This document shows positions 1-64,000 of a stretch of 64,000 nucleotides of DNA, piece by piece. Source of the DNA: Mobula hypostoma (Eukaryota); assembly GCF_963921235.1 (NCBI RefSeq), contig NC_086097.1, positions 68,016,001-68,080,000 on the forward strand, given 5' to 3'. A program made the translations under genes and the position numbers. A model generated the notes under the pieces. It did no database searches. It saw only the letters and a list, made by a program, of their open reading frames with translations, and was not told the origin of the DNA. Each line of letters starts with the position of its first letter. The first letter of the stretch is position 1.

Positions 1-440
1 AGACCCCGAGCGGGAGTCTGAGGCCCAGGGTCTTTGGCGAGGAGAGGAGACACGGACAGACTCGATTAGAGTGTTTGGTCGATCACCGAGGGTGGTCCTA
101 TTCGTGGGTCAGCAGAGCTCAGAGGACATCGACTGGAGGAAGGGGGATCCAGTTCTGTAAGAGCTCCAAAAATGCGTGCATGAACTGGTTAATAATAATG
201 GTGCCTTTTTCTTTTTTTTTAAGAACAGTAAAACAGTTCTTATTTTGTTCCTTTACTATCTACATAGTCAAAGTAAGAGTTATAAAGTGTAATCATTTAA
301 TCGCATATGGTGTACTGTCTGTTATTTGGTGTGGTGGGGTACATCACACAGCATCTACACAAACTTGATTACCCAGTTTGGCGGGGTCAAAGGCTGCTCC
401 CCCTAGACAAAAGTGAGCTGAGCGAGCTCAAGGCTTACCA
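1..440. mobile_element. Possible 3' part of an LTR-like repeat, truncated by the window edge
   Basis: CpG-richer than its flank; ACCCAGTTTGGCGGGGT resembles ACCCAGTTACGGGGT near the end of the solo LTR at 19258-20149; ends in CA. No TSD can be tested. Confidence 0.25.
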
Positions 441-525
441 CGGGAGACACATTCAAAAATTATGACGAGGCTATTCTGTTCATCATACCTTTGGTAGTTG
501 TAAGGTAACTCCATAGCTAAAATTC

Positions 526-569
526 ACCTTCTACCATGAGATCCATTACCTTCTACCATGAGATCCATT
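526..569. repeat. 22-bp tandem duplication
   Basis: ACCTTCTACCATGAGATCCATT occurs twice in direct succession. Confidence 0.9.
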
Positions 570-1520
570 GCCTTGCAGTCATCGTCCTTCAAATACACAT
601 CCAAGTACAAGTAGATTTTTAATTGTGATGATGGTTTCAAACCACCCTTTAAAACACTAAGTTCCACACTTTTCATTTCTACTTTAAATTTAGGTCTCTT
701 GGAATCTTTTCAAAAGAACATTCTTCCTATTTATTGCATTCAGGCCCTTCATAATTCTATACATCTCCATTAAGTTGTCATTTAGCCTCCTCTGATCCGA
801 AGAGGGCAAACTAGTTAATCACTCTGCATAGCTAACATTTTCCTGTCTTGTTAACAAACTCGTAAATTATATCTTCTCTGAAATGCAAAGACCAGAACTA
901 CTGGCAGGTCTCAAGTTGTAGTTTAGTTAGTGTTATATACAGCTCTACTATAGCTTTTTATATTCTAACCAAAACATCTGAGCACTTCTTTTTTTTATCA
1001 TGCCTCCTAATCTGAATCAGTAAAGTAGATATTGAGTACTCAGCTTGCAGAACCCCTCAGGTAACAGCCTTCCAGTCACAGAAACACCCATCAACCACTA
1101 ACTTTTGCTTTTGGTTAGCAAGACAATTTTGGATTCAATTTATCATTCTTCTTTAAAATCTCAGGAGCTTTGGCTCTTGATCAGCCTGCTACATGGACCT
1201 TGTCAAAAGCCTTGCTAAAATTCATACAGACCATATCAAGATCGTTGTCCTCATTGACCTTCTAAAAAAAAACACAAGCAGGTTTTTCCAAACACAACCT
1301 TCCTTTAACAAATCCATACTGACGAATAAGTGCTTTCATAAATAAATGTATTCCAATAATTTGTTTATCACCTAAATGGCTTGTAAACACTTAGTTTTTC
1401 CCTTTCTCCTATTATGAACAAAGGGACAAAAGCAGTCCTGCAATTCTCTTGCACGAGGGAGGATTAATAAATGATGGTCAGAGCAGCCATAATTTCCTGC
1501 CATATTTCAATTAAAACTCT
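570..1520 (-). mobile_element. Old degraded CR1 LINE fragments
   Basis: Reverse strand near 1190-1237 reads DMVCMNFSKAFDKV (CR1 RT motif); CR1 3'-region similarity at 740-930. Confidence 0.7.
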
Positions 1521-4500
1521 AGGATATTTTATATTCTACTTCCACCATCTATGAACCAAGAAAGCCTGGCAAACAGAACTCATAGTAAACATTCAAAAGG
1601 CCATTGTAATCTCAAATAGCAATGTTGCAATACTCACAGCTAGATCTCACTTTAACAGCTTTTCAAACAAATCACCCAAAGAAAGTTGCTAGACACATTT
1701 CCCTCCCTTTGACAGGACATCTGTATAGCAGAAGCACAAATCCGCACAACTAAACACTCATTGAAAAGACTAGGGATCATTGAGACACCTGTTGCTGAGG
1801 CTGTCACCAGCAAGCACAGGGTGAAATAATTGGAAGTGATCATATTTTCATTCATAATCTTTTTGCTCACATCTAATTGACTCCAAATATGTACTTTTTC
1901 TGATTTGCAAGAATCCATTTCTTAATTATCTTTACCGTGCTACTCCTACTTGACGAGCCAATGCAAGAAATAACAAAGTATATCATAATTACGTTTTAAA
2001 CTTGTGGCCACCAGCTCTGATACTGACTATACGCAAAATTTACAGGACAACACAGAAGTGGGATTTCCACCAAGTATTGTGGAGCCAGGGTGAAAGGGAA
2101 ACATTGGCACCAGGCTACAAAGGTATAATATCTGCTGGAAGGCATGCAAAACAGTTAGTTGTAACTTGACCAAATTTGTGTATCTGCATACTCTGAGAAG
2201 TGACAGGATTTTAAAAATTAATTTTGCTGACTGCAGTACTTTGGTTGAGTTGCTTCTCACAAGTAGCAGTGTGGAAAATTGCCTTGGTGCAAACCCAGTT
2301 GGATTGTTTCGTCGAATATATCTTTGGACAGTCCAGTCTTGGGAGGCCTATACTCATTAACTGCTGTAGAGTGATTAGAAGAGGAGAAAAACAATTTTGG
2401 ATATAGCTCTTGCCAAGTGGAAAAGCACTGCATTGGGACTAATCAATTCTGATAGTATAAAAGTCACTGCATAACAGCAGTTGAGACTGATCATTTGGGA
2501 AGGCTACTTGGTTGATTGCCAGTTAAAGGGCTGCACCTTGATCAGAAGCTGAAACAACTACTCTGCTGGTGTCTGAACAAATAAGTACTTGCTTCATTGT
2601 CTTTTAAGTTTGCTTGTATAAGCTACTTTGTAATGAGATTAATAGCTTCATCTTAAAGAAAAGGGGTTAAATCTGCACATGTTCTGGGATTAGTATGTGA
2701 TTGAAAAGTATTATAAGTTTACATGTAATCTCTTACATTTTTAAATGGAAAAACCATTTGTAACTCTATATACACATGTTATTCTACATTGATTTTTAAA
2801 TGAAGCACATTTTATCTTTTTAATCTTTGCCTTGAGTTGGCTTTTCCACAGCCCTGAACAGAGTCCAGCAGAAAACCAGAGGCTTTGTGCAATAAGGTAG
2901 GAAGACAATTACAAATCATGTGAGTGAAAGTGACAGAAAGCCCACTGCAGTACTGTACACACGGTCAAACCTGACAGTGAGTTGGAAATGCTAATGCCAA
3001 ACTGTATATCTTGCATGCCCAAGGAGATTGGATATGACAATACATTTAAGGGCACTTTGTTGATTAAAGATACAACTTAGCTCAGGGGACCCTATTTTGA
3101 ATGGATTCTAGCACTGAGCAGCAAGGAGATCTGGGAGCCACTCACATGGTGCATTGGTCGTGCCTGAGCAGAACACTGATTATTTGGGGAATACAGAGAA
3201 ATCTCCAAATAACTGGCATTGGCAGGCCATAGTTACAGGGTGCAGCCCAAGTGAGATTGCAATAGAAAAGAGCAATGACCTAAAACAGAGGTAGTATAGG
3301 ATGAGAGTGACAACTTCCTCCACGGCAGCAGATACGGTGATGGAAGAAAAGGTGATGATGTATCTGCACCAGTGCAGATGGAATTTGATAACAGTGCACC
3401 TGACAGGCAATGCAAATCTTGGACTGAAAGGAAAAAAAATAAGCAGCTAAATGAGAACCATTCTTGGGAGGTGGAGAAACAGCATTTTGGTCAAGACATT
3501 CCAGATATTACTAAAAAACAGAAAAGGTATGTGACATGGAACCAAGGGCTGTGGTGCAGCAACATGGCAGTCAAAGTTAAATTCCAGATTATTGTCACAT
3601 ATACAAGTACATGAACGTACACCTGAATTAAGTATCTTACAGAATCACCAACACAGCATCAGATACAGAACATCCACAAAAACAAATAACAAGTAATACA
3701 AGAAAGGGTACAATTAGAACAAAGAAAGAGAATACATTAATACTACCCTATTCTTCCTTTTATTTCTACTATTTTGTAATTTATAGTATTTTTATATCTT
3801 TGCACTGTACTGTTTCCGCAAATCAAATTCCACGTCAAGACAGTGATAATAAATTGTATTCTAATATAGATATTGTTGACAGTGGGCAGAGATATGCCTG
3901 TGATTTGTTGGGCTGAGTCAACTACTCTGCAGCTCCTTACATTCCTGTGCATTTTACCATACCACACCATGGTATCTCTGATGAGAGTTTGCACAAGAAG
4001 TAGATGAACAGATGACAACAAAAACAAAATGAAGGTAATTTTTGATAATTACGAACCTGCAGTCTTGACAGTGCAAGATTAAGAAAATAAAGGACATTGA
4101 ATATTTGACTGCTGATTAACTAGTGAAACAGGTGTCATTGAGGTGAAATACTTGGACAGAAGGTATCATTACAGAAGGTGTGGAGGCAACTATGAGGGAG
4201 TGATAAAAGCCTGCAAGGAAAGCAACAATTTCATCAGATGATTTGAATGGTGTGTGCTGTCATAGAGGAAAAGGTGAGTTCAGAATAAGTGGAAGATAGC
4301 CCATTGAGTAACCCAAGACAAAGGTACATTTGGACTGTGACCCAACAATTTCAAAACAATGGACCTGTTCACAAACCTTGAAGGGAGCTTACTCAGAGGA
4401 AAATTCTAATTTGTTTGAAGAGAATGGAGAACCTGTTCAGAGAAAGTTTAAGAAAAACCCACAAGGGCTCATAAACAAGGCAATGAAGGAACAGGCTCAG

Positions 4501-5041
4501 AACAAGAGAACAAGGCCCTGGAGTGAGGTGATACTGCTTTAGTCTGGCAAAGTCAATACTGACAAAAAGTTGAGGCTGCACATACACTGGAAAGAGGTTA
4601 GTGTCTTGAAAGCCCTCGATATCCACAGATATGTTGATTGGACTCGTGAGTTGAATACCTTAAGAGAGTCCTGCATTGCAATGTGAAGGCAGTTCTAAAT
4701 CTCTGAAGATCCTCTGAAGGATGTGACACGCAGGAATAGACTAATGAATATTAGTCCAACACTGTGTAGTCAGAGTATAAGAGGACAGACAGGAAAAAGA
4801 AGTCATTTCATAATTGAAAGACTTGGAGTCAATCCAGAAAAAGAAAGGAGATGGCCTTTTGACTGTAAAGATGTCAGCAAGAAAGCAAAAAAGGTTTTAT
4901 TGTCTGCAGTGAGTCAGAGTGAGATGCAGTGTTAGAAAAGGAAAATGAACAAACATGGTGAGATTTTAGAAGCAACAAAGGAAGAAGCTGTTGTAATTCA
5001 GTTTTCAGTTATGTATTAAATGCAATGTAACTATGGTGTTA

Positions 5042-6200
5042 ATAGATAGATAGACATTTTATTGATCCCAACTGAAATTACAGTGTCACAGTAGCATTAC
5101 AAGTGCACAGATATAAATATTAGAAGAAAAGTAGAAAGAATAAAAAATAAGTTACTACAACCAGATTAACAGGAGGGGTCATCACTTCCCCAGCTAAAGA
5201 TTGGCTCATTTTAGAGCCTAATGGCCAGGGCAAGAATGACTTCATATAGCGCTCTTTGGAGCAGCACAGTGCAGTTAGAAACATAGAAACATAGAAAATA
5301 GGTGCAGGAGTAGGCCATTCGGCCCTTCGAGCCTGCACCGCCATTCAGTATGATCATGGCTGATCATCCAACTCAGAACCCTGTACCAGCCTTCCCTCCA
5401 TACCCCCGATCCCTTTAGCCACAAGGGCCATATCTAACTCCCTCTTAAATATAGCCAATGAACTGGCCTCAACTGTTTCCTGTGGCAGAGAATTCCACAG
5501 ATTCACCACTCTCTGTGTGAAGAAGTTTTTCCTAATCTCGGTCCTAAAAAGCTTCCTCTTTATCCTCAAACTGTGACCCCTCGTTCTGGACTTCCCCAAC
5601 ATTGGGAACGATCTTCCTGCATCTAGCCTGTCCAATCCCTTTAGGATTTTATAAGTTTCAATAAGATCCCCCCTCAATCTTCTAAATTCCAACGAGTATA
5701 AACCTAGTCGATCCAGTCTTTCATCATATGAAAGTCCTGCCATCCCAGGAATCAATCTGGTGAACCTTCTTTGTACTCCCTCTATGGCAAGGATGTCTTT
5801 CCTCAGATTAGGGGACCAAAACTGCACACAATACTCCAGGTGTTGACTTAGTCTATTACTAAACATGTTCCTCTGTTCCGCCAAGGTGGCATGCAGAGGA
5901 TGAGAAACATTGTCCAGAATTGCCAGGATTTTCCATAGGGTCCTTTGTTCTACCACAGCCTCCAGTGTGTCCAGTTTGACTCCTATAACAGAGCCAGCCT
6001 TTCTAGTCAGTTTATTGAGCCTTGGGGCATCACCTATATTGAAGTCATTGCCCCAGCACACTACCGCATAGAAGATTTTACTGGCGACAACAGACTGGTA
6101 GAACATGTGAAGGAGAGCCCTGCATACTCCAAAGGACCTCGGTCTCCTCAGGAAGTAGAGGCGACTCTGGCCCTTCTTGGCACAACTTCTGTGTGGACTT
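5042..6200 (-). mobile_element. Rex1/Babar-type LINE 3' fragment, interrupted by a CR1
   Basis: MFYQSVVAS..FYAVVCWG..RLNKL..SHPLH C-terminal motifs; AATAAA and (CTAT)n tail near 5042-5063. Confidence 0.85.
5276..5843 (-). mobile_element. 5'-truncated young CR1 LINE nested in the Rex1-type element
   Basis: HLEYCVQFWSP..VQRRFTRLIPGM..RLRGDLIETYKI..FFTQRVV; (TTTCTATG)n-type tail at 5276-5298. Confidence 0.9.
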
Positions 6201-6239
6201 AGATTTATGAACCTTTATGTTTATTTTTATTTAAGTGTT

Positions 6240-7270
6240 TCATTTGTATTCATTTTTAGGATATAGGCATTAATGGCAAAGACGACATTAAATTTTCCAT
6301 CTTTAAATTCCAATGTTACAGTTAAATTAGGAAAATATTCTGATGCAATGTCTTCACTACATATGAATATAGCAAGTCCCAACATTTAGATGCAGTAACA
6401 ATGACGGTCTGTCAATATACTTCCAAGTATGGATGGTGTATAGCCTACAGGATAATCAATTGGTTATGCTGTATCCATTGCCTGTTCTCCCTGCCTTCTT
6501 TTGCAGTAGAGGTAACAGGTTTGTAAAGTTTTGTTAAAGGGCCCAAGAATGCATTTTTACAGGCATACACTACAGTCCCTGTGCACCTGTGGTGAAGACC
6601 ATGAATACTTTTGGTTTTTAATAGGTATCATCATGCTTTGTACTGAATGGGACTGAACTTCTTGACAAGTAGGGATCATTCCATTTCTCACCTCAGATGA
6701 ACTGCAGGTTAACCAACTTGTAACTACAGTGTGTGATATACACATCAGGACTGATGCAGGAACTAAACCTGGAATGTCATCCATCGCTTTACCTCCACTG
6801 AGTTCTTTCAGTAGTTTATCAGTGTTCTTTGATAACATACTCCATCAAATGCTGCCCTGAAGATCAGACAGTTCCATCCCACTGAGAACTCAGCTCTTTT
6901 GATCCATGCCCTAGGTCTGGAGCCAAGTGGTTCTGGCAAAATCCAAACTGGGCATCAGTTAGTAGGTTCATAATGAGCTTAATGCTACTTGATACCAAAG
7001 TTACCACAGCTTCCCTCATTCTGAGGTGGAGTAATTGTGTAGAAAGTAACTGGATTGAATTGGATTTTTTTTTGGGTGAATTGGACATACCTGGCAGTTT
7101 GATATATTGTCAGGTGGACAACCATGTTGTAACTGTACTGGAACAGCTTGGTTAGGGGAACAGCTTGTTCTGGATTGCTACCGCTGGGATGTTGTCAGAT
7201 CCCATTGCCTACACAGTGCTCTCAGCTACTTCTTGATATCACATTGTGAATGGAATTGACAGAAAAGCAA
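6240..7270 (-). mobile_element. Old degraded CR1/L2-like LINE fragment
   Basis: Reverse strand shows MGSDNIPAV-like and LLTDAQFGF RT-region motifs. Confidence 0.5.
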
Positions 7271-7574
7271 GCAGTTAGTGATTCAGAATATGCAACGATT
7301 GTCATCATGAACAAATTTTATGCTGCAGAACAGGGTATGAAGCAAGATTTATATGCTATTCCCTGAAAGACTGATCTACTAAATTACTAGCGCTTGAAAT
7401 GCAAACTTCAGAACTTCCAAGTATAGTTTGGAGTGAAGAGTTCATTGAATGAAGAGAACAAGATACCAAATGAATTTTTAACTGTATAGGAATCAAAATA
7501 CTAAATCCAATTCCATATGTGAGAGTTGGTTTTTATTTATTTTTTTAAAGGAAAAGTATTGTATATGTATGACA

Positions 7575-8212
7575 CAGAACATAGGATAGTTCTACACAGT
7601 ACAAGCCCTTCGGCACATAATGTTGTACAGACCTCTTGACCTACTGTAAGATCAATCTAACATTTCCCTCCCACATAGACACCCCCACCCATTTTCTATT
7701 ATCCATGTGTCTACCTAAGAGGTTTTTAAATGTCACTAATGTATCTGCCTAATCCACCACCTCAGCAGTGTGTTCCTTGCATCTACAACTCTGTGTAAAA
7801 ATAAAACTACCTCTGACATCCCCCCCATACATTCTTCCAATCTTTTTAAAAGTATGTCTTCTCATACTAGTCATTGGCATTGTGGGAAAAAGACACTGTT
7901 GTCCTCTCAATCTATGCCTCTTATCATCTTATATACACTTGTCAAGTTACCTCTCATCCTTCCCTCCAAAGAGAATAGCCCTCGATCACTCAACCTTTCC
8001 TCATTAGACATTCTCTCTAATCTAGGCAACATCATGGTAAACCTCCTCTGCACTTTCACTAAAGTTTCCACATCCTTCATATAATGAGGTGACCAGGACT
8101 GAACACAATATTCCAAGTCCAGTCAAACAAGTGTTTTATAGAACTGCAACATTACCTTGCCCTTTTGAACTAGGTTCCTCGTCTAACGAAGGCTAACACA
8201 CCATATGCCTTC
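7575..8212 (-). mobile_element. CR1 LINE 3' fragment
   Basis: ORF 7907-8116 EYCVQSWSPHYMKDVETLVKVQRRFT; CR1 3' UTR at 7575-7680. Confidence 0.85.
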
Positions 8213-8490
8213 ACACATGAGATTCTGCAGATACGAGAAATCCTGCACAACACACACAAAATGCTGGAGGATCTCAGCAAGTCAGGCAGCATCTTTGAAG
8301 GGGAATAAACAGTCACTATTTTCCATCAGGACTAGAAAGGTGGGGGTAGAAGCCAGATTAAGAAAAGGTACCACCTTCTTTTCCAGTCCTGATGAAGTTT
8401 CTCAGTCCAAAACATTGACAGTTTATTCACCACCACAGAGGGTGCTAGATTTAATTCCTCCTACATTTTGTGCATGTTGTATGTTTCAGA
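8213..8490. mobile_element. Miniature fold-back element made of two inverted PLE termini
   Basis: Left arm CAACACACACAAAATGCTGGAGG..CATCAGGACTAGAAA and right arm TTCCAGTCCTGATGAAG..CATTTTGTGCATGTTG are mutually inverted and match the PLE end at 11420-11560. Confidence 0.8.
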
Positions 8491-9977
8491 CAGGTACTTT
8501 TAGGACTACTTTTTTTCACATGGTTTTACTCTTAATACATTGTTGCTTAGACTATGCTGTTTAACTGAGATGTACAGCCATCAATAAAGGTTGTTTTATT
8601 TATAGCTAGTGTATACCTCTAGTTAATTGCCAATGAAAGTAGCACATGAAACACCTACGGATACTATAAGAGCAAACCAGAGAGTGAATTAACCTTGCAG
8701 TAAACCAAGCCCAACAGTGAATTGCAATATTTAGTCCTCCACATCTTACATTCCAGTCTTTACTCACCCACTTAATTTGTATGATTCTTGCAGAGCTGGG
8801 ATCTGTCTCTTTTTCTGTCTTGCCTGGACAAATGTATTTTTTTTTGGCTTTATTTATTTCTTTTGATTTCTACATTCTATATTTCCAAGATATTGATTGT
8901 TGCTAGTCATAATGTTTGAATTATTTAAGCTTCCACCTGCTGCTCTAGAAACACAGTAAAAACACACTGGCCAGATTCTGGTGGACAGGACCCATCGCCC
9001 ACAATAATCATCTACAATCTCTGCAGCTCTAAAACTACCTGGGACTGACATGATGGGTCCAGGGTTTATGTCCTTGGCTCGTAGCACTCTCAAGTGCAAA
9101 GACTCAAATTGTGCATTCAAAGTCTGGAAGCACATTTTGTCAGCCTTGAAGAGAGAGTTAATATTAAATGTTTCTAGTACTTACTTCATTTATAATAAGC
9201 CTGATATCCCCACTGAAGCTGATGGGATCTTGCATCGGATCATAACTGGTGCAGCATCCAAGGGGTATAACCTAGAAAATTGCCAGAAATCTCAGGAAGA
9301 CTGGCTGCATCCACTGGACTCCATGTGGATGGAACTGAACTAACTTCCCATAAAACTAGGCAAGATCCAGTCCATTGTTCCTAACACAGTTGATAATGTT
9401 ATGGTCTAGAATCCACTGCCTGAATCCACAGTGCAAGCTGATTCAAGAGCAACTTCCAAGGAGGAATTTGATAGATACATTTGAAAGAGAAAAATAATAC
9501 AAGAGAAAAAGAAAAAGTGAATGATCAGATGGTTCTTTCAGAGAAGCAGCTTGAGCTGCGATGGACTGAATGACTTCACACTGTGATATGATATTCTACA
9601 ACAAAATTCTTTCAACACAGGGCAAGTTATTAAAAGAGGATTACATCACATGGCACAGACACCTGCACGATCCATTCATTGCGAGTTCACTTGGATAAGT
9701 ATATTCAAATAATCAATTTCCATTCTCAAAACACCCAGGATAATCTTGCTCTCAAACCTTTATGTGGACACACATTCACCATAAAATCTGATTCTAACTC
9801 TACAGTCATCATATAATGAGATCTGTGGCTATACTACATTCTGCTTTACTCTATATATCCTGTAGTATAATGTGATGTTTCTGTGTCATCAAAATTTCAA
9901 ATTAAATTCATATGCCTTAACACATAAAAGTTGCTGGTGAACGCAGCAGGCCAGGCAGCATCTCTAGGAAGAGTTGC

Positions 9978-10013
9978 AGTCGATGTTTCAGGTCGAGACC
10001 CTTCGTCAGGACT
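9978..10013 (-). ncRNA. Minimal type I hammerhead ribozyme motif (left arm, helix III mutated)
   Basis: AGTC-CTGACGA-AGGGTCTCGACCT-GAAA-CATC-GACT on the minus strand. Confidence 0.65.
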
Positions 10014-10307
10014 AACTGAAGGAAGAGTGAGTAAGGGATTTGAAAGTTGGAGGGGGAGGGGGAGATCCAAAATGATAGGAGAAGACAAGGAGGGGGAGGG
10101 ATAGAGCCGAGAGCTGGACAGGTGATAGGCAAAAGGGATACCAGAGGATCATGGGACAGGAGGTCCAGGAAGAAAGACAAGGGGGGGGGGACCCAGAGGA
10201 TGGGCAAGGGGTATATTCAGAGGGGCAGAGGGAGAAAAAGGAGAGTGAGAGAAAGAATGTGTGTATAAAAATAAGTAACAGATGGGGTACGAGGGGGAGG
10301 TGGGGCA

Positions 10308-10790
10308 TTAGCGGAAGTTAGAGAAGTCGATGTTCATGCCATCAGGTTGGAGGCTACCCAGACGGAATATAAGGTGTTGTTCCTCCAACCTGAGTGTGGC
10401 TTCATCTTTACAGTAGAGGAGGCCGTGGATAGACATGTCAGAATGGGAATGGGATGTGGAATTAAAATGTGTGACCACTGGGAGATCCTGCTTTCTCTGG
10501 CGGACAGAGCGTAGATGTTCAGCAAAGCGGTTTCCCAGTCTGCATCGGGTCTCGCCAATATATAAAAGGCCACATCGGGAGCACCGGACGCAGTATTTCA
10601 CCCCAGCCGACTCACAAGTGAAGTGTTGCCTCACCTGGAAGGACTGTTTGGGGCCCTGAATGGTGGTAAGGGAGGAAGTGTAAGGGCATGTGTAGCACTT
10701 GTTCCACTTACACGGATAAGCGCCAGGAGGGAGATCAGTGCGGAGGGATGGGGGGGACGAATGAACAAAGGAGTTGCGTAGGGAGCGATC
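10308..10790 (-). pseudogene. C-terminal GIY-YIG endonuclease region of the PLE ORF (left arm, open frame)
   Basis: DRSLRNSFVHS..PCKWNKCYTC..GVKYCVRCSRCGLLYIGET..FRLGSLQPDGMNIDF*; no native start codon. Confidence 0.85.
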
Positions 10791-11425
10791 CCCCAAACAG
10801 TCCTTCCAGGTGAGGCAACACTTCACCTGTGAGTCGGCTGGGGTGATATACTGTGTCCGGTGCTCCCGATATGGCCTTTTATATATTGGCGAGACCCGAC
10901 GCAGACTGGGAGACCGCTTTGCTGAACACCCACGCTCTGTCCGCCAGAGAAAGCAGGATCTTCCAGTGGCCACACATTTTAATTCCACATCCCATTCCCA
11001 TTCTGATATGTGTATCCACGGCCTCCTCTACTGTAAAGATGAAGCCACGCTCAGGTTGGAGGAACAACATATTCCGTCTGGGTAGCCTCCAACCTGATGG
11101 AATGAACATCGACTTCTCTAACTTCCGCTAATGCCCCACCTCCCCCTCGTACCCCATCTGTTACTTATTTTTATACACACATTCTTTCTCTCACTCTCCT
11201 TTTTCTCCCTCTGTCCCTCTGAATATACCCCTTGCCCATCCTCTGGGTCCCCCCCCACCTTGTCTTTCTTCCCGGACCTCCTGTCCCATGATCCTCTCGT
11301 ATCCCTTTTGCCTATCACCTGTCCAGCTCTTGGCTCTATCCCTCCCCCTCCTGTCTTCTCCTATCATTTTGGATCTCCCCCTCCCCCTCCAACTTTCAAA
11401 TCCCTTACTCACTCTTCCTTCAGTT

Positions 11426-11461
11426 AGTCCTGACGAAGGGTCTCGGCCTGAAACGTCGACT
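11426..11461 (+). ncRNA. Minimal type I hammerhead ribozyme motif (right arm)
   Basis: AGTC-CTGACGA-AGGGTCTCGGCCT-GAAA-CGTC-GACT: core CUGANGA/GAAA, stem I AGTC/GACT, palindromic ACGT helix III, GUC cleavage triplet. Confidence 0.8.
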
Positions 11462-12231
11462 GCACCTCTTCCTAGAGATGCTGCCTGACCTGCTGCGTTC
11501 ACCAGCAACTTTTATGTGTGTTGCTTGAATTTCCAGCATCTGCAGAATTCCTGTTGTTGTCATATGCCTTAACTGTATTTTTTTCTAGAACATTGTATCA
11601 AGGGTTTAAACACTGATGAATGTACTCTTCTATTTCTCATTTATTGGCACTATTTAAATTCAAAACTTCCTTTTAAGCATAAGGAACAACATTGAAGTAG
11701 TATGCCATAAATTTCATGCTTTTGTGAGACCTGCCAATTAATTCAAATCTACATCCAATTCAATATTTGAATGTTTGTACTGAGCACCCAACAGATTCTA
11801 TTTTGAAAACAAAATTTTTACAAATCCCAGGTAATTATACTACAGAAGTTGATCATAGTTGGCTAGAAATTCAGTTGCATAATGTTTGTATCCTCTCTCC
11901 AGTATACACATTGCAAATTGATTCTCCCTCCCCTTCAAGAGAGCAGTACAGAAATTACTTCTGCATTGTTTTGCTTTTCTCTGGAAATTTGACTGGTCAC
12001 TTTCTGGCATCAGTTAGCCTCACGGACCTGATGTGATTTCCAGGACTGCAACACAGGAGATAACGTTAATGACCAAGCAATGAAGCACTGAAATGGAATC
12101 TAGACCACATTGCCTGGGGTCGCTGCAGTTCAAACTCCCAGTATAAGGAAGACATTTTGGACCTAGCTGGTCAACTCTGTACTCAGGCTCGCCGCCAGCA
12201 TGCCACTCCCCAATGTACCAGCCATTCCCTT

Positions 12232-12500
12232 CCTCAAAGTTCAAAGTAAATTTATTATCAAGTGATATACATACATATACACCCACACACGCTTCTGTGA
12301 CTCTTGTATAATGGTAGCAATGAATAGAAAGCCTGGCCTCTTGGTGGGGGTCTTTGATGATGATGGGTACTGCTATTTTGTGGCAGAGTTCCGTGTAAAT
12401 ATACTCATTGATGAGGAGGCCTTTATCTGTGATAGATTGGGCTGTATGCACCACTTTCTGTAGTCTTTTATGCTCACTACCCAATCTCCAGCCACATCTA
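12232..12500 (-). mobile_element. Degraded Rex1-type LINE 3' tail
   Basis: HKRLQKVVHTAQSIT..IIKDPH in ORF 12020-12520; AATAAA followed by an ACTTTGA-type tail. Confidence 0.7.
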
Positions 12501-13349
12501 TACAATTCCATTAAGTGCAAATCTTTCCTTAATCCATCTTAAGCACTGATTACTGAACTTTCCCAGATCCAACCTAGAGACCAAGTGATATTCAGCCACT
12601 GCTGATCCCAAGAACTGTTCCACTCCCCTTTCATATTCCCTCACCCATCATTAAATGCTTATATCTTGTTCCAAATCCTCCCACCCACCTATGCCCTCCC
12701 CTATGCCACCCACATCTCTGGCCAAAATACTGGGTTATTAGGGATGGGCTACCAACTTCCTAAGCCCTAGCTCAGGATCAAAATACTACCTTGAAAATCT
12801 GTGCTATTAGGCCTTAGGAACAACCGAATTTTCCAACAAAGACTAATCTTCAAGTTACTAATTCCATTCTGCAGCATCTTTTCGGTCTACCCTTTAGAGT
12901 ACATTAGAATCCTTTGGCAAGCAGATCTATAATGATGGATCAATTTCATTAAAATATGGAATATTTTTGTATTATCTTGGAGGACAAGGATATTGTCTCA
13001 AATTTTTAAATTACTACTTTATACAGATGAACATTCCCACTTGTATAAACTGAGAAAAATATAGGACCATGAAATTTGTCTACAAACTAAAAGGGCACTA
13101 CTTAACGGACCCAGTCTGGTCTGCTGTCATTGTATAGAAGCTCATGGAGATGCTTGAGCACTGAAGTGACAATCACGTTGTTTCACGCATTAATGCACAT
13201 TAAGCATAAATAATTTCAGGAGTTCTGTGCTGAAACCTACATTATTTAATGAACATTAACTCACATCATGCCTGCTGACCTTAAAGGAGAAAAAGGGCAC
13301 TGAACTGAACCATTACTGGAAATTGTGGGATACTGATAACAATAATGCC

Positions 13350-13350
<1 letters not shown>

Positions 13351-13396
<46 letters not shown>
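13351..13396. repeat. (AC)23 microsatellite
   Basis: Seen directly. Confidence 0.97.
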
Positions 13397-13398
<2 letters not shown>

Positions 13399-16339
13399 CA
13401 TTTTCTTTATCACTGGTGCTGACCACAAGATCCTGTTGGAAGTAGTCCATATATAGCAGGAAATTTTGCTTGCTTGGAGCCCAAAGAAAACCACCATGAG
13501 CTGAAATAAAATAGCAGTAGGAAGTAGTGAGAGAGATAAATGTCCAAGGTGATGCCCAAGAAAATCTGATCTGAGAATATCAAAAAGTTTGATGACCTCA
13601 GTAGGACTGGCCAAAGAAAATGGTAACAACAATAACTCACATTTATCAACATCCACATTATTAAATTCATTTATTTACCGCTACTCCAACACAAACACAT
13701 AACATGCCTTACACACACTTCCAGCTTTTCAACTATGGCAAGCATATTATATATACACCCTGTGGCACATTCACAACATTTCTCCTCACGTATGAGAGGA
13801 AGTGTAAAATGTCAATGACAAGCTGATGGGAAATACCATCAGCATCACAACTCAAACACTTAGAAATGCCAGTAATATTGAGTTTAAATAGCACAAAGCT
13901 AATGGCCATTGAAAAATTGAGATCAATGCTGATATTCTCAATGTGCCTGATTTGCCTGGCCTATTGCTTCACTAAACTCGTATTACATATTCAAGTACTC
14001 AATGAAGCCTCCTGTACTGAAAAGAAAGAAATCAATAGTGTATCACTGCACCTAACTATTGCATTCATCACCTCAGGTGCTTTAGAGGTGCTATATCAGA
14101 TGAACTGATGGCTCAAAGGACTTGAGCTGTTTATCCCTGCATCTCACTCTTCAGCATGCTGCACTATGCAGATATAACTGAAGTCAATGAACGAAGTGGA
14201 GACTGCAATAGGGTCTTCATGATGTGATGACTGAGAAATTACTCCACAGTACAGCTTCAGAGGGGGTTCTGCCTCACCAGAGACACAAGAGACTGTGGAC
14301 GCTGGAATCCTTTTCTTTCGTTGCTACACCCTCCGTAGTCTGATAATCACGAAGTTACAAGAAATAGAAGGATGAGAAATGAAAAAATGCCTGGCAATGA
14401 AAAAGAGAGCCTTTTAAAAATTGTTAGGTATTTCTTATAGTTCTGGGTACATAAAGATAGCTTGTGCCTAAAGTCTGGACTTGGGATGATAACTGGCAAG
14501 TCACAATTGTGCATCTCTTGTCCCTGGGAATAAATAATTTCATCAAGTGTAGGTCTCACCATTTCCTTAATGTTAAGTGGGATTACCCTTGCCCACAACA
14601 ACATCTGGGTATTATTATTGATGAGAAATTTAGCTGGAACAGTCACTTAATTACTGAGGCTATTAGAGCATAAAGGCTGCAAATGCTACACTCTGCAACT
14701 CAGCACCTTATCTTGTGAAACCATTCTATTGGAGTGGAATTTGAACAATCTCTTGACTATTATAGTAAGGTGCACTGTGATCTCTGGTTTTTGAGAGAAC
14801 AGTGGAGAGTGCAACAAATTTTCCCAATTCACCAAGCGAATTCAAACATACTACATCTCAACCATGCCGATATAAGTGGGAAAAGTATATTTGCCATTTC
14901 TTTCCCAGTGAGTTTCGTTTTGTTCCCCCTTCACCAGTGCATTCATCCTGTTATCATCATCCTGTTGTATAATATTATCTGTACAAGTTACATTTAATAG
15001 GTGAAACCAATTTACCATCACTAATGCAGAACTAACTGCAAAGTGTTCAATTGTGGCAAATTTAGGATTAATGAGCTAGGACCTCTTCAGGATATTTAGT
15101 GACAGCAAACATACAGTCAGAAAACTAAATCAGAATTTACAAGAACCAAGATATCATTTCAAATGTTCTGATCAAATTTCCAAAAATCTTGAAAGATCTA
15201 AAATGAGATTAAAGTCAGCACAGAAGCCCTTCAATGAGAAACTAATTGTCTTTAACTTGATTATTACTAAATAAAATTCCATGCAGAAGAGACAAAATAA
15301 ACTTATTTATTTTCCTACATTCCCATCACCTTCATTCCAGACAACTTAGGATCAAAAAGACTGGTATTACAATGGCAGATTTCCAAATGAATTTTTGTGA
15401 AAATTTATCAATAAGATCAGAGACCAAAGGTAGGACCAAAGTTGTACTTTCCTGATCTGACTAAAATAACTTAAAAATTGAAGCCTCCATACGTCCTGCA
15501 GAATACAATTGATAACAGAAGAAGTACATTAATGCTTTTAAAACATCGGTGCTTCACTTCCCAAGACTATGGAATGCATTTTCAAGTGTTGGACCTGGAA
15601 AAATAGCATTGGTAGCAATATGCTCTTTCAAATTTCTATGCCATTGTGGTAAAGAACTTTGTTTTAAAACATGCTTAACCGAATAATAATAAAGCAAGGA
15701 GTGAATCTCAGTATTTGATAAAGATATGTCTTATTTTTCTGGTTGTAGGTACATTTCCCAGGGACAATCAAAGCGTTTCTCTTAAGGATATAGGAACTTC
15801 TGAGTGGAATTTTATTTCGTAATACTGTATTCTAGCTAGATGCTGCTTTGTACAACATGTCTGTTCTTGAATCTTGGCCTCATTAGTAAAGAAGCTACAC
15901 ATTGGGCAGAGCATAGGTTATATACTTCATTTATCTATAATTAATTCATGTTAAATGCTTTTCCTTTTTTAAAAATCTTAGCTAACAGTTGACAACTTTA
16001 CACACTCACTGTAGTTAATTGTGACTTTTTCCTGAACCAATTGTTGAAAATAACGTATTTTTGGAGAAATCGAAGTATTTCAATGTAACATTCAGTCTTA
16101 ACAAAAGATGTTAACGTAATCATGTTTTTTTTCTACAAGAAGCTTCTCTTCAATCTAACTACCATTTATTGAAAACTGTGGGATACATTATTATATGCTA
16201 ATATGCAACACTAATTTTTGCTCTCAGATTTCAAAGCCAGATTAGAGAGAGCTGTGAAAGTAGGGTTAAGTGTTTAGGATGGACACAAAGGAAAGTATTG
16301 TATTTGAATTGTAGCTGACCTATTAACATTTGGAAAGCT

Positions 16340-16546
16340 ACAAACTGCAGATTCTAGTAATCTAAGATTAAAGGGAGACAATTATGCAGGAAGTCCATCG
16401 AGCAGGCAGCATCCGGAGAGAGAACACTAGAATATTTTAGTTTTATGACCTTTCATTAAAACTGCTAAAGGATCTGAAACTTTAAAGTTGCTTCTTTCTT
16501 CACTGATGCTTCCTTGAACTACTGAGTATTTTCAGCAAATTCTTGG
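16340..16546. mobile_element. Ancient miniature fold-back element derived from PLE termini
   Basis: CTGCAGAT..AGCAGGCAGCATC on the left and GATGCT..CTACTGAGTATTTTCAGCA on the right resemble inverted PLE ends; highly diverged. Confidence 0.5.
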
Positions 16547-16837
16547 AGTTCTTCATAACCTTCCAGGTAATGTAAAATGTTAATAATTTCATGCAAGCAA
16601 TATTGATGCCATCAAAGGACTAGGATTTTAGTGGGTGCATGAGAGGTCTGTAGAATACTTGAGGCAATGGAGATTCTATTCTATCATCAGAAGAAAAGAG
16701 TAATATAAAACTGGTTTACAAAAGGTTTAGTTTAACTTGACATCTTGGCCAGAGCAGAAACTGTGGTCTCTAGTGCCTGTTCCTGCATCCCGTATGTTCT
16801 ATGTTCTTTACAAAAATAAATATGACCCCTAACTGGG

Positions 16838-17330
16838 TTCTTGATTAGCCAGGGCATCAAAGGGTATGGGGAGAAGGCAGGGGAATGGGGATGACTGGAA
16901 GAATTGGATCAGCCCACGATTGAATGGTGGAGCAGACTTGATTGGCCGAATGGCCTACTTCTGCTCCTATATCTTATGGTCTTATGGTCTAATGAAAGGA
17001 ATGACAGCAGACAGAGAGACTGCATTGTGCAGAGAATTGTTCCATAAACTAAATGCACAAATAATTGATTTTAAGGGTGTTGGCTAAGGGATAGATATTG
17101 GAGAGGATTCAAAAGAATCTGAAAAGTCATTGCCCCACAAATGTGTGAAGTTAATATTGCTTGTCTTTTACCCAGATCTTGCTAAGTGAGGGCATATTAG
17201 TCAGTATAATGATTACAGGAAGAAGGTAGGAATGGGGTTGAGAGGGATAATAAATCAGCCATAATGGAATGGTGGAGCAGACTCTAAGGGTCTAATGGCT
17301 TAATTCTACTCCTTTGTCTTACGGTCTAAC
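16838..17330 (+). mobile_element. Two CR1 3'-end fragments
   Basis: GAATGGTGGAGCAGACT..GAATGGCCTACTTCTGCTCCTAT with (TCTTATGG)n tail; a second copy ends near 17327. Confidence 0.8.
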
Positions 17331-17825
17331 ATTTACAAATTGGAAATGGAGCTAAATACATGGTCATAACTGACAAACGTTCCCAAGTTTTCATAAACCC
17401 AAGAAGTACTGCAGATGCTGCATATCTTGAGCAACACACACAAAATACTGGAGGAACACAGCAAGTCATGCAGCATCTGTGGGGGAGAATAGTATAGGAT
17501 GGGGGGGGGGAAATGGGAAGGAGTACAAGCTGGCAGGAGATAGGTGAGACCAGGTGAGGGAGAAGGTGTGTGGATGGGGAAGGTAAGTTGAAGTTAGAAG
17601 CTGGGAGGCAATAGGTGGAACAGATAGAGGGTTGAAGAAGCAGGAATCTGATCTGAGAGGATAGAGAACCATGGCAGAAAGGGAAGGAAGAGGGAAGTGG
17701 TGAATCGGTGACGAGAAGAAGAGGGGTGAGAAGGTAACCAGAATAGAAAAGGGAAAAAGAGAGAAGGAGTGAGGAGAGAGAAGTTACCAAAAGTTGGAAA
17801 AAAATCCATGTTCCTTAATAATTCC

Positions 17826-19014
17826 TGTTAGGGCATATTCTAGAGTTATGGAATATAGTAAATATTAATTTCAATAGACAATAGGTGCAGGAGTAGGCCA
17901 TTCGGCCCTTCAAGCCAGCACCACAATTCACTGTGATCATGGCTGATCATCCACAATCAGTATCCAGTTCCTGCCTTATCCCCATAACCCTTGATTCCGC
18001 TATCCTTAAGAGCTCTATCCATCTCTTTCTTGAAAGCATCCAGAGACTTGGCCTCCACAGCCTCCTGGGGCAGAGCATTCCATATATCCACCACTCTCTG
18101 GGTGAAAAAGTTTTTCCTCAACTCCGTTCTAATTGGCCTACCCCTAATTCTTAAACTGTGGCCTCTGGTTCTGGACTCACCCATCAGCGGGAACATGCTT
18201 CCAGCCTCCAACGTGTCCAATCCCTTAATAATCTTATATGTTTCAATAAGATCCCCTCTCAGCCTTCTAAATTCCAGAGTATACAAGCCCAGTCGCTCCA
18301 ATCTTTCAACATATGACAGTCCCGTCATCCCGGGAATTAACCTTGTGAACCTATGCTGCACTCCCTCAATAGCAAGAATGTCCTTCCTCAAATTTGGAGA
18401 CCAAAACTGCACACAGTACTCTAGGTGTGGTCTCACCAGGGCCCTGTACAGCTGCAGAAGGACCTCTTTGCTCTTATACTCAATTCCCCTTGTTATGAAG
18501 GCTAGCATGCTATTAGCTTTCTTCACTGCCTGCCGTACTTGCATGCTTGCTTTTAGTGACTGATGCCAACAGCACCCAGTCTTCAAATCTGAACATGGAC
18601 TGTAGATTGAATTTAAGATGCAGCTTGGAACAATGGTTTTCCTCGAGCTACAGACTGGGGTTAATTGCAAACCAGGAAACACCCATTGACCTGAGAAGTT
18701 TGCATATGCATGAATGCAGCTTAGGGACAGTGGTGATTAACATTCATTTTGGGTGTCTGGAGTGTTGATGTGAACATCTAAATGTTTGAGAATTATATGT
18801 AATTCAAAAAGGAAGCATTATGAATACATTATAACGATAGAAATTGTCCTGCTGTTACCTTTGATCTTTAGCATATAAAAATGTGATGCAATGTTGGGTC
18901 AGTGAGCCTCTCTCCAGAGTGATTCCAAATACTGTCAGTTTGTGTGCGCCGAATAAAGGCTTTTCTCTGACCAGCTGTGTCTCTCTCCAGTGGGTACTGT
19001 TGACAGTCACAACA
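17826..19014 (+). mobile_element. Possible solo LTR containing a CR1 insertion
   Basis: Begins TGTT and ends AACA; AATAAA at 18952; flanks ATTCC/ATCCC could be an imperfect 5-bp TSD. Confidence 0.35.
17872..18565 (-). mobile_element. 5'-truncated young CR1 LINE
   Basis: ORF 17957-18682 QAVKKANSMLAFITRGIEYK..RPHLEYCVQFWSP..; CTATTGT-type tail. Confidence 0.92.
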
Positions 19015-19257
19015 ATCCCTGTTGGAGGTGGTGGAAGTTGCAGAGAATGATGTACTAGATCAGAATGCCTATGGGGTGGTAGGTAAGGACAAAGTAAACC
19101 CTATCCCTATTTTGACGCTGGGTGGATGGGATGAGGGTAGATGTACAGGAAATGACGATCTTGGAAGGTGTATCCTGGCCCAACATATTGATGCAATTAT
19201 GAAAAAGGCATGACAGCAGGTACCTTTCACTGGGAGTTTGAGAATTGCTGTGCCATC

Positions 19258-19590
19258 TGTTACATACCCCGTAACTGGGTTGCCAAACCAGCAGAAATGG
19301 ACCACTTAGTTGGAGTCTGGATTACTGGAACTAAGAAAGTTTTATTAAAGAAATAAGTAACACAGTACTCTAATAGTAAGGATATAAATGCAACAGGTCA
19401 GCAATGATAAAACACACATGTACACAGAACTAGGACAATAGGATCAGTCAAGCTCTATCGCAGTCTAGGGGTAAAATGATCAGTCTCAAGTGACGCAGAG
19501 TTCAGTTCAGTTCGCAGTAATCGCTGTTGAGCCGTTGGGGGAGGAGAGAGAGGGGAGAGAGGGGGGAGAGGGGGGAGAGGGGAGAGAGGG

Positions 19591-19638
<48 letters not shown>

Positions 19639-20149
19639 TGATATTCCTCGCAGTTAGCTTTCGGGCGAGCCCTTTGTAATGTCTTCTGAGGTCACCGACT
19701 GTGACCCCTCCGTTCCAGATACAACCGTCCTTCTGCGGTGAACCCGGCACCTAGGCAAGGGCAGACACACACACCAGGTTCCCGCCAATCGTACCTTCTC
19801 ACCCTGTGCGTCTATGGTCAGTCCCGCAATCAGACCTCCAAAAACTCCCACCAACTTGTGGGGGGGGGGCACACCGCACTTCCAGGGTCTTGTTACCTCG
19901 TGATCTCGTGGTGTCGTGGTGTGTCATTTTCCTTAGCGAACCTGTTCCTTTTATCCCCCTGCTGGGGTATCGCCTGTCCATCAAACTTCAAACAGTTCAG
20001 GTTCAAAGCAACCGGTCTGACAATACTCAGAACTGTGTCTCTTTTCGTTAATCTCTCTCGTCTCTCGTCTCTCATATTAGCATTTTGAATGTTTCCCCAT
20101 TGTCTCTCTTTTCGGCATCAATCTTCTGATAACTTGGTCTTTTGTCACA
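19258..20149 (-). mobile_element. Solo LTR (892 bp), probably Gypsy
   Basis: TGTTAC...GTCACA ends; 4-bp TSD CATC at 19254-19257 and 20150-20153; AATAAA on the minus strand near 19345; internal (GA)n tract at 19541-19633. Confidence 0.88.
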
Positions 20150-20505
20150 CATCAAAGACTCTAGCAAATTTCTGCAGATGAAACCATGGAGAGCATTCTG
20201 AGAGGCTGGTATTGAGGTGTGAATGCCTAGGATCGCAAAAGGTTGTAAACTCAGCCATCTCTCTATCGTGGGCAATCGCCTCCCCTCCATTGAGGACATC
20301 CTCAAAATGTGATACCTCAAGAAGACAGCATCCATCCAGGACATGGCCTCTCCTCATCACAACCATCAATAAGGAACTGAAGGAGCCTGAAGACACAAAC
20401 TCAATGTTTCAGGAACAGCTTCTCCCACTCTGCCATCACACTTCCAAATGGTCCATGAACCGTGGACACTGCCTCAGTATTCTGCGCTCTTTTTGCACTA
20501 TTTTT

Positions 20506-21302
20506 ATAGTCATAGTCATAGTCATACTTTATTGATCCCGAGGGAAATTTGGTTTCGTTACAGTTGCACCAACCAAGAATAGGGTATAAATATAGCAATA
20601 TAAAACCATAAAAAATTAAATAATAATATGTAAATTATGCCAGGAAATAAGTCCAGGACCAGCCTATTGGCTCAGGGTGTATGACCCTCCAAGGGAGGAG
20701 TTGTAAAGTTTGATGGCCACAGGCAGGAATGACTTCCTATGACGCTCAGTGTTGTATCTTGGTGGAATGAGTCTCTGGCTGAATGCACTCCTGTGCCCAA
20801 CCAGTATATTATGTAGTGGATGGGAGACATTGACCAAGATGGCATGCAACTTGGACAGCATCCTCTTTTCAGACACCACCGTCAGAGAGTCCAGTTCCAT
20901 CCCCACAACATCACTGGTCTTACGAATGAGTTTGTTGATTCTGTTGGTGTCTGCTACCCTTAGCCTGCTGCCCCAGCACACAACAGCAAACATGATAGCA
21001 CTGGCCACCACAGACTCGTAGAACATCCTCAGCATCGTCTGACAGATGTTAAAGGACCTCAGTCTCCTCAGGAAATAGAGATGGCTCTGACCCTTCTTGT
21101 AGACAGCCTCAGTGTTCTTTGACCAGTACAGTTTACTGTCAATTCGTATCCCCAGGTATTTGTAATCCTCCACCATGTCCACACTGACCCCCTGGATGGA
21201 AACAGGGGTCACCGGTGCCTTAACCCTCCTCAGGTCTACCACCAGCTCCTTAGTCATTTTCACATTAAGCTGCAGATAATTCTGCTCACACCATGTGACA
21301 AA
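20506..21302 (-). mobile_element. Young 5'-truncated Rex1/Babar-type LINE
   Basis: ORF 20664-21263 TKELVVDLRR..YKYLG..LYFLRRLRSF..SHPLH..SFLPVAIKLYN; (ATGACT)n tail. Confidence 0.92.
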
Positions 21303-22749
21303 GAATACACATATTCTTATTGTAATTTATAGTAGTTTTATGTATTGTACAGTACTATTGCTGCAAAAGAACAAATCTCATGACATGTCAGTGATGATAA
21401 ACTGACTCTGACTCTGTGGGTGAGAAAGGGCAACCACATTCTTTGGGGATAAAAGGAGATATCTCAGATGTTCTAGAATGAAAAGTCTCTTCTGGAGAAC
21501 AACTAAGATCCTAACACTAAGCACATCTTTCTTGACTCTTCACCTCTTTCTCCGCTTTCCATATGGATTGCTCTCTACGTGACTTCCTTGTTGGCACTTT
21601 TCCCTGCAAGATGAGAAGTGCTACACCTGCCCCTACACCTCCACCCTCACCACTAGTCAGCACCCAAACAGTCAGTCCAGGCGAGACAACACTTCACCTG
21701 CATGCCTGTCGGGGTCACCAATTGTATTCAGTGCTCACATTGCAGTCTTATGTATAGTGGTGAGACCTGATGAGGACGGGGTGTATTGTCTTGTCAGGTA
21801 TCTTTGTCTTACCCATTTCAATTTGACTTCCCATTCCGACTTTTCTGTCCATGGCCTCATCACTGCAATGATGAGACTAAACTCAGGTTGGAGGAGCAAC
21901 ACCTCGCATTCAATCTGAGTAAGCTCCAACCTAATGGCATGAACATCAATTTCCCCAACTTTCAGTAATGTGTCCCCTCTTCCCTCTTTCTCTCTTTTTC
22001 CATTCCTTATTCTGGTTAACATCTCACCCTTTCTATTCTCTTCACCTGTCTATCACCCCCCCCTCTGGTTCCCCTCCTCCTTCCCTTTCTTCTCAGGTCC
22101 ACTATCCTCTCTTATCAGATTCCTTCTTCTTCAACCTTTTACCAATCTCCTCAGCTTCTAACTTCATCCTCTCTTCCCCAGCCACCCACCTTCCACCTCA
22201 CATGATCTCACCCATCACCATCCAGCTTGCACTTCTCTGCCTCCTCCCACCTTCTGCCCATTTCCTTCCCGGTCATGATGAAGTATCTCAGCCCAAATGT
22301 TGGCCATTTATTCCCCTTCATAGATGCTACCTAACTTGCTGAGTTCTTCACACATCTTTCTCTCTGACTGATTTTTACTAGAGTTGCTTGACACCAAATG
22401 ATAATCATAGCTCTGGAATTCAGATCTTTGTTTCATAATTGTGGCAAAATAATCAGAATCTCAGCAGAAACCAAAGTTCTTATTAGCTGGTTATCACTGA
22501 ATAAATTGTGCCTCTAACAGTGGCTATGAAACATTCATTCCCTGTTGATTGGAAGCAGTTTAAGATTGCAGTAATTGGCTAAATGGGATTTGCATTGATA
22601 GGTTCACATCAATATTGTAACTGTAGTGGGCCAGCTTGGCTACAGGTGTAACTGGTTGCAGATCACAAGCTTCAGTGCAGCAGCTGGGAATTTGTTGAAG
22701 ACCAAGTCATCTTTCACAAACATTGTGCATATATATGCAGTTATTCAGG

Positions 22750-24155
22750 GACACAAGAAAGTCTGCAGATGCTGGCTAGCAACACACACAAACTGCCGGA
22801 GGAACTCAGCAGTCCAGGCAGCATCTATGGAAATAAATAAATGGTCGACATCTTGGGCTGAGACCTTTCTACAGGACTGATAAGGAAGGGGGAAGATGCC
22901 AGAATAAAAAGGTGGGGGGAGGTGAAGGAGGTTAGCTGGAAGGTGATAGGTGAACCCAGGTGGGAGGGAAAGGTCAAGGACTGGAGAAGGAATTTGATAG
23001 GAGAGAAGAGTGGACCATATGAGAAAGGAAAGGAAGAGGGGACCCAGAGGGAAGTGAGAAGAGGTAAAAGGTCAGAATGGAGGGAAAGAAAGGTGGGGGT
23101 AATTATTTTACTGCAAGGAGCAATCGATATTCATGACATTGGGTTGGAGGCTACCCAGACCAGAATATAAGGTGTTGTTCTTCTACTCTGAGGGTGGCCG
23201 CATCTTGGCACACGAGGAAGCTATAGACTGACATGTCAGAATGGGAATGACATTTGGCCACCGGGAAGTTCTGCTTTTGGCAGATGGAGCGGAGGTGTTC
23301 AATGAAGCGGTCCCCCAATTTACAACGGATCTCACAAGTGTAGAGGAGGCCACATCAGGAATGCCTGGAACAATGAACAACACCAGCAGATTCACAGGTA
23401 AAGTGTTGCCTCACCTGGAAGGACTGTTTGGGGCACTAAATGGAGGCAAGGGAGGAGGTGTATGGATAGGTGTAGCCTTGCAAGGATATGTGCCAGGAGG
23501 GAGATTTGTGGGGAGGGACAATTGAACAAGATAATTGTGGAGGGAGTATATCCTGCGGAAAGCTTGGGGAGGGTGGGGTAAAGATATGTAGGATCCCTTT
23601 GGAGATAGGGAGGATGATATGTTGGATGTGGAGGTTCATCGAATGGTAGGTAGGAACAAGAGGAACTCTATCATTGTTAGGGCAGCAGGAAGATGGGTGA
23701 GCGTAGATGCTCGGGAAATGGAGGAGATGCAGGTGAGGGCAGCATCAATAGTGGAGGTAGGGGGACCACACTCTTTGAAGAAGGAGGACATGTCTAATGT
23801 TCTGGAAAGGAAAGCTGTGTCCCAGGAAAAGATGCAGTGGGGTCAAAGGAATGGAGAAAAGGGAATAGCAGTTTTAACAGGAGATAGGGTGTGAAGAGGT
23901 ATTGTCAAATTAACCATGAGAATTAGTGGATTTATAAAAAATGTCAGTTGACAGTTTGTTTTCAGAGATAGAGACAGAGAGAAACAAAGAAAGGGGAGGG
24001 AGGTATCATAGATGGATCAAGTGAATTTAAGGGCGAGATGGAAGTTGGAGGCAAAGTTGGTGAAATTGACGAAGTCAGCATGGGTGCATGAAGCAGCACC
24101 TATGCAGTTGTTAATGTAGCGGAGGAAGAGTTGGGCAGTATTACTGGGGAAGGTC
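22750..24155 (-). mobile_element. PLE 3' part (RT C-terminus plus GIY-YIG region), degraded
   Basis: Reverse strand LFLRYINNCIG near 24100-24130 (decayed RYIDD); GIY-YIG region at 23130-23500; degenerate hammerhead near 22843-22880. Confidence 0.88.
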
Positions 24156-26857
24156 ACTCAATTAGTCACTACATGGGATGTACACAAAATCCCGATGAAT
24201 CCAATTTCTGGGGTTTTCCAACAGAAATTAAATAATATCTGTCTAAATAATTAATATTTTTGTGCAGTTACAACCCTACCAACTTTTCCAATACTAAGAG
24301 CATTGTTAACCACGTGACAAATGCAGGCAAATAGAGTAGATCAGGTATGAACCCTGATCAGCTTTAATTTTGTATATTTAATTTGATTACATTTGACTAT
24401 AGAATCAATATTGGAATCTTTGAAAAGAAACAACATATATTTGCTAAGATACCAGAGATGAATAGATATGTTAATAAGAAAAGTCTGAAAACTAGTTATT
24501 CTGAATAGCATTAAAAGCTATCCACCTGTAGTGTAAGCAAATGGTTTAAATTATTTCTGCTGGTTTATGAATCCTTAATAAGGGCACATAATTAATTTTT
24601 GTTAGAATGGTGTAGAATATATTTCACACAAATTATTGTTTAAATATATAATATTTGCAGATACTGAATTTGTGATTTTTTTGCATAATACTTTGTAAGC
24701 ATTCAAAAATAATTGGTAAAGGTAAATGTTAAATAGTATGAAAAAAGGACAATAACTTGAACACTTTAGATATCTTTACTTAAGGACGTAAATACTCATT
24801 CATTTTTCTCCCAGGACAAAACAACCTGTCACTATCCAAATGCAAATTGGATCAAATGAGCTCACCAAGATTTACCAAGAAAAAGGTACTTTCATTGGTG
24901 CTTCATGAAACATTGACACCTGATCTCCATTTTTGTAAAAAGCAACAAGGAAGGTCCTTGTTTTGAATGACATTACGAAAGGTTGCAGAGGCCTGCAAGT
25001 TAAAATCTTAGTAGACTAAGTCAACAACTACACCTTCAGTAAGGCCCAAATAAAAACAAAATATCAGCACTGTACAGTGTTCAATTGACTTGACTAAAGC
25101 AGTGTTTTTTATTGATGGCTCACTCTGCTTTGAGTTTTAAAACAATTAGCAGTCTGTCTTTATGGAAACCTTAACAACTTTTATGCCTAAATTGGTTAAG
25201 ATGTATTCAGCATATATTGCATTATCAACAGATGCATACATTTGCCATACTGTCATACCTGGCTGATCACTAAACAATAAATATACTCCAAAGACTGACA
25301 CATGGTCCAACAAAAAGACAGCACCTCCACATTATCCAATATTGTACTCGTCCCGGTTCCAGCAAGCTGCCTTGCACAGTTGTATGTGATGAGCAATTCA
25401 ACAATCCCAACCAAATAAGGTCAGGCTACAAAAAAATGACATAGATACCTCACTGAACTGTTTATATATTCCTTTCAACTCCTTAGGAGTTAAGATTCAC
25501 TGTCCAACTGCAAATTATTTTATCTAAGACTGATTATGATGGTGTATGTAGATGGATTTGAAATTGTTTTTAATGTGAATACATTCCTCAGTCTGCGTCT
25601 TTAATTGAATATTAAATTTATTACTTTAACTATGTTACCCAATATTAAAAAAAAACAATTTTGAAGCTTATCTTAGTGTAAATTTTACAATGAAGCTAAA
25701 TTATTTTAAATATTAGGTCAGTAGTTATAACCTGTTCTATTCAATGTCTTATTTAATAGATAAAATAATACAAAATTTAATAGTTGAGCTGGCAAATGCT
25801 TCTTCTCATGCAGGGTACAAGCATATCAGATAGAAAACATATCAAAGAAAGAAATCCTTCCCTCTGATAACCTACTCTAGTCTTTGCAGATAGAAATCAA
25901 TATTAATTGAAAAGGAACTGATTATGTGGAAAATCCATTTACGAGTCCCCTCACTGTGAAATTTCTCAAATGTTATTTCAGATATAGTCAGTCTCATCAA
26001 ACAGTACAATTTCTGCTCTCAACAAAGAAATGTAGATTTTAACTTCAACAATTGCAACCCTTTTCTTTAACTTCCATGAACCATTGTTCACTCAGTTATT
26101 CTGAAGGCCACATATTTCACAAACACACAATTATATCAATATTATTTTGCCTAGAAATTCAACTCTGGTCACTAGTGCTAAATCTGCTATAGAAAGTTAC
26201 ATCAGCAATTTGCAATATGCCATAAAAATCTCTTCATTGATTTTAACAAAGCTGCTTTTGAAGCTAGACTACAATCCACTGATTCCACTACAAAAATCAT
26301 GCATTATTTTGAATAGAGAAGAAATTCTAGATACTTGTAGGCATTTGTCCCTGTATTAGCCTAATGTAGCATGTCAGCTAACATAAGAAATATTCAGAAA
26401 AAAATCTAAGATAAAATCAATTAGAATCACTAACCCAGTTTCAACCAAAAAATGTAGCATATGAGTGACAGTAACAAGAAATGGAAGACAAAGCAGTGTA
26501 AAGCACATATTTTAGGTTGAGTTCCAATGTACAGTTGATACACAAATTTATAGCCTTTTCACCCAAGGGACTATTTACCAAGATTTCAGTGATACCTTAA
26601 AGCAATGTTCTTCCATGGGCACATTAATACTATTCTCAGGCAAATCTCCAAAGATTAGTGTCTGCATTTTTGTAAAGCTGATTATCCTTCAAATTAACAC
26701 AATTAAGTTCCATTATTTTTATTTTTACAATGCATAAAATGGCCATCCACACATTACACTCCAGGAATTTAGCAGTTGTGGCATAGAACTGATTACAAAG
26801 GCACTTTCATGACAAAAATGCCATCAGACATATGACAGGAAAATTATACTTACTTAC

Positions 26858-26947
26858 CTGTGAAAGGCCTAAGTAGATGGAGACAGTTTCAGAGATGTAT
26901 AAAAACCTTCCTTCTTGGTTTAGTGCAAATATAAATCCATCCAAAGA
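26858..26947 (-). CDS. NPAS1/NPAS3: Internal 90-nt coding exon of an NPAS1/NPAS3 (trachealess-family) bHLH-PAS transcription factor, PAS-A domain
   Basis: Acceptor TTTTGCTTGCAG, donor CAG/GTAAGT; translates [30 protein letters not shown] versus recalled human NPAS1/NPAS3 [30 protein letters not shown]; phase 0-0. Paralog not resolved. Confidence 0.93.
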
Positions 26948-29340
26948 CTGCAAGCAAAACAAACAAAAGATTCAAGTGAGTTTAACACCAGAATACTAGT
27001 GAGTCCCTTGTTAAAAAAAGCCATTTAAAAATGTTAATTTAAACAATCTTACAGAGTTAGATTAAAGGGTTATTGGCCAATATTTAATCAATTTCAAAGT
27101 ATCCAAACAAAAGACATGTTTAAAAAATCAGCAAAAATGAACATAGAGTGTAAATAGGAAAAATGCAATTAAACAAAAATTATAAACATTTCATAAAAAG
27201 TAATAATTTTATTTTGAATTTTATTTCAAAATAATTTATTCTCAATTTCATAATTTCTAAACATAAAATCTAAATCTTACAAACATCTAAAAAAAATCAC
27301 TAAAAAAAAAGTTAAGCAGCTCTTTATAACAACTATATAAAATGGAATACTTCAATATAATATTGGCCAAAATGCTATTCCTACATTCCATAAATATTTA
27401 ATCTCAAAAGAGTGACATATAATCAATATCATGTTCTACCAGTAACTGAATCCCTGAGACTGAAACAGAAAAATTATTATAGCTCTCACAGATCTTTGTA
27501 ACCACCTCAAAAAAAAACATCCCAATGCTTGGTATTTCAGAAAAGGAACAATGAAAATGGTCTGGATCATGAGCAGAATAAAGAATTGAATTTTTGAATG
27601 GTTCCATCTCTTTTAACACAATCTTGACATTTAATAACCAGAGGAATGGATTTGTTATAACTTCAAATACTATAGGGTCTAGTAAAGTGGCCTGATTAAA
27701 CTTTTGTTATTTTACAGGAAATATTGAACGCAAAAGAAAAAAAATGGTTGTGTAATAATAATTCATACTAATTTCATTTTATGAAGTTAGCACATGTAAT
27801 TTGTCTATGCAAATTTAAATTATAAACAATGCTACTAAACATCAAGATTTTGAAAATAATATATTAAAATGATGTATCAAACTCATTCTGGCTCATTAGA
27901 TTGCGCTAGGAATGTTGTACAAACGTTTCTGACCAGTTAAAAAGTGACAGTTCTCATTTTTTAAAATTTTGCACAGAATGATGTTGAAATTGAATACTGC
28001 CATTTTAATTAATAATTGGTGAACACATACTTTTCTTGAATGGAATCTGCTTAGTGATTGTGAAGGAAAGACGAAATTTAAGGGAAACTTTTATGGGTTG
28101 TTCTCCATTCTTCAGTATAGGAAGTATTGATACAATTATTAAATGGCAATCAATACCATTTTACTGATTTTTCTTTTGCAGTATTTCAACATTCCTTTCA
28201 AAAGTAGTATCAGTAACCAAAAGTAGCACCACATACCCAAAGAAGTTTCAGTACACTGCACAGATCAATGCATCTCAACCAGAAATTATTATGCTCAGAT
28301 GAATTAGTTGAATTAGAAAATATTTTAAATTACTTATATTGTATTCAATGTTCTGGTCTCATACTACAGGGCAGTACAACCATTAATACTTTATTAATCA
28401 TAATAAAACAATCTTATTTAATACATATTAACAGCACATTACTATAAGGGGAAAATTAGGTTGAGGATTTTCTTTCAGTGCAAAATTCATGTAATGACTT
28501 TGAAGTATATTTTAAGGCTTTATGTCAATTAATACTAATTAGGTGATTTATGAGAAAGCAAAAACAATTGGATAAAAAAAGGCATGGATTAACATTCAAT
28601 ACCGAGGAAATTTTCAACACAGAAGGTCACCCCCTGAACCAAAGGACAAATAGCTTGCATGATACAATGAGGAAATATTAAAGTACCTTCTGTGCTTGTC
28701 AGAATTCTCATTAAAGTAATAAAACACAAATAATGTTCATTTAAACAAATACTTACACCATATGTTATATAAACAGAACCTTTGAAATCAAACTTCCCAC
28801 TCTAATAAATCAAGTTCAAAAAGAATTTTCCATCCAGTAAAGAATGTGAAGTCAAGTAGGGTGGGACGGAATTGGGCAAATACACCATGGTAATGCACCT
28901 AGTGGACTATGAAGTAATGCACTGTAAAATAACAATTTCTGAGCACAGACCGCAGAATCTCATGGGCTATGTTCCACAGCAAACCAGCAAGAAATTTAGG
29001 GCAGTAAAGCTCGTTGCCTCTATCTAGTTTTCATTCTTCTCAGCTATTTTCCAAATCTCCAAAAAAAAAAGTAGTGCTGAGTCATTTCATTTCCCTTCAT
29101 TTGAAACCCCATTGTGTCATGAAATTCGGCTCAGGACACAGTATACCACGGTCATTCTGGAGATCTTCGTCAGCCAGTCCTAACCAGGTCCTGCACCAAA
29201 AGTATGCTTCCTAGCTACAATTTCTTACTCAATTACACAACTGATTGTCAGGCTTTTCACTGCAGAAATTCTGTGCAATGTTGTAAGATTTCCTACTGGG
29301 CTAGTAAAATATATCTCGCCTCCTGAGCAAACTCTTAAGC

Positions 29341-29718
29341 ACTCTCTGACGGTGGTGTCTGAAAAGAGGATGCTGTCGAAGTTGCATGCCATCTTGGTCA
29401 ATGTCTCCCATCCACTACATAATGTACTGGGTAGGCACAGGAGTACATTCAGCCAGAGACTCATTCCTCCAAGATGCAGCACAGAGCGTCATAGGAAGTC
29501 ATTCCTGCCTGTGGCCATCAAACTTTACAACTCCTCCCTTGGAGGGTCAGAGACCCTGTGCCCATAGGCTGGTCCTGGACTTATTTCATAATTTACTGGC
29601 ATAATTTACATATTACTATTTAACTATTTATGGTTCTATTACTATTTATTATTTATGGTGCAACTGTAACAAAAACCAATTTCTCCCTGGGATCAATAAA
29701 GTATGACTATGACTATGT
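29341..29718 (+). mobile_element. Rex1-type LINE 3' fragment, same family as 20506-21302
   Basis: VSEKRMLSKLHAILVNVSHPLH..SFLPVAIKLYNSS; AATAAA followed by (ATGACT)n. Confidence 0.92.
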
Positions 29719-30658
29719 ACCAAAAAGCCCATATTAAAAAGCTTGGAATATTAAATCAATGCGTCAGAAAAGCATCCTGAATTTTCTTGAAATTTAGTCC
29801 TTGTGGTTTCACTCAGCAGTTCATATAAAAAATATCTGTTTCTATGGTGGATACCATACATTAGAGGGAATGGCACCATCTTCTTGGAGTATCCAGGTAG
29901 AGACAAATCGAAGTATTCATTCACTTAGATAAAGTCCACCTCAGAATTATCAGTTACCTGACCTGTACATTCATATGCAGCCAACTTGGAAATCCTTAAC
30001 ACGCAGTCACGGAAAAAAGCAGTAGTCACTGATAATCATGTGTTACCACCAGAAATGTCTTTCTAGGCAGGCTGCAAATATCCATCACTATTTGACATGG
30101 TAAGCTCAGCCCATGAAAACACTACCTCTGAGACCATAGATGTTGAACTATTTGTAAAGTCTATATTGTGAGCAATTGAAGACTTAGCACATGTGTACTT
30201 CCCAGAATATATGATAGCTATGACATTCCTGTTCTTGTTCTGAAACAAATATTGAAGGTGCCTGAACTTCTGTCTGTAAACCTCCAAAGTAAAAAAAAGA
30301 ATCTGTTTAATGATTCTCTCATATAGTTATTCCGAAGCAAGCTGAGACATCAGTTGCAGTAGGTGAGCTTTTAAGAGAAAGAATAACAAAAATCAAATGT
30401 ACAATCTTGCTGCTGCTCAAACCTATCCCCATACTCTCCACTTTCCAGAGTGAGTGTGGTTCCAGTCAGGATGAAGCGCCCCCTTTATCCACATTCTGTT
30501 CAGCCAGCTGAAGAGTGTGATCCCTCCAAAACAAAGACACAGTTGTTGCATGATGAACCACCTACAAAATACGCTGCAATAACTCGAAGTTTCTTAACCA
30601 GTTCCTCACAAACTTACAACTCCAACTACTGGGAAGGACAAAGACAGCAGGATCAGAG

Positions 30659-31270
30659 GAACACACACAAAATGCTGGAGGAACTCAGCAGGCCAGGCAG
30701 CATCTTTGGAAAAGAGTACAGTCAACTTTTCGGGCTGAGACCCTTCAGCAGGACTGGGGAAAAAAAAGATAAGGAGTAGATTTAAAAGATGCGGGGTGTG
30801 GAGTGGAGGAGGCCACGGATTGATATATCAGAATGGGAAGTGAAATTAAAATGGGTGGCCACTGGGACATCCTGCTTTTTCTGGCGGATGGAGCACAGGT
30901 GCTCGGTGAAGCGGTCTCCCAATCTAAGTTGGGTCTTATCGATAGACAGGAGGCTACACCGGGAGTACTGGACACAGCATATGACCTCAACGGACTCACA
31001 GATGAAGTGTCACTTCACCTGGAAAGACTGTTTGGGGCCCTGAATAGCAGTAAGGGAGGAGGTGTAGGGGCAAGTGTAGCACTTGTTCCGCTTGCAAGGA
31101 TAAGTGCCAGGAGGGAGATCAGCGGGAAGGGACGAATAGACAAGGATCCCTACGGAAAGCAGAAAGCAGTAGGGCGGGGGGAGGAGGGAAAGGTGTGTTT
31201 GGTGGTGGGATCCTATTGGAGATGGCGGAAATTCTGAAGAATTACGTGCTGGACACAAAGGCTGGTGGTC
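30659..31270 (-). mobile_element. PLE 3' fragment with an internal deletion
   Basis: GTYPCKRNKCYTCPYTSS..GPKQSFQV; hammerhead-like CAGTCCTGCTGAAGGGTCTCAGCCCGAAA near 30720-30757. Confidence 0.88.
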
Positions 31271-33419
31271 AATCTGGTCACACTTATATCACATACAATT
31301 CCAACTTAGACATTTAATTATAGTCTTTTCACCTCCACTGAGTCAAATTCCTGAAAGTCTTCACTAATCAGCATTGTGCCAGAAAGACACCAGAAGTCTC
31401 AGGGAGTGAATAATCTGAACTGTCCAACAAACTGCTTAAGTAATGTCCAAATTCTATGAATGAAAACAAAGCTATATAGCTATTAACTATCCCACTAACC
31501 TTCATTTACTAATCCAGGCATACTAACTTGTCTAACAAAAGAGAAGGCACAGTAGGAAAAATATGGATGAAGAAAGATCTCTAGAAGTATTATATTTATC
31601 ATCTGTGAAACATTTTCTATAATTTGCATGAACAAAAAAGTATGACTACAGCTGAGGCTTTAACTTGATAAAGCTTGATAAAATTTTGTTGTGAATCTTC
31701 ATGGTGATTTAACCAATACAATCATTATGTTCAATATAACAAACCACATCACATATTTCCATTATACTAACTGCTAGATTCAAAGAATACTTCAATACCT
31801 ATGTGTATTCTCATTCTCAAAACTCCCAAAACCTATTAACTAGGTACACATCCAGCTCCTTTTTCACTGAACCAATCAAGACAGGATTAATTGTTTCAGA
31901 TGGAAATTCACCTTTCATTTACTCTGTTGAAGTCTTTAGGGGGTGAAAAAGCCCATTCTGTAATCTCATTTTAGACTAATTTATTTTGTAGTTATGCAAT
32001 CACTATTAGACTACCAAGAAGTACAGAGAACTTCAGGTCCCCTTGAGCCGCTCATTTTTACTGGAAGCAGAGTTCACGTATAAATGCATCTTACTGTTAC
32101 TGTAATAAAAGCTTATTTTTGCAATATTAAGCTAGCACAATTATATGATCAGTTGATAAATGTGTTTAAAAATAATCCTTTTCTTTTGATTGCATGGTTT
32201 TTGTCATTTCCTTGTTCTCTCCCTTAACCCAATCTTCTATTTATTATTATAATTGTGCTTAATTTAAAAATTAAGTGATCATATTCTAATCAACTTTAAT
32301 TTTACTGAAATATACATGGATTACCCAATAAATATTTAGATGGAAATGACATAAAGACTGAGCACATAGAGCATCTACGCTCTACTATAGATGTCCACGA
32401 TTCCCACCTGTGTGCCAGCTTAAAAAATCCCTTGGCTCCAATTTGCAGCCTTGCACCTCAGTACTTGTGAGTCTACACACCCATGACCTTCCTTTCTACC
32501 TGTTTATTGTATTGGTGAAAATGACATTCAGCCTGAAGGAGATATAAATTACATTTCTTTTAAGGTGCATCGTACAGTCCATATGAAATAAATCCCTCAA
32601 GTTCAAATCCATGACAATAACGAATAGTGGAAACAACTTATAAAATTTTTAATTTCTGTTAATTATCTTGGCTGTATTATTTCAGCATGCTTTGTCGGAC
32701 AGCAATCATTATTGCTCCTGGGATGTCCACTTCAGCCTTTTTTATTCAGGAGCATTGCCAATTCAAATTGCACTATTTTTGAATGCAGCATTTTCTTTAT
32801 TTAGACAAAAGCATACCACTATCCTGTTTTAAATTATTTTGTTCATAACTGCCGATTAAAGGCCTGGAGCACAAGGCAGCCATTGTAGCTCCACAGCTGT
32901 CAGACTAAGATCACAACTCCAAAAAAGAAGTCCTTGAAAATACTAAAGCAATTGCCTGTAAATTCATTTGTCTACAAATCAGAACTTCGAAATTATTCAG
33001 TTGAAATTTTTACAAGTTGTCAAAATTATCGTCTTCTTTTAAAAGCTACTGCCACAGAGTAGGTGCATTTTGTTTATCAAATGGAGAATGGCAGCACCAC
33101 AAAATAAAGCTCCAGTGACATCTTGAGCAGTTGCTGGCTCTCAGCCCAGCAACTTTGTATTAGAACTCCAGCCCAGAAAGGGATCCGCACAGTTCACACA
33201 TGCTACTCCTATATCTGATCTTATTGGGGAGATATAGGAGGGTACAAATACTGACTCATAAATATTGTCATTCAAGCTTTGGTGGAGATGATTAACAACA
33301 TGAGACAAGTCTGTTCTACCAGGTGTCCAGGAGATGGAGACAGGAGGTGATGGTGGAGGTAACCTCCAGAAACAAAAAAACCAAAACTATTGTGCAGTTA
33401 AGGAGAACAATAAATAATA

Positions 33420-36365
33420 CCTCATCAAAAAAGGCATGTTATAATGGCAATGCTGTGATAGCCATAGGGGATTTCAATGTGCAGTCAGGTCGGTGCTGGA
33501 TCCTAAGACAGGGGATTTGTAGAATGCCTACGTGAATGCAGCTTGTGGTTCAGCCCACTAGGGGAATGGCAATTCTGGACTGGGTATTATGTAATGACCC
33601 AGATTTGACTAGGGAGCTTAAAGTAAAGGAAATATTAGGAGATAGTGCTTACAATATGATAACATCCAGCCTGCAGTTTGCAGTAAGCTAAAATTGAATG
33701 TATCCGTATTACAGTGGAGTAAAGGGAATTAGGGAGGCATGAGAGAAGAGCTGGTCAAAGTTGATTAGAAGGGGACACTAGCAGGGATGACGGCAGAACA
33801 GCAATAGCTAGAATTTCTGGTAGCAATTCAAAATCTACAGGACAGATCTATCTCAAAGAATTCCAACAAATCTAAGGAAATAACAGGCAGAATAGACAAA
33901 GGAGTCAGTGGATATTGTTTACTTGGATTTTCAGAAGGCATTTGACAAGGTGCCACACATGAAGCAGATTAACAAGATAAGAGCCCATGATAGGAGAGTC
34001 AACATGGCTTTGTGCGTGGTAGGTCATGTTTGACCAATCTGTTGGAGTTTTTCGATGAGGTTACCAGGAAAGTGGATGAAGGGAAGGCAGTGGATATTGT
34101 CTACATGGATTTCAGTAAGGCCTTTGACAAGGTCCCGCATGGGAGGTTAGTTAGGAAAATTCAGTCGCTAGGTATACATGGAGAGGTGGTAAATTGGATT
34201 AGACATTGGCTTGATGGAAGAAGCCAGAGAGTGGTGGTAGAGAATTGCTTCTCTGAGTGGAGGCCTGTGACTAGTGGTGTGCCACAGGGATCAGTGCTGG
34301 GTCCATTGTTATTTGTCATCTATATCAATGATCTGGATGATAATGTGGTAAATTGGATCAGCAAGTTTACTGATGATACAAAGATTGGAGGTGTAGTAGA
34401 CAGTGAGGAAGGTTTTCAGAGCCTGCAGAGGGACTTGGACCAGCTGGAAAAATGGGCTGAAAAATGGCAGATGGAGTTTAATACAGACAAGTGTGAGGTA
34501 TTGCACATTGGAAGGACAAACCAAGGTAGAACATACAGGGTTAATGGTAAGGCACTGAGGAGTGCAGTAGAACAGAGGGATCTGGGAATACAGATACAAA
34601 ATTCCCTAAAAGTGGCGTCATAAGTAGATAGGGTCATAAAGAGAGCTTTTGGTACATTGGCCTTTATTAATCAAAGTATTGAGTGTAAGCGTTGGAATGT
34701 TATGATGAGGTTGTATAAGGCATTGGTGAGGCCGAATCTGGAGTATTGTGTTCAGTTTTGGTCACCAAATTACAGGAAGGATATAAATAAGGTTGAAAGA
34801 GTGCAGAGAAGGTTTACAAGGATGTTGCCAGGACTTGAGAAACTCAGTTACAGGAGAAAGGTTGAATAGGTTAGGACTTTATTCCCTGGAGCGTAGAAGA
34901 ATGAGGGGAGATTTGATAGAGGTATATAAAATTATGATGGGTATAGATAGAGTGAATGCAAGCAGGCTTTTTCTACTGACGCAAGGGGAGAAAAAAAAGA
35001 GGACATGGGTTAAGGATGAGGGGGGGAAAGTTTAAAGGGAACATTAGCGGGGGCTTCTTCACACAGAGAGTGGTGGGAGTATGGAATGAGCTGCCAGATG
35101 AGGTGGTAAATGCGGGTTCTTTTTTAACATTTAAGAATAAGTTGGACAGATACATGGATGGGAGGTGTATGGAGGGATATGGTCCGTGTGCAGGTCAGTG
35201 GGACTAGGCAGAAAATGGTTCGGCACAGCCTAGAAGGCCCAAAAGGCCTGTTTCTGTGCTGTAGTTTCTATGGTTCCATGGATACTACAGGAAAGATATT
35301 GACATGGATAGAACATTGGCTGACTGGCAGTAGGCAAAGAATGGGAATAAAGGGGCCTTTTCTAATTGGCGACCGGTGGCTAATGGTATTCCACAGGGGT
35401 CAGTATTGGGATTGCTTCTTTTCATGTTATCGGTCAATGATTTTCTGTAGATGAAGGGATTGATGGCTTTGTGGCCATGTTTGCAGATGATATGAAGATA
35501 GGTGGAGGAGCAGGTTGTATTGAGGAAGATGGGTGTCTGCAGAAGGACACACAGATTGGGAGAATGGCCAAAGAAGTGGCAAATAGAATATAGTCTAGCT
35601 CAGTGCGTGGTCAAGCCCTTTGGTAGGAGGAAAAAAGGTGCAGACTAATTTTTTTTAGTGGTGAGAAAATTCAAAATCCAGAGGTGCAAAGGACTTGGGA
35701 GTTCTCGTGCAGGATTCCCTGAAGGTTAACTTGCAGGTTGAGTTGGTGGTAAGGAAGGCAAATGCAACTTTAGCATTAATTTTGAATACTAGAATACAAA
35801 AGCAAAGACATCATGCTGAAGGCATTGGTCAGATGGCACTTGGAGTATTATGAGCAGTTTTGGGCCTGTTATCTGAGAAAGGATGTGCTGGCATTGGAGA
35901 TGGCCTTGAAGAGGTTCATGAGAATGATCCCAGGAATGAAAGGGTTAACATATTGATGGCTCTGGGCCTGTACTGACTGGAGTTTAGAAGAATGAGGGAG
36001 GATCTCATTGAAACCTATCAAATATTGAAAGTCCTAAATAGAATGGATGTGGTGAGGATGTTTCCTATAGTGGAGGAGCCTAGGACCAGAGGGTACAGCC
36101 TCAGAATAGAGGGATATTCATTTAGAACAGAGATGAGGAAAATTTCCTTTTAGCCAGAGGATGGCGAATCCATGGAATTTATTGCCACAGACAGGTGTGC
36201 AGCCCAAGTCATTGGGTATATTTAATGCGAAGGTTGATAGGTTCTTAATTAATCAGGGCATCAAAAGTATTAGGGAGAAGCCAAGGGAATGGGGTTGAGG
36301 GGATAATAAATCAGCCCTGAAGAAATGGTGGAGTAGTGTTGATGGGCCAAATGTTTTATATGAGT
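33420..36365 (+). mobile_element. Old CR1 LINE with internal deletions, hosting a younger CR1
   Basis: AIGDFN endonuclease motif, YLDFQKAFDKVPH, FADD near 35480, CR1 3' UTR near 36270-36360. Confidence 0.85.
33990..35274 (+). mobile_element. Younger 5'-truncated CR1 nested in the older CR1
   Basis: ORF 34012-34623 SCLTNLLEFF..DFSKAFDKVPH..GVPQGSVLGPLLF..FTDDTK; tail TTTCTATGG; CCATG present at both junctions. Confidence 0.9.
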
Positions 36366-36539
36366 AGGTAGAATCTATCACCTTAAACTTGTTATTGACA
36401 GACATTGCCTCAGGCTGCAGCACTGTGAGCACTTTGAGCAACTTCTCACTTTCACATTCTTATAGCCAACAGTAATCCTACTCTCTCCCCTTATTACTCA
36501 AAATTCTCAATGACATCCAAAATGTGCCTTTGCATTGCG

Positions 36540-37370
36540 TGGTTAATGGTACAGTTTTCAAGCAGGCTTTGAGAACATCCTTGCATCTTCCTATGCTCTC
36601 CTGGTCACAGAGCTCAGAAGAGGGAGTCTGGTGTCAGCATGGGAGCAACGGAGCAGACTGAATGTAATTGAGGTCTTAATGCTGAGGAAGCTGACCTGGG
36701 AGAGGATATGGATGATGGATTGTGGATACATATAGTGGATTTGGATGGAGTGCCAGTGACATCTTTCCAGTGCCTTGATGTGCTTGTTGCAGATACTCCA
36801 TGTCTCAGAAATATATAGGAAGGCAAGATTCACCATTGCCCAGCAGACCGGGAGTTTTAGTGCCAGATCTAGCATATTTATCTTCAAACACTATTCTCCT
36901 GATTTATCCAAAGCCTATGTTTGTGTACTGAAGGCGATAATAGATTTCATTACCAATTTCTGCCTTCACTGATCATGACTCCAAATTGTCAGGAATGCTC
37001 TTTCATTTTCAAGAACTCCTAGAAACCTTTATTGTCAGAGGTCAATGTTGTACAATGGGGATCAAGTTTGTCGAAGGCCTGTGTCTTGCAATGCATGCTA
37101 GGCTCATCATCTTTTGAGCTTCAATGAATAGCTGAGAGCTTGGCTTTGAAATTTCTGTATATCCAAGTGTTATCTGCACTCTAAAACTCAACTACTGAAG
37201 TTGTGGGGACCTTGAATCTGGAGTGGAGAGCATATAGGTTGAATGGTTTGCCATTGGGTTTGAAAATTAGTTCTATTATCAAAGGACATTTGCTGATGTG
37301 AGGTGCAGCAATACAGAAAGACTGAAAGCTGTGCCAAGGCAATGAAATGCTCTTGATTACCCGCAATTTT
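36540..37370 (-). mobile_element. Degraded RTE-clade LINE fragment
   Basis: ORF 36591-36887 AFLYISETWSICNKHIKALER..IQIH resembles the RTE C-terminus (LLYxSETW..HLKALE). Confidence 0.6.
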
Positions 37371-37849
37371 CAATGTGATTGGAGTCTTTGGCTTGGATTA
37401 TAACTTACATGCGATCATAAAATTAATAAGGAAATTAATTGCTGTGAGCAGTCAAAAATCAAAGGAAGAGTTGTTAAGAGAGTTTTACATTACTTTCTAA
37501 ATAAGTAGAGTCAAAGCTTGTAAAAGTGGAGAAACGTCACATAGAGTGGGTTGGTGATGATCCTTGCATTTTATTTGGAAGTAAGCATTTGAAGAGTACT
37601 CAGAGTACTTTCCCTAAGACAGACAGCAGAGAAATGTACCACTGGAATAAATGTGCATGGTTCACAACGAAGCTTAGAGAGACTGTAAACTTTCTAGAAT
37701 CCTGCCTTCCCCATGTATTACTCTGCACATCATTACCGTACTAATAACCCAGAAAGAACAGGCATCCTGATGAAAACAATTGATTGAAACCAGTTGAATA
37801 TTTTAAATGCATTATTTTAAGTTTTAATACTTTAAAATTTTATTCAACT

Positions 37850-38485
37850 AAAGGAGAGGAATGGCAGCAGCTGGCAGTGATCAGCAGGTGAGAAGAGAAG
37901 GGGTAAGAAGAGAGCCAGAATGGGGAATGGAAATGGAGAAAAGGATGGGGAGGCAGAAATGACTGGAAGTTGAAGAAATTGATGTTCATTCCATCAGGTT
38001 GGAGGCTATCCAAATGGAATACGAGGTGCTGCTCCTCCAAACTGAGAGTGACCTTGTCATAGCAGAAGAGGAGGTCATGTGTCCACTTGTCCAAATGGAA
38101 GTGGAATTAAAATGGTTGGCCACTGGCAGATCCTCCCTGTTACGGACAGAGTGAAGGTGCTTTATAAAGTGGACCCCAAATCTACATCGGGTCTTAGCAA
38201 AGTACAGGAGGTCACACTAGGAGCACTGGATACAGACGTCTCCAACAGACTTGCAGGTGAAGTGTTGCCTCACCTGAAAAGATTGTTTGAGACCCTGAAT
38301 GGTAGTGAGGAAGGAGGTGAAAGGTAGGAGCACTTGTTCCATTTGCAGGTTTAAGTGTCAGGAGAGAAATCAGTGGGGAGGGACAAACATAAGGAAATCA
38401 CACAGACAGCAATCTCTGTGGAAAACAGAGGATGGGGGTGATAATGATGTGTTTGGTGCTAGGATGCTGTAAAGATGGTGGAAAT
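37850..38485 (-). mobile_element. PLE GIY-YIG region fragment
   Basis: LEEQHLVFHLDSLQPDGMNINF in ORF 37840-38094. Confidence 0.85.
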
Positions 38486-39489
38486 TGATGCAATTATGAA
38501 AAAGGCAGGTCAGAAGCTACATTTTATTAGGTGTTTGAGGAGATTTGGAATGTCACCAAAGAAACTTTGAAGTAACAAGTAAGAGAGCAACATCTTGCAG
38601 GGTGGGAGCCATTTGAAAACTGCAAGTCTAGACGGGAGTGAATCACCGTGTAAGCAGAATTGCCACTGTTAGAGAGGGGCAGTGTTAGATTGGTTTGGTT
38701 TTGGCTCAACAGACTTGGGTGAGAACAGGCTTGGACAAGCACAAATGCAGGCTCCAAGTAAGTTTCCAGTAAATTTGTCTTTGCTCGTACAAATCTTGTG
38801 TGCTGAGAATGGGTCTAGAGTTAGTTGTATGTTCCTTGTATGAGATGTGGGAGCTTTGGGAGAACTCCAGTTTCCCTCATAACTACATCTGCACAAAGTG
38901 CACTGAGCTGCAGCTCCTTAGAAACCGCTTAAGGGAACTGGAGCTGCAGCCCAATGACCAATGGCTCACACAGGAGAATGAGGAAGGGATGAGAGCTACA
39001 GGAAGGTAGTCACCACTAAGTTGCAGGAGAAAAGCAGCATCCATCAACAAAAATCCTCACCACTCAGTCTATGCTCTTTTTTCACTGTGGCCTTAGAATT
39101 CGCACCACTAGGTTCAAGAACAGTTACTACCCCTCAACCATCAAGCTTCTGAGTAAAAGGGGATAGCTACACTCATTTAAGGACTCTGTTATATTGTTAT
39201 TTCATGCTCATTATTTATTTTTATTTATATCTGCATTTGCAGTTTTACAGTTTACAGTTCCTGATGTGTACAGTTTACGGTTACTGTTCTATAGATTTGC
39301 TAAGTATACCTGCAGAAAAAGAATCTCAGGGTTGTATGCGGTGACATGTATGTACTCTGATAACAAATCACTTTGAACTTTGAATCTAATTTGGAGGAAG
39401 GCCAATTTTGATGGTATTAGAAAGGATCTAGCAAGTATGAATTGGGATAGGTTGTTTTTTGGTAAAGGTGTATTTGGTAAATGAGAGGT

Positions 39490-39777
39490 TGTAGCGGTGT
39501 GCTACACACAGCGCTAAAATAACCACATGTAGTCGGTGAGTTAGAGTTGCGATGAAAGAGGTTTATTCAAACTTCGCGGCCTGCTTCAAAGCCTTCCCGT
39601 TCCCGCCCTCCCTGGGCGGGACTGCTGTGGGGAATGCATATTCCCAGACCCTTTCCGCACGCGGGATTGTCCCCCTGCTGGTGAAAATGGCCAGGCACCC
39701 TTTTTGGGGCCAGCCTCTCTGCCTGCGTGCACTGTTTCGTGAGCCGGTTCGTGTGTGCTAGAAAGTGGGTCGCCACA
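39490..39777 (-). repeat. Gypsy 3' LTR
   Basis: About 21 mismatches in 288 bp against 43561-43848 (manual count). Confidence 0.96.
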
Positions 39778-39790
39778 TAACCCCCCCCCG

Positions 39791-42700
39791 CCAGAACGGT
39801 GATACCTCCCCCAATGTCCACAGTCTGGATTGGCCTCTGTTTGGGAGGGCTGTCCCTGTGCCGCGGTGCCTGAGCCTGGACCGGCTGCGCCAAGTCCACA
39901 TGGGCCGATTTGAGTCAGTCCACCACGAAAACCTCCTCTCTCCCCCCAATGTCCAGCACGAACGTGGACCCGTTGTTCCTGATCACCTTAAACGGCCCCT
40001 CGTAGGGCCGCTGTAGCGGTGCCCGGTGTCCGCCCCCCGCCCCGTCGTACAAAAAGAAACTGACAGTTCTGCAGGTCTTTGGGTACGCACGTCGGGCTCT
40101 GTCCGTGCTGTGAAGTGGGGCCAGGTTACCGAGCCTCTCACGTAGTCTGTCCGGGACTGCTGTGGGTTCTTCCTCTTGACCCCTTGGGGCTGGTATGAAC
40201 TCTCCTGGGACGACCAGGGGTGTGCCGTACACCAACTCGGCCGACAAGGTGTGCAGATCCTCCTTAGGCGCTGTGCAGATTCCGAGCAGGACTCAGGGAA
40301 ACTCGTCCACCCAGTTAGGCCCCTCCAGGCGGGCCATGAGAGCTGACTTCAGGTGACGGTGGAAATGCTCCACTAGTCCGTTCGACTGTGGGTGGTAGGT
40401 AGTTGTGTGGTGTAGCTGCGATCCTAAAAGGCTGGCCATAGCTGACCACAGGCTGGAGGTGAACTGGGCGTCCCTTTCGGAGGTAATGTGGGCCGGTACC
40501 CCGAAGCGTGCTACCCAGGTTGTGATCAGTGCTCGGGCACAGGATTCGGAGGTGGTGTCAGTGAGCGGGACTGCCTCTGGCCATCTGGTGAACCGGTCTA
40601 CGTTAGTTAGGAGGTACTGCGCTCTTCGCGACACTGGCAGGGGCCCCACGATATCCACATGAATGTGGTCGAACCTCCGGCGGGGCTTTGGTGTGCCGCT
40701 GCACCTTGGCTGTTTGGCACTGAGTGCACGTTTTGGCCCATTCACTGACCTATTTACGAAGTCAATGCCACACGAACCTGTTGGCAACCAGCCGGATGGT
40801 TGTCCTGATGGAGGGGTGCGCTAAGATGTGAATGGATTCGAAAACCCGCCGGCGCCAGGCTGCTGGGACGACGGGGCGGGCTTGGCCGGTAGCTACATCA
40901 CATAGTAGGGTCCTCTCACCTGGGCCTACGGGGAGGTCTTGGAGCTGCAAACTGGAGACCGCAGTTCTGTAACTAGGGATCTCATCGTCTGCCTGCTGTG
41001 CCTCTGCCAGCGCTGCATAGTCCACCCCCTGGGACAGGGCCTGTATGGTAGGTCTGGATAGTGTGTCCGCCACGACGTTGTCCTTTCCCGAGACATGCCG
41101 GATGTCCGTCGTGTACTCGGAGATGGAGGACAGATGTCGCTGCTGGCGGGACGACCAGGGGTTGGACACCTTCGTGAACGTAAAGGTAAGCGGTTTGTGA
41201 TCTGTGAACGTGGTGAAGGGCCTACCTTCTAAAGAAGTACCTGAAATGCCAGATTGCCAGGTATAGTGCTAATAGCTCCTGGTCGAAAGCACTGTATTTG
41301 AGTTCGGGTGGTTGTAGGTGTTTGCTGAAGAACGCCAGGGGTTGCCAGCGACCTTCGATGAGTTGTTCCAGCACTCCACTGACTGCTGTGTTGGATGCGT
41401 CCACCGTAAGAGCAGTAGGAACGTCCGTTCTGGGGTGCACTAGCATCGCAGCGTTTGCCAAGGCTTCTTTGGTTTTAACGAAAGCGGCTGCGGCCTCTTC
41501 ATCACAAGTAATGTCCTTGCCCTTACCCGACATCAGAGTGAACAGGGGGTGCATGGTTCGGGCCGCTGAGGGGAGGAAACGGTGGTAGAAATTCACCATA
41601 CCCACGAATTCCTGCAGGCCTTTGGTTGTGTTGGGTCGGGGGAAGTGGCGGACCGCATCTACCTTGGCGGGCAGCGGGGTTGCCCCGTCTTTAGTAATCC
41701 TGTGGCCCAGGAAGTTGATGGTGTCGAGTCCGAACTGGCATTTGGCTGGGTTGATTGTAAGGCCGAATTCGCTCAGGCGGGAGTAGAGCTGGCGGAGGTG
41801 GGACAGATGCTCCTGACGACTACTGCTGGCTAGGAGGATGTCGTCCAAATAGATGAATGCAAAGTCCAGATCGCGTCCCACCGTGTCCATTAGCCGCTGG
41901 AATGTCTGTGCGGCATTCTTCAGACCGAACGGCATTCGGAGGAATTTGAAAAGTCCGAACGGGGTGATGAGTGCTGTTTTGGGGATGTCGTCCAGATGTA
42001 CCGGGATTTGATGGGATCCCCAGACGAGGTCTACCTTGGATAAGATCTTTGCGCCGTGTAGGTTTGCTGCGAAGTCTTGAATGTGTGGCACAGGGTAGCG
42101 GTCTGCCGTTGTAGCCTCGTTCAGTCTGCGTCGTCACTGCATGGTCTCCAGCCCCCCGTTGCCTTGGGCACCATGTGCAGTGGGGAGGCCCATGGGCTGT
42201 CAGACCGTCGTATGATCCCCAATTCCTCCATCTTCTTGAACTCCTCCTTCGCCAGTCGGAGCTTGTCCGGGGGAAGCCTTCGAGCACGGGCGTGGAGGGG
42301 TGGTCCCTGGGTCGGGATGTGGTGCTGTACTTAGTGTCTGGACATGGCTGCTGTGAACTGCGGTATCAGTACTGATGGGAAATCCGCCAGGACCCTGGTG
42401 AATTCGTCGTTGGACAGCGTGATGGAGTCCAGGTGTGGGGCTGGCAACTTTGCTTCACCCAGGGAGAACGTTTGAAAAGTCTTGGCTTGGACTAATCGCT
42501 TCCCTTGCAGGTCGACCAGCAGGCTGTGGGCTCGTAGAAAATCCGCCCCCAGGAGTGGTTGGGCCACGGCGGCCAGTGTGAAGTCCCACGTGAACTGGCT
42601 GGAGCTGAACTGTAGCCGCACCGTGCAGGTGCCGTAGGTTTGTATTGTGCTGCCGTTTGCGGCCCTCAGAGTGGGTCCGGGTTCTCTGTTGCGGGTGTCG

Positions 42701-42843
42701 TAACTCGTTGGAGGTAAAACGCTGATCTCTGCTCCGGTGTCGACCAAAAATCGGCGTCCCGACCGCTTGTCCCAGACGTACAGGAGGCTGTCTTGATGGC
42801 CAGCCGCCGTAGCCATCAGCGGCAGCTGGCCCTGGCGTTTCCC
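39791..42843 (-). pseudogene. pol: Gypsy Pol with stops and frameshifts (protease, RT, RNase H, integrase)
   Basis: FLVDTGAEISV; RMPFGLKNAAQTFQR, YLDD; VDAS..KYSAFDQELLA; HVDIVGPLP..DRFTRWPEA..YHPQSNGLVE, split over several ORFs. Confidence 0.93.
42798..42843 (-). promoter_or_regulatory. -1 programmed ribosomal frameshift signal (gag-pol)
   Basis: G GGA AAC in gag phase, 5-nt spacer, 12-bp stem GGCCAGCTGCCG/CGGCGGCTGGCC; the -1 frame runs into MATAAGHQ..DTG. Confidence 0.85.
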
Positions 42844-43520
42844 AGGAATTTGCAGGGTGGTCTACAGCGGCGGGCCTCTGTGCCCCACCACTGGTGGTAG
42901 AAGCACCATTGTTCGTTGGGCTCCTCACTCCCGTCGCCGGGTTTTGTAGGCTCTGCTGCCAGGCCTGGTCTGGTCTGCCGTTGGGCACGCGGCTTGGTGA
43001 TCTGTGCGACGGACGCCCCTCTGTCTTTCCTGGCATTCCACAGCACATCTGCCCGGGCCGCCACCTCCCGGGGGTTGCTGAAATCTGCGCCGGACAGCAG
43101 CAGCCATATGTCCTCGGGCAGTTGCTCTAGGAACGCCTGCTCAAACATGAGGCAGGGTTTATGTCCTTCAGCCAGGGCCAGCATCTCGTTCATTAATGCT
43201 GACGGCGGCCTGTCTCCCAAACCATCCAGCTGCATTAAGCGGCGTGCTCGTTCGCGCCGTGAAAGTCCGAAAGTCCTTATGAGCAGGGTTTTGAATGGTG
43301 TGTGTTTGCCGTCCTCCCGGGGCGACTCTATAAACTCCTCAACTTGTGCAGCTGTCTCCTGGTCGAGGGAGCTCAGCACGTAGTAGTAGCAAGTGGACTC
43401 TGAGGTTATCTGCCGAATGTGGAATTGTGCTTCTGCTTGTTCGAACCACAGATGGAATCGCAGCGGCCAAAAGCTTGGCAGTTTTAACAAAACTGCGTGA
43501 ACAGATGCGGCGTCAGTCAT
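42816..43520 (-). CDS. gag: Gypsy Gag (open frame)
   Basis: MTDAASVHAV.LKLPSFW..WFEQAEAQF..CFYHQWWGTEARRCRPPC. Confidence 0.85.
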   Translation of the reverse strand: MTDAASVHAVLLKLPSFWPLRFHLWFEQAEAQFHIRQITSESTCYYYVLSSLDQETAAQVEEFIESPREDGKHTPFKTLLIRTFGLSRRERARRLMQLDGLGDRPPSALMNEMLALAEGHKPCLMFEQAFLEQLPEDIWLLLSGADFSNPREVAARADVLWNARKDRGASVAQITKPRAQRQTRPGLAAEPTKPGDGSEEPNEQWCFYHQWWGTEARRCRPPCKFLGNARASCR

Positions 43521-43544
43521 CTCTGGTCCAAATATGGTTTGGGC

Positions 43545-43558
43545 CGTCAGGGTCACCA
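43545..43558 (-). promoter_or_regulatory. Primer-binding site, tRNA-Trp type
   Basis: TGGTGACCCTGACG versus TGGTGACCCCGACG, the complement of the vertebrate tRNA-Trp 3' end as recalled. Confidence 0.75.
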
Positions 43559-43560
43559 AA

Positions 43561-43848
43561 TGTAGCGGTGTGCTACACACAGCGCTAAAATAACCACACA
43601 TAGTCGGTGAGTTAGAGTTGCGATGAAAGAGGTTTATTTAAACTTCGCGGCCTGCTTTAAAACCTTCGCGTTCCCGCCCTCCCTGGGCGGGACTGCTGTG
43701 GGGAAAGCATATTTCCAGACCCTTTCCACGCGTGGGATTTTCCCCCTGCTGGCGAAGATGGCCTGGCGCCCTTTCTGGGGCCAGCCTATCTGCCTGCGCG
43801 CGCTGTTTCGTGAGCTGGTTCGTGTGTGCTAGAAAGTGGGTCGCCACA
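43561..43848 (-). repeat. Gypsy 5' LTR
   Basis: Direct repeat of 39490-39777, followed on the minus strand by the PBS. Confidence 0.96.
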
Positions 43849-45177
43849 AGGTCTTCAAAAGTGAAATTTTGAAAGTACAGAGTCTGCATGTTCTTTCAGA
43901 ATAAAAGGCAAGGTTAACAGGTTTATAGACCCTTGGTTTTTGAGATATATTGAGGCCCTGCTTAAGAAAAAGAAGGAGGAGCTTAACAGGTATAGGCAGG
44001 TGGAAACAAATGAGGCACTTGAGGAGGATAAGAAATACAAGAGGATGCTCAAGAATGAAATCAGGAGGGCTAAGGTTGCTCTAGCAGACAATGTGAATGA
44101 GAATCCTAAAGGCTTCTACTATAATATTAAAATTCTACTATAATATTCTACTATGAAAGGATAGCAAGGGTCAAAATTGGTCCGAGATCCGAGTGTTAAT
44201 CTATGCGTGGAGCTGGAAGAGATGGGGGAAGATCATAAATGGATTTTCTGCATTTGTATTTACTTGGGAGACAGACACAGAGTCTATAGATGTGAGGAAA
44301 TAAAGCAGTGAGGTCATGGACCCTTTATGGATTACAGAGGAGGGAGTATTTGCTTTCTTGAGGCAAATTAGACTGGATAAATCCCCAGAGCCTGACAACG
44401 TATACCCTCCGACCCTATGTGAAGCTAGTGCAGAAATTGCAGGGGTCCAAGCAAAGATATTTAAAACATCCTTAGCCACGGGCTTGGAGCAGAGGATAGC
44501 TAACATTGTTCTGTTGTTTAAAAAACAGGCTCTTGGAATAATACAGAAAATTATAGCTCAGAAAGTCTGACATCAGTAGTAGGAAAATTATTGAAATATT
44601 CTAAGGGACTGGATATATAAGTATTTGTTTAGACAGGGACTGATTAGGGATAGCCAACATGGCTTTTCGTGTGGTAAGTTGTGTCTATTCAATCTTAAAA
44701 GTTTTTCGAGGAAGTTACCAGGAAATTTGATAAAGTCATGGCAGTGGATGGTATCTAGATGGCCTTAAGGCCTTTGACAATGTCCCATATGTGGGGTTGG
44801 TCAAGAAAATTCAGTTACTTGGCGTTCCAGAAGAGGAAGTAAATTAGATTTGACATTGACTTTGCAGAAAAAGCCGGGGAGTGGTTGTAGATGGTTGCCT
44901 CGCTGACTGGACACTTGTGGCTGCGACTTGAGGAGCTGAATTATAGAGAAAAGTTGAATATGTTAGGACTTCATTCCCTAGAACATAGAATACTGGGGGG
45001 GAAATCTGACAGAGGTATACAGAATTGTGAGGGGTATAGATAGGGTAAATACAAGCAGGGTTTTTTCCCCGTAGTCATTGGGTGATAATAGAGGTCATGG
45101 GTTAAGGGAGAAAGGAGAAATGTTTCGGGGAACATGAAGGGGATATGCTCTATTTTTATTACTACCATCTGAAATGA

Positions 45178-46100
45178 GGTACAAGAGCCTGACAATACAC
45201 ACTCAATACTTTAAGAACAACTTCTTCCACACTCTGCCATGGATCTCTGAACAGACAATGAACCAATCCATAAACACTTCAGAAGGCTCTCACCCTGAAA
45301 TGTCAGCTGCTTATTCATTTCCATAAAAGCTACCTGACCTCCTGAGTCCTCCAGCATTTTGTGTGTGCTGCTCTGGATTTGCGTCATCAGCAGAATCTCA
45401 TGTGCAAGAGGAAATCTATCTCTGTTAATGTGGCAAGAAGATAAGATCATAAGACCTCAAGATATGGGAGAAGAATGAGGTCATTTGGCCCATCGAATCT
45501 GCTCCACCATTTCATCATGGCTGATCCATTTCCCTTTCAGCCCCAATTTCCTGTCTTCTCCCCTATACCCTGAGGACAAATGTCCAGGAAACATAGGAGA
45601 TGCAGATGAGGGCAGTGCTGATGGTAAAGGAAAGGAAATCCAGTTCTTAGAAGAAGGACATCTCTGATGTTCTCAGAAAGAAAGCTTCATCATGAGAACA
45701 GAGATGGAGGAACTGAGAAAAGGGAATGGTACTTTCACAAGTGACAGGGTGGGAAGAGATATGGAGATACCTGTGGAGGTCAGTGGGTTTATAAAAAATA
45801 TAGACACTCTGTATCCAGAGATGGAGGCAGAGAGATCAAGAAAGGGGAGTAAGGTGTCAGACATGACCAAAAGAATTTAAGGGCAGGGTGGAAGTTGGAG
45901 GCAAAGTAGATGAAATTCGTGACACAGTGCCAATGCAGTTGTCAACATGCACAGTAAGAGATGGGAAACATTATTAGGGCAGGCCTGGAACATGGACTGT
46001 TCCACATAAACAAAATGTCAGGCATTGCTTGGGCCCATGCAGGACCACATGGCTACTCCTTGGATTTAAATAAATTGAGAGGAGCCAAAAGATATAGAGT
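45178..46100. mobile_element. Cluster of fragments: Rex1 tail (+), PLE terminus (+, ~45285-45403), CR1 tail (-, ~45440-45570), PLE RT region (-, ~45570-46100)
   Basis: Each piece matches a better-preserved copy elsewhere in the window. Confidence 0.7.
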
Positions 46101-46369
46101 GAGCAGAAGACCAGAGCGGGCTGTCCAGGAACAGGAGGAAGGTTGGAGATGTGAGGAGGGGTTATCAGTGTGGGTGGGTTATTCTTGCTGAAGAAGTAGG
46201 CTTGGAGGTGGAGTTTTGGATATTTAACACTGTATGTAATGTCATGTGGATGTGCACAATCTAAGATCCTTTTAGTAACCAGACACACGTTTAAGCCTTC
46301 TCTCATTCCACAATATTACATGCACATGCTGCATGTTTAACACTATGGTACAGACTCCATAGAGCTGAA

Positions 46370-46790
46370 AATGTTACATTATTTGGAGAGGTTGAATAAT
46401 ATATGTTCAATTATCCAGAATTTGGAAGAATGTGGGGTGACCTAATCAAGGTGTTTAAAATGATAAAAGAATTTAAGAGTAATTATAGATAACCTATTTA
46501 TGTGATTAGGAAACTTGAAGCAGGAGGACATCATTTCAGTTCAAATAAAGCTGCTTAAGAATTAAATCACACAGCATTTATTCAAATAAATTGGTGTAAA
46601 TCTGACACTCACTCTCCTAAACACTATGGATGCTGGATCAATTGAAATTTTCAATATGGAGAGAGATTGATGCATTTTAGTTAGGTAAGCTATCAGGGGA
46701 TTTGAAAGGCAAGTATAGATCAGCTGCAATGTAATTTTGGTAGAACAGGCTCAAGGGGCTGAATGACCTACTCCAATGAATGTTTCTTTG
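46370..46790 (+). mobile_element. Old CR1 3' end
   Basis: GAATGTGGGGTGACCTAAT..GGGCTGAATGACCTACTCC. Confidence 0.65.
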
Positions 46791-47436
46791 AAAACCTAGT
46801 CAATCGATTAGACTTCAGAGTTTCAACATTGCTGCTGCATTCTTAGAAAGGCTTCTGCATGTTCTTCCAGAAGGCTTGGAATGTTGCAAGATGAGATGCG
46901 CTGGTCAAATTTGATTATGCTGGTATTTCAAAGGTAACAGGTATTTAAAAAGTGAAATAAAGTGGTTTCACTTTATTCCTGTTATTGGAATAGCTATTTC
47001 CTCATGTTCCCTTAATAAAGAGTGTTTCGACATTTGCTCTTTCCTATTACTTCTTGTAGTAAGATGCAACATAAAATACCTTCTGAGCTGGACATGGCTA
47101 GTAATTTTCAGATGTCACTACTTGAAAGGTTAGCAGGATAGAAATCAAGTATGAAGTAACAGAAAATGAGCTTATGTGGTTATGTAGTAGTGAAAGCAGG
47201 CAATGGACAAGGCATATGTATATGTCCGTGAAGTTAAGAAGAACTAAAAAATAATCAAATCTCAAACATTCACTCTCTGTGGAATTAGTAAGCATTTCCC
47301 AGATGTGAACAGTATTATCAAGGTTATTGGAGAGGACATGGAACAGAAGGCACCTCAAGCTAATAATGTTTTTGCCAGCAATAGGGTGTGAGATAATTAT
47401 GAGTTTACTAATACCATTAACAAAAGTGGAGGTCAC

Positions 47437-47836
47437 CTAAACATAGAACATAAAATAGTACAGCTCAGTACAGGCCCTTTAGCCCACAATGTTGTGCTGA
47501 CCCTCAAACACTGCCTCCCATATAACCCCCCCACCTTAAATTCCTCCATATACCTGTCTAGTAGTCTCTTAAATTTCACTAGTGTATCTGCCTCTACCAC
47601 TGACTCAGGCAGTGCATTCCACGCACCAACCACTCTCTGAGTAAAAAACCTTCCTCTAATATCCCCCTTGAACCTCCCACCCCTTACCTTAAAGCCATGT
47701 CCTCTTGTATTGAGCAGTGGTGCCCTGGGGAAGAGGCGCTGGCTATCCACTCTATCTATTCCTCTTATTATCTTGTACACCTCTATCATGTCTCCTCTCA
47801 TCTTCCTTCTCTCCAAAGAGTAAAGCCCTCGCTCCT
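47437..47836 (-). mobile_element. Young short CR1 3' fragment
   Basis: ERRKMRGDMIEVYKI..TRGHGFKV..FFTQRVVGAWN; TTCTATG tail. Confidence 0.9.
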
Positions 47837-48507
47837 ACTATAAGACACTATAAAAGCAAATGTGAAAGTATTGAATGGATATCTTTATCCAATGTCTTCA
47901 TTGGATAATGTCTTCAATGTCTTCATTCCAAAAAAGGATTTTCAAGTGAAGAATTACCAGAAGGAAGAATTAATCAAAACTTGTTTAGGCAAAAAGATGT
48001 TAAGTCAGAATATTTTTAGATTAGGATCTTTGTAATGATTTGATATTGAGAAACTGATTGATAAGATAAATTAGGAGAAATTATTGGCTAGAGATGACTT
48101 GACATTTGAGAAAGTGTGCAGGACATTGTTTGCTGTGATAATAAAGATATTATCTTCATAGACAATTAACCTCAAAGGCCAACAACCACTATTAAACTTA
48201 CAAACAAAGAAATCTCTGGATTAGGGAGAGCTCTGCAACCAAAGAGGAGGATGTACCACCAGAAAACTTAGGAGCCTGGCAGTTTCCCAACACATGGAGC
48301 AGCTGTAATGGACCTTAAATACCATGCCAGCCAGGATGCAGCTTTGGGTTTCACTTCACAGTACTGGTCAGCCATGCCACTTTCTCCCAACCCACTCAAC
48401 ACTAGATCTCACTTTAATTGTTTTAATTTTGCTACAGCACCACCACCGTAGGGAGGGTGGAAGTTTGTGCCAGGTACCCAGCCCAACAATACCATCAGTA
48501 GCACATT

Positions 48508-49467
48508 TCTGTGCTGAGCCCTCTTCTGTACTCCCTTTTCACCTATGACTGCATTCCTGTACATGGTTCTAATTCCATAATCAAGTTCACAGATGACACC
48601 ACAGTGGTTGGCCTGATCAGAGTGGATGACGAGATGGCCTACATGGACGAGGTCCAGCACCTGGCTGCGTGGTGTGCTGAAAACAATCTGGCCTTTAACA
48701 CCCAGAAGACCAAGGAAATCATTGTGGACTTCAGGAATGCTAGGAGCCACACTCACAGCCCCATCTACATCAACGGAGCTGTAGTGGAGCGTGTATCAAG
48801 CTTCAAATTCCTTGGTGTCCACATTTCCGAGGATCTCACCTGGTCCCTGAACTCCTCCATCCTGATCAAAAAGGCGCAACAGCACCTTTATTTCCTGCGG
48901 AGCATGAAGAAAGCTCACCTCTGTCCCAGGATACTGACGGACTTTTACCGCCGTACCATTGAGAGCATACTCACCAACTGTATCTCAGTGTGGTATGGCA
49001 ATTGTCCCGTATCGGACCACAAAGCACTCCAGCGTGTGGTGAAAACTGCCCAGCGGATTATCGGCACCCAATTGCCCACCATTGAGAACATCTACCATAA
49101 ACGCTGCCTGGGCAAGGTGAAAAGCATTATCAGGGATGCATCTCAGCCTAACCATGGACTTTTTACTCTCCTCCCATCGGTAGGCGCTACAGGAGCCTCC
49201 GCTCCCACACCAGCAGGCACAGGAAGAGCTTCTTCCCTGAGGCCGTGACACTGCTGAACCTCACATCACAGCGCTAAGCAGTATTGCATTCGTACTGTAC
49301 TGTTTCAGTGCTTTTATATTTGTGTGCTGTAGCACTTTTTATTCACAGTTATTTTGTAAATAACACTATTCTTTGCATTTCTGGTCAGATGCTAAATGCA
49401 TTTCATTGGCTTTGTATCTGTACTCGGCACAATGACAATAAAGTTGAATCTAATCTAACTTAATCTA
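48508..49467 (+). mobile_element. Young 5'-truncated Rex1/Babar-type LINE
   Basis: ORF 48511-49248 LSPLLYSLFTYDC..KFTDDTTVVG..KKAQQHLYFLR; AATAAA followed by (AATCT)n. Confidence 0.92.
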
Positions 49468-51529
49468 ATTTCTTCACACATAGCACTACAACAAGCCACA
49501 CTTAGTGATAACTCTATTTGTTCTATTAGTTTTTGAAACACATTCTGAACACTAAACTTACTTGTGTACAAGATTGGTTCAATGATGAAACTATTGCAAG
49601 ACAGGCCATAAGGCATTAAAGACCTAGAATTAAGTGATTGATACAGACCCAGCAGAAACGGTAATCCATCGGGATTAAGGTTGTCCAACTTTTCAAGTTT
49701 GACAAAATGGAAACAATCTCAAAGGTTAAAAAAGACATGGCTGATATTTGCATATTTATTTGTACTTAATCTAGCACATAAATGATTGAATGCAAAGAGG
49801 TACTGATGGTAAGAATTAACAGATGTAGATAGTGATGATCTTCATGGGCTTGTTGCTTCTGTTTTAAAAATATGAATGTAAAAATACATCATAAAGTAAG
49901 AGTTCTATGCAGTCTTATATTAACCACAGCTAAGCAGTTTTAATAAAGGACATTTTGCTCTGAGCTTTATCTCCACTATTTGTCTCAGGGACAAGTAATT
50001 CTACAAATGCTTCAACTATCTTCTCTCCTCAGTCCCTCAAAAGAACTGTTCAGTGCTTCTGCCAGATTCTTTTTCATTAAAGTACCATCTTATCTCAATT
50101 GAAGTCTATTTTTACCTTTCTTTTCATGCATAATCAGTGCTATATCAAAAGAGCACTGCATGGTTATAAACAATAAATCTGGATGTTCAGAAAAGCTGAA
50201 GAAGAGCAGGATGTCCTCCAGGAAGCCTTCAAGCAATTTCACCAATGCAGAGTAAATTATCCAAATTCTTGTTTACTGTTTGCGGGCCAATGATGAACCC
50301 AGACTGGCTGTAGCACCAGTGAGCAATGCAAGAGAGAATACACATTGAAAGTAATTAACAGTATTGATTACACATGAAATGACTAAGGATATCTTGAAAG
50401 TATGTAGTGGCTTGGTTTATTTGCGAGTTTTTTTCCCCTTCATTGCCATCCAATTCGTGCTCAGCCCTCACCTCTGTGCTCCTTGTGCCAGAGTGCTGCT
50501 ACAAATGGAAATGATTCAAGCCACTAAATGTTGCAGGCAAGAAGTTCTTTTCTCATGAGATTTCCTGCCTGGATATGTGCAGCAGTTAAGATAATTTTAA
50601 ATTCCAACAGGTCTCTGGCAGGAGCAACATTGAGTGAGGGGAACCTGATCCATATTGATTTTTGCCAGCAAACTTGTGACACACAGACCTGGCCCAAAAA
50701 TAGTGATTTTGACTGTGAAATGTAGGCAGTTGACATATAGGCCTTTTCAAAGCCATGACATTCAAAACAGTATACAGGATTCCATATGGGACCAAACCAC
50801 TGAACTATACACATTCACTATTACCACCTGGGGCTCATGTTGTTTGCTACGGTCTTAGATGGTATTATTATTAGTTCATTTTTTTTTACTGCTGTCAGAT
50901 GTTGCACACTAATGATTTCAATGAATATTCAACATCCTCAGGTCCTTTTTCAGTGTTGAAGTGTAATAAATCTCGATAGACATGTGAAAATTCTGATGTA
51001 CCAAATCAGATTCTGCCCTCCTATAAAATATATTTTTGGTCAGATCCAATGTCCTAATTGCAAACTTGGAATGCTTACAAATAATTTGTTTCCATTTCTC
51101 AGCATTTAAATCTATTATGTCAGCCACAATTTATATTCCAAACTGTCATGGCAAAATATCATATTTTATATAATGGACTGGAGTGAACAAATAGGCTTTT
51201 GTAAATATTTCATGTAACATTTTCTAAATCCGTTCAAGGTCCAGAAGGTGGCAAATAACCTGGTTGTCTTTGACGATGTTGTAATGCTTCATGCAAGAGC
51301 TATAAATTGGGATTATGGCTTGCAGAAGATTACTTACTTTCTTAATTGTTAATTTATATTTCAACCGACATTATGTTAAGTTTTACTGTAATGTTTGTTG
51401 TTTTGTTCAAATAAAACGTTCCAAAGAATAGGTCCTTGAGTATGAGGTAACTTTCGACTGTGAATAAGCAGGTCAATTATTTTGGATACAATGAGATTCA
51501 CAAACTTCAGATGAAAAGAGAGCTAAACA

Positions 51530-53515
51530 TCCTGGAAATGAGTGACGCAATCAATGGGCATGAAACAGCACACCCCGATTCCTTCCCCATCATTTTGGGG
51601 GATTTTAACTAGGCCAGGTTAAAAAAGTATTGAAATAATTTTTAACAACACATCACTTGTGGAACCAGAGGAGCCAACACACTGGACCAGTTACACCACC
51701 ATCAAGAATGCTTACTGTGCCATCCCACACCCACTCTTTGGGAAGTCTGACCACCTGGTTGTACTTCTACTCCTTGAGTACAGACAGAGGCTGAAGACTG
51801 TAGCATCAGTAGGGAGGACCAAGAAGGTATGGACAAGGGAGGCTCAGGAGTGCTTACAGGATGGCTTTGAGTCAGTGGACTGGACTGTATTCGGGGTTTC
51901 AGTTGTCATAGTAGGCCACAGTTGTCACTGTCTTCATTAAAACCTGTGTGGATGAGTGTGTGCCAATGAAACCATACTGCACATATCCAAATCAAGAGCT
52001 GTGGATGAAGCAGGAGGGCTTGATCTGTGGCATTCAAGTCTGGTGATCCAGGACTATACAAGAAGGCCCGGTATGACGAATGGAGAGCTATCGCAAGAGC
52101 AAAGGAAAAATTCTGAATGAGGTTAGAGGTGGAATCGGATGCATGCCAACTCTGGCAGGGTTTGCAAGCCATTACTTTCTCCAAAGTGAAACCTAACATC
52201 ATGGATGATAGTGATGCTTCACTCCCAGATGAGTTCAACAACTTTTATGCATGTTTTGAAAGGGGGAACAAAACTACAGCTATGAGGATCCCTGCATCAG
52301 CTGGTGACTCTGTGATCTCTGTCTCAGAGGCTGATGTCAGATCATCTTTCAGAAGAGTGAACCCTTGCAAGGTATCTGGTAGGGCTCCGAAAATCTGTGC
52401 CAACCAACTGGTGAGTATGTTCAAAGGCATTTTCAATCTCTCATTGCTACATTTGGGAGTTCTTACCTGTTTCAAAAGGACAACAATCATACCAGGGTCC
52501 AAGAAGAGCAGGGTGAACTGCCTTAATGAATATCGTCCAGTGGTACTCACATCTACGGTGAAGAAGTGCTTTGAGAAGTTGGTCATGACTAGAATCAATT
52601 CCTGCCTCAGCAAGGGCCTGGACCCACTGTAATTTGCCTATCGCCACTATAGATCTACAGCAGATGGGACCTCATTGGCTCTTCATGCGGCCTTTGATCA
52701 CCTGGACAATACTAATACTTGTGTCAAGCTGCTGTTTATTGTCTACAGCTCTGCATTTAACACAATCGCTCCTATGGATCTGATCAAAAACTTCCAAACC
52801 CTGGGCCTCTGTATCCTCGACTTCTTCACCAGAAGACCACAGTCTGCGCAGATCGGAAATAACATCTCCAACTTGCTGATAATCAACACTGGCTACCCCA
52901 AGGATGTGTGCTTAGCCCACTGCTCCACTCTCTCTACAACCATGACTGTGTAGCTCGACACAACTCAAACGCCAGCTATAAATTTGCTCACCACACAACT
53001 ATTGTTGGCAGAATTTCTGATGGTGACGAGGAGGAGTGTAGGAGTGAGATTGATCACCTGGTTGAGTGGTGTTGCTGCAATAACCTTGCACTCAACATCA
53101 GTAAGACCAAAGAACTAACTACAGACCTCAGAAACGCTAAGATGAGAGAACACACACCAGTCTTCATAGAGGGATCAGAAATGGAAGGAGTGAGCAATTT
53201 CAAGTTCCTCTCTGAGGATCTATCTTGAGCTCAACATATCGATGCAGTTACAAAGAAGGCACAACAGTGCCTATATTTCTTTAAAAGTTTGAGGAGATTT
53301 GGTATGTCACCAAAGCACTCAATTTTTTTTTTAAAACAGATGTACCGTGATGAGCATTATAACTAGCTGCATCACTGTCTGGTAATGGTGGTGGGGGGGG
53401 GAGGGGGGCACTTCACACAATCGAAACAAGCTGCAGAAAGTTGTGAACTCAGTCAGATCCATCATGGGCACTAGCCTCTGTATTGTCAAAGACATCTTCA
53501 AGGAGTGATGCCTCA
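51530..53515 (+). mobile_element. Older Rex1-type LINE, degraded
   Basis: GKSDH, CLNEYRPVVLTS, YSSAFNTI, LSPLLHSL and KTKEL motifs spread over several frames. Confidence 0.88.
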
Positions 53516-55210
53516 TGGTTAATTCCTTGTGCTGCTTTGTTATCAGTTCCTCATGGTGTACACAGAAGGCAATGAGTGCATCTGGTAGTGAAGCATCACT
53601 GCCATTCATGATGTTGGGTTTCACTTTGGACAAAGTCATAGCCTGCAAACCAAACCAGAGTTGACATGCATCTGATGTTGATTCCAACCTAGCTTGGAAT
53701 TGTTTCGTAACTCTTGAAATAGCCCTCCACAAGTCATATCTAGTTTTCTTGTAGAGACCTGGGCCACCAGACTTAAGTTCCACAGATTTAGCAGCAGACT
53801 ACGAATCGGTTAGGCCTCCAAACGGTAGCCAAGATGTGGGATTAAGATTGCAAAGGCAGCTGAAAAAGGCATGTAATAAGGGTAATGACACAATTGTAAT
53901 GGGGGGACTTCAAAATGCAAAGGGACTGGGAAGATCAGGTTGGTGGCGGATCGCAAGAGGGGGAATTTGTTGAATGCCTACAAGATGGCTTTTTAGAGCA
54001 GCTTGTGCTTGAGCCTACTTGGGGAAAGGCTATCTTAGGTTGAGTGTTGTGTAATAACTCAGATCCTATTAGGGAACAATGTAAAGGAAACCTTAGGAGA
54101 AAGTGATCATAATATGATTGAATTCATTCTGCAATTTGAGAGGGAACAGCACAAATCACAGTATCGCAATGGAATAAAGGGAATTACAGAGGCACGTGGA
54201 GATTGCCCAGGTGGATTGGAGGAGGACACTGGTGGGGATAATGGTAGAGCAGAGATGGCTGAAATTCCTGAGAAGAGTTCACAAGGTGCAGGATAGATAC
54301 GTATGTCCTACAGAGGAAGAAATTCTCAACAGACAGGGGTAGGCAACCCCCTGACAAAGGAAGTTCAAGACTGCATAAAAGCCAGCGAAAGGGAATATAA
54401 GTGAGTAGGAAGTTGGATGATTGGGAAGCTTTTAAAGTTCAACAAAAGGCAACTGAAAAAGCAATAAGAAGGAAAAGATGAAATATGCAGGCAGAGTAGC
54501 CAATAATGTAAAGCAGGATACCAAAAGCTTTTTCTATTATATAAAGAGTAAAAGGGAGATGAAAGTTAATATTGGACCACTGGAAAATAATACTGCTGAG
54601 GTAGTAATTAGGGACAAAGAAATGGCAGATGAATCTAATGGGTACTTTGCATCAGTCTTCACTGTGCAAGACAGCAGCAGTGTGCCAAAGGTCCGTGAGT
54701 GTCAGGGAGCAGGAGGGAGGTTTGCTATTACAAAGGAAAAAGTGCAAGGCAAACTCAAAGGTCTTAAGGTGGATAAGTCACCTGGGCCAGATGGGCCAGA
54801 GTCTTGAGAGAGATTGCTGAAGAGACAAGAGATGCATTGGTCATGATCTTTCTTTCTTTCTTTTTAAATCTTTTTATTGAGTAAGTATACAAAAAAGGTA
54901 AGCCATATAAACATTAATACAATGTTAAAGTATAATAAAATTCCAAAAGATAACAATACCAAAAAGAAAATACTACAAACAATGTAATTTAAGCATAAGA
55001 AACCAAAATAACATAATAGTATACTAGATTTTATATATATCAATGGAAAAAAAGAAACCCCCCCCCCCAAAAAAAAACCCACCGTGCAACTAACTAAAAG
55101 CAAAGCAAAGCAATGGGCTAACTTGAAACCAAACAAAGTTAAACTTAAAATCACGTCCTCAATCCCGACCTCCATTAAAACAGTGAAAAAAAAAACAAGA
55201 AGGGTAAATA

Positions 55211-58200
55211 TTACATTAAATGAAAATATCGAATAAAAGGTCCCCAAATCTGTTCAAATTTAAATGAAGAATCATGAAGGTTACTTCTAATTTTCTCCAG
55301 ATTCAAACATAAAATCGTCTGAGAAAACCAAAAAAAGGTAGTTGGAGCATTAAGCTCTTTCCAATGTTGTAAAATACATCTTTTCGCCATTAAAGTAAGA
55401 AATGCAATCATTCTACGGGCTGAAGGGGAAAGATTACTAGAAATTTTAGGTAGTCCAAAGATAGCAGTAATAGGGTGAGGAGAGATATCTATATTTAATA
55501 CCTTAGAAATAATATTGAAAATATCTCTCCAAAAAGTTTCCAAAGTAGGGCAAGACCAAAACATATGAGTTAAAGAGGCTATCTGCCCCGAACATCTATC
55601 ACAGAAAGGATTAATATGCGAGTAAAAACGCGCTAACTTATCTTTGGACATATGTGCTCTATGCACCACTTTAAATTGAATTAGGGAATGCTTAGCACAA
55701 ATAGAGGAAGTATTAACTAATTGTAAAATCTGCCCCCAATCATCCACAGAAATGGTAAGCCCCAATTCCTGTTCCCAATCTACCCTAATCTTATCAAATG
55801 GAGCTTTCCTGAGTTTCATAATAATATTATAAATCATAGCCGATGCACCTTTCTGACATGGATTAAGGTTAATTATCGAATCTAAAATATATATAGGAGG
55901 AAGCATTGGAAAGGAAGGAAGTATAGTACTTAGAAAATTTCTAACTTGTAAATATCTAAAAAAATGTATTCTTGATAGGTTATATTTATTAGATAATTGT
56001 TCAAAAGACATAAGGGAACCATCTAAAAATAAATCCAAAAACCGTAAAATACCCTTAGTCTTCCAAGTTTGAAAAGCGCGATCCGTAAAAGAGGGAGGAA
56101 AAAATATGTTACCTAAAATAGGAATCGCTAACCCGAATTGATTAAGATCAAAAAATTTTCTGAATTGAAACCAAATACGCAAAGCATATTTAACAATCGG
56201 GTTAGAGACCTGCTTAAGGCGTTTCGAATCAAAAGGAAGAGATGAACCTAAAATAGAACCAAGTGTATAACCCTGAACAGATTGTAATTCCAATGCTACC
56301 CATTTAGGAATAGATAGTATATCCCGGTCAAGTAACCAAAATTTCATATGTCGAATATTAATAGCCCAATAATAAAATCTAAAGTTAGGTAATGCTAAAC
56401 CTCCATCTCTCTTAGCTTTCTGTAAATGTATTTTACCCAGTCTCGGATTCTTATTCTGCCAAATAAATGAAGAAATTTTAGAGTCGACTTTATCAAAAAA
56501 AGATTTAGGAACGAAAATTGGTAATGCCTGAAACACATATAAAAATTTTGGCAAAAAAAACATCTTAACTGCATTAATACGACCAATCAAAGTTAAATAT
56601 AAAGGAAACCATTTAGATGAAAGTTGAGTAATATGGTCTATTAATGGTAAAAAGTTAGTCTTAAATAAATCTTTATGTTTACAAGTAATTTTAATCCCAA
56701 GATATGAAAGGTAATTATTAATCAATTTAAATGGAAATTTATAATATAAGGGAAGATGTTTATTAATCGGAAAAAGTTCACTCTTACTAAGATTTAATTT
56801 ATTACCTGAGAAAAGACCAAATTGTGCTAATAACTCTAAAACAGCAGGAATAGATCTCTCAGGATTAGAAATATATAAAAGTAAATCATCAGCATAGAGT
56901 GATAATTTATGGGACTTTAATCCCCGAGTTATCCCAGTAATATTTGAAGATTCTCGAATAGCAATTGCAAGAGGTTCTAATGCAATATCAAATAATAGGG
57001 GACTAAGAGGACAGCCTTGTCGAGTACCACGAAAGAGAGGAAAAAAAGGTGAGTTTAAAGAGTTAGTACGAACCGAGGCTACAGGGGAGTGATATAACAG
57101 TTTAATCCAGGATATAAATTTCAGGCTAAAATTAAACATTTCAAGCACCTTAAATAAATAAGGCCATTCTACTCTATCAAAAGCTTTCTCGGCATCTAAA
57201 GAAATAACACACTCAGGAACATTTTGTGAGGGAGTATAAACGATATTTAACAATGTACGAATATTATAAAAAGAGTAACGACCTTTAATAAAACCCGTTT
57301 GGTCTTCCGAAATAATAGAAGGAAGTACTTTTTCTAGTCTATTTGCTAATAACTTAGAAAAGACTTTAGAATCAACATTTAATAAAGATATTGGTCTATA
57401 AGATGCACATTGAGCAGGGTCTTTATCCTTCTTTAGTATTAAAGAAATTGATGCTCTATTAAAAGATTCCGGAAGTTTACCAAGTTTCAAAGAAGCCTCA
57501 AAAACCTTATAGAGCCAGGGAATCAATAAAGAAGCAAAACATTTATAAAATTCAACGGTAAACCCATCAGGGCCAGGAGCTTTCCCCAGATTCATAGAAA
57601 AAATAACATTCTTAATCTCATCCATTGTAATGGAAGTATCTAATAAAGAAGACATATCCTGTGAAATCTGAGGAAAGTCTAACTTATCTAGAAAATCATT
57701 CATATATTTAGAATCTCGAGGAGACTCTGATTGATATAAAGAAGAATAAAAATCACAAAAGGTTTGATTAATCCCCACATGATCCAATATCAATCGATCA
57801 TTTTGGTTATAAATCTGATTGATTTGAGATTTAACATAATTAGATTTCAATTGATTAGCCAGCAGCTTGCCAATTTTATCACTGTGAACATAAAAATCAC
57901 TTCTTGTTTTCTTTAATTGGTTTACAATCGAGGATGAGAGTAGTAAACTGTGTTCCATTTGAAGTTCAGTTCTTTGTTTGTATAGCTCCTCAGAAGGAGC
58001 CATAACATATTTCTTATCAATTTCTTTAATCTTGTCCACAATTGCCATCTCCTCCTGCTTCTGTTTCTTCCTCAAAGCAACGGAATACGAAATAATCTGA
58101 CCCCGAATATAGGCTTTAAAAGTGTCCCAAAGAGTGTTAACCGAAATATCTTCTGTATGGTTAATTATAAAAAAAAGCTCAATCTGTTCATTCATAAAAT

Positions 58201-58987
58201 TAACAAAGTCCGAGTCCTGAAGCAACAGCGAATTAAAACGCCATTGTCTATTGTTTGGTATATTGGCCATAATTTTAATAGAAAGCTTAAGTGGAGCATG
58301 ATCCGAAATGGTTATAGAATCATAATCACATTTAATCACTGAAGGAATGAGACGAGAATCAATAAAAAAATAATCAATTCTTGAATAGGAATGATGAACA
58401 TGTGAAAAAAAGGAAAAATCTTTTTCCTGAGGATGCAGAAAACGCCAAATATCCGTCGACCCAGAATCAGAAAGGAAAAAATTAATCAAATTTGCAGATT
58501 TATTAGGTAAAGTCCGTAAAGGAGCTGAACGGTCCAAAGCTGGAGATAAACAGGTATTAAGATCTCCGCCCAAAATCAATGAAAACTCGTTCAAATTCGG
58601 AAACTGATCAAACAATGATTTATAAAATTCCGGACAATCCATATTAGGAGCATAAACATTAACCAAAACTACTTTTTTATTAAATAGTAAACCACTAACC
58701 AATAAAAATCTACCATTCGGATCAGAGATAATATCCTGTTGTATAAAAGTAACTGAGGAATCTATAAAAATAGAGACGCCTCGAATCTTAGCATTGGAGT
58801 TCGAATGAAATTGTTGTCCCTTCCAGAATTTGAAAAAACGTAGTCTGTCCCCCCTCCGTACATGGGTCTCTTGTAAAAATAAAATTTGTGCTTTAAGTCT
58901 CCGGAACACTTTAAAAACTTTTTTTCTTTTAATAGGATGATTAAGACCATTAGTATTCCAGGAGACAAAATTAATAATAGACTCCAT
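55211..58987 (-). CDS. L1 ORF2p (APE endonuclease, RT, CCHC), 1258 aa from the first ATG
   Basis: SWNTNGL, LQETH, GGDLN, SRIDY, SDH; KAPGPDG, LDAEKAFDRV, QGCPLSP, YADD; CDRC..H..WSC. No stops. Confidence 0.96.
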   Translation of the reverse strand: MESIINFVSWNTNGLNHPIKRKKVFKVFRRLKAQILFLQETHVRRGDRLRFFKFWKGQQFHSNSNAKIRGVSIFIDSSVTFIQQDIISDPNGRFLLVSGLLFNKKVVLVNVYAPNMDCPEFYKSLFDQFPNLNEFSLILGGDLNTCLSPALDRSAPLRTLPNKSANLINFFLSDSGSTDIWRFLHPQEKDFSFFSHVHHSYSRIDYFFIDSRLIPSVIKCDYDSITISDHAPLKLSIKIMANIPNNRQWRFNSLLLQDSDFVNFMNEQIELFFIINHTEDISVNTLWDTFKAYIRGQIISYSVALRKKQKQEEMAIVDKIKEIDKKYVMAPSEELYKQRTELQMEHSLLLSSSIVNQLKKTRSDFYVHSDKIGKLLANQLKSNYVKSQINQIYNQNDRLILDHVGINQTFCDFYSSLYQSESPRDSKYMNDFLDKLDFPQISQDMSSLLDTSITMDEIKNVIFSMNLGKAPGPDGFTVEFYKCFASLLIPWLYKVFEASLKLGKLPESFNRASISLILKKDKDPAQCASYRPISLLNVDSKVFSKLLANRLEKVLPSIISEDQTGFIKGRYSFYNIRTLLNIVYTPSQNVPECVISLDAEKAFDRVEWPYLFKVLEMFNFSLKFISWIKLLYHSPVASVRTNSLNSPFFPLFRGTRQGCPLSPLLFDIALEPLAIAIRESSNITGITRGLKSHKLSLYADDLLLYISNPERSIPAVLELLAQFGLFSGNKLNLSKSELFPINKHLPLYYKFPFKLINNYLSYLGIKITCKHKDLFKTNFLPLIDHITQLSSKWFPLYLTLIGRINAVKMFFLPKFLYVFQALPIFVPKSFFDKVDSKISSFIWQNKNPRLGKIHLQKAKRDGGLALPNFRFYYWAINIRHMKFWLLDRDILSIPKWVALELQSVQGYTLGSILGSSLPFDSKRLKQVSNPIVKYALRIWFQFRKFFDLNQFGLAIPILGNIFFPPSFTDRAFQTWKTKGILRFLDLFLDGSLMSFEQLSNKYNLSRIHFFRYLQVRNFLSTILPSFPMLPPIYILDSIINLNPCQKGASAMIYNIIMKLRKAPFDKIRVDWEQELGLTISVDDWGQILQLVNTSSICAKHSLIQFKVVHRAHMSKDKLARFYSHINPFCDRCSGQIASLTHMFWSCPTLETFWRDIFNIISKVLNIDISPHPITAIFGLPKISSNLSPSARRMIAFLTLMAKRCILQHWKELNAPTTFFWFSQTILCLNLEKIRSNLHDSSFKFEQIWGPFIRYFHLM

Positions 58988-59709
58988 AAATCCTAAAGTC
59001 AACCCACAACAGGGAGGATTGACAATAGGCGCGACCCACAAACCCGGAGAGGGAACAGAACATACAAAAGATACCGGGGAAAAGGACGCAACCAGTACTT
59101 CAATAATGTATATAGCCCAAAGAAAAACAAACTAAAACGTGAAGCCCCTCCCGCCACCCCCCAACCCAAGACCCCAAGGCAAAATCTAAAGCAGACCCGC
59201 CAGAAAGAAGCAAGCGCTAAAACTACCCCCATGACTTCCGGTATACGCTCCCTAAAAAAAAGGTATAAATATGAAAAGGATCAGCTAATTGTAAAACAGT
59301 AAAAAAATAAGTAAAAAAAAAGTTAGCTCAATTAGAATACACACAGAACAGAACAAAAGCCGGAAAATATATATTAAAAAAAACCACAATAAACCTCAAA
59401 CTCATGAATAGACACAGCAACAAAAAAAATAGGATTATTAACATAAAGTGATTATAAAAAGCAAAACAGAATAAAATTTAAACAAAAACTACAAAATTTA
59501 AGGCCGCACAGGAAATACGTAAGATGACAAAAGGGAAGTAACCACCCAGAATCCCCTGGGAAAAGAAAGAAATGACGCAGTTAAAAAGAAAGTTTAGTAG
59601 CCATATTAAGAAATCGAAAGTAAACTTTTCTGCCCAAATAGGGCACAGAAAAGTTAAAACCAACCAATTCACAGCCTCCGATCGACGGAGAAAATTAAAA
59701 AGAAAGCAA

Positions 59710-60609
59710 TTAAGATGTTGGAGATGACAGTTGATCCAGATAACTCTGGGCATCCGATGGAGAATCAAAAAAACGAAGGGCTCCATCTGACATGCGAATC
59801 CTTAGACGTGCAGGGTACAGCAGCGCTGGTCTTAAATCCCTCTTATAGAATTCCGACATCACGGATCTGTAACGGACCCGTTGGTCCCAGATTGGTTTAC
59901 TGAAATCTTCCACGAATCGGAACTTAAGATCCGAAAAATCAATGAAACCTTTAGATCGAGCGAATCGAAACAGTCTCTCCTTGTCTTGAAAGTAATGAAA
60001 ACGTAAAATAACATGCCTAGGTCTATCTGACCTAGACGAGTATAATGGGATTCTGTGAACACGATCCAGTAGCGGTGGTTGGTCAGGAAATACAGTAGGG
60101 AATGCATCTTTTAAAAGTTGGGAGAAATATTTCATGGGGTTGTTACCTTCAGCGGCTTCCCTCACGCCAATCATTCGTAAATTCTGCCGTCGCATTCTAG
60201 ATTCCAAGTCAAAGTTTTTAAAAGTCAAAAAGTCAAGTTTCTTCTTCATTACATTAATTGTTTCTTCGATTTTCCCCATCTTAAGCTCACTTTGTTGCGC
60301 GAATTTTTGAAGATCAGATATAGCCGACTGATGTTCCGCAATACATGTTTGCATCTTATCAATTAAACCGGCAATTTTCTGGAAATTAGTTGAGATTTCC
60401 GTATGAATCAGGTCTTTAACAGGGCCTGCAATTTCCGTACGAATCATCTCCCTAACAGAGGTTGAAATTTCCCTCTGAATTAACTCCGATATAGCTTTCA
60501 AAGTCACCGGTGATTCAGTCGGGGGGAGATCCGTACCTTTCGGTTTAACCGGAGGTTTACCATCCTTGCCGTTTTTCCCGTTCTTAGACATAGTAGATCT
60601 AAGTTCCAT
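59710..60609 (-). CDS. L1 ORF1p RNA-binding protein (299 aa)
   Basis: Coiled coil, then LESRMRRQNLRMIG, LDRVHR, PRHVILRF, FVEDFS, LLYPARLRI. Confidence 0.93.
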   Translation of the reverse strand: MELRSTMSKNGKNGKDGKPPVKPKGTDLPPTESPVTLKAISELIQREISTSVREMIRTEIAGPVKDLIHTEISTNFQKIAGLIDKMQTCIAEHQSAISDLQKFAQQSELKMGKIEETINVMKKKLDFLTFKNFDLESRMRRQNLRMIGVREAAEGNNPMKYFSQLLKDAFPTVFPDQPPLLDRVHRIPLYSSRSDRPRHVILRFHYFQDKERLFRFARSKGFIDFSDLKFRFVEDFSKPIWDQRVRYRSVMSEFYKRDLRPALLYPARLRIRMSDGALRFFDSPSDAQSYLDQLSSPTS

Positions 60610-62419
60610 CCAGTTGTCGGAGAATTCAGTTTAATTCAAAGTATTGTAAGAGTTGATGCCTTAATGGTTAATTAAAGTATAGCTGACCATAGAGAAAAAA
60701 AACTCAGAGGTAATGGAGCGAGTCAAGAACGCGACTTCACTCCATGAGCGCTACCAGAAGTCTCCCGGTCATGATCTTTCAAGCATCACTTAATTCTGGC
60801 ATGGTCCCGTTGGACTGGTAGATTGCAAATGTCACTCCACTCTTTAAGAAGGGAGAAAGGCAAAAGAAAGGAAATTATAGGCCAGTTACCCTAACCTCAG
60901 TGGTTGGGAAAGTGTTGGAGTCTATTATTAAGGATGAGCTTTAGGGGTACTTGGAGAATAATGATAAAATAAGTAAAAGTCAGCATGGATTCTGTAAGGA
61001 GAAATCTTGCCTGACCAATCTGTTAGAGTTCTTTGAGGAAATAACAAGTAGGATGGACAAAGGAGAGGCAGTGGATGTTATTTATTTGTATTTTCAGAAG
61101 GCATTTGATAAGGTGTCATACGTGAGGCTGCTTAACAAGATAAAATCCTATTAGCATTACAGGAGAGATAGTGGCATGGATAGCGGAATGGCTGACAGGC
61201 AGGAGGCAGCGAGTGGGTATAAAAGGGGCCTTTTCTAGTTAACTGTCAGTGACTAGTGGGGTTTCTCAGGGATCAGTATTGGGATTATTGCTTTTCACAT
61301 TGTCTGTCAATAATTTAAAAAAGTGGCACAAGGAATAGTGTTGGAAAATATATGATAATACATTCTGGTAAAAGGAACAATAGAGTGGACTATTATCTAA
61401 ATGGGGAGAAGATTCAAACATCAGAGGTGCAAAGGGACTTAGGAGTCCTCATGCAAGACTCCCTGAAGGTTAGTTTACAGATTGAGTCTGTGGTAAAGAA
61501 GGCAAATGCAATGTTGGCATTTATTTCAAGGGGAATAGAATATAAAAGTAAGGAAATAATGTTGAGCCTTTACAAGACACTAATCAGGCCTCTCTTGGAG
61601 TATTGTCAACAGTTTTGGGCTTCATATCTCAGAAAGGATGTGTTGTCAATGGAGAGAGTCCAAAGGAGGTTCACGAGGATGATTCTGGGAATGAAGGGGT
61701 TAACATGAGGAGCGTTTGGCAGCTTTGGGCCTGTACTCACTGGAATTTAGAAGAATGTGGGGGGGGGGTGGAATTCTCACTGAAACCTACCAAGGGTTGA
61801 AAAGACTAGATAGAGTGGATATGGAGAGGATGTTTCCTATGGTGGAGGTATCCAGAAACTCAATCATAGGAAACACTGAGGCGCGACCCTTTAGAACAGA
61901 GGTAAGGAGGATTTTTTTCGCCAGAGAGTAGTAAATCTGTGGAATGCTCTGTCACAGACTGCAGTGAAGGCCAAGTACATGTGTATATTTAAGGTGGAAG
62001 CTGATTGTTTCCTTTTCGGTCAGAGCATCAAGGGATATGGTGAGAAGACAGGTGTATAGAGTTGAGTGGGATCTGGGATCAGCCATGATAGATTGGCAGA
62101 GCAGACTTGATGGGCTGAATGGCCTAATGTTGCTCCTATGTCTTGTGGAACCTCCTGGTTCATCCATGACTTTTGATTTGGGAATATACAGCAAGCTTTT
62201 GAAGGCACACACGCATCCACAGTCCTTCGATTCAAAGCAGTACTGTAAGTGCTCCTGTGCCTCCCTTGCTCATACCTTCTTGGTGCTCACTACTGAGTCA
62301 TCAGTCTCTGCCTATACTCAGGGAGTGGAATTACAACCAGGTGATCAGACTTTCTGAAGTGTGAGCATGGAAACGCACTGCATGCATCCTTGATGGTGGT
62401 GTAACAGTAGTGTAACACA

Positions 62420-62785
62420 TTCAAAAAGATAACACCTCAAAAAGGTGACACCCATCATTAAGGACTCCCCCCCCCCGGCACCCAGGACATGCCCCCTTCT
62501 CATTGCTACCATCAAGCAGGAGGTACATAAGCCTGAAGGCACACACTCAATGATTCAGGAGCTGCTTCTTCCCCTCTGCCATATGATTTCTGAAAGGACA
62601 TTGAGCCCATGAACACTTCTCACTACTTTTTCTGCACTACTTGTATATCTATACTGTATATAAAAAGTTAAATTAAATATTTACTGTTACGAGTTTTTAT
62701 TACTATGTATTGCACTGTACTGCTGCTGCATAACACCAAATTTCACAACATATACCAATGATATTAAAGTTGATTCTGACTCAAG
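62420..62785 (+). mobile_element. Rex1-type 3' tail
   Basis: CCCATCATTAAGGAC..CTACCATCAAGCAGGAGGTAC..GATTCTGA. Confidence 0.7.
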
Positions 62786-62822
62786 AATATTAAAAACAAT
62801 TTTATTTGTGCAGTACATGCCT

Positions 62823-62823
<1 letters not shown>

Positions 62824-62872
<49 letters not shown>
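62824..62872. repeat. (AC)24 microsatellite
   Basis: Seen directly. Confidence 0.97.
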
Positions 62873-62873
<1 letters not shown>

Positions 62874-63159
62874 CCACATCTTTGGGAAGTGAAACCAATG
62901 TGTTCAGGTGCACCACAAATGACTACACCTGTGGATTCAGGGCTCTCAGCCACTTCCTCGTTGGTCAAAAAAGCACACAGCATCTGCAGCTCCTGAGGAG
63001 ACCGAGACGAGTGAGGCTCTCCCACCATCACATTTTAATGAGCACCATCAAGAGTGTCCGGACCAGCTGCATCACCACATCACCACTTGGTAGGGAATTG
63101 CTAGGCAGCTGACTTCAAATCCCCACAAAGGATTGTGAGATAACATACACAAAAAGCAC

Positions 63160-64000
63160 AAAGAGACCAGGGAAGAAAGGAAAGGGGGAGGAGCACCAGA
63201 GGGAGGTGATGGGCAGGTAAGTAGGTAAGATAAGAGGGGGAAACAGGAATGGGGAGTGGGGGGGGGGCAATTACCAGAAGTTAGAAAAATCAATGCTTAT
63301 TCAATCAGGTTGGAGGCTACCCAGGCGGAGTACAAGATGGTTGCTCCTCCAATTTGAGTGTGGCCTCATCATGGCAGTATAGGCCATGGACTGACATGTC
63401 AGAATGGAAATGGGAAGTAGAGTTGAAATGGGTGGCCACCAGGAGATCACACTTTTTGTGGCGGATGGAGCAAAGGTGCTCAGTGAAGCAGTCCCCCAAT
63501 CTAAGTCGGGTTTCACTGATATATCGGAGGCCACACTGGAAGCACTGGATATAGTAGATGATCCCAGCTGGATAATTATAGTAGATGTCACCTCACCTGG
63601 AAGGACTGTTTGGGGCCCTGAATAGTAGTGAAGGAGGAGGTGTAGGGACAGGTGTGGCACTTGTTCCGCTTGCAAGGGTAGATGCTAGCAGGGAGATCAG
63701 TGGGAAGCGACAAGTGGACTAAGGAGTTGTGTAGGGAGCAAGCCCTGCAGAAAGTCCTTCTCTTTCTTCCATGGTCATTTGTTCTATTCTATCAGATTCC
63801 CCCTTCTCCAGCCCTTTACTTCTTTCATCAATCAACTTCCCCCAGATATTTACTTCACCCCTCCCCCTCTCAGTTTCACCTATCACCTGCCACCCTGTAC
63901 TTCTTGCTTCTCTCCTCCCACCTCCTTACTCTGAGTTCTCCCCTTCCTTTTCAATCCTGATGAAGGAACTCAGAACGGACCACTGACTGTTTACTTTTTT
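63160..64000. mobile_element. Another inverted PLE pair (minus arm ~63160-63754, plus arm 63755-64000)
   Basis: Minus arm encodes CFTEHLCSIR..ATHFNS..LGSLQPD; plus arm is the pyrimidine-rich PLE 3' region ending in CCTGATGAAGG..GACTG. Confidence 0.82.

Follow-up and report, generated by a model that had tools for sequence, protein, structure and literature searches.

The LINE-1 (L1) retrotransposon on the minus strand of the window, meaning the whole stretch of 64,000 nucleotides analysed here, begins with a sequence that is complementary to part of its own inter-ORF spacer. Nucleotides 5-21 of the element (60762-60746) match nt 1517-1534 (59250-59233) in a helix of 17 pairs, 15 Watson-Crick and two G-U, with one bulged A (-28.7 kcal/mol). 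The match is genuine, and its two segments, pair count and bulge are as the original prediction described them. Pairing between leader and spacer is probably under selection (we put the probability at about 0.7), the window holding one lineage's form of a conserved duplex. What makes the pairing credible is that the match goes beyond chance, that it involves the 5' terminus and that motif 4 of the leader finds spacer matches in published families. No prior description of leader-spacer pairing was found in the literature searched, subscription journals and Repbase reports lying outside its scope. To that extent the novelty first suggested for the pairing stands; the start motif within it was already known as the XrpFI site (PMC5381506).

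The host element

The host is a complete fish-type LINE-1 (60766-54853) with intact ORFs (Table 1). Its limits are fixed by the target site duplication (TSD) and by the loose ends of the empty site at 60767, and an empty target site at that position is present in contigs of all four sequencing runs compared. There is no second copy of the element within the 64-kb window. The leader is 157 nt long. T accounts for 345 of the 722 nt of the spacer, and the end of the spacer arm lies 245 nt from the ORF2 AUG and about 1.5 kb from the other arm; the size, composition and distance originally given for the spacer are borne out by these figures.

The element belongs to the L1 clade. ORF1 carries the L1 RBD (Transposase_22, E 2.9e-9), and ORF2 has an APE endonuclease, a reverse transcriptase (RT) and a C-terminal zinc knuckle, with a zf-RVT score slightly below the cut-off. 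The ORF1 protein is 31-39% identical to fish L1 ORF1p, the ORF2 protein is 42-65% identical to the 120 homologs listed, and the named relatives of the element's proteins are fish L1 proteins. It is also of the fish type, with a TSD, an A-rich tail, a conserved start motif and a long T-rich spacer. Its organisation is the one described by Boissinot and Sookdeo for fish L1s, which, on the features given in PMC5381506, likewise combine a short leader, a GACTTCCGG-type start, a long T-rich spacer and the same ORF1 and ORF2 domains. Zebrafish L1s start with GGACTTCCGGTT, the XrpFI site of that paper, and the start motif of the window differs from the zebrafish consensus by one letter.

Table 1. Features of the L1 element in window coordinates (nt, position within the element).
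Feature	Position	Strand	Remarks
Full-length L1 element	54853..60766	-	A-rich tail; 5' end at 60766
TSD, 5' copy	60767..60780	-	14 bp; also loose ends of the empty site
TSD, 3' copy	54839..54852	-	14 bp
5' arm, nt 5-21	60746..60762	-	ETS/XrpFI-type fish L1 start motif plus 7 nt
Two-codon uORF, nt 22-30	60737..60745	-	Met-Glu-stop
Leader hairpin, nt 22-54	60713..60745	-	predicted; stacked on 5' arm; contains uORF and leader motif 4
Leader motif 4, nt 47-52	60715..60720	-	clade-wide spacer-pairing site; 6-bp complement here
Possible second 9-bp long-range helix, leader arm	60680..60688	-	weak; P 0.85
ORF1	59710..60609	-	299 aa; Transposase_22
Inter-ORF spacer	58988..59709	-	722 nt; U-rich
Possible second helix, spacer arm	59279..59287	-	overlaps branch-point-like word
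Spacer arm	59233..59251	-	motif-4 partner, then 5'-terminus partner; ETS site on + strand
77-codon spacer ORF, candidate relay ORF	58999..59232	-	starts at first base after helix; stop 11 nt before ORF2 AUG
Hairpin just 5' of ORF2 AUG	58992..59029	-	predicted
ORF2	55211..58987	-	1258 aa; endonuclease, RT and zinc knuckle; uninterrupted

The helix set against chance

Equally strong matches would weigh against the pairing if they were common in shuffled spacers, and they are rare there: 22-25-nt queries find them in 0-5 of 300-1000 shuffles. For example, a 25-nt query reaches the strength of the helix in 5 of 1000 dinucleotide-shuffled spacers, a 22-nt query in 0 of 300, and a comparison confined to the last 300 nt of the spacer in 11 of 1000. 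Complement alignment on shuffles gives 0 of 1000 for 25 nt and 28 of 1000 for 60 nt. Among 1032 25-mers taken from the leader and ORF1, those with the top five spacer partners are the five 5'-most.

In a modelled fold of 1800 nt, the helix is predicted with P 0.98 and wins over local folds, each of its halves also having a local folding alternative. The predicted full folds of two related loci (L001 and L006, introduced below) contain confident long-range helices with other partners, and that of a third (L008) contains none, so the P near 1 in the window is weak proof. A second, 9-bp helix is at best weakly indicated by the folding; 34 of 2000 shuffles reach 9 bp, yet 8 of 71 real tiles do so too. 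Rfam covariance models give no match at E<=1 over 58900-60800.

Related loci and published families

Nine fish-type loci from metagenomes were available for comparison, two of them (L005 and L009) without a usable spacer and one (L007) left out; L004 is of the same family as L003, and the 5' end of L002 is a guess. The first 22-25 nt have a significant spacer partner in none of the six teleost loci with a readable 5' end or a family mate (L001, L003, L004, L006, L008 and, from its guessed start, L002), which makes the exact 17-bp terminal match lineage-specific and not general. Searches with ORF1 found nothing in viral contigs or prokaryotic genomes, and those with ORF2 found nothing or partial and distant loci (L014-L035, left out of the comparisons). 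The spacer motif has four exact matches in viral contigs (L010-L013).

Common to the loci, the window and the published families is a leader grammar: a start motif, an AUG with a quick stop and then, at nt ~45-60, a GCTCC-type motif 4, which was already noted for frogs in PMC5381506. As a query, motif 4 was chosen after inspection. With it, L001 (4 of 200 shuffles) and L008 (3 of 200) pass, their partners lying 350-360 nt 5' of the SWN codons that are conserved in ORF2; the window is borderline (13 of 200), L003 (90 of 200) and L006 (59 of 200) fail, and one non-cognate pair scores above its cognate. For motif 4 of the window the model gives no pairing with the spacer arm, even with nt 1-42 held open (P 0). 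A 7-bp match of motif 4 to the ORF2 start-codon region, predicted with P 0.84 when nt 1-42 are open, was rejected as chance and is absent elsewhere by eye.

The broadest comparison is a survey by eye of leader against spacer in all 17 zebrafish and 12 frog consensuses from the supplement of PMC5381506; it was post hoc, unblinded and unscripted, and the families are related. Unbroken Watson-Crick runs over motif 4 are at least 8 long in 12 of the 29 families, at least 9 in six and at least 10 in three (zebrafish 1A 8, 1B 10, 1D 8, 10B 8, 13A 9, 16B 10 and 17B 8; frog 11 11, 15 8, 17 9, 18 8 and 29 9). With G-U pairs and small bulges, the by-eye matches extend to ~22 bp in zebrafish 13B, 17 in 10B and 16 in 7C and 12A, and to 15 of 16 in frog 29. 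No clear match was seen by eye in zebrafish 8 and 11Aa or in frog 6, 32 and 39. Under the same rule, shuffles of the loci of this analysis (n=7200) reach 8, 9 and 10 in 4.7%, 1.5% and 0.5% of cases, and 135 overlapping non-cognate tiles do so in 2.2%, 0 and 0. The binomial P is 3e-9, or 5e-6 at a doubled null rate. The paired letters vary by family, the spacer having TGCAGAGC in 1A, TCAGTATGGA in 1B, ACGGAGCTGT in 16B and ACCCACGGA in frog 17; two cross-family 8-mer matches were noticed.

The order of the partners recurs as well. The motif-4 partner is followed by the 5'-terminus partner in L001, L003 and zebrafish 6, 7C, 16B and 1B (by eye). The arm of the window keeps this order in a tighter layout, its terminal helix having grown to 17 bp and its motif-4 helix having shrunk to 6 bp. 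Comparison lends support to the long-range duplex of the original prediction and shifts its usual place: the spacer partner that recurs in the relatives is, by eye, mainly the motif at nt ~45-60, and the terminus is negative in six of six teleost loci. Matches of 8 bp were seen by eye in the long spacers of opossum, elephant, hyrax and lizard AC17 as well; they were left uncounted because these spacers are purine-rich and cross-matches occur.

Within the element's own family, none of the 40 contig variant rows listed, out of 124, falls inside the arms, and no covariation can be read from them. The bin holding the spacer arm has a summed depth of 73518 in contigs of organism B and 16126 in those of organism D, compared with at most 417 and at most 7 in the three bins upstream, with the reservation that summed contig depth is not copy number and that homopolymers may reduce cover. 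The pattern hints that the spacer arm borders a conserved block in the 3' spacer. A single contig from organism B covers 59170-59282 with 15 differences. In run X5, guessed to be RNA, depth reaches its minimum past the arm in the direction of ORF2, and joints that skip ORF1 are absent; contigs are blind to strand, starts and levels, and neither point is used here.

Short upstream ORFs and spacer ORFs

By eye, an in-frame stop follows the first AUG within 1-5 codons in 28 of the 29 families of zebrafish and frog, and this uORF precedes leader motif 4 in the same proportion. In many of them the arm starts ~10-20 nt past the uORF stop, again by eye. A quick-stop uORF is present in six of seven loci, the window included, against a background of 665 of 2428. 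Mammalian L1s have one too (12 of 14, by eye), mostly without a long spacer, so the uORF need not serve the duplex; it may be no more than a promoter AUG that an early stop shuts off. An upstream AUG of human L1 has been described previously.

Downstream of the helix, five of six elements carry spacer ORFs of 73-107 codons that begin close to the arm and finish close to the start of ORF2 (arm edges by eye). In the window and in L003 an AUG begins at the very next base past the helix, and L001 has an AUGA overlap. The 77-codon ORF of the window is weak evidence when taken alone, since 537 of 5000 shuffles are equally open. Four teleost loci have 6-12 AUGs between the arm and the SWN codons.

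What the duplex might do

We infer that the helix forms in cells, and likewise each translation step that follows. That the duplex serves ORF2 translation, with cap-recruited ribosomes passed across ORF1, is a tentative reading to which we give somewhat less than even odds. The duplex would join the L1 leader to the 3' part of the spacer, so that ORF1 and ~460 nt of spacer are looped out and the capped 5' end is set beside the last 245 nt before ORF2. A fraction of the cap-recruited ribosomes would cross the helix, by shunt or by cap-tethered entry; in the relatives, this crossing would come after the tiny uORF. The ribosomes would resume in the 3' spacer, and ORF2 would be reached either by leaky scanning or by termination of the spacer ORF near the ORF2 AUG and reinitiation.

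One could also suppose, with distinctly less likelihood, that the duplex is real and selected but delivers no ribosomes to ORF2. It would then act as a check or switch for full-length RNA, or tune a structured 3' spacer element such as the predicted site of internal ribosome entry, the IRES. Under the switch version, the formed duplex would shut the cap-proximal leader, lower ORF1 translation and favour RNP assembly. The comparative evidence of the zebrafish and frog survey serves this reading equally. A helix over nt 5-21, stacked on the leader hairpin as predicted, would hinder 43S loading, many AUGs lie 3' of the arm, and 32 out of 36 long spacers are predicted to hold an IRES (PMC5381506); IRES support, however, consists of predictions. 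The check or switch also leaves unexplained the AUG at the first base past the helix in the window and L003, and the spacer ORFs that end near the ORF2 start, points that are individually weak.

It is improbable that the spacer arm acts as DNA, as an ETS/GABP site within a G+C-richer, CpG-bearing stretch that gives rise to antisense transcription across ORF1 or to an internally started ORF2-only mRNA. The stretch 59233-59243 has a perfect ETS core and an intact CpG, G+C climbs from ~0.29 to 0.5 immediately downstream of that arm, and an antisense promoter is known in human L1. The same motif marks the starts of zebrafish L1s, in the account of PMC5381506. A promoter, however, explains neither why the match continues 7 nt past the ETS core nor why family-specific complements lacking any ETS site are common. 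The full CCGGAAG core is present in none of five teleost spacers, and for this the antisense promoter, which the original prediction had offered beside the duplex, is judged the weaker idea. A promoter reading keeps some likelihood, since the 5' arm coincides with the start motif known from fish L1s (ETS/XrpFI).

A neutral origin is just as improbable, whether as the scar of an ancestral template switch that inverted a copy of the 5' end or as a lucky match. The exact 17-bp terminal match is lineage-specific, and post hoc pattern-finding inflates matches, two points in favour of such an origin. It nevertheless fails to explain why differing complementary words face the same leader motif in many families, why both mismatches are compatible with G-U pairing, or why the arm sits at what is hinted to be the edge of a better-conserved 3' spacer block. 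Least likely by far, the arm could be the start of a second exon, exon-exon pairing aiding the removal of ORF1 by splicing to give an ORF2-only mRNA; an acceptor-like stretch that finishes at 59252 (a branch-point-like word together with a U-tract and an AG, immediately ahead of the arm) fits this, but the 5' arm is not followed by a strong donor, an acceptor is missing ahead of most zebrafish partners by eye, and U-rich spacers readily yield acceptor-like sites.

Comparison with known systems

Passage of ribosomes across a leader-spacer duplex has its nearest likeness in the pararetroviral shunt, whose take-off is a short uORF before a long-range stem (PMC5902531). As outlined there, CaMV, RTBV and RTSV share with these elements a 5'-proximal short uORF, an arm that pairs far downstream and letters that are not conserved. 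The stop context GAG UAG UCG of RTBV and RTSV is present in L003 too. The viral shunts bypass ~500 nt of leader, whereas here a coding ORF and spacer, 1.5 kb in all, would be bypassed. Unlike in CaMV, RTBV and RTSV, the strong helix of the window lies ahead of the uORF, and there are AUGs beyond the landing side.

The window does have a 5'-proximal short uORF with a proper stop. That stop does not lie a few nt before the basal helix of a large stem, and no UA-rich unstructured landing site is present before the first long ORF: the sequence after the spacer arm is G/U-rich, begins with AUG and is predicted to fold. On this analysis the element falls outside the canonical shunt class, since the helix comes before the uORF, motif 4 is predicted not to pair with the arm and the landing side is not UA-rich, and the teleost loci have many AUGs between arm and SWN codons; it may act in a shunt-like way or by cap-tethered entry.

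Duck hepatitis B virus Pol, from an unrelated element, offers a parallel: its RT gene likewise comes second among the ORFs, and ribosomes get to it from near the 5' end with the first ORF skipped (PMC5902531). Its RNA is a bicistronic pregenomic RNA; in the account given there, the take-off is undefined and there is no defined long-range helix. Termination-reinitiation is the route in human L1 ORF2 and in the non-LTR stop-start elements of Kojima et al. 2005 (as cited in PMC5381506, PMC4072516 and PMC5902531), and here the stop near the ORF2 AUG would come from a spacer ORF. In those elements the end of ORF1 adjoins ORF2, whereas here the two are 722 nt apart.

Long spacers themselves have been approached in two ways. 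In PMC5381506 folding of the spacer by itself brought out no structure in common, and the authors put forward an IRES; its parts on the 5'UTR, the spacer and function mention neither leader-spacer pairing nor a short uORF. In PMC4072516 the megabat L1 spacer had an inhibitory effect in constructs put together out of ORF1+IGR and ORF2 blocks, its intact form was 8.8-fold above a shuffled one, and activity was lowered when its AUGs were removed. To judge from the methods of that paper, the bat leader was probably absent from these constructs.

Implications for long-spacer L1s

How ORF2 is translated across AUG-containing spacers of 400-1000 nt is a problem in most non-mammalian L1s, and the current proposal for long spacers is a predicted IRES. 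If the duplex is true, long spacers should be assayed with their own leader. A bolder possibility, which we regard as unlikely, is that vertebrate long-spacer L1s share an ancestral circuit: a cap, a tiny uORF, a helix of co-varying leader and spacer arms that bypasses all of ORF1 and a relay ORF that ends at the ORF2 start. Were that circuit true, it would replace the IRES proposal, ORF2p would be made only from RNAs that retain the element's own 5' end, and the persistence of long spacers would be explained despite their inhibition of constructs made of ORF1, spacer and ORF2 blocks.

Insertion site and related sequences

The L1 element lies within an abundant older repeat, between the target-site duplications, and the empty site of this repeat is common in the contigs of all four runs compared. 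Elsewhere in the window, a G+C-rich block carries open reading frames (ORFs) that presumably resemble the gag, protease and reverse transcriptase of an LTR retroelement.

L1-like sequence also occurs in other loci. Partial ORF2-like sequence (37–41% identity) is present in large viral contigs of 186–211 kb (L015–L017), and ORF2 sequences of the L1/Tx1 type are found in contigs filed as bacterial genomes (L019–L035), where they are probably eukaryotic contamination. The spacer of a teleost L1 family (L003, about 1635–1647) contains a candidate CTCF/YY1-like word.

Coordinates of features in the window
Feature	Position	Strand	Remark
LTR-retroelement-like ORFs	41222–43601	minus	G+C-rich block
Target-site duplications	54839–54852; 60767–60780
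Shared ORF2 start	58981–58987
Shared uORF start	60739–60745
Branch-point-like word, U-tract and AG	59252–59284		immediately ahead of spacer arm
Leader variant	60676–60693		run X1
uORF	60737–60745	minus	

Predicted pairing of the leader

Since ORF2 and the upstream ORF (uORF) open with the same 7 letters, leader motif 4 is able to pair with either start, and the fold model predicts such pairing once the 5′ end is held open. The uORF itself belongs to a cap-proximal pattern: in a comparison of the PMC5381506 supplement by eye, almost every L1 consensus from zebrafish, frogs and mammals has such a uORF, 1–5 codons long. In the nine lizard clade-1 families there, it is 7–11 codons, far longer or missing, and the spacer is short or absent.

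In the second helix, the leader variant, seen in a loose-end consensus derived from two contigs of run X1, would convert the sole G-U pair to A-U, provided the spacer side is unchanged. As for the terminal helix, the same supplement, by eye, has a G-run opening the leaders of frog families 15, 17, 29 and 46 and a C-run after the motif-4 partner in their spacers, whereas fish elements carry GGAAG at the corresponding place. This difference is possibly class-level covariation of the terminal helix.
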